Part shown: piece after piece, positions 1 through 36,785 of the stretch | How positions within the stretch are numbered: position 1 is the first letter of the stretch | How the letters are laid out: each line of letters opens with the position of its first letter | From: Welwitschia mirabilis | Lineage: Eukaryota | Assembly (NCBI GenBank): GCA_051453625.1 | Contig: JBOZIK010000001.1 | Coordinates: forward strand, 19,633,337 to 19,670,121 | DNA length: 36,785 nt | Direction of reading: 5' to 3' | Translations under genes and position numbers: made by a program | Notes under the pieces: generated by a model | What the model was told of the DNA's origin: nothing | Seen by the model: the letters and a program-made list of their open reading frames with translations, nothing else | The model's database searches: none

Positions 1-74
1 TTAAGCTAATTTATCATAATGCATACATTAATTTAATTTATTTAATCACAAAAATAGGTATTCAACTATTTTAG

Positions 75-388
75 TTTTTCTTTTTTGGAAAAAAGTATGT
101 GTATTAGACTAGGAAATGTACATCAAGGGGCAAAATCACCCAAGCGTATAGAAGCATAGAACCATTCATAATAGTGAGAATAATAGACTAAAAAGGGGGG
201 ACGAAACCACCGCTCAAAAAAATAACATAACAAGCAGTTGCATAAGAGGGTGCAAGTACTAATGAAAATAGTCATACAAAAGGATTAAAGACTACTAAAA
301 ATAGGGATAAAACTACTCCTAAAAACCAGAATTTATAAAGAACTTAGAATACTAGAAAAAAGCCAAAAAGTAAGAGGATATCAGTCCT
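75..388 (-). other. LINE 3'UTR and degenerate poly(A) tail
   Basis: T-rich tract on the minus strand after the TAG at 391-389, ending in AAAAAAGAAAAA (plus strand tttttctttttt, 75-86). Confidence 0.65.
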
Positions 389-454
389 CTACAGACCACT
401 GCAATAAGGGAACATGTTATGATGGTTGTGCTTAAGTAAGAATCTATCCAAGTC

Positions 455-612
455 ATTTAAGAACACCTCAAAAGCTTGATTGATTTGATTGAATTCTTTA
501 ACACTAGCTGGGTTCTTATCTGGATGAAGGATATATCTTTCTTCCTATAAGCTAATTTTATTATCTAGGGAAGAGCTTGATGAGAGAGACCCAGGGTGAT
601 GAATAGGCATCT
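455..612 (-). pseudogene. DnaJ J-domain remnant at the C-terminus of LINE ORF2
   Basis: Reads TLGLSHQALP*IIKLAYRKKDI(-1 nt)LHPDKNPASVKEFNQINQAFEVFL, with HPD at 526-518. Matches the J-domain pattern LG(L/V)..A....IK.AYRK.....HPDKN.....F..IN.A(Y/F)EVL with correct spacing once the single deleted base is restored. Confidence 0.85.
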
Positions 613-1084
613 TTTCAACCCATGCAAAGTTGCTAGAAGAACCTCTCTTCTAGTTGTATTCATGTCAATATCCTGAGTTTGGGGTTGGAGTTCCAAAGAA
701 GAGGATTTAGAGGTAGAGCTTTATGAGATACTAGGATCTAAAGCTTGAGGGGGAGAGTACTAGCATTCTTGAGCAGGGTCAGTTGGTAAGGAATGGCCTA
801 AAGCTAAAAAAGGATGAGGTGGAAACTAAGCTTAAGTTAGGCTAGGAGGATGCTCCTTGAGAGAAAGCTGTTGGACTGAGGACGAAGATGGACCTGCTGA
901 GTTAGCTGGGAATGAAGACACCCTCCTATTGTTAGCACTGGAAGGAGTTGTTATTTCTTCTAGGATAGGATTCCGAGCTGAGGAGGATCTTCTAAAAGAA
1001 TTTCTCCTAGGATTGTTTTGGTAAGGATAATGAGGGGAAGGATGAGAAGAGGCCTCTCTATTCTAAGCTTCTTAAGCTACTCTT

Positions 1085-1627
1085 CAAAGAGAAAGTACTA
1101 GGCATGAGTACCTAGAGGAGTCCTTTCACTTGAGGACTTGAATGAAGAAGTAGGGAATGTTTACTTGGCATCCTAAGTCAAGAGCCTTAACAAACATAAA
1201 ATGAATTCTAAAAAGCTTAGAACAATTATCAGATTGAATGAAATATTTATCCACAAGTTCTACCCCAAGTCCCCATAGGGGCGGTAAAACCTTCCTACTG
1301 ATATGCCCACTAGGTAGCTTAGGGATTCAACCTAGGAAAAAAAAGAACTTTTCATTAGCCTCTGCTTCTAAATGAGATCCTCTTGCCTTCTGCTGGGACC
1401 TTCAATAGTCTAGTAAAAGATTCTTCTGAAATTTCTATCGAGATTCTTCTAAAGGTTGTTCTTCCTCCTCTTCATCGCTTGTAAAATGGGGTAATATCGG
1501 CCACCATATCCCTTCTTAGTTTGTGTAGAATGGTTTCCCATCCCATATCCTATATTTTCTCCCACAACTTTGGGCACCCTTCAAAGAGGCCTAGGTCAGC
1601 AGGTTCATATGTTGGAGTGGCTTTCAT
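1085..1627 (-). pseudogene. Accessory domain in LINE ORF2 resembling the plant-retrotransposon extra-ORF family (Transposase_32/ATHILA-ORF1/PMD-like)
   Basis: MKATPTYEPADLGLFEGCPKLWEKI*DMGWETIL...ITPFYKR*RGG...IEISEESFTRLLKVPAEG..(frameshift)..GHISRKVLPPLW..VDKYF...HFMFV...VNIPYFFIQVL. In frame with the zf-RVT tail. Family assignment rests on recalled motif pattern only. Confidence 0.55.
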
Positions 1628-4600
1628 GATAAGTTTAATTTGAGAGTGATTGCGAATTATCTTTTTGGCTGTATAAATAGGGAAGGGAAGGGGGGCGTTA
1701 TTGAAAATTAAACTATTTTTTATCCTCCATATTTGCCATAAAGTCAAGTAAATCCCATCAAATGAATGCATGTCAGAGGCGCTACTACTTTGATAGTACT
1801 TAGTTATTAATACCATTAATTCCTTACTGCAGATGCATTAATGAAAGAGATGCTGAATTATTTCTATAGTGGACTAACATATGGAACATTTGATATCAAC
1901 TTGAATTTCCATTTTTAATAATTAGTCTCTTGTCAAGATTCAATCCTGCTCTTTCAGCCAGCAAAAAACTCTAATTTTCTCTAGTATTTGATCCCTCTAA
2001 TGCTTTTTATAGTCTTCCTATTTGCCATATTTCTTGATTAGGATTTGTTTGAACGTTTTATTCTGAGAAATGTTCAAATTAAAAAGTTGTTGGTTAGCTT
2101 TGAAGAGGTGCTTCTAAAGATAAGACACTCCATGTTTAATTGTCCAGTTTTTGTACTTATGATTCATTAAGTTACTTTAAGATTGCCCTCCATCTTGTAA
2201 TCTCTTTAAAATATTTTGAGCTACTATGAGAATACAAGCTTTAGGTTTTTATATTCTCCATCTTCTGATTCTTTAAGATGGGCTATGATTTTCCATTTAC
2301 ATAAATGTATTTTGTGGTGATCTTTTCCCCCAACCATATGAAGTCTTTTAAAATTCTATCACTTTTTTGAATGATATTCTTTGAGGGATGATAACAGAAG
2401 ATATATACCAAAAATATAAAATTAGATAGGAATTTGTAAGAATGATCTTAGCCTTTGAAGATAGAAAATTATTGTGCCAAAAACTACACCTCCTTTGTAT
2501 AGATTCTAGAATGTAGTTCCAAGTATTTGTCTTGTGCCAATTCCATAAAGAAATGCCTAGGTAGATGTCATGTAGGTATCCTAACTTTGCATTTAGAATA
2601 TGGGTGATTTCATCCCCTCTGATACATTATCTGCCTAAGCTATATATTCTTGATTTGTTTTAATTGATGTAAAGCCCTGTTGCCTCTGCAAATGTGTTCA
2701 TGGCATTTTTTATAGCTTTTGCTTATTAACTGGTTACCTTGGTTATGATAATAGTATCGTCTGCATAGTGGTTGTTGAGAAAAATTTGGCCTCTAATTTT
2801 GATTTCTATAATTCCATTATTTTTTAAGAAAATCTGTAAAACATTTATTACAAATAAGAAGAGGTATGGAGATAGAGGATCCCCTTGTCTTAAGCCTCTT
2901 CCTACTGAGAAGAAGTTTGATATGTGACTATTAACCTCCAAACTAAATTCAACTGAAGCCTAAATGTCTAGCTATAGGTTAATAATATCTTGAGAGAAGC
3001 TAATTTTTTTGAGAATGCACCCTAAATCTTGCCAACTAACTGAGTCATAAGCTTTTATAATATCTAGTTTAGCAATGAGAAGCAGAAATTGGTGCTTTTT
3101 AATGGAGTGAATAATTTCATGGGTCAAAAGGATTTGGTCTTGGATATACTTGGAATGGATGAAGATATCTTGGTTCTTTAAAATCACATTGGGGAATAAG
3201 GGGGCAATTCAACCAACCATAATTTTTGTGAAGATTTTGTAAATAACATTATAGACCCCTAAGGGTCTAAAGTTCTTTGGCCTACTGGCATCCCTTTTTT
3301 TGGTATGAGAACTACTCTAGTTCTTTTTATCTCTCTAGGAATCTATTATTTATGGAAAATTTCCTGCATTACATCATGGAGGTTATCTCCTAAGATAGAA
3401 AAATAAGTTTTGAAGAGCTTGATTAGCCACCCATCTGACCGATGTGCTTAGTTTTTCTTTATCAATCTGACTATAACTAGGATCTCCTCTCTACTTAAGG
3501 GTTTACTCAATACTTGATTATTCTCCTCCAAAACCTTCTTGTTCTCTGGAATTAAGTCAGGGGTGATATCGTCCCATTCCCAGACTTTCTGAAAATGGGT
3601 CTGTAGTTCCTTTGCTATTTCTTCTTCATTTTTTATAACTCGACCTCCTATTATAAGCCTGTTAATTCTATTATCTAATTTATGTTGGTTAGCCTGCTAG
3701 AAGAAAAATATAGTATGTCTATCACTTTCTTTAAGCCATTTGATCCTTGATCATTCTCTCTAATAATTTTCTTCATCCTCATGTATTTCTTGGAGCTCCA
3801 TTAGGCGCTGGTATTCTCTATTTCTAAGGATGTCCTGATTACCTCTCTTTTCCTATTCAGTTTGAATGTGTTTGAGGTCCTTAATTTTAGATTTTGAGTC
3901 AAACCACTCCTTATCTTTCTTTCTCAAGTATCTCATGTGAGCCTTCAAGGTATTGAGGCCTTTATATAAGAAAGTGACAGGTTGTTTACCATCATACTAT
4001 GCCTAGATATTTTCCAAGAGAATTTTAGTTTTTATTCAATTGATCTAGCATTGTTCCATCCAAAATGGGGTTTTTGGGGGTGAAAACACCCCCACTCTAA
4101 GCATAATAGGATGGTGATCTGAGGCAATCCTATTTAGACTATGATCTTTAAGAGGAAGTTTAGTTAGATGTTTCCTAGACATCACTTTATCAATCTTAGA
4201 CATTATTAGCTCTGTACTTATTCTTCTATTTAACCATGTGTATTTGCAACCATTGATTGGTATATCTGTGAGAGAATATCTTATAAAGAAATCTTTGAAA
4301 ATAGAGGCCACTTTAAAGTTTCAATTATCTCACCTAGATTTTTTCTAGTGATGGAGGCATTGATTAAAGTTGCCTAAAATTATCCATTTGAATTTATCCA
4401 CTACATTCTTTTGAGCTTCTTCCAAAACCATAGCCTTGTCTAAGTTATGTTGGCAACTATATATGTTTGTAATAATCCATCCTTCATTCTTAAGGAAAAT
4501 CATAATGTGATTCTAACTGCTAAAAATAAGATCTACATCCTTTTTAGTAGAAACCAAAAGACCACTAGATTTACCCTAGGCTAGTATAGTAAAAGAGGTC

Positions 4601-4785
4601 CAGTGCTATCCCATCTTTATGTTTCCCATATCTTGTTTTAGCTTCATCTCCTAAAGGCAGACTAAATCAATATTATATTAAGTAATTAGATTTTATAGGA
4701 TCTTTTTTTCATAAGAGGATCCTAATCCCATACAATTCTATGAGAGACAATTCATTAGAGGGTATTTTTGCCCCTTTCTAGGTGC

Positions 4786-6437
4786 TTATCCTTTTTTTAA
4801 TATGTCTTCAATTATAGCTTGGAAACTATTCGCAACATTCTCTGCTATCTCTCACCTCAATAAGGTTTTATTGCTAGGCCTTTCCTTTGTCTGAGTTTTT
4901 ACTTTATTAGATTCATCATCTTGAAGGTTTAGTTGGGTATCATTCTCATTCATGAGTGATTGAAATGGGTTTTTTTATTTTGAATCATTCCTTTTTCTTG
5001 ATTTTCTTTGGAAAAATGGTGGTACTTTTTCCAATTTATTCCTTTTGCTGTTTATGCCTACACACACTCTGATTATGCTCAGTCTTTTTGCAAAAGGTGC
5101 AAGTTTCCTTTTTCTTTCCTTTAATGTCTATCAATCTCTTTTGCCATTCTTCTCGTAGGTGATCCAATCTTTCATAGTGTGAGCATTTCTTCTTAGGAGA
5201 AGCACATCTTCCCCACAGGTATCCTAATTTTCCACAAGTTGAGCATGGGATCGAAAGATTCTCATATGTAACTTCTAGATCATAGGTTTTCCATTTGGAT
5301 CTAAACTTGATAGATTAGATTTTCTTTACATCTTTGAGACTCATCCACACACAAAATTTGGCTAACACTAGTCTAGTTTGTTTAATCGTGATTCAATCTA
5401 GCTTATTTAGATCTCCAAACTGATCAATCATTCTTCTTAATAGATCTTCATCCCAAAACTCCAAGGGTAACTTGTGGATGTGGATCTAGATTGGAAGTTT
5501 CTTAGACAATTGCAGGTCTGATTACACCCACAGTGTCCATTTGACTAGGGCTAGGCTTCTAACTCTAAAAAACCATGGTCCTCTTGCTATGATTTCATCC
5601 TGATCTTGTTCATTATCTAGCTAGAATAAAACTAGTCCTTCTAGGATTGTTATANNNNNNNNNNNNNNNNNNNNNNNNNNNNNNNNNNNNNNNNNNNNNN
5701 NNNNNNNNNNNNNNNNNNNNNNNNNNNNNNNNNNNNNNNNNNNNNNNNNNNNNNCTGACATTTTTCTCGTAGGTAACCCAATCTTCCACATTGTGAGCAT
5801 TTCTTCTCCGAAGGAGAACATCTTCCTGAGAGGTATCCTGATTTCTCAAAAGTTGAGCATGGGATTGAAAGATTCTCATATGTGACTTCTAAGTCATAGG
5901 TTCTCCATTTGGATCTAAACTTTATAGATTAGATTTCATTAGTGTCTTCGAGACTCATCCACACACAAAATCTAGCTAACACTAATTTGGTTTATTTAAT
6001 TATGATGCAATCCAGCTTGATTAGATCTCTAAACTAATTGGTCATTCTTCATAATAGATCTTCATCCCAAAACTTCAAGGGAAACTTTTAGATGTGGATC
6101 TAGATCGAAAGTTTCTTAAACAAATGTGGGTCTGATTGTATCCCCGGAGTCCATTTGGCTAGGGCTAGGCCTCTTACTATGATTTCATCCCGATATTGTC
6201 AATGTCTACCTAAAATAAAACCAGCCCTTTTAGCATTGCTATAACATTGACTTTGCTAATCCCTGTCCATTTTATTGTGACCCAATCATGGATCTAATCC
6301 AGTTGAGATCAAGAGCCAGAAGAGACAAGCTTGCTAATGAGGCTAAACTTAATTTTTTTCTCAATTTCATTGCACGCATCTTCATCTATGTCTAATATGA
6401 GAGATTTCCCCTCCCTAGAGAACTGAATCTTCTCCAT
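4786..6437 (-). pseudogene. LINE ORF1 (DUF4283-like with three CX2CX4HX4C knuckles), partly duplicated across a gap
   Basis: Starts at ATG 6437 (MEKIQFSREGKSLILDIDE...SLISKL), followed by GPWF, LPI*IHIHKLPLEFWDE and YENL. Knuckles lie at 5060-5245. The C-terminus is RPSNK..., with a probable stop TAA at 4788-4786. Confidence 0.85.
5141..6243. repeat. Diverged direct duplication of about 0.5 kb of ORF1 (5141-5654 and 5755-6243) flanking gap 5655-5754
   Basis: Collinear alignment with many substitutions; the right copy has an approximately 24-nt deletion that removes the GPW motif. Confidence 0.9.
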
Positions 6438-8512
6438 CTTGGGGCTAACCCCAATAGAAAACCCTAAAAAAACTGATCAAAATTGCAAAACAGAAGGACT
6501 CTTGAAACTTACCTAACTACTTCCTATTCTGTGGTTGAAAATGCCCCCTTGCACTATGATCAGGGACTAAAACCATTCCCACTGAACCGTGATCTCCAAA
6601 ACCTGCACCCTCCTCCTGATCTGCGATCTTCAGAGCTTTACCCTAGGTGGAATCTTGGATATACTAAATAATTCATTTTTTATTATTATGTTAATAGAGT
6701 TTGATTTTTTTTCTTTTAACTGACTTATGAACATCTTTTAAGACATTCATTTTATGCTACTTGATTTAATCTTATCTTTGAATTTATTTCCATTCATTCA
6801 TTTATAGCTTATCACTTTCTTGTTAATGATACATGTCTTCTTGATAAAGTATGATGAAATTTTAGTAATTTTTATAGGACTTATAACTTAATATAATACA
6901 TGTACAGGAACTTTAGATGTTTCTTGGTAGATGATTGAATCATCATGAGGATTCTTAAATTTCAATTATTTTAATACTTTTTCTCAATCCTTAATGATGA
7001 TGAAATAAATGTAATCACTTCCAATGATATTATGCTAGAGTGAGGATGAAGCTAAGAGATTTCAAAGAAAATAAAATTATTTTATATTCATATTTTGATC
7101 ATTCTATGATAACTATAACCCTTACTGATGAATTAAATCACTTGAAGTTATCCCATTGATAATCTAGCACTATTTCTACTAATGATTCTAATGATTGTGA
7201 ACCTAAAGAATGAGATTTATATACATCCAAAAAACATTTGAGTATTTGTATTAATGCTTTATAAATTTGATACCTTAGTAGAGTTATAAAAGATTATTTA
7301 TCTTAGCTAGTATTATTTTCAATAACATGTTGATCTTTTGATAGTGTTAAAATTAATGTATTTTATGTTAAAAACTATTAATTCCTTAACTAATCAAGTG
7401 ATTTAAACCTCATCAGGTACTTGTCAATCTCTTAATGCTTTCTAGGCTTACTTTATTTCATCACTTTTATTTTTATCTTTGGGAGGATTGTTAAACCCTT
7501 ATTAATTTGATATTAATCTTCGAAAACATTTAAAACACATAGTAAGTACAAGAGTGAGATGCTTGTCCTAAGGCTAAAAAATGTAATGGCACTTAATAAA
7601 TAAATAAATAATAAAAAAAGAGTCCTATGAATAGAAAAATCATTATTATAACTAAAGATATTATTTTTTAAAGTAACAAAACAACTTTAGGCATCCTTTT
7701 ATTGCATTGTCCTCAAGCGGTATAAAATCATTCTGATAGTTTATATTATGTAATGGCTAACATGCATGTCTAAGTAAAAATATATGATGTGGAATAATCA
7801 AATTCTAAAGAGGAATTTATGAAATTAAGCAAGAAAAATTTAAGTAAGAGAGTAGCTAGAGGAGATAATTAGCCTTCAATTAAATTTTTGTTATTTGAGT
7901 GTGAATCTAGAAAGTAATACTCTACAAAATAGTAGCATATTAAATCTAGAAAAGTAAAATTACTAATTGTTTGAAAAAGTATGATTAGATTGGTATTTTT
8001 ATATTGCATGAAAGATGTAGGGTTTAAAACACTTTAAAGGAATAAATGTTATCTTAGAAGATTTGATAGATAGTAAGCATAATATGCTTCTAGTTTAGAT
8101 GAAATCCTTAAAATGGTATACAAACCTATGCTATAATTTTTTTAAGACATAAAAAAATCAGTGAGGAAATGCTAGAAACTATCTTAATNNNNNNNNNNNN
8201 NNNNNNNNNNNNNNNNNNNNNNNNNNNNNNNNNNNNNNNNNNNNNNNNNNNNNNNNNNNNNNNNNNNNNNNNNNNNNNNNNNNNNNNNNNNNNNGAAATA
8301 GTTTTTAGATGATTTATGTTTTGGACATTACTTATGATATAAATTAATGGTATGCCATAATATATTACAATATTTCTTAATGCATACATCTTCTAAAGAA
8401 TTTGGTAATTTTTATTTTTTTAATAATTGTAATGATAATAATAACTATCTTCTTTTCATTATATTGTGTTGAACATGAACTACATTAGAGATATAGAAAA
8501 TAAAGCATATAA

Positions 8513-8533
8513 ATTATTATTATTATTATTATT
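8513..8533. repeat. (ATT)n microsatellite
   Basis: About 7 ATT units. Confidence 0.8.
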
Positions 8534-9065
8534 AACATTTAAGTTATCATATAAATATTAAAATATTTAATTATGACACTCATTTATTATTGAAGTGAAT
8601 ACATGAAAGAGAGAACACATCCTTATTAAACTAATAAGCTACTAATCAAGGTCTTAAAGGAGAAATTAAAACAACATGAATGATGTCCATCATGAATATA
8701 TTTTTTAAAACATATGACAAAGAATAGAAAAAGTTATTTTAAATAATATTTTTACAAATCATTACATGAAATCAAAACTTTTTTCAAGATAATATATTCT
8801 TAAATGTTGACATCAATAGAAGATATAAAATAGCTAATATATAAGTACCTTTCTAGCTTGGTCTTCTATAAAGATGAATAGTTCTTAAATGTTCAAAAAT
8901 TAAGTCCTCCCTTCATTCTTTAAATTTAAAACAATTATCTAACTACTTATCATATAGGAAGATACCTCGTAAGAAGTAGTGAAAAATATCTAAACCTCAT
9001 TTTTTATTGGTTAACTAATAGACCTCTTATGAACTCTATGAAAATTTTGTATCATTGTTACCTAG

Positions 9066-9630
9066 TGTAATACCCCATATTTTCAAGTAATATTTAGGTC
9101 TTTAATATTCCAATTTTCTAAATTTCTTTGTTTAATTCGGTTTACATATTATTANNNNNNNNNNNNNNNNNNNNNNNNNNNNNNNNNNNNNNNNNNNNNN
9201 NNNNNNNNNNNNNNNNNNNNNNNNNNNNNNNNNNNNNNNNNNNNNNNNNNNNNNTGGAGATGGGAATGAGGTCCAAGATAGAACTACGTGTGGTCTGATC
9301 TCCTTTGAATGAGGATACGTAGGCATGGTTGTTTAGCTGTGGATGCAATCAACCATTCGACCACAACCTACACACTCTTCTGATGTGTTTTGAACTGAGT
9401 TTTCTAAATAACCTTAAGTTGGATGTTGTGTTCATCAAGTGAACTATCTTCATATAGTTCTCCTGAGATGTACCCTGTTGGTAATTGAGGGACGATTATC
9501 TTAGTCTCAGCTAATTGATCCACTATAATGTTTAATCGTGTCTTGTAGATTAATCTTGTTTAAGTTAATTTAAAAAAAAAATTCCATGATTTTATGCTTG
9601 TTAAGTCCAACCTAAGTGCGGGTTGTGACC
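9066..9630 (+). mobile_element. Gypsy-type LTR insertion (solo LTR or collapsed full element) with 5-bp TSD
   Basis: Begins TGTAATACCCC at 9066 and ends GGGTTGTGACC at 9630, an imperfect inverted terminus. Flanked by CCTAG at 9061-9065 and 9631-9635. Contains gap 9155-9254 and retains more CpG than its flanks. Orientation is uncertain. Confidence 0.8.
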
Positions 9631-11299
9631 CCTAGTCACATGAAATAATAAATTAAATTTTGAATTCACTTATAACTTTAAATAATAAAAGCTCGATAAG
9701 AGAAATAATAGGCGTGAGTAGTAGATAAAATAATTTTACATACTAAATATTCCATAATCATTATACTCTTTTTATATTCCTATTTATCCATTTTGAAAGA
9801 TAATTTACTAACAACGATCTCATAGATTCTTAGAAATATCTTAAAAAGAAAAGAAAATTCTAAGAAATTTAGTTACACCATCATCTAAAATAATTTTCCA
9901 TGATGCAGAGAGAAATCATGTATAATTTTGGTAAGATTAAATACTAAATACTTTTCCAAATTAATATTTGAACTAAAAAGAAAATAATAAAGAGTAATAC
10001 TATAGAGAAATTGATTAAGTATATATTGAGGATTTTTATTTATCTATTTATTTATTTATTTTTTAATTTGCAGTCATCCAGAACATTCATCTTGATAAGC
10101 ATCTTTAGATTTTCACTAATGTGAATACCAAAAATAGTCCAAGATCAATTACCATAATGATAAATACTTGAATAGACTAAACATGAAGTCCTAAGTTCAA
10201 ATATCTACATTGGTAGGGGCATATAATTTGCATGGCTCCATGTGCCACTAGGAAGTTATATGACACATACCTACCTAGCTAGGTTACCCTCTAAAAATAT
10301 ATGAATATCATAAATAATATTATCCTAATCATCCTTTCACATAACATGACATAAAAATCTACTACAATGATAAAAAGATATGAAGCTAAATGACATTCTT
10401 TCCTTACAGACCTTTTAATATGAAAGGTAAAAATAAAATTTTGGGTGATGGAAATATAAGCATTTTATTCTTCAAATTTAAAAATCTATCATATGAATGA
10501 AATCCTTTCAAAATCCTAGCTTTTTAATGAAAACTAAGATAAAATTCCATAAGAATATATTACAATCTACTATAGAATTAGGTTTATAGAAGGTAATATC
10601 TTAATTAGTATTTATTTCTCATACTAAATATTTCTAAGTAGAAATAACATTGTTAAAATTATACTTATGTTTAATAAAACCACTTTTTTAAATACACATA
10701 ATACAAGGTAGGATAATCTCCAACATATAACCTAAATGTTTAGATAAAATTTTATAAGAAACATTAATTAAAGTAATTAATCTCTTATTGGAAATAGAAT
10801 TTAGATCATCTAATTTTTATGAAACATGGATAGTATCCTAATTTAGCTTTATAACCAAGATACCTTTATGTGAGGCTTCCTTAAGAACCCTAAGATAGTC
10901 TTTTCCACTAATATCATAATGGTTTTTATAAAATTATATGAAAAAATTCATTCATCTTTAAAGCCTTACAATTATCCATTTCAAAGAGCTCTTCTTTTAC
11001 CTCATCTTTATAATAACGTTCTCTAAAATTTAATGATAGACCTCTAAAATTTTAAAGAAATGATGTTAGAATTTTGGTTAAAGAGATCCTAACATAAATT
11101 ATCTAATTAAAAATTTATTAAGATTTTTAACCAAGTATTGGATAATGAATTATGGATCAAAGTATACACTACCATTAATTTAAGTTTATCTAATTGATAA
11201 GAATAAAAATTCTCTTAAGAAACTTAAAAAATTATTTATAATTGATGTTTTAAATGTTAAGCTAAGAAAAATTTTCTCTTAATACTAGTGCTTTTAATA

Positions 11300-13950
11300 A
11301 GAATAAGTTTCCTAGGAATTTAAATAATTCTTAGTTTCTAAAAATTGTTTATAGAGATAATGAATAAAAGGATATTGTTTTATGGTAATAAAAAATAATG
11401 ACATGTGATATTGGGTCTTTGAATAAACATCTCATGCTTTAACAACCATTTTTTTAGTAGCATGTTTAGACTAATTTTAGATATGATAGGTAGTATGGAA
11501 TAATCATGCAATCCATCCATAATTACCACTTGAGTGAGGCTCTACATTTAGTAAAATTGCAATATAATTTTTCTTGATTTATAATCATATGCATTTTTAT
11601 ACAATCTAAAGAACAAAAAATAATTTATCTAAAGTTAATTTACTAAAAAAAACAATTATCTAATAATAATAAATCATTATAGATTCTAATAAAAACATTT
11701 TAATTAATGAAAGGACAAAATAAGTCTATTAAGGTGTTAAAGAGTACAATCAAGTCCTATTCAAAATTTTCACCAAGTATTAAAAATCCTTTAAAAGAAG
11801 ACTAATATTTCTAAAGATAATAAATAATGAGAAACTACTCTTTAATGAAGATTAGATGTTATTTTTTTAAGAAATGCATACAAAAAGAAGAGCTTTAAAT
11901 CTTATTAAAGAAATTTTCAATCATACTAAAATCTCCATTAAGAATCTAAGGCACATTTAAAAAAGAGTATCTTAAGTCTATTACAAGGTATCTCTTTTAA
12001 AAGCTTTATTCGAAGAATAAGTGAAGTAGATTTTAAAAACTTCATAAGGGTGAGAAAGAAGCATGTAGCTACATTCATTCTAATAATCATGCTTATTTTG
12101 AGCTACTTTTGTATCAAATGTAATAGTATTTTTAATAAATAAATTTCAAAAAATATTATATCTTCTTTAAATATTTTAAATTCTTATAATAATATAAAAT
12201 CATAAAATGGAAAACATTGTTCAATAAGATCTTCAATTCTTTTATAAAGGCTATCTATAAGCCCTCTAAAATTTTAATAATATATAACCATAAAGACATG
12301 TAAGATGTAGTCTTTGCCCTATTAGATAGATTAATGATTAAATTGTAATTAAGGTTCATATGATTCTTGTAGTTTTCTATTAAAATTTAGATTTGATTTA
12401 AAAGTTTCAATATTGTTATTTAAGGTTTCTATTACAAGAGAAGTGATTTTTTTAAAAAAACTTATTTTTACTTAAATGTCCATTAGGATTGAGTCATGTA
12501 TATGTTTCCATTATTTTAAAGTCTCTTACACTTGATTGCTTATTATTTTTTAGAGTGATACCTAAAATAGAAGTATATGCATTTCTAGAACTAGAGAAAC
12601 ATTTTTCTTCCCTAATTAAAGAATATTAAATAGTTTTATTTTTTGATGTTATATGATTTTTATGATCAAATGAATTATTTTAACCAAGAGAAACTATAGA
12701 TTAAAATGATTTTGAGATTTGTTTTTGTAAAGTGTATGAGTAAAATTTTTAAATTATAAAAGAGGATAATGGTTAATTAAATGGCCTTTTTCATGGTAAT
12801 ATTTGTAGGAATTTAAAAGATTAAAATAAATAACCTATTACTAATGGGTAATAAAACTATCTTTAAGGATTAGACTTTCATTTTTAGTCATTTAATTTAT
12901 ATCTATATCAATGAAATACTTAATATTATTTTCAAGATAAAAGGAAAAGTATTGAACATCAATAAGAAATCCTTGGAGATTACAATCTTAGACTCAAATT
13001 TCTTAAAAAAAAAAAAAAGAAAAATCTAGTAGTATTATAAAATAAGAAAGATAATAACATTTCAAACCATTACTATTAAAAATTGATTTCCATTGTTAAA
13101 CTACTAAGAGAACATAATGATAAACAAAAATATGCAATAAAATAGCTTGATCTGTCATATAGGTTTTATTAAACTCAACTAGTAATAAAATCTAAACAAA
13201 ATATTCTACATTTGAGGCTGTGGTATTATAAGATAATAAAAAAAATTGATATACTACAAAAAAGATATTAATCTTAGGAGAAAACCCAATATTGTAAGAA
13301 ATTGTATCTTAAGGAAAGATGAACGACATGTTTCTCAAATAGATTACTAGATAAACTAAATTCAAAAACCATACCTACTATTCTACCTTTAAAGTAACAT
13401 GTTGAACATTCTTAGAAATTATATTGAATAGTATTTGTAGTAGTTGATTTACCATTACAAAAAAAATAGATTACTATTAAGTTTAAAGCCCTTAAATATT
13501 ATGTGTTTATAGATATAAAAGATCCTCTCTAATTTACATTATTAACTCTTTACTCCTTATAGGATAATAAAAGATCTAGATCTGATTCCATCTAATATTA
13601 ATCCACTGAATCTACTATCTTATTTATATTCTATTATTCTTCCATCATTTTCTTTAATTGTAAAATTATTTCAAAATGTTTTCAACTATTATACTGATAT
13701 TTTATTATTGTAATATCACTATTTCACTTATTCCTCATATTTTTCATAGTTTATTTTCACTTGATCTATCATTAAATAAGAATGAGGATCTTAGAGGTTT
13801 GAAACAACTTCATTTCATGTTCTTCGATTAGCTTATAGGGAATTTAGATTAAGAATTAATCTTTAAGAATTTAGATTATCTAATATTATTATGATTTTAT
13901 TTTTTCCATGCCTTGTATCATTGTAAAAAGTACGAGTTTTAGATATCATC
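11300..13950 (+). mobile_element. Very decayed LINE ORF2 remnant (tentative)
   Basis: Faint collinear motif shadows: KLD..KAYD-like near 12340, RG...CPL near 12430-12485, LFADD-like near 12635, GGLGI-like near 13215. No ORFs remain. Confidence 0.35.
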
Positions 13951-15076
13951 CTAGGATACAAATCTTTGCAAAGCCAAACCAAACTTTTACTAATATTTCT
14001 AAGACTCCTATTTGAAGTATATCTCTAGTATTATTTTTTAAAAGGATAATATAAAGGAATGAAAACAATAAATATTGTAGAAAATCAATTCTGTAACCAT
14101 TATTAAGAGATTAAGTATTACAAGAGAATAAAAGAGAAAGAGTATTATAAACCAATGAATTGAGATAAAAATGAGGAATAGCCCTTAACATCTAGCATAA
14201 CCATAATAATATTAATAAAAATCTTAATGAACATATTATTTTTCTAAATAATTTCAAAGGAACCATGTTAAGCACCCATTAAAGCTCAAGCATGGTGACA
14301 TAACCATATTTATCATATGAGTGTTGGTGAAGAGTCTAAGTTATCTTAGCTTTTATAACTCATTTAATAAGCATGAAGAGAATAATATTATTATAAAAAA
14401 CATCAAATGACATCAATTATGGACCAAGACTAGCACATAGAGAATTACTCACTTATATAAATAAAAGATTATCATATTTCAATCTACATCAAGTATTTCA
14501 AGTATGAAAAACATGTAAACTTGTAGGTTGAATAAATTATAGCCTTTAGTAATAGAATAAAGTCAACATACAATAAATATTCAAGCCAATGCTTGAAACG
14601 TCATGTTAGTCTTAAGGGATAGCTCATCTCTCAAGAAACCCTTAAAAAGAAGACATGCTAAATGTTCTCCTCAAGAATTTAAAAATCATCCAAAAGTTTA
14701 GTAGCCCTAAAAGTGAGGTCAAGGAACATTTTATACATTAAAAATTAGGGTTAGGATTAGGGATATAGAAAGTTACATAATTTTAAAGAACTTCTGATTA
14801 GTTCACTAATAGCCCAAACAATATTGAAATTTGTCATAGAGCCTAAAACATAAGAATAAGAATAAAAAACCTTAGATAACTAATACCATTATTAGGTTCA
14901 ACTAGTGCTACTATATTTCTAGTGAATGAGCCTATCAGATTTGGCTTTTGCTCCTTTAGCCTATTGTAAATTTAGAAAATCAAATAGGAAAATTAAAATA
15001 TTAATATTCTTTAAATTTAAAAGCATAGATCAAGACAAATGCATAAAATCATAAAAAAGTTAAACTTGGCTATGCT

Positions 15077-15875
15077 AAATTGGCCTTAATTATTTGAGAT
15101 AAATATCAATTTTTATATATTACCACATCTTCTAACCAGCCTTTTTCTAGTCTATGAGAAAAAATGTATGAAAATTTCATAGCATGAAAAAGGTACAAGT
15201 TGATAGCATTCAAGTGTTAAGAAAATGTAATGGAAAAAATAAGAAAAGTGTTTAACTAATTTTAAGGATTATTTCACTTGAATAAGATTTATAAAATATG
15301 AAAAGACAAAAAATTCTAAGTGAGATTTCTACTCTTCTGACCAAATCAAATTTAGTCCTCAAAGTTTTAATAATGTATAAAATGAAACACATATGAGTCC
15401 CAAAATTGGGAAAAAAACTTAAGAATNNNNNNNNNNNNNNNNNNNNNNNNNNNNNNNNNNNNNNNNNNNNNNNNNNNNNNNNNNNNNNNNNNNNNNNNNN
15501 NNNNNNNNNNNNNNNNNNNNNNNNNNATATTGGCCTTAAATTATTTTAGATAAATATCACTTTTTATATATTACCACATCTCCTAACCAGCCTTTTTCTA
15601 GTCTCTTAGGAACAATGTATGAAATTTTATAACATGTAAAAGGCACGAGTTAAAAGCATTCAAGTGTTAAGCAAATGTAATGGAAAAAATAAGAAAAGTG
15701 TTTGACCAATTTTAAGGATGATTTCACTTGAATAAAATTTATAAAATATGAAAATACAAAAAATTCTAAGTGAGATTTCTACTGTTCTGACCAAATCAAA
15801 CTTAGTCCTCAAAGTTTTAATAACGTAAAAAATGAAACACATATGAGAATCAAATTGGGAAAAAAACTTAAGAAT
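15077..15875. repeat. Diverged direct duplication of about 350 bp (15077-15426 and 15527-15875) flanking gap 15427-15526
   Basis: Collinear copies differing by scattered substitutions, many of them transitions (aggtacaagt/aggcacgagt, taatgta/taacgta). Confidence 0.9.
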
Positions 15876-16779
15876 CAAATGGTAATATAGAGAAAGATCA
15901 TTTTATTAGAGCTAGAAAATCATTACATCAAATGAGAGTGCATGAAATATGAAACAAAAAGTGCAAAATAGTACAAACCACTTCTAAATATAAATGGAAG
16001 GAGAATACAAACTAAAGTAAAAGAGATATGCTAATTGATGAAGCATCTATGGGAGATGATCCATTCAAGCTTCTTATTAAGTTCATTCTAATTTTTAGAT
16101 ATGGCATTTTACTTCTTAGAAATATTTTTCATCTTGTTCGAAAGCTCTCTTATCCATGTTTTTAAGATCATGGCACATGCTTTGTTTCACGTAAGGTGGA
16201 AAAGAATGTTAAGGAAGACAGGTAGAAGGAGGAGAAGAATGAGAGGAGAAGTAGGTACATAATATGATTTTATAATAGGATCCTTATCCTTTTTCCAAGT
16301 AATAGGAGAAGAATAAGNNNNNNNNNNNNNNNNNNNNNNNNNNNNNNNNNNNNNNNNNNNNNNNNNNNNNNNNNNNNNNNNNNNNNNNNNNNNNNNNNNN
16401 NNNNNNNNNNNNNNNNNAAGTAATAGGAGAAGAATAAGAAAAAGAAGGGGATTTATAATGAAGTTAAGAATGTGCTTCTTGTTATTTTGCTTAAGGTTTC
16501 ACTTAATTGTTATATAGGTTCTATCCCAATTATCAAATTCAAGGGTTTTAGATAAGGCATTGTAAAGGAAAAAAAACATGAGACACAAGAGAGGTAAGCT
16601 ACTTTTATGACTTACATGATTGAGTATAGTTTTAGAAATGCATTTGGGCATGTTAAAAGGTTTGCTCTCTTGGATAATACTAATCATGTTCAAATCACTA
16701 CTATATGCATCCATTACATGAGAGGTAAGCAAAATATTATGATGGACAAATCTAAAGAGGGCTGATTGGTATTTGTAAA

Positions 16780-18100
16780 AATATTTATAAAGTAAAACAC
16801 CTTTTGTATTAGAATAATATTCAACATTTAAGACTCCATAATAATAATTAAGGATTTATTAAGAAAAAATGTAACTTATCATTATGGGTTACTCCAAAAA
16901 TACTTTTTAAATTCCTTAACATAACAAAAAAAGAAGTGCTACAAATAGAAGAATGAATTAATCAAGGATCCTTCTCATCTAAAGTTTCATTTCTATAGAA
17001 TTTAAGTACCTTCTTGTAAAAATAATAAGTTCTTTCTTCCTTTAAAAGGTAATGCTAATGATAAGACTCAATTTTTACCACATAATAGGGTGCATAAAGA
17101 GAAAGAAAAGAGTAGAAAATGGCATCTTCAATGAAGGATTACTATATTCCAATCATGATATCTTACAATTACAACAATGAAGAATAGGAAATTAGAAATA
17201 CTATAATAGAAGAGAAATAGATGAGGAAGATATAATTAGTAATAAAAAATCAAAGCAAAAGGTCAGTAAACATGAAAGTTAATTTTTATAAGCAAACTTT
17301 TCTTACCAATAAGCCAAAACGATGGATGGTAGAAATTAAAAGAGGTGTATGATATGACAATGGTTGACAATGCTAGTGGACTTAGGCAGTGGTGCAAGTT
17401 CTCTTGTATGGATAGATACCAGCTCATAAAAATGGGAAATGTTAGTTGCAGAGATCACAAAAAAACTAATGATGAAGTGTGTTGGATACTTTAAAATTGG
17501 GTTTATATATAAACATTATGAAACATTAATCATTAGATCTTTGGGTTTCATTGACTATGGATATTAGTTCAGCTTGGATTGAGTCTTGAATAAAGAGGTC
17601 ATATCATAAGAAACACAAGTATGCTTTCTCATAAAGGAAAATATGAGGTTTTATAACATGGAATGTAAATAAAAAATGGTAAATGTAGTAAATAATAACG
17701 AGAATGATGAAATCATGCATCTTGTGAATAAAAAAGATTAATGAAATCTATATAATTACTTATTTTTTATATTATTACTTAATTTGATGGATCTATTGCT
17801 AAAATAAAGTAGTGTATTCATAAGTTAATTTAAAATGTTTAAGAATAGTAAAAAGAATTTCAAGTTTTAATTTGTTATAGAAAGCATGATAAAAGATATC
17901 CCAAATCCCACACTAATTTCATTTGTTTTTATTATAATTTTATGAATGACTACTCTAAGAATTTGATCATATTGATCATTTAGTATTTTGGAACTTTCTT
18001 CTAATAGATTTAACATGTTATTCATGATAACTTCAGTGCTTCATTACCAACAAGCATCTATAGCTTTGATATAGTTGAATGTGTTATAACTAAATCATTA
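16780..18100 (+). mobile_element. Very decayed Ty1/Copia pol remnant (tentative)
   Basis: Faint motif shadows in Copia order: I.H..TP near 16815, K...IF..Y near 17100-17145, W..(A)M near 17325, G..D...A near 17545. Confidence 0.3.
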
Positions 18101-18539
18101 GAGTTGTATTTCTAGTACGTGTCTATATCCCTAATGTAGGGAAATAAATCTAAAAATAATGATTTAAAAATAAAGTGATTAAAATTTAAAAAAAATTGTA
18201 AGAATTATTTTACAAGCATAAGAGTATCATTGTTTCATTAGCCTAATAGATAAATAATCTCAATCATTTGAAATTCTTAAAGTAAAGTGATAACCTAAAA
18301 GTAAAAGAACCACATTTTTCCTTAGGATTTTCCATATTGAAGAGCTCAAATGACTACAAACATTAATAAAGAACTTGAAAATAAAGATAACTTTCTCTTA
18401 AAGAGTAAGAAATTATAGGATCTCCACTAAAACTTTAAAAATACAATGATTAATTTATTATTAAATTTTTGAAAGAGACCATTAACAAGGAGTATTGAGT
18501 CTAATGAGCTCATAATAGAATGGAAGAGGTGGATGACAT

Positions 18540-21100
18540 GGTTTTAGGTAATGAAGCAATGAACATTAATTTTTAATTGGTGATAATTTTTTTTTTAATT
18601 TTCTATGTGGAAGACTCCATTTGGTAGCACTTATTTTATCATGTATGGCTCTCACCATTAAAAAATTAAATTTTTAAGAAATAAGTGTAATATTTTATTA
18701 TATAATAAAAAGAAATCTCCTTCCTAAAAGGTTTTCCTAAGGGTGTATTAATCATGGAACTTTTTCATTTTCTCTTTGTTGATTATCATATTTTCACATG
18801 CATTATTTTCAAGCTTATGTAATTCATTAACTTGAATTGTTATCTACTTTGCTATCAGATTAAGGTTTAGATTCATGTGTTTGATGGCCTAATAAACCTT
18901 TTGTTCAAATTTTATAAGAAGATAATAAGCTTTACCATAAACTAGCCTAAAGTTAACATTCCTAGTAAGGTTTTATATGTAGTTTTATAAGCCCACAAAA
19001 TGTCATTCAGCTTGTAATATCAATCTCTTCTAGTTGAACTTTCTAATTTTTGTAAAATGTTCTTGATTTTCTTATTTTTAACCTTAACTTATCCACTAGT
19101 TTGGAAATGCTAACGAGTGGTAACTTTGTGAGTAATCCCTTATTTAGCAGGAATCTTGTTGAAGATCACATTGTAAAAATGAAATACATCATTACTAATT
19201 AGGACTTTTAGAAAATCAAATCTAGCTAAAATATGCCTCTTAAATAATTTTGCTATTATTTAGGAATTATCAGTATTACATACACAAGATTCTACTCATT
19301 TGATGACATAGTTATCAGAAACTACAATGTATTGGTATTTATTGAAAGGAGGATAAGAACGTTAGAAATAAAATTCTTATACATTAAATGATTCAATGAT
19401 AAGAATGAAATTAGTAGCATCATATGTCTACTAATAGGAATTCCAAGTTTCTCATAATTCTCACAAGATTAACAATAAATATAAGAATCTTTAAAAAAGA
19501 ATGGATACTAGAGTCCACATTGAAAAATTGTGGTGGAAATTTTGCTAGTAAAACAATGACCACCACAAGCCTTAGAATGACAAAGCTTAAGACTGTCATC
19601 AATTGCACATTGTAAAATACATTATTAAATGGTTTGATTAGGACAATATTGAAAAGATAAGGATCATCCTAGAAGAAGTACTTGACTTAGGAATTTATTG
19701 CTATCATTACAAGTCTAATGCCAAAGGATACATTTGAAGACTAATTAATTAGCAATGTAGCATATTATGTAGTTTATGAGATGAAAAACATATGTTCACT
19801 AGTGAAAGAGTCATTAATAGGATCTAAATCATATAAAATGTTTTAAGGGGTAATCCTTGAAAGATGGTAAAAAACTACATTGTCAAAATCCTTTTTGTTT
19901 TTTATTTCCAAATTAAAATTCTTACAAGAGTAGAACCCATCTAATCAACCTAAACTTAGAAAATTTATTAGAAAAAGTATATCTAAGGGCTGAATAATTG
20001 GTGTGAACTATAACCTTAAAACCAAAAATATATTGGCTAAATTTCTATAAATTCAAAATTACTTAAATAAGNNNNNNNNNNTATAGTTAAGTTAGTTTTT
20101 ATTTAATGTTTAACCAATATAATAAATCAGAATAGGTTTTTTCTCAACTCTTTAATCTAATATTACACCCATGAAACAATCACTAGTAGTACATATGATT
20201 TCAATAAGCAGTTTATAATCATGTGATTAAATGATTAGTGTTGTACTAAGCTTTTCTTAAAGCCTATTAAAGGCTCATTAAGAATTGGATGTTCAATTGA
20301 AAGAAGCAATTTTACTAAGGTTACAAAGAGGTTTGGAGATTTTGATAAAGTTGTGAATGAACCTACTATAGTATCTTGCAAGNNNNNNNNNNNNNNNNNN
20401 NNNNNNNNNNNNNNNNNNNNNNNNNNNNNNNNNNNNNNNNNNNNNNNNNNNNNNNNNNNNNNNNNNNNNNNNNNNNNNNNNNAATAAGTTTCCTTTTAGT
20501 GATAATATAGTAAAGTTAGTTTTTATTTAATGTTTAACCAGAGTTTTTATTTAATGTTTAAGCAGTATAATAAATCAGTATAGGTTTTTTCTCAACTCTT
20601 TGATCTAATATTACATCCATGAAACAATCACTAGCAGTACACATGATTTCAATAGCAGTCTATAATCATGTGATTAAATGATTGATGTTGTACTAAGATT
20701 TTCTTAAAGCCTATCAAAGGCTCATTAAGAATTGGATGTCCAATTGAAAGAAGCGATTTTACTAAGGTTATAAAGAGGTTTGGAGATTTTGATAAAGTTG
20801 TGAATGAACCTACTATAGTATCTTGCAAGTTCAAGAAAAGGTTAAATGTCTTTTAATTTTTAAGAAATAGGAAAATGGATAACCAGTGAGACTTTAATAG
20901 GATCCATTCGAAAATATTCTTAAGAAATGATATGTCCTAAAATTATTTCTTTGTTAATCATGATATGGAATTACTTCCAATTTAGAATAAGGCACCTTTT
21001 AATGCATCTCAATAGAACAATTTCAAGGTTATAAAGACAACGATTGAAAGATGTCTCATAAATGGAAAAATCATTCATAAAGATCTATTTACATTTCTTG
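18540..21100 (-). mobile_element. Ty3/Gypsy (Athila-like) pol remnant: C-terminal RT, RNase H, integrase
   Basis: RT: IFMNDFSIYETSFNRCLYNLEIVLLRC (about 21000-21085). RNase H: VHTNYSAL...FNLEIKNKK. Integrase zinc finger: CHSKACGGH..FQCGL*YPFFFKD. Integrase core: ILARF..VLISN..GITHKVTT..HFQTSG..LNDILWAY. C-terminus: LLYN..LHLF..W.(G)PY. The RT-RH-IN order is Gypsy. Confidence 0.88.
20082..20829. repeat. Diverged direct duplication of about 300 bp (20082-20382 and 20506-20829) flanking gap 20383-20482
   Basis: About 14 differences over about 260 aligned nt by hand count, mostly transitions; the right copy has an extra internal repeat of about 22 nt. Confidence 0.9.
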
Positions 21101-21104
21101 TCCT

Positions 21105-21816
21105 CCTTGGTATCGATAATTTATTCTTCCTTTACTTCTTTTATTTATTCCTCCTCTAGCATGCTTATTTCTAGCTAATAATGCATTATCATTTGAGCTA
21201 TCACATATTTTCAAGTCCTTCAATGTCTTCAATTGAGCAACTAACTCATACATAGCTTAGATATTGAGATCTATGATTTGATGAATGATGATCATGCATT
21301 ACCTATATCTATGGTTATTATAGAATACTTGAATCAACTTATCAATCTTTTGCCTCACACTCAATCCATAAAAATATTCAAAATTTAGTAAAGTTGCATA
21401 CATTCTATCAAGAAAATAATTAAGTGATTTACCTCTTTCAATATGAAGATCATCAAATTCCTTTCTATAATGCATTTATTTTTTTTTTTCTATTTTGAAC
21501 TATGCCTTTGAATTCTAATTGAAGTTGATCCCAACACTCCTTTGAAGTTCCTTGGATAATGACTCTTACTCCAATCACTTCTAATACTGAATTGCATATT
21601 ATCATTTTTAATAATGCATTTGACTTTGGTTGAAGTCATATTTCCTCTTCTGTTCTCTATTCAGTAATTTAAATTTGGAGGAGAGAAAAATCCATTTTCT
21701 ACCACATTCCAACATTCATTAATTTTTAATAAGGACTTCATCAAGTGTAAATAATATAAAAAAAATCTTAAGATCCATTAAAAATTATAGAGCATTGGAG
21801 AATTTCCTTAGCCATG
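21105..21816 (-). mobile_element. Ty1/Copia-type gag remnant
   Basis: Starts at ATG 21816 (MAKEI..IFNGS), then KECWDQLQLEFKG...RKEFDDLHIERGKSLNYFLDRM and IIDLNI*AMYELVAQLK, matching the Copia gag pattern AKE.WD.L..EF.G / R.EFE.L.M..GESI..YF.R / DL..L..EL...L. Confidence 0.65.
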
Positions 21817-21902
21817 ACTTTAAAACTAAATTTAACTAAACTTGCTTTTACTAAAGAAATATAAGTAAAGCTAGATTCTAAAGTTATCTATCAATCTTTT
21901 GT

Positions 21903-21914
21903 TATGTGATACCA
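21903..21914 (-). promoter_or_regulatory. Possible tRNA-iMet primer-binding site of the Copia element
   Basis: Minus strand reads AAG-TGGTATCA-CATA against the canonical TGGTATCAGAGC, about 90 nt upstream of the gag ATG. Confidence 0.5.
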
Positions 21915-21959
21915 CTTTATTAGTAGAAGCTTAATGAACCTTTATGTTTTTCTTGTTTG

Positions 21960-22230
21960 AACTAAAAACATCTTTAAAGGCTCAAGATGTCTCTAATATG
22001 CATAGGCATCTTTGATGTGCTAGTCGTCTTTACTGAATTTAGTTTGTTGAAAGAAGACATCTTTGATGTCTTGGAGATGTCCTTGAGGACTATAAATGTC
22101 TTTGGTGTTGAAGACATCTATCCCAAAGCTTGATGTGTCTATATTTAAGCTTGAAAGACATCTATGATTTGTAAAAGACATCTATTTCAAGGATTAAAGA
22201 CATCTATGATATAAAAGATGTCTATCCTAA
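21960..22230. repeat. Array of short motifs (A)AGACATCT / AGATGTCT, probably decayed AGACGTCT
   Basis: About a dozen copies spaced roughly 10-35 nt apart; the two variants are the two CpG-deamination products of the palindrome GACGTC. Confidence 0.7.
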
Positions 22231-23712
22231 AAGTTCTGTGGAAATAGTATTCAAATAGTTCGCAAAATAGTTTCTAATGTGGAAATTTGATAAATAATTC
22301 TTCTATCAATTCATGTAGATGATTGTAAACACTTCAAAGATGCATTTAAGTACTAAAAATCATCATTCTTTTGAGATCTTTTAACAATTGAGGAATATTT
22401 CTCTCTCTTTAATAAAATTTCACAATAATTCTTCAAATGTAAAAATCCTTTCCTTGAAGCTTTAAAGATTGTTAATCTCTAATCAAGTTCCTCAAATATA
22501 ACTCAAATTATGTCCTATTCATTGAAAAAGCTTCCAGTGCATTATCTTTTATAAAAATGAGTGTATTTGATGATCAAAGAAATCTAAAATTGAAGAATGA
22601 ATCATGATCAAGCTTACAACCTTAAAGATATTGAAGAATCTATAGTGAAGTAAGCATGAGTCTCTTAATCAAAATTGAGGCACAAGTGAAGCAACAAAAA
22701 ATTGAGTCTTCGATCCAATAGTATTTCATTCATCTTTTCCAAGAGGTATCAGTCCTTTTTTCACCCATGCATGTACAACCTTTTATAATTGGAGTGGATA
22801 GCATTCCATTCCACCTAATCAATGTGGGATGACTCTCTTTGCTTTTTCTTAAAACATGTTTTCCTATAACCTATGTTGGCATTATACAAGAATAAAACCT
22901 ATTTAACTAATTGAAACAAAGGCACACATTAATCAAAACAACAAATACAAAGCAATGATGGTCACATTAGACCACATATTATGACATTTAACTCAAAAAT
23001 TTCTATTAACTCTAGAGAGAACTAAGGATTTCTATTGAGTTTAACCATAATTCTTAACATGTAAGTCATGAAAATCATCATGCCCTTCACAAATAGTGGT
23101 ATACAAAGATCTTGTGATTATGAAAAATGTCTAATGGTTCTTGAATTAAGAAATAAATTAAGATAATAAATTTGACATGATCACATCTTCATTATCAAGA
23201 TGACATTATATAGTTTCCATCGACCATTACCTAACATTATAAAATATGCAACTTATTAGTCTTTAATGTTAGTTATCTACCATCTTGCGCTTCAAGGATA
23301 ATATTTTGCTTCTCATTCTTTTCTTCTTCCATGTGTTTTGTTTTCTCAATGGAATGAATACATTAAACATGATGCAACTCCCAAGATATAACACATTAGT
23401 GACCCACCAACACTCTAATATTAAACATGCATTTTATTCTCCTTTGAAATGTTTGACTTGAAAACACTAGTTCTTTCCTCTTTTAATGTAGTAATCTAAG
23501 TAATCTTGTTTGTTTGATTTTTGGGCTAATACCCAAGTTGTACAACTTTAAACACTAAATAATGAAGTCCTTTTAAATATTCTAAAAGTGATTATGAGCA
23601 AGATCATCGGTCATAATTAAAGACAACGTATTTCTCACAGCACAAAGAAACACATTCATTTGTTTTAGAGACTTCTTTGACTCCAATTTGTTGTGATGAC
23701 CAAGACATATTC

Positions 23713-23760
23713 TCAGTAGACTGGAAGTGGCCCCCCTGCCAACAAAATGTTGTGCTCCAT
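23713..23760 (-). CDS. AHP: AHP exon 6
   Basis: atgcag|ATG; MEHNILLAGGPLPVY then TGA; matches the LEQQI.AAGG.IP-type AHP C-terminus. Confidence 0.9.
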   Translation of the reverse strand: MEHNILLAGGPLPVY

Positions 23761-24824
23761 CTGCATGCATTAATAAACACAGAAAAACCTGCAAATCAAT
23801 AGATACCAAATGAAACCCACAAATATGAAAAAGAAAACATCTAATCCATCTAACATGAAGCAACTCTTGCAGTTTGCTCTTCAACACGAAGTACTCATTC
23901 TTCAGCTGTTGCAGACACTCCAGGCAACTGTTCACATGCAGATGAACAAGCCACTGCTTTTAATTATTTGGTTCAGCGATTGCAGAAGGAAATAGGACAT
24001 AAACGTTATACTGCAATTGCAGTAAACGAAAAATAGAATTTTGAGATGACACGCAAGTACCCAGAACGGTTTCTGTGATCACAGAAGATCCGGAAAGCAA
24101 TGCAGACGTTCTTTACTCTCTGGGCTCCTATGCTGTTCGATTCATTTATTCTCGTTAGTTGCTCTTCAAAGTAAAAAAACAGCCACCCAGAAGCTTATTC
24201 ATTCTTATTAATAGTCTAAACAAGCTACCAAACATGACTATTTTAAACGATGTATGGAACTGAAACTGGTACTGAGTTTACAGTATGAAGCTGGAGTGAA
24301 AGACTTTTGAGGATATATTGCGCAGAAGAAATGACACTGAAGAAGAATGTACACCTGGAACTGCTTCCTGTAAACTGATGGAGATGCACGTCCATCCTCT
24401 TGTAATCCACATCTTCTTTGTCTCTGAACATAATCACCACAAGCACAGACGTAATTTGCAAGAATTGAATTAGATACAGAAAGGAAAACAGTCTAGAGAG
24501 GCATCAGACATACAGAAGAGTGGCCATGTTGCAGAGAAGTTTCTCAGAATCACGAAAGAAAAGGGATAAAACTTCCAAAATGAAATCAGGATCTGAATCA
24601 TCTCGCAGTTGCTGAAGCTGATTAAAATGGTCGTCAAGAAATCCCTGCAACACCATACCCAGAGACCCAATAAGCAGTAACCCACCAAGAATTCAACCAT
24701 GACTCATGCACCAAAACCAGTTCAAGAAAAAGAAAAGCAAATTGCAGACCTGCTGGAAAAGAGAGCTAATGAATTGGAGAAGCCGCTTCTGCAACGTTAG
24801 GACTTCTCCGCTGCAGCACATCAT
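23713..24824 (-). CDS. AHP: Histidine-containing phosphotransfer protein (HPt/AHP family), 6 exons, 155 aa
   Basis: join(24824-24750, 24644-24514, 24423-24355, 24132-24061, 23927-23855, 23760-23713) = 468 nt, all introns GT-AG. Protein: MMCCSGEVLTLQKRLLQFISSLFQQGFLDDHFNQLQQLRDDSDPDFILEVLSLFFRDSEKLLCNMATLLDKEDVDYKRMDVHLHQFTGSSSSIGAQRVKNVCIAFRIFCDHRNRSGCLECLQQLKNEYFVLKSKLQELLHMEHNILLAGGPLPVY. Internal exons of 131/69/72/73 nt fit the plant AHP gene structure. Confidence 0.96.
23855..23927 (-). CDS. AHP: AHP exon 5
   Basis: aacag|T; CLECLQQLKNEYFVLKSKLQELLH; donor CAT|gttaga. Confidence 0.95.
24061..24132 (-). CDS. AHP: AHP exon 4
   Basis: aacag|C; IGAQRVKNVCIAFRIFCDHRNRS; donor GG|gtactt. Confidence 0.96.
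24355..24423 (-). CDS. AHP: AHP exon 3 (phospho-His motif)
   Basis: ttcag|A; DKEDVDYKRMDVHLHQFTGSSS; donor AG|gtgtac. Confidence 0.96.
24514..24644 (-). CDS. AHP: AHP exon 2
   Basis: ttgcag|GGA; GFLDDHFNQLQQL...SEKLL; donor CT|gtatgt. Confidence 0.96.
24750..24824 (-). CDS. AHP: AHP exon 1
   Basis: gccATGATG start; MMCCSG...SLFQQ; donor CAG|gtctgc. Confidence 0.9.
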
Positions 24825-24927
24825 GGCTTCTCTCAAAATTCAGACAAAATACTTGTTGATATTACCAGAAATGCTAAATTGGGCTCAAGCCTTGAAAATT
24901 TCAGGTAAAGGAGGATCCACTGCCCGC

Positions 24928-24935
24928 TCTTTATA
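24928..24935 (-). promoter_or_regulatory. Candidate TATA box of the AHP gene
   Basis: TATAAAGA in a GC-richer context, about 105 nt upstream of the ATG. Confidence 0.45.
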
Positions 24936-25064
24936 CCCATCCATCTCTCTTAAAATAAAGGAATTACACCAAATATAACATGTTGCAGAGACTGTTGTAT
25001 ATTTTACGGAAACTTTCAGAGGCATGCAAGACACTAAAGGCTTAAGTCTTAGAACCCATATAAT

Positions 25065-25165
25065 AAAACCCTAGAAAATCCTTTAAATAACAGACCTAAA
25101 AAACTTCAGGCAACAAAACCCTAGAAAAGCTTTTGAAAGAGAAACGCTAAAAAATTTGAGGCAAC
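25065..25165. repeat. Tandem duplication of about 50 bp, each copy starting with telo-box-like AAACCCTAG, upstream of AHP
   Basis: aaaaccctagaaaa...ctaaaaaa..aggcaac at 25065-25114 and 25115-25165. Confidence 0.75.
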
Positions 25166-25624
25166 AGATGATCAGAGGCCTCTCAGGGCATGCGAATTTC
25201 AGAAATCGAGAGAGTTGCAGGAAGAGATGAGAGCAGTCAGACAAACATCTCATCTGCCCACAAAATGTTTCTCTCTCATAACATAATCATCACTCTTCCA
25301 GACCTGTTACTACCCTTTTTTAAATAAATTTCTTGATTCTTACTAATCTATTATGATACCATGAAATTATACACCATGAAATTGATAATACTGAAACTAT
25401 TTAAACAAGAAAAAGAAAGTGAAATGCTAAATTTCATGGCGTTGTTTATGATAGAAGTATGATGTGGTCATGAATGGTATAGGAGCTTCCCATCTGTGAT
25501 GTCAATGTGTTGTCACCAATTCTTGGCTTTCCTTTGGAAAATGTGGGTAAGTTTAAGGTAACTATCATTATGTCTTCTAATTGGGTACTCATATTATGTG
25601 TAGTTGAGTAACATTGACCACCTC

Positions 25625-25640
25625 AAACCCTAAACCCTAA
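25625..25640. repeat. Two plant telomere-type units (AAACCCT)2 / telo-box
   Basis: aaaccctaaaccctaa. Confidence 0.6.
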
Positions 25641-26402
25641 ATTCCCTTTTCCAAGACAAAGATTACTATACTCTGTCTCTCTCTTATTTCATCGAAATTA
25701 ACCCCCTTTGTCTAGTGGTGGAGTAACTCTTTCCTTGTCCTTATGTGGTGCCTTCTTTTTTCACTTTACTTTTACAATTTCTCCCATGTCATGATTGCAT
25801 GGCCATTAACAAATGAAGATATAGTATTCTTGTCTAGCATTATCCTTGGGATTGAAGAATGCTTTCCTCTTGCCTATGATATATTATGAGAATAGAGGTG
25901 GTAGGATGGTCTTTCATAACATTTACAAAAAGTGTATTAAGACTTTACTTTTAATATTAGTTAGCAACCGTATAAATTTGTTTAGTTGTAAAACTTACCT
26001 TTTAAAAAAATGTTAAAATATGATGACATAAAGGGGGAAAATATTTATTGTAACTAAAGTTAACAAAGAAATTTTTCCTTGTAAAATAAATTTTTTACTT
26101 TGTTTATTTTCATTTTCTTTAATAATTCCTCATCTTATATTAAAAATGTTAAGGGAAGCACAAAGGGAAGTTCGGTTTGAAAACCTAAATAGAGTCAGAA
26201 TATGAAAAAAGAAAATTAATATTTTTATTGCATTTTTTGAACCATATGCCATATAAACAAAAAGAGGTAGAGATCACAATTGGGCAAGCAATGTTCTGTT
26301 TTTTTCAAATATTATAAATATGAGAGATTTTAGTCAAATAGTTAAATAGATAACTTAATTTTAAAATTCAAGTAAATCGGTCATTCCTTTGGTAATGGTT
26401 TA

Positions 26403-26459
26403 TAGTAGGGGTAAGCTAGTAGGGCAAGCTTCTAACAAGGGTAAGCTAGTAGGGGTAAG
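26403..26459. repeat. Short tandem repeat, unit about TAGTAGGGGTAAGC, about 4 copies
   Basis: tagtaggggtaagc tagtagggcaagc ttctaacaagggtaagc tagtaggggtaag. Confidence 0.75.
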
Positions 26460-29060
26460 ATCCTTCATTGCATTCCAACAAACTATACTTTACCATACCA
26501 TACATAATATGAATGATGCATTCATATAGCCACTACCATCAAACCGTTACAAACCTAGTGATAATTGGTCTTTTTCATTTCTAATACCAAGGAACATATT
26601 TATATTATATTCAAAACTAATAATAATAGAAACATTATCAATTTGAACATAAGGAATTCTAATCATGAAGATTAGACCTAGTAGATGTAGATTTTTAAAT
26701 TAGGAGTAAATAATGTAACCTATCTTTAGATCTATGTGTTAATAATGGATATTCATCATTAAAATCCGGCTTTATTTTGAAAGAAATTTTGATCCTTTTC
26801 TACCATTTTCAATACATTTAAATTTGCATTTTGTTTATTCATATATAGTCAATCATTTATCTAAAAATCTAGGATTCCTTCTCTAGCTTATTAAAGAAAG
26901 ATGATTGAGGTTTTAAAAAAACTTTATAAGTTAAATCTTCCCCTCTCAATTAAAGTACTCATGTGTCTATATGCAAAGAGAAAATGATGGACTAGGATTT
27001 AAGGTGAAATATTTAAATCATTCTAGAAATGTCTATGAAAGTCCGCATGTTATGAAGGCCTACAATTTAAAATTTCTTAAAAATTAAGAGATTAGTGAAA
27101 GAGTTATAGGTATGTAGATATTTATTAAAAATAGAAATGATAACAAAAAGATAATTTTAAATTTGTAGAAGTTTAGAGAACTCTTTCTCCTTATCTATTG
27201 GATTGAAAAGTAATTAGTTGAAAAAATATAATAATTTGTCAATACAATTCCTTTCCTTCTTAGCATGAGCAAGTAAGGTATATTTTATAAACACCTTTGG
27301 AAATGTGGTTGGAAAAATTATAAATCAGTGTTAGTTTTAGAAATTTCACAAATAAAAAATGTTTTAAAATTCATTTTTACATGATAAAGAAACATAAAGT
27401 TCTCCTCAATGATCTTAAACATTTAGCTAAACAAAGGTATCATTTTAACATGCATGAAATGTAAATATTTCTTTGTACCATTTACTTTCTTAGCTTTTCT
27501 AACAATTTCAAAAAAAGAGCAATTTAAGATTTTATTTGAAAGTAATATCTAGTACAATCTATTTGTAATCCTATTTTGCATGAATACAATGAAGGATAAA
27601 AATTAAAAAATAAATTATATTTTAAGAGTGTAAGCTTATTTTTTTAATTCAATTTTCTTGTTGCTTCATTTTTGGCTATCCTTCTATGATGAAGAAGTTT
27701 AAATTAAACTTTTATCATGCTAAGATGATCCAACATTTCTTTTTCTTCTATTTCTTAAAATTCTATGTTTCATAAAATGGAGCCTTTTACTTTTCAAAAC
27801 CTTCAAACAGTCCTAAGGTATGAAGGGAAGAAATTGAATATAGGATTTCTTTGTACCTAATACAACTCATGTTTTGAAGAGATAAGATTCTTGTTGTTAG
27901 TAGTGCACTACCTACTATAGAATCAGAATTTAAATTTTTCCAAGAAATATAAAACTATTTTACTTTTTTTTTAAGTAAGAAGTTAATTCATGGAAAACTA
28001 TACCATATTCACTAAGTTCACGAGTTTTCTTAGTTGGATTTAAAACCCATTAGTGGTATCTACATGTATGGGAGTTATTATAAAATTTCAAGCCTTACTT
28101 ATAATTTGGAACTTATACTAAGTGCACTTTAGTTACATAAGTAGAACCATAAGCCCACCCACACACTATAGGACTTATGCATGCTAAAGCTTAGAACTTA
28201 TGAACTTGGTTAGACCAACTACATTATGTATTAGATTTTATGTACCTTATTTTAGTTATCCTCACTTAGAAATTTTTATTTTTATTTCTTTCTAGCTTCT
28301 TTTTACCCCTTTATTTTCTCTTCTTCACTTATATTTTAATTTAACCCAAAAATTGTTTAATAGAAACATTGATTATGCATAACTATTCTAAGATAGTTAT
28401 AATGAAATGAAATTGAAAATAAATTTCATTAGCTTGATACATAATATAGTTGTTTAATTCATTTTATAAGATCTTAGTTTTAATATTTAGATTTGTGTCC
28501 TCTTTCATATGAAGTTATCCATGTATTTAAAACACATTTAACATACACTTTAGCATCTTCAATATGGATCATAAATAAGAACTAATAATTTGAAAGCTAG
28601 TTTCTAGGCCAACAAGGATGACTCATGTGTTTTCACCTGGTTAAGAAAACTAGTTATGTTAATAAGTGTGGTATAGTTTTATATGAATTAAATTCATATA
28701 AAAATAAAAATAAAATAGCTAACTAAATAGATATTTTATAATGTTGATAAATGATCCCATGGATCTATTAGATGACAAAAAAATAAATGGCATGAACTTG
28801 AAAATTTACATCATTTTATATGTATATGTAAATGGCATGAACTTAGAATGCTAGAAATTTATGATAATATAAGCTCACATAGTCCTTTAAGCTAAAAAAT
28901 TAATAACTTTAAGTGACAAAATAAATTAACTAAATTATTGATCTTACTATTCTTATTTTTTCATATTAGGATGTCAAGCTTAAAATTTTGAGTAATTAGA
29001 TTTCATTCTTAGGAGTACAACCATCATAATTACCTAAATTAATGATATGATTACATTAGT

Positions 29061-29212
29061 GGCCTTATAATATGCTAATGAGGTCATTTAGATATTTGAA
29101 CTCATGACATGCTAAATGAAGGATTCCTAAAAACTTATTTAATAACACCCAAGGCCTTATAATATGCTAATTAGATCGCCTAAATATTCAAATCCACAAG
29201 CTTCCAAATAGA
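29061..29212. repeat. Degenerate direct repeat with 92-bp period
   Basis: ggccttataatatgctaat at 29061 and 29153, followed by partly similar sequence; probably inside an old LTR. Confidence 0.6.
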
Positions 29213-32200
29213 ATGTAAGTGTTTTATTAGTTTGACTACCATTTCATTAGCTTATTTTCATATGTGATTTTATTTTTGTAAAGTTAAATATAAGACAATG
29301 TTCATCTTCAACATTATTTTAATATGAAGTCTATAAATATATTTATTAAAAAAATTGAATTTATGATCTCACTTAAGTTTTTGCAATGGTGAGATCTTAT
29401 TTTCATTTTATTAATCTAGGGATGAAGTCATAAAGGAATAACTAAGAAGCATAATTTTTTATTTCTTTCTTTTTAATATACTAGTAAAACATTTTTAGAA
29501 AATTTATTAGTGGTAGAGTGTATTCAATGGATGTAAAATTCAAAATTTTAATGATTGTGTCTCCCCCATAAATGCAACCACCATAATTGTTCAATTAAAT
29601 AATTTAATTACACATATGACCTTTTAGTGTTTTAAGCAAGGTAACCAAATGTTTGAATTCATAATCACATAAATAAAGGAAAAGTGCCCCACTAGTTAGA
29701 CTACTATTACATTATCATTGGTAGATATTAGAAGATTGCAAGCACATCTAATTTAAAAAAAAAATTCTTCAAATTCCAAGGGTATTAATTTAACTTCTAA
29801 AACCATAATATCATGTTATGTTTATTATTTTACTTTGAATTCATCACGACTCCCCAATAAAACTTCTCAATTATTTGCTAATTAAGATCCTAAACTAGAT
29901 AACCACATAGAACAATTGGTTTAATAATAGCATGAAAAAGGTACCTTGCCTTTACATATTCCAGAGTTGGGGTTTTATAATCATCACAATTATGAGTGTG
30001 ATCAACAGCATTCCTAGCTATTACTCATACTCTTGAATATTTTCATATTTAACACTTAAAATACAATAGCTTCTTGAGAAATATAATTGTCTCATTTGTA
30101 ATTACTAAGATACTTTCAAACTAGGTGCTTCGAGGACAAAATAATTTCATTTTACATGTTTTTTTAATTACAAAATCAAACACTAGTGTTTCATGTAGTA
30201 AAGATCATACTTTTAATCTTTAAGGTTGATTGTCTCTTAGACATGTATTAGAGATATGTCTTGTCTTTAATAATTTAAGCTATTCTTAGCATACAACATA
30301 CACTAGTATAGGGTACAATCCAAACATTGTAAACTAGTGAAGTAAATAAAGGAATGTTAGAAAATTAATTCATTTAAAAGAAAAGGGCACATTAATATTT
30401 TTGATATTTTTAGCAACTAAAGAAAAAAATTAACAATGTAAATGGTAAGATGGAACGTAATGTCATGGAAAAAAGCATGCAATAGAAATGAAAAGTGTGC
30501 ATGCTTAAACTGGGCTATGATTGTATTTTATATTAATGTATGATAATGTAAAATCATCCTAGGGATATAAATATTGTGTGTCTAAACCTAAATTTTAACA
30601 AATAACATTAAGACTTCCATTATAATATAGTCCCAGTTATTGTTCTCCCTCTAGGATACATATTTAAGAGTTATTAGTGAAATAAATACAAAGCCCTGTT
30701 ATAAAGCTTACAAAGAGAGAGAAAGTGTGCTCTTAACCAATAAAGAGACTTAGGAATGAAAAATAGCTTTAAACATTGAGAATAATCATCTTAATAATAA
30801 CATGAGATTCCATTCCATAACATATGAATTGCTCTTTGATTAATGCATGAATCATGTCAAGCATCCATTAGCTCAATCATAATGCCATAGCCTTATTTAC
30901 CATACTAGTAATGGTGTTATCTCCAAGCCATATTAGCCTTGATACCTACTCCAAAAGCATGAAAAGTAGAAAAACTCTTCCTAAAGATCATCAATTAAAA
31001 GTAAATGATGAAACTAAGAGAGAAGCATAAAGAATCACTTAAGAGTAATTCTAAACTAAACATCCTTTGACATAAATCAAGAATTAAAAGTATAAAATAA
31101 TAACTATAACTTAAACTTAATAAATTAAATAAATTTAAATCAGCCTTTATTACATAATAATAGTAAAAGAATACATCAAAGAAGAAATTATCAAACCAAA
31201 GCTTGAGATGTTGTGCTAGTTTTAAGAACTAGACTATTTCCAACAAGGGAAAATTAGAAAAAGTACATAATGAAAGTTTGACCATTACAAAAGCATTATC
31301 CAATACCTAACCTAATCATTCACTGGATAATATACCAAAAGATTATGAAATAAGATGCTATGACCTATTTATACATTGATAAATTAAGATTATGTTTTTG
31401 GCAGTTTGGTGTTAATAGTAAAGTTTGGAACCTCAACTAATGTCGTAAACTATTACAATAGGTTCTAGGAGATAAAACATATAGGAACGTAACTATGAAA
31501 TTAACTTTCTCAGAATTAGAGGTGCTATAGTTGCAAGTAATTTTTTTTACCATTGTTTTATAGATAATCAACTTTAGTCTTGAATTAAAGCTGTTTTTTA
31601 TAACTAAAACCTTAATAAGTCAACCAATAAATGCATAAAATTAGTCATCATAATAAAATTAGCATAAGTTAACATAAAATTATTTAAAACATTAAATTAA
31701 TGACTTAACTAATGCTAAGATAACCTAAGTCACTTGAAATAAATCTCGAATTTTGCATGTTAACACACACATCAACCAACCATTTTTTAATTCCTTAGTA
31801 AAAAGTTTGATAAAAATGAATAACATGGAAAAATTTATATGTTAAATCATTTAAGTAAGATGAATGATGAAATTATTTAAAAAATTTTCGCCAAAGTTTA
31901 ATCTTAATCAAAATTAGTCTAAAGAATAAGGCACTAAAAATAAAATCTAAGTGCAAATGCTACTTTCCCTAATCAAAAATTAAATTTTTCCTACAAGTTG
32001 ATAAGATGTAAAGTTGATCATATAATGAAGATAATTTTAAATGGTAAAAATAATGCATAATACTAAAATTCAAAAGATAACGCATCAAAGTACAATAAAA
32101 ATTATTATGTCTCAAGCAAATTATAGGAAAAATTACAATGCAACCTATACTAAAAAGTGCATTAAAAAAGCAATGTCAAACTAACTCTTGCTAAAAATAG

Positions 32201-33229
32201 CCACATAGTCCACATCAAATTATGATAGAAATGCAAAGGTGTATGAAGAAGGAAATAGACAGGTGAAAGCAAGAAAAGTAAAAACTAAGTGAACATGGAT
32301 AAATATCATAGATGCCATAGAAAATGTGGAAGAAAAACGTAACAAACAGTTTCTTAGTTGTATACTAACGAACCACGAATTACAAGGCAGTGAACATAAG
32401 ATTGTATTATAAAGAATGAAGAGAGTCAACTAGAAAAGGTGGTAACGCTATCTAGGACTAATGAAGGTAATGGTTAAAATGTGAAAGAAAGTTTTAGCTC
32501 ATGCATAGATGGATGTTAGATAGAATGTAGGACATAGACATTAATAACTAAGTGTGAAAATAAGAAAATATGATGAAACAGTGAAAAGAATGACTTTATT
32601 ATAAGTAGTAGGCTATTACAGTAATGAAGAGTTCATACATTACAAAGTCACTATGATGCATCTACTAGCATAAGAATGGATGAAAGAGTACAAACTAAAG
32701 TGGTGATGAATGTCTAACTAATTGATCACCTATTAGAGAGGACTTGCTCAAGTTTGAAATTAATATCATTTTACTCATGTGCTATTTCCTTTTTCTTGTA
32801 AGATATCATTTTTATGTTTCTCTAGAACTTTAGTATCCACATAGTTTATTTTCATAACACCTTTTTTCAAAATTGACTCACTAGAAGTGGAAGAAGAGGA
32901 TTGAGGAGGATGAGAAGAAGAATAAAAGGGGGGTTAAAAAGACTCATCCATGGGCTGTTTTCCCTTTCTTCTTATAGGAGGACAAGAAGAAGGTGGATGA
33001 AAACAAAAAAGAGTGGGATCTTAAGGTTTTTTTCCTTCTTCTTCTCATTGTTATTCTTATTTCTATTGTTTCCTTGGGACCTAATCTTTATTTTTGCACT
33101 TTAAAACTTATGATATTTTCTTAGAGATAATGGTTTTGATATTAGATCTATTCCTAGTATCATATTCTTAGGTGGAGTGAAGGGTGTTATGGAGAAGACC
33201 TAAAATGAGACAAGAAAGGGTAAGCTACT

Positions 33230-33391
33230 CTCATGGGCTACTTAGTTAATAATGGTTTTAACTATGAATTTGGCCATATCAAAGGGTTGATTTTTTTGGA
33301 TGATTCTAATCTCATGGGCTACTTAGTTGATAATGGTTATAACTATGATTTTGGCCATATCAAAGGGTTGATTTTTTTAGATGATTCTAAT
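33230..33391. repeat. 81-bp tandem duplication (2 copies)
   Basis: 33230-33310 and 33311-33391 differ at 4 positions; this explains the repeated peptide in ORF 33233-33439. Confidence 0.95.
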
Positions 33392-33589
33392 GAGATCTAT
33401 ATCGCTAATATATGCATTGATAACATGAAAGGAATATAATACATATATAATGATAAAGCTAAACAAAGATATTTTGTTTTTATAAAGATACTTACAAATA
33501 AGGGATCCTTCCTATTTGGAGAATATTCTACATCTGAGGCATCAAAACAATGACAAAGATTGGGATAAGTTAAAGGATAAATCATAATG

Positions 33590-34800
33590 ACACTCTACTC
33601 CCAAAATGGCTTTAAAATCATCTCAAAGAAACAAAAAAAGAAGTGCTACAAATATGAGAATGGATTACCAGAGAGTCGTAAGCATCAAAAAAAGACTTTT
33701 TGTAGACTTATACCAATTTCCTGGGGTAGTAGTAAGCATTATCTTCCTTGAACAAGTAATTATAACCTCTAAATTCAACCTTTATAAGATATAAAGGATC
33801 ATAAAGATTAAAGAAGAAATGAAAATGCCTTCTTATATAAAATCTTAATGTCTCCCACTCATGATTACTGCAAAGAAGGAGAGAAGAAGATGAAGAAAAA
33901 ATACATCATGTTAGATGTGAAAATGAGATAAAGAATGGAAGAAGATAGCATAACAAACATTTTTAAAATAGAATTAAGACTCATTTAAAAGCTATGAAAC
34001 CTAAGAAATCTGAGATAATGATGAAATATAAAGTAGAAACATAAGAAAAGAGAATGGATGGAAACATCAACAAGAATTAATAGTGATGCTAGTTTTCTAA
34101 GGCTAAAGATGATAGGATTCAAACACAAGTAGGACACAGAGGCTAGGGTGATGAAGACTTAGATAAGAAGATGAGAAATAGGCTAAGAAACTCAATTTAT
34201 ATAGAATTAAGATGAAACATTAACATTGGATTTTCTAACTTCATTGATGGCTTAGATTGAATTTGTTGGAATTAAGACATAGATGGATAAGTCTAATAAC
34301 AAAAAACATAATCTTACTTCTTGGTGTACTTTCTCATAGTAATTAAATGATGGGTTATAAATATTTTGATGATGAAATTGATAAATAATGAGATACATCG
34401 GAATGGAAATGGCTACTTAACCATGAAACCTACAAATAAAAAAAACTATAATGCAAGCTAATGGTTTCATTTAGTCAATTTAATGGATAAAGTCTCAAAA
34501 CAAGGTAAGGTATTGATGAAGAAAACCATTGCAAATTTAAGCGTAGTGTAGAAATTATAAGCTATAATTATTTAAATAAATAAATAAATGGGATCTCCAA
34601 TTATACCTTAACTCATTTCCATTTTTCCCTTCTATAATAATGAGTGAGATGTTTCAAGTATTTTACAATATTGAGCATTTAGTGTTGTGGCACCTTCTTC
34701 TAATATAATTAATATGTTCTACATAAAGAAGTCATTGTGGTATTGCCAATTAGAATTTATAGCTTTAATTCAGTTAAATATACCATAAATAAATCAATAG
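33590..34800 (+). mobile_element. Decayed Gypsy/pararetrovirus-like RT-RNase H remnant (tentative)
   Basis: KKRSATNMRMDYQRV..KK..F...P....SKFNL.KI resembles the RT N-terminus KK.G..RMC.DYR.LN...SK(F/L)DL; possible RNase H shadow (PF....D.S) near 34630. Confidence 0.45.
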
Positions 34801-35199
34801 ATATGCATCGGTGATGAGTGTCCCTAGCCCAACTGTAGCTAATTAAATCTAATAACAATGATTAAAGAAACCAATGTGCTTAGAGAATATACTCTAACTC
34901 ATTATTTTTTTCTCTCTTCTCTCTAATTTTTTTCCTTCCTTTTTTCTTTAAATAAAATGAAAGAGGGTAATTGGTTCATTATCTTAATAGAGAAACAATA
35001 TCATTCCTATGAATTCTTTAAATAAGATCATCATATGAAAGTAGAAAAATTATCTTATCTTTTCTTAATTTCAAATTAAAGATCATAGATGAATGTAAAC
35101 TTCGGAAAAAAGAATTCAAATTAAGGAGGAATTCCTCTTAAAGAAAAAAAAAATTCATCAAATCTTAACCAAAACCTTGCAATAATGAAGATTACTTAT

Positions 35200-36785
35200 T
35201 ATTATTTATGTGAAAAGGGCATTAACTAAGATCAATAACTCTTATAAATTCATTGAAATATTGGAGGTTTGGATGAAAGGGTTGGAGATAGTAACCAGTG
35301 ACTTTGAACGAATGATGGTTTTCTAAATTTTCTATTAGAAAAACCACAAGAGGTAATACTTGTTTTGAAAGTATGTAATCACCTACATACTATCTTATCA
35401 TGAAACAAATGCAGTTTATAGTTATACAATAAAACTAAATATCCTTCATCGAATCTTCTTCTAAGATATGTTAATCATGAAGCTTATTCGATTTGTTCTT
35501 TGTCAAGTTTCATGTTTTCATAAGTATCATTTCTAAGATCCTCTAACTCATTGAGTTGGATGTTTCTATGGTACTTGCCATGTTAAGGTCTAAATTCATA
35601 TGCTTAATGGAATAATAGGCTTGATCAAGTCCAATGGAGAGGTGAAAATCTTTGCCATATACTAGATAAAGGTTAACAATCCTAGTGGTGTTTTGTTAGT
35701 GGTTGTATATGCTCATAAGACATCATTAAGTTTTTTGAACCAATTTTTTCTAGTTGAACTTACTACTTTCTATAAGATTTGCTTTATTTTCCTATTAATA
35801 ACTTTAACTTACCCTATAGTTTGAGAATGATAAGATATAGCAATTTTATGAGAGATCCCATAGTTTACAAGATGCTTATTAAAACTCGTATTATAAAAGT
35901 ATGTCTCACCATTACTAATAAGGATTCTAGAATAATTCAAATATTGAAAAGATATGTTTCTTAAAGAATTTAACTTTAATTTGGACATCATTGTTCTTAT
36001 AAGCATAGGCTTCTACCTATCTAGTATATTGTCAACACAAACTAGCTTTTGACCATTTTCACAAGATTTGTAATAAAGATAAGAGTCTTTAAAGATTGAA
36101 GGTTAATAAAGTCCATACTGAAATATTTTCATAACTATTCTATTAATAGTGAAGTGTACTTCACAAGATTTGAAATGACAAAACTTAAGTACATCTCGAA
36201 TCTTATATTGTAATATGCATATCTTAATGATTTGATTATGATAATAATTAGAGAGACAAGGGTTATTCTAAGAGAAGGATTGGAATTTATTTAATAATTT
36301 CATATTATCATAAGAGGATCAATGAGAAGACATGATTTTAGAGACTAAGTAATTGGCAATATCAACAAATCATGGAGTTTTAAAAAGAAAGAAAAGATGA
36401 TCATCTAGAAAAAAATTCATTGATACTATCTAAGTCAATCAGAATGTTTTTAAGTAAATCTAGATAAATCATCAAGAACCATGTTATCAAATTCTTTCTT
36501 TTCTGTAATGTTCAAATGAAATTATTACAAGAGTAAAATCCATATAATAAGTTTAGGTTTGGAATATTTCTTAGCAAAAAATATCTATGGAATAAATAAT
36601 TTATGGAAATGATTACCTTAGATATAAGAAGGTATGACATAAAGTTTTTTAGATGAAAAACTATTGCAAGAAGTTATTTTTCAATAACTATGTAATTAAG
36701 TTATGTATAATTTAAGACGTTTCTTACATAGTAAATCACAGTAGGTTTATTCTTCAGTCTTTGTCATAGAATAGAACTACCGTGC
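35200..36785 (+). mobile_element. Very decayed Ty1/Copia pol remnant (tentative)
   Basis: Faint ordered shadows: F..(Y)S...(K)G..CF near 35320, SGC..(Y)K near 35700, FFLV (TFSPV-like) near 35745, KVCL near 35895, YQQI.G near 36360, IARS near 36665. Confidence 0.35.

Follow-up and report, generated by a model that had tools for sequence, protein, structure and literature searches.

A J-domain relic beyond the usual end of ORF2 in a high-copy L1-type LINE family of Welwitschia mirabilis

Can a LINE, an element thought to depend on host chaperones supplied in trans, carry a J-domain of its own, and if so, to which reading frame does the domain belong? The question is raised by a 36,785-nt stretch of Welwitschia mirabilis DNA (contig JBOZIK010000001.1, positions 19,633,337 to 19,670,121; hereafter, the window), which is AT-rich (28.5% GC) and contains seven runs of N. 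The initial annotation of this locus had proposed that the ORF2 of an L1 element near the start of the window ends in an Hsp70-recruiting J-domain. We found that the J-domain is real, that it lies inside the element, and that the module of which it forms a part is common to many copies of the family, in the same order.

The element and its boundaries

Judging from its domains, the region from 57 to ~6243 on the minus strand is a decayed plant L1-type LINE, a dead copy (Table 1). Its reverse transcriptase (RT) matched plant L1 proteins at E-values down to 8.8e-27, with 31-45% identity among the matches listed; since the nearest of these relatives are only 45% identical, the lineage is poorly sampled. 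RVT_1 was recovered on two pieces (E 6.2e-6 and 9.8e-6), each below the Pfam cut-off, and zf-RVT (PF13966) scored above its cut-off of 27.5 bits, the L1-type order of RT followed by zf-RVT being present. The endonuclease (EEP) domain matched PF03372 weakly (E 0.067, 13.4 bits) over profile positions 22-225, that is, nearly the whole profile, and tblastn matches of L1 proteins also fall over 4000-4700. In the ORF1 relic, DUF4283 (PF14111) was recognized at E 2.7e-12 (46.9 bits), and the CCHC knuckle weakly as zf-CCHC_4 (E 0.036, 14.2 bits versus a cut-off of 27).

The ORF1 block that comprises the C-terminal half of DUF4283 and the CCHC knuckle occurs in tandem (5142-5654 and 5756-6243), flanking a 100-N gap, and this tandem reflects either a genuine duplication within the element or the joining of two copies during assembly. 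The search for a target-site duplication and the 5' flank yielded nothing convincing, only short AT-rich repeats, and a loose-end consensus for the 5' flank matched the window no better than shuffles of the consensus. Neither blastn nor tblastx revealed further copies of the element within the window.

Positions 1-4200 were compared with Logan contigs from three public DNA runs (X1, X5 and X7, carrying two organism labels) at a likeness of at least 80%, and with one oligo-dT RNA run in the same manner. At position 56, loose ends were counted in 11, 14 and 5 contigs of the three DNA runs; these contigs match the window up to 56 and are unlike it from 57 onward, and therefore 1-56 belong to another repeat and the element ends at ~57. 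The J-domain is located ~330 nt inside this end, in agreement with the earlier placement of the segment inside the element, ahead of a T-rich 3' UTR and an A-tail: the repeat boundary (56/57) is downstream of all three. Positions 1-56, the AT-rich flank, are part of a different high-copy repeat, and the bin 1-140 had a summed depth of 5651 in X1.

Table 1. Features of the element in the window, their basis and, where available, the summed contig depth of the corresponding bin in run X1 (summed depth does not equal copy number, and the RT bins may draw in other L1 families)
Feature	Position	Strand	Basis	Summed depth in X1 (bin)
Element 3' end, A-rich tail (AAAAAAGAAAAACTAAAATAG...)	57-90	minus	sequence read; contigs diverge from window at 56/57	
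T-rich 3' UTR, without open frame	91-388	minus	a diverged contig spans 147-422	658-1077 (141-420)
TAG stop closing the J-domain frame	389-391	minus	translation	
J-domain relic and short tail of ~15 residues	392-612	minus	Pfam, PDB, tblastn, local profile	1649-2297 (421-700)
Ser/Pro-rich low-complexity linker, frame 0, 9 stops	613-1128	minus	translation	307-541, lowest of the element (701-1120)
Domain X, family not assigned	1129-1546	minus	frame 2 over 1546-1358 from the ATG, then frame 0 over 1326-1129	6091, peak (1121-1260, C-terminal part)
TAG where canonical L1 ORF2 is expected to end, in frame with the downstream ATG	1550-1552	minus	L1 alignment, translation	
ORF2 C-terminal region, zf-RVT at 1969-1820	1553-1999	minus	PF13966, E 2.7e-8, 34.8 bits	1872-3111 (1401-1820, ORF2 tail)
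Reverse transcriptase core, RQGDPLSPYLF ... YADD	2738-3193	minus	RVT_1, plant L1 matches	2044-8516 (2381-3780, RT bins)
Putative decayed endonuclease (EEP) domain	4114-4698	minus	weak PF03372 match and L1 tblastn	
ORF1 relic: DUF4283, then CCHC knuckle	5036-5605	minus	PF14111, zf-CCHC_4	
Second copy of the ORF1 block, across a run of N	5756-6243	minus	80-84% identical to 5142-5654	

Elsewhere in the window, a second, more decayed LINE RT fragment was located at 10487-10933 (minus strand; tblastn with plant L1 proteins, E down to 4.5e-11), the read-through of which matched no Pfam family. The interval 22500-25500 is a GC-richer island (0.32-0.38 versus ~0.25 in its surroundings) with several ORFs of 77-125 residues, three of which were scanned and showed no Pfam match at E<0.01.

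Sequence and identity of the J-domain relic

A complete J-domain relic (LGLS...AYRK...HPDKNP...AFEVF) is present on the minus strand at 612-437. Its frame is not intact in the window copy, being broken by an in-frame TAG (567-565) and by the loss of one base at 531/532: helices I-II are read in frame 0 (612-532), and the HPD loop with helices III-IV in frame 2 (529-437). The frame 0 translation runs through CLFITLGLSHQALP, a stop and IIKLAYRKKDI down to base 532, and frame 2 gives LHPDKNPASVKEFNQINQAFEVFLNDLDRFLLKHNHHNMFPYCSGL from 529 to the TAG at 391-389; the initial annotation had both the translation of 612-455 and the position of this TAG exactly. The HPD tripeptide (526-518, frame 2) aligns with the HPD of J-domains in the PDB and in the local profile described below.

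The second half of the relic (HPDKNPASVKEFNQINQAFEVF...) matched Pfam DnaJ (PF00226) at E 1.2-1.8e-4 (22.0-22.5 bits), covering profile positions 28-56 of 63 (E 1.5e-4, 22.3 bits), and with 455-529 as the query at E 1.2e-4 (22.5 bits); the curated cut-off of 27.8 bits was not reached, the query being half a domain only and the curated model being run within one frame. Among PDB sequences, 13 distinct entries were retrieved with this half at E<=1, 9 of them named DnaJ, HSP40 or SIS1, and the best matches were class-A J-domains, namely, dnj-12 (2och, E 2.3e-4) followed by DNAJA1. Furthermore, tblastn against plasmids placed 26 of the 30 matches listed under annotated J- or DnaJ-domain genes, although each match was weak (E 0.1-9). 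The first half alone matched nothing in the Pfam and PDB searches.

A local profile was built on the N-terminal 78 residues of 10 J proteins from plasmids and compared with a read-through query in which the letter X was placed at the TAG and at the break. The query scored 36.7 bits in one ungapped alignment (profile positions 10-62, LGLS...LDRFL), compared with 26.1 bits for the second half and 1.0 for the first half when taken separately. Helices I-II (LG... and the basic AYRK) are found at the canonical spacing before the HPD, and the first half adds ~10.6 bits, a gain that is the sole independent test here, the 10 profile proteins having been selected for resembling the second half. Shuffling the 30 residues ahead of the break gave 0 of 2000 sequences that reached the real score of 38.0 (mean 26.5, sd 1.4, max 36.7). 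The DnaJ identity claimed in the initial annotation is thus recovered by a frameshift-aware comparison, with the half-domain Pfam match remaining below its cut-off.

The relic retains the HPD, the basic helix II and, in helix III, the AFEVF. In a motif control, the window contained one HPD accompanied by Y[RK][KR], LG[LVI] and A[YF]E[VIL][LF] at J-domain spacing, and 0 of 150 shuffled windows had an HPD with at least two companion motifs, the motifs having been chosen after the sequence had been seen.

Could a J-domain-like pattern have arisen by chance in AT-rich decayed sequence? The half-domain score below the curated cut-off and the lack of any match to the first half alone are what chance would give, as is the result that the second half (51 residues) had 0 matches at E<=0.001 among 1.84 billion representative proteins. 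However, this reading is opposed by the PDB matches, the motif control, the plasmid tblastn and the frameshift-aware profile, and also by other copies of the family, which are closer to a typical J-domain at positions 605 and 488 and carry an extra base exactly at the predicted break (see below). We consider chance resemblance exceedingly improbable; from the combined comparisons, it is nearly excluded, and the J-domain is real.

Other searches with the second half were less informative with regard to its relatives. Comparison with longer proteins returned 1 candidate, with none scored, and peptide patterns run against metagenomes gave 211 pattern matches and no relative. A degenerate DNA pattern for HPDKNPAS(V) had two matches in metagenomes, which were rejected as chance matches on apparently bacterial contigs of 63% GC. 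In the ESM Atlas, the best match was an unnamed cluster (0.90), with a DnaJ cluster at rank 4 (0.86).

The module between ORF2 and the 3' UTR

To which reading frame the J-domain belongs depends on where ORF2 ends. In tblastn with 120 plant L1 proteins, homology stopped at ~1600-1700, and a profile of 14 L1 C-termini (zf-RVT and RNase H) matched 1999-1616 only (35.9 bits); its RNase H part had no match in any frame, and no Pfam match was obtained on 532-1552. In L1 relatives that lack RNase H, the protein runs on for 17-50 residues after the aligned part, and therefore the ORF2 stop is expected at ~1646-1544; the window has a TAG at 1552-1550. Three bases past this TAG, there is an in-frame ATG (1546-1544) in good context, with G at -3 and +4.

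A module of ~1.16 kb, sense-oriented and without introns, separates the canonical end of ORF2 from the 3' UTR; in it, domain X is followed by the Ser/Pro-rich linker and the C-terminal J-domain (Table 1). Going by these boundaries, the J-domain is the C-terminus of a distinct module beyond ORF2. The GC content of the module is 40%, compared with 33-35% for the LINE, a difference that points to a foreign origin. The best reading path follows frame 2 to ~1343, frame 0 to 532 and frame 2 to 392, with ~13 internal stops in 387 codons versus 22.6 +/- 4.3 per frame in shuffles, and the other two frames over the module contain 28-29 stops; the module of the window copy thus has at least 13 stops and 2 frame changes. 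The initial annotation had assigned the J segment and some 750 nt of ORF2 ahead of it to one frame. This was only loosely right: frame 0 extends over 1341-532 with 10 stops, and this stretch is not canonical ORF2. Likewise, an L1 LINE with a J-domain was correctly perceived, whereas the claim that ORF2 itself ends in the J-domain is not demonstrated: given the end of homology at ~1616, the TAG and the ATG, a third ORF ("ORF3") is as likely as an extension of ORF2.

The identity of domain X is less clear than that of the J-domain. Three read-throughs of X matched no Pfam family at E<=10, including PF20167 and PF03078; X together with the linker had no match in PDB and Pfam, and a protein search with a piece of X returned no relative. 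A single-sequence AlphaFold2 fold of a 66-residue piece was all-strand and of low confidence (mean pLDDT 64). In the ESM Atlas, the nearest cluster was PF20167, Transposase_32 (score 0.90, 15 of 30 matches), with a recognition value of 2246 that is below the tool's mark of 2300, so that the resemblance of X to Transposase_32 may serve as a lead only. Transposase_32 and Athila ORF1-like proteins are often followed by Ser/Pro-rich tails, and we know of no J-domain in this family. Although its cluster is the nearest to X in the Atlas, the Pfam model of the family does not match X. One paper relates Transposase_32 to Athila ORF1 (PMC11728184). A separate Transposase_32-like ORF is present in the window at 16502-16855 (minus strand, open, 118 residues), matching PF20167 at E 2.7e-6 with 27.8 bits, below the cut-off of 45, and X has no BLASTP likeness to it.

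Copies of the family and the origin of the module

Positions 1-4200 are high-copy, each DNA run contributing 18,224-21,561 contigs. Depth runs without interruption over 1401-1820; its peaks fall on domain X and the J-domain, and the linker and the UTR are covered less deeply (Table 1), as would be expected were both domains constrained. The low depth of the linker and a loose end at 722 indicate that the linker varies among copies.

Among the matches listed, contigs ~15% diverged from the window bridge the junction of ORF2 and X (1338-1644, 1420-1693, 1385-1622, 1412-1678 and 1442-1694), several of them spanning both 1552 and 1616, and other diverged contigs fall on X, the linker, the J-domain and the UTR (1168-1449, 943-1223, 612-972, 479-722, 489-722 and 147-422); all of these are among the 24 pieces listed out of ~59,560. 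The contigs are short (~220-460 nt), and no single copy was followed from the RT to the A-tail. The J segment is not a one-off: it is common to many diverged copies, in the same order after the ORF2 tail, which upholds its initial description as a family feature.

The shared order could in principle have arisen through nesting, if the tail of a LINE and an X-linker-J unit had been joined once and the composite copied without LINE retrotransposition, for instance, by segmental duplication or by carriage inside a larger element. The shortness of the contigs, with no copy linking RT to A-tail, is compatible with such a composite, and so are the nearest Atlas cluster of X, a family tied to Athila LTR elements, and the separate Transposase_32-like ORF at 16502-16855. 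Nevertheless, we regard this possibility as improbable: the depth is continuous from the ORF2 tail into the module (1401-1820), both 1552 and 1616 are spanned by several diverged contigs, the module is followed closely by an A-rich tail and, at 57, by a repeat boundary, the module shares orientation and frame with ORF2, and X shows no BLASTP likeness to the ORF at 16502-16855.

The copies also bear on the breaks in the J-domain. At position 605, the letter of at least 76, 77 and 77 contigs places Pro-Phe ahead of ITLGL; at 488, the reading in 44-63 contigs is EFKQI, which DNAJA1 shares; and at 552, 35-52 contigs give Thr for the Ala of AYRK (TYRK), which is not closer to the consensus. Three of the four well-supported differences (605, 488 and the base at the break) are closer to the J-domain consensus. 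An extra base behind 531 was found in 7, 1 and 2 contigs of X1, X5 and X7, respectively, and behind 532 in 2, 0 and 1; with this base, the two halves of the J-domain join in one frame. The extra base accounts for a minority of the spanning depth (6 of 68.9 in X5 and 7.5 of 76.2 in X7), and the site of the break is covered much more thinly than its bin is on average. Behind 1342, two contigs of X1 and one of X5 have two additional bases, by which frame 2 would continue into frame 0; support is thin, and the true frameshift of this region could lie anywhere in ~1395-1340. No intact copy of the J module was seen among the contigs of the three DNA runs. Just past X, at 1075-1110, 36 X1 contigs have a variant that appears to be a short in-frame length difference, with a loose end at 1105.

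Oligo-dT RNA reads covered 421-700 at ~3x, and 117 of the 118 RNA reads on 1-4200 are less than 90% alike to the window and therefore come from other copies. Over the RT motif RQGDPLSPYLF, 51-58 oligo-dT reads match only ~42 bases at 2858-2900; they differ from the window at six fixed sites and continue into uniform, unrelated sequence to either side. By this pattern, they are to be attributed to an abundant transcript from elsewhere that shares the RT motif.

How, then, did the module come to be carried by so many copies? We put it at somewhat better than even that a high-copy plant LINE family of the L1 clade acquired the module, that the module was probably translated, and that the J-domain would recruit host Hsp70. 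Under this proposal, a coding module of ~1.16 kb, with domain X, the Ser/Pro-rich linker and a C-terminal class-A-like J-domain, would have been captured in a single event from a transcript that was intronless or processed. As long as the family was active, it would probably have been translated, either as an ORF3 beginning three bases past the ORF2 stop or, by read-through, as an extension of ORF2; the J-domain would have drawn host Hsp70 to the protein or RNP of the element itself, with domain X as the putative client-holding part. We infer translation during the active phase of the family, and recruitment of Hsp70 is suggested by the conserved HPD and the residues of helices II and III.

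Chief among the alternatives is passive carriage within the 3' UTR, in which a master L1 would have taken up the 3' part of a host J-protein or transposon transcript, by 3' transduction or template switching, and would have carried it untranslated, so that the J-domain would at no time have served the LINE. L1-type elements can accommodate new 3' ends, and the GC difference between module and LINE, the TAG that precedes the module at the normal end of ORF2, and the lack of such a module in all 120 plant L1s listed fit this account. The intact-looking consensus weighs against giving the copies much force here, because a consensus of copies would look intact even for a passive passenger. Passive carriage accounts less readily for the tidy join, in which the stop is followed after three bases by a same-frame ATG in good context, for the capture of 1.16 kb in sense orientation and without introns, and for the depth maxima on the two putative domains, with lower values in the linker and the UTR. 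The join, the shared frame and the depth peaks favour function only mildly, and we consider passive carriage possible but rather unlikely, leaning towards an acquired module that was translated.

Known systems and implications

PF00226 was found in none of the best 120 of 280 plant L1 relatives (E<=0.001), and a limited full-text search of the retrotransposon literature returned no LINE or other retrotransposon with a J-domain. In keeping with this, the initial annotation knew of no described plant L1 of such architecture, and we found none among the 120 relatives listed or in that limited search. In an opinion paper on retrotransposon accessory domains, DnaJ, chaperone and Hsp70 do not occur (PMC6338049).

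The closest precedents are plant L1s with an added RNase H domain and insect LINEs with an added helicase. RNase H (PF13456) is present in many of the plant L1 matches listed. Plant L1s reportedly gained this domain after zf-RVT, the same place, C-terminal to zf-RVT, at which the element described here has its extra domain, and by a comparable modular gain; however, this element shows no RNase H match, and what was added is non-enzymatic, consisting of X, the linker and a co-chaperone domain. Plant L1-clade LINEs have an ORF1 with DUF4283 and zf-CCHC and an ORF2 with EEP, RT and zf-RVT (PMC5203782). The element resembles them in its ORF1 (DUF4283 and CCHC), its ORF2 (RT and zf-RVT, with a putative EEP domain), its A-rich tail and the 31-45% identity of its RT, and differs in having ~410 further codons past the usual ORF2 end, closing in the J-domain. 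In insects, R1/TRAS and Jockey LINEs have an added C-terminal SF1 helicase domain (PMC4686597, PMC5563155, PMC6338049). There too, ORF2 ends in an accessory domain that was captured and kept through amplification, but the helicase is of viral origin and its fusion to ORF2 is documented, whereas the J-domain here would be either fused or part of an ORF3.

With regard to the domain itself, the parallel lies among viruses. Polyomavirus T antigens have their own N-terminal J-domain with an HPD, which engages host Hsp70, and its function has been demonstrated. In both cases a selfish element encodes an HPD J-domain, but the polyomavirus is a DNA virus with the domain at the N-terminus, whereas here the carrier is a retrotransposon, the domain is C-terminal, and its engagement of Hsp70 is putative.

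A further-reaching proposal is that a lineage of plant L1s makes a J-domain co-chaperone of its own, encoded by a third ORF or by an extension of ORF2, which was kept by selection and would use host HSP70 for RNP maturation or for countering host control; we consider this doubtful at present. Host control is of interest here because the plant J-domain protein SILENZIO, together with HSP70s and MBD5/6, silences methylated transposons (PMC8616336). If the proposal is true, a transposon-borne J-domain could compete for or misdirect the SILENZIO/HSP70/MBD5/6 machinery. The family would then provide, within our limited literature search, the first retrotransposon counterpart to the J-domains of polyomavirus T antigens, and a non-enzymatic co-chaperone would be added to the few accessory domains that non-LTR elements have captured. 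Because the family is present at high copy under at least two organism labels, intact copies may exist; the module would offer a handle on RNP assembly or silencing evasion in plant L1 elements.

Follow-up and report, generated by a model that had tools for sequence, protein, structure and literature searches.

Within the window, a stretch of 36,785 nucleotides from Welwitschia mirabilis (contig JBOZIK010000001.1), positions 1 to ~6.9 kb hold a minus-strand LINE copy of the plant L1 clade. In the family to which this copy belongs, the ORF2 frame, which lacks RNase H, probably continues past the zf-RVT domain into an accessory module native to the repeat. The module looks like a ~165-residue Transposase_32/ATHILA-ORF1-like domain followed by a ~160-residue Ser/Pro-rich linker and a C-terminal canonical J-domain. 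The sequence itself shows the domain order, the decay, the repetition, the J-domain and the lack of RNase H.

Element architecture

Read along the minus strand, the element comprises ORF1 with DUF4283 and CCHC parts, then ORF2 with endonuclease, reverse transcriptase (RT) and zf-RVT, and finally ~390 further codons in frame, made up of a ~165-codon domain in two frames, the S/P-rich linker and a J-domain with HPD that is split by a 1-nt deletion. ORF1 (4988–5653, minus strand) carries a DUF4283 domain at 5396–5653 (Pfam E 5.8e-14, 52.3 bits, over the cut-off) and a CCHC zinc knuckle at 4988–5392 (zf-CCHC_4, Pfam E 0.0033, 17.5 bits, under the cut-off). A second, partial ORF1-like copy, with a DUF4283-like and a CCHC part, lies at 5755–6198 on the same strand, upstream of a 100-N gap, and is matched by the ORF1 pieces at 62–73% amino acid identity (tblastn); self-comparison of the window returned the corresponding DNA repeat, 5142–5654 against 5756–6243, at 80% identity. 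The same self-comparison yielded, besides this ORF1 duplication, just an old RT fragment at 10625–10933 and no second copy of the tail elsewhere in the window, and in 1–7200, repeat, tandem-repeat and Rfam scanning revealed neither boundary repeats nor an RNA family.

The N-terminal part of ORF2 (3184–4851, minus strand) contains a probable AP-type endonuclease and the start of the RT, with in-frame stops. Exo_endo_phos matches this decayed piece at E 3e-5 (24.3 bits against a Pfam cut-off of 24.5), and plant L1 ORF2s align across 4755–3295 (tblastn) and, for the endonuclease, over 4755–3583. RT and thumb follow at 1943–3208 (minus strand; RVT_1, Pfam E 5.7e-21, 75.6 bits, cut-off 29.6), with frame switches near 3184–3208, and the closest listed relatives are plant L1 ORF2s at ~30–32% identity over the RT. 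C-terminal to it, the zf-RVT zinc-binding domain occupies 1820–1939 (minus strand; PF13966, E 6.8e-7, 30.3 bits, cut-off 27.5), with an in-frame TGA at 1940–1942 just before.

Continuation of the ORF2 frame into a probable accessory domain

Downstream of zf-RVT, positions 1601–1819 (minus strand) form an L1 segment with linker, delimited by blastp against L1 homologues, and hold LWQIWRIKNSLIF at 1741–1703. The next peptide, MKATPTYEPADL, shares this frame and begins at ATG 1627, with a stop-free interval between the two. The first-pass annotation had described an L1 ORF2 running into a region that is not RNase H, and this description holds, the frame being the same past zf-RVT and no Pfam RNase H match being obtained. 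Plant L1s without RNase H end within ~41 residues after the LW.IW..N..IF segment, and RNase H-bearing ones continue for ~190–207.

The first half of the accessory domain extends in the ORF2 frame from ATG 1627 (1355–1627, minus strand) and is delimited by its match to the transcript homologue P0123; FYKR ends at 1475, and IEISEES..LLKVPAEG comes next in the same frame. It has the pattern W..TF...I..E....LL..P..G, which may be PMD-like. The peptides quoted in the first-pass annotation are all present, on the minus strand, which it had overlooked. Its statement that the continuation runs without a stop is contradicted by four in-frame stops in the ORF2 frame after zf-RVT: TAG 1550–1552, TGA 1472–1474, TAA 1355–1357 and TGA 1352–1354.

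A +1 frame change separates the two halves. The break zone (1327–1354, minus strand) contains a T8 run (1339–1346) flanked by TGA 1352–1354 of the ORF2 frame and TGA 1327–1329 of the next frame; the frameshift, earlier placed near 1320–1380, is now bracketed between 1355 and 1326, beside the T8 run. The second half, ISRKVLPPLW..VNIPYF, is a 66-codon stop-free frame at 1129–1326 (minus strand, from the ORF list); over this stretch the other two frames hold 10 and 3 stops. In the first half, stop counts do not favour any one frame.

Profile searches assigned neither half to a family. No Pfam family, RNase H included, matched the six frames of 1085–1816 at E≤1; the RNase H HMMs RVT_3 (PF13456) and PF00075 gave nothing at E≤10 on the tail pieces, nor did PF20167, PF03078, PF04195 and PF10536 on P0123, 1355–1702, 1129–1326 and 1087–1419. 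Feature search in the ESM Atlas placed PF20167 (0.89) and PF03078 (0.88) as the named families nearest to P0123, and for 1129–1326 it returned PF20167 in 25 of 30 named matches (best 0.90) and also named ATHILA ORF-1, scores of 0.88–0.90 lying in the 'lead only' range and the recognition value of 1129–1326 (2246) just below the 2300 mark. Two non-overlapping halves in different frames thus point, as a lead, to one family, PF20167 being the nearest named for each. The plant mobile domain, PF10536, was absent from the Atlas neighbours shown for either half.

Structure prediction with AlphaFold2 on P0123 alone, without alignment, gave a pLDDT of 44.6; in this low-confidence model the chain is helical, and the strand marks are isolated single residues that nowhere form a strand of three or more. 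Sequence comparison with the PDB produced two chance-level matches for P0123 (E 0.32 and 1.2) and none for 1129–1326, and a 155-aa piece of zf-RVT plus tail found no longer protein at E≤0.01 in a word-index search. Since there is no Pfam HMM match and no usable fold, membership in Transposase_32/ATHILA-ORF1 is a lead, not a result: of the likeness proposed earlier, the nearest-family signal in the Atlas stands for both halves, and a profile match at E≤10, PMD included, does not.

Linker, J-domain and 3' end

The Ser/Pro-rich linker (640–1128, minus strand; S 20%, P 12%) is probably disordered and keeps the frame of 1129–1326, with TGA 1126–1128 and TGA 1084–1086 inside; its stop counts per frame (8, 13 and 9) do not tell the frames apart. 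The J-domain that follows at 437–612 on the minus strand displays helix II (..LGLS..IKLAYRK..), the HPD at 523–515 in the context ..YILHPDKNP.. between helices II and III, and helix III (..FNQINQAFEV..), and is split at ~531/532. Its C-terminal half alone matches Pfam DnaJ (PF00226) at E 6.2e-5 (23.5 bits, cut-off 27.8), in agreement with the J-domain that had been proposed downstream; the N-terminal half alone, from a domain split by the frameshift, has no Pfam match. Among PDB entries, J-domains (dnj-12, DNAJA1, Sis1) match from E 3.5e-4. In our reading, helix II and HPD have canonical spacing if the 1-nt gap is taken into account. One frame is common to the linker, the second accessory-domain half before it and the N-terminal half of the J-domain.

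A short C-terminal tail and then a presumed 3' UTR take up 1–436 (minus strand), the first stop being TAG 386–388. The T-run at 76–90 is a possible poly(A) remnant. Just this short T-run lies on the 3' side, and no TSD was found; the window may start inside the element.

A transcript homologue of the first half

P0123, a Welwitschia transcript ORF of 91 aa, was the sole match to the tail in a phmmer search of 1.84 billion representatives, with 75% identity to the first half (E 4.4e-38); in a word-index search no longer protein matched P0123 at E≤10. Judged by this homologue, the first half lies above chance. P0123 has Gln at the window's TAG 1550–1552 and Trp at TGA 1472–1474, and these two stops are therefore attributable to decay of the window copy. 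It starts at the Met of ATG 1627, which had been put forward as the possible start of a separate ORF3; the coincidence of starts agrees with that suggestion, but the frame of ORF2 stays open from zf-RVT to beyond this point, and weak L1 similarity extends across it to ~1601. P0123 stops exactly before the window's TGA 1352–1354, so that this stop and the frame change may predate the window copy. In the source lineage, translation of ORF2 may accordingly not have included the second half and the J-domain.

Decay of the window copy

The window copy is old, dead, C>T/G>A-decayed and non-functional, a state that the first-pass annotation had overlooked along with the in-frame stops. ORF2 contains 43 in-frame stops and the tail at least four more, with at least three frameshifts. 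In columns of 60 plant L1s, 5 of the 21 in-frame TAG codons fall where Trp dominates (41/41, 43/47, 35/41, 34/45 and 19/24), and three of six in-frame TGA codons fall where Arg is the commonest residue; Arg is commonest, with 14 of 46, in the column of TGA 1940–1942. Gln is the commonest residue in just 1 of 37 TAA/TAG columns. Observed/expected ratios are 0.15–0.18 for CpG and 0.50–0.57 for CAG, transitions account for 81% of the differences between copies (1354/1674 in X1), and the flanks have 20–27% GC. The host genome is GC-poor and methylation-deaminated, the Welwitschia genome paper (PMC8275611) reporting a GC content of 29% and methylated TEs that have undergone deamination over a long time.

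Other copies and transcription

The stretch is highly repeated, with 35,184 (X1) and 28,984 (X5) sequencing contigs falling on 1–5600 at ≥80% likeness. Contig depth, which when summed does not equal copy number, reaches 4118 in the bin of the second half (1123–1309), the highest of the tail, and amounts to 1863–2395 in the J-domain bins and 1218–8044 in the canonical ORF2 bins; the linker lies ~5–10x below its flanking bins, bin 188–374 is likewise low and bin 1–187 is highly repeated. Other copies bridge 479–722, 612–972, 943–1223 and 1420–1693, which connects the J-domain with the linker and the linker with the second half of the domain. One contig joins 1641 to 1691. Among the 16 listed of 64,395 pieces, just one contig (depth 3.9) visibly spans the undoubted L1 part (>1700) and the tail. 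Loose contig ends form no well-supported cluster between 750 and 3100.

Four contigs (three in X1, one in X5) have an extra base behind 531, which in our reading would place the two halves of the J-domain in a common frame. None of the contig pieces listed showed an intact copy. In RNA, reads ≥99% alike numbered 0 of 308 and 0 of 142 in two runs, about a quarter of each being covered, and most reads were <90% alike; the window copy was therefore not detected as RNA in these two runs, in which coverage from related copies was thin.

Alternative origins of the module

A doubtful though possible alternative holds that an L1 master read through or template-switched and thereby gained fragments of an LTR-element extra ORF and of a J-domain gene, which the family then kept in its 3' region as non-coding passengers, their frame in common with ORF2 coming from a lost stop codon. 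Transduction of 3' sequence by L1 elements is established, the end of P0123 before TGA 1352–1354 implies that the break between the halves may be common to diverged copies, and the first half and linker carry no frame signal in their stop counts. Against non-coding passengers, the second half and the J-domain are as deep as the canonical ORF2 bins, whereas the linker and 188–374 are 5–10x lower, a pattern expected under constraint on the domains in active lineages. Moreover, the second half, the linker and the N-terminal J-domain half lie in one frame, other copies have the base that joins the J-domain halves, and the 66-codon stop-free frame persists inside a copy with 43 ORF2 stops.

It is improbable that the parts are chance neighbours, that is, an unrelated Athila/Ogre-type fragment or host gene remnant lying by a truncated LINE at this locus only, in an accidental frame. 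By our estimate, a frame match over ~25 codons would arise by chance about 1 time in 10, and two studies record Transposase_32, ATHILA ORF-1, Transposase_28 and PMD in Ty3/gypsy extra ORFs (PMC6317226, PMC11728184). However, the LTR or TSD boundary that the first-pass annotation associated with an unrelated insertion was looked for and not found at the junctions: no LTR, TSD, inverted repeat or A-run serves as a boundary at 1600–1700, 1330 or 1128, and the junction is without poly(A). Contigs of other copies span 1420–1693 and connect 1641 with 1691, the two sides have similar depth with no well-supported cluster of loose ends at 1300–1800, and the start of P0123 falls within a stretch still weakly alignable to L1 linkers. 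LINEs, in addition, are rarely 3'-truncated.

It is very improbable that the region represents a highly divergent form of RNase H, the domain with which ORF2 of plant L1s usually ends. The region does sit in the RNase H position, and RNase H-bearing homologues run ~190–207 residues past the common motif; yet neither the six-frame search (E≤1) nor that of the pieces (E≤10) found an RNase H or RVT_3 Pfam match, the Atlas neighbours are Transposase_32 and ATHILA, and the low-confidence model is helical without a strand of three or more residues. A near-intact gene in a ciliate-type code (TAA/TAG = Gln), to which table 6 opening long frames (for example 422 codons over the RT) and the low-GC flanks (20–27%) might lend colour, is refuted by the Trp columns under TAG and the Arg columns under TGA, and is further opposed by the lack of Gln enrichment, the strong depletion of CpG and CAG, the seed-plant transcriptome origin of P0123 and the plant L1 type of ORF1 and ORF2.

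Comparison with known systems

Plant L1-clade LINEs (for example Vitis ORF2 P0003–P0007; RNase H-bearing P0035), whose ORF1 combines DUF4283 with zf-CCHC_4, share the order through zf-RVT and the LW.IW..N..IF segment. After this segment they end or proceed to an RVT_3 RNase H, whereas the window LINE has ~390 codons with accessory domain, linker and J-domain. According to precomputed Pfam annotation, DnaJ, PF20167 and PMD occur in none of the 120 L1 ORF2 relatives among the matches listed.

The extra ORFs of Ty3/gypsy elements (PF03078, PF20167, PF04195, PF10536) are those to which the window's halves are nearest by Atlas features, without a Pfam HMM match, and in both cases the proteins are accessory proteins of retroelements. 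The window LINE differs in that the carrier is a non-LTR element and in that the domain, of ~165 residues, shares the frame of ORF2 instead of having an ORF to itself and is followed by a J-domain. According to PMC11728184, Transposase_32 matches a 3' extra ORF of a sunflower Athila element.

With DnaJ/Hsp40 co-chaperones the window's J-domain has in common the HPD, the helix II and III patterns and the canonical spacing; it differs in its C-terminal place in a retrotransposon frame and in lacking the G/F region and the client-binding domains found in DnaJ proteins. Auxilin is a known case of a J-domain at the C-terminus, and polyomavirus T antigens are known to carry viral ones. An extra ORF2 domain of foreign origin also has a parallel in the lepidopteran TRAS LINEs, whose ORF2 bears a viral-type helicase domain preserved in many families, as PMC5563155 describes; domain, host and position differ, and in contrast to that preservation no intact copy of the window LINE was seen. 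Judged by title, no paper among those listed in our literature search describes a J-domain or PMD-type domain in a LINE. The supplements of the Welwitschia genome paper may list LINE families.

Proposed function and significance

In the favoured reading of a module native to the repeat, translation would yield the module as the C-terminus of the ORF2 protein (ORF2p) or as a closely coupled ORF. Through its HPD, the J-domain would then bring Hsp70 of the host to the LINE ribonucleoprotein, where it could serve folding, assembly or the remodelling of bound host factors, and the putative Transposase_32-like domain could confer binding specificity. A more specific and tentative version, which as a whole we consider unlikely, is that an abundant gnetophyte L1 lineage swapped RNase H for a Transposase_32/PMD-type domain plus a J-domain, both in ORF2p, by which Hsp70 would be brought to the LINE particle or to a bound silencing factor. 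The Transposase_32/PMD-type domain would in that version be taken from, or common to, LTR-element extra ORFs. The counter-silencing module swapped between retroelement classes that the first-pass annotation suggested is likewise a hypothesis.

LINE ORF2 seldom gains a domain, and such gains are informative, as with the archaeal-type RNase H of plant L1s and the helicase of TRAS. For Transposase_32/ATHILA-ORF1/PMD domains, we know of no biochemical role in transposons; MAIN and MAIL1, related proteins of the host, take part in silencing. The J-domain is well understood and acts only by switching on Hsp70, so that a J-domain in a retrotransposon gives a directly testable idea of how host machinery may be used or disarmed. 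A practical warning also follows, in that TAA/TAG-rich dead genes in deamination-decayed genomes imitate the ciliate genetic code. If true, the presence of a Transposase_32/ATHILA/PMD-type domain in a second retroelement class, together with a chaperone recruiter, would narrow the functional hypotheses for such domains, and the gnetophyte L1 would be the first J-domain-bearing retrotransposon and the first case of such an accessory domain in a non-LTR element.

Domain architecture of the element

The LINE is a plant-type L1 on the minus strand, read downward from ~6200. ORF1 comprises DUF4283 (5396–5653, E 5.8e-14) and a CCHC knuckle (4988–5392), and ORF2 an AP-endonuclease (EN) remnant (4333–4851; 24.3 bits, short of the 24.5 cut-off), a reverse transcriptase (RT; 1943–3208; RVT_1 E 5.7e-21), zf-RVT (1820–1939; 30.3 bits) and the LWQIWRIKNSLIF motif (1741–1703), the usual segment 3' of zf-RVT in L1s, all on the minus strand. 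The RT piece has 253 matches among 5.8 billion proteins, and of the best 120 the closest are plant L1 ORF2s (~30–32% identity). Past the LWQIWRIKNSLIF segment, L1 relatives either reach the ORF2 stop within ~41 residues or carry ~190–207 more residues holding RNase H. The window element shows the order EN–RT–zf-RVT–accessory domain–Ser/Pro linker–J-domain, repeated in the genome and without RNase H.

Two ORF1 3' parts stand in tandem on the minus strand (5142–5654 versus 5756–6243; identity 80% in DNA, 62–73% in protein), flanking a 100-N gap at 5655–5754. A tandem duplication of ORF1, a pair of stacked LINE copies or mis-scaffolding across the gap could each account for this. A second LINE RT fragment at 10625–10933 (minus), matched by the L1 ORF2s P0014 and P0035 (tblastn, 26% identity, E 8e-6 to 2e-7), is much older than the main LINE. 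P0091, an L1-type ORF2 with endonuclease and RT matched by the RT piece, matches Hsp70 over its last 87 residues (PF00012, E 3.5e-25) and is probably a chimeric gene model, though a curious one next to a J-domain-bearing LINE.

The tail 3' of zf-RVT

The first-pass annotation had described L1 sequence running without a stop into an accessory domain lacking RNase H, with one frameshift. The absence of RNase H was borne out, as neither it nor any other Pfam family was detected in six frames of 1085–1816, the plus strand of which gave no signal. The ORF2 frame is indeed unbroken from the L1 segment through ATG 1627, but the first half of the accessory domain (1627–1355, minus, same frame) is interrupted by TAG 1550–1552 and TGA 1472–1474 before closing at TAA-TGA 1357–1352. 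Among 1.84 billion representatives, the sole phmmer match of 1355–1702 was P0123, a 91-residue ORF from a Welwitschia mirabilis transcriptome (75% identity, E 4.4e-38), which starts at the same Met as ATG 1627 and has Gln and Trp at the window's TAG and TGA. The frameshift was also found: the second half is a 66-codon stop-free frame (1326–1129, minus) shifted one base (+1), the shift adjoining a T8 run. P0123 ends immediately before the window's TGA 1352–1354, and since this end coincides with the frame break, an older break shared with the P0123 lineage, leaving the distal tail as a passenger, stays a serious rival, albeit one we consider unlikely.

The linker (1128–640, minus) keeps the second-half frame, is Ser/Pro-rich (S 20%, P 12%) and contains two TGA codons. 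Its frame continues into the first part of a J-domain (..LGLS..IKLAYRK.., to 541, minus), while the second part (..YILHPDKNP..FNQINQAFEV.., minus) lies one base off, and the first stop past the domain is TAG 386–388. The second half carries the HPD motif and by itself matches Pfam DnaJ (E 6.2e-5, 23.5 bits, below the 27.8 cut-off), and solved J-domains match from E 3.5e-4. An extra base behind 531 occurs in three contigs of the DNA set X1 (14.3 of 74.3 depth) and one of X5; on our reading, this base would join both parts in one minus-strand frame with canonical spacing to HPD.

Identity of the accessory domain

ATHILA ORF-1 and Transposase_32 likeness, as initially proposed, emerged from ESM Atlas features but not from Pfam HMMs, which gave no match at E<=10 on P0123 or either half. 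For P0123 the nearest named clusters were PF20167 Transposase_32 (0.89) and PF03078 ATHILA ORF-1 (0.88), with seven of the ten best family-bearing matches in mutual agreement; for 1129–1326, PF20167 accounted for 25/30 named matches (best 0.90), ATHILA being present too. These scores lie within the tool's 'lead' range for both halves, and recovery of one family by two non-overlapping pieces in different frames is stronger than either piece alone. A PDB sequence search with the accessory pieces gave no meaningful match, and the structural route suggested earlier failed, AlphaFold2 of P0123 alone yielding an unusable model (pLDDT 44.6). We hypothesize that the domain is Transposase_32/ATHILA-ORF1-like. 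According to PMC6317226 and PMC11728184, Ty3/gypsy elements of the Athila, Retand and Ogre types bear extra ORFs in which Transposase_32, ATHILA ORF-1, Transposase_28 and PMD occur.

Genomic repetition of the tail

Two DNA runs supplied contigs and two RNA runs supplied reads, all mapped to 1–5600 at >=80% likeness. The DNA runs contributed 35,184 and 28,984 contigs, so every bin is highly repeated. X1 summed depth, which gives no copy number, was 5249–8044 over RT (2432–3179), 1218–2353 around zf-RVT (1684–2431), 1123–1359 and 4118 over the first (1310–1683) and second (1123–1309) tail halves, 404–476 over the linker (749–1122), 1863–2395 over the J-domain (375–748), 430 past it (188–374) and 3941 at 1–187. 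Deep domains and shallow linkers are, we infer, the pattern expected from constraint in active lineages. Among 16 pieces listed of ~64,000, other copies bridge 479–722, 612–972, 943–1223 and 1420–1693, and just one contig extends from unquestioned L1 sequence into the tail. No intact copy was seen. One contig links 1641 to 1691 with 15 letters in place of 49. The junctions are free of LTRs, TSDs, inverted repeats and A-runs, and none of the best-supported loose-end clusters falls within 750–3100.

One X5 contig joins position 85, closing the window's first 85 bases, to 5314 in ORF1 with 12 other letters between, which could reflect an internally deleted relative (1–85 then belonging to the element) or chance AT-rich alignment. 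In both RNA runs reads accumulate at 2858–2900, a stretch of ~40 bases within the RT core, and their loose ends agree well on both sides (21–58 reads); this is an expressed transcript from elsewhere sharing just a short RT motif.

Origin of the in-frame stops

Between 1475 and 4851, ORF2 is interrupted by 43 in-frame stops and shifts frame once near 3200; its frame is rich in TAA and TAG, translation table 6 gives long open frames, and flanking GC is 20–27%. A ciliate-type code (TAA/TAG sense) was rejected on alignment with 60 plant L1s (P0003–P0062): columns under five of 21 in-frame TAG codons are Trp-dominated (41/41, 43/47, 35/41, 34/45, 19/24), Arg is commonest at 3/6 TGA columns, and Gln at just 1/37 TAA/TAG columns. 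This pattern identifies the stops as TGG>TAG, CGA>TGA and similar transitions. Transitions make up 1354 of 1674 differing places among other copies (X1 contigs). Further support comes from CpG o/e of 0.15–0.18 and CAG o/e of 0.50–0.57. PMC8275611 describes a Welwitschia genome of 29% GC whose methylated TEs were deaminated over the long term. Taken with the Welwitschia origin of P0123, this makes Welwitschia or a very close relative the most likely host. Deamination-made in-frame TAA/TAG makes dead genes mimic a ciliate code.

Strong CpG and CAG/CTG depletion extends over the whole window, with GC 20–27% outside the LINE. Within a GC island (0.33–0.40) at 23–25.5 kb, a 412-codon TGA-free frame with 15 TAA/TAG (23195–24433, minus) lacks a Pfam match and is possibly another deamination-decayed element.

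Functional implications

Of the first-pass annotation, the observation holds in part and the interpretation finds partial support. The window LINE is a plant L1 variant, seen here as a dead copy only, and its accessory and J-domain module probably formed either the C-terminal end of ORF2p or an ORF tightly coupled to it. Literature searches turned up no report of a J-domain or PMD-type domain in a LINE. J-domains have one known activity, switching on Hsp70 via HPD, so Hsp70 recruitment is the simplest mechanism: the J-domain would bring in host Hsp70, either at the LINE particle or at whichever partner the accessory domain binds. Such recruitment would be compatible with the counter-silencing role first suggested for the module.
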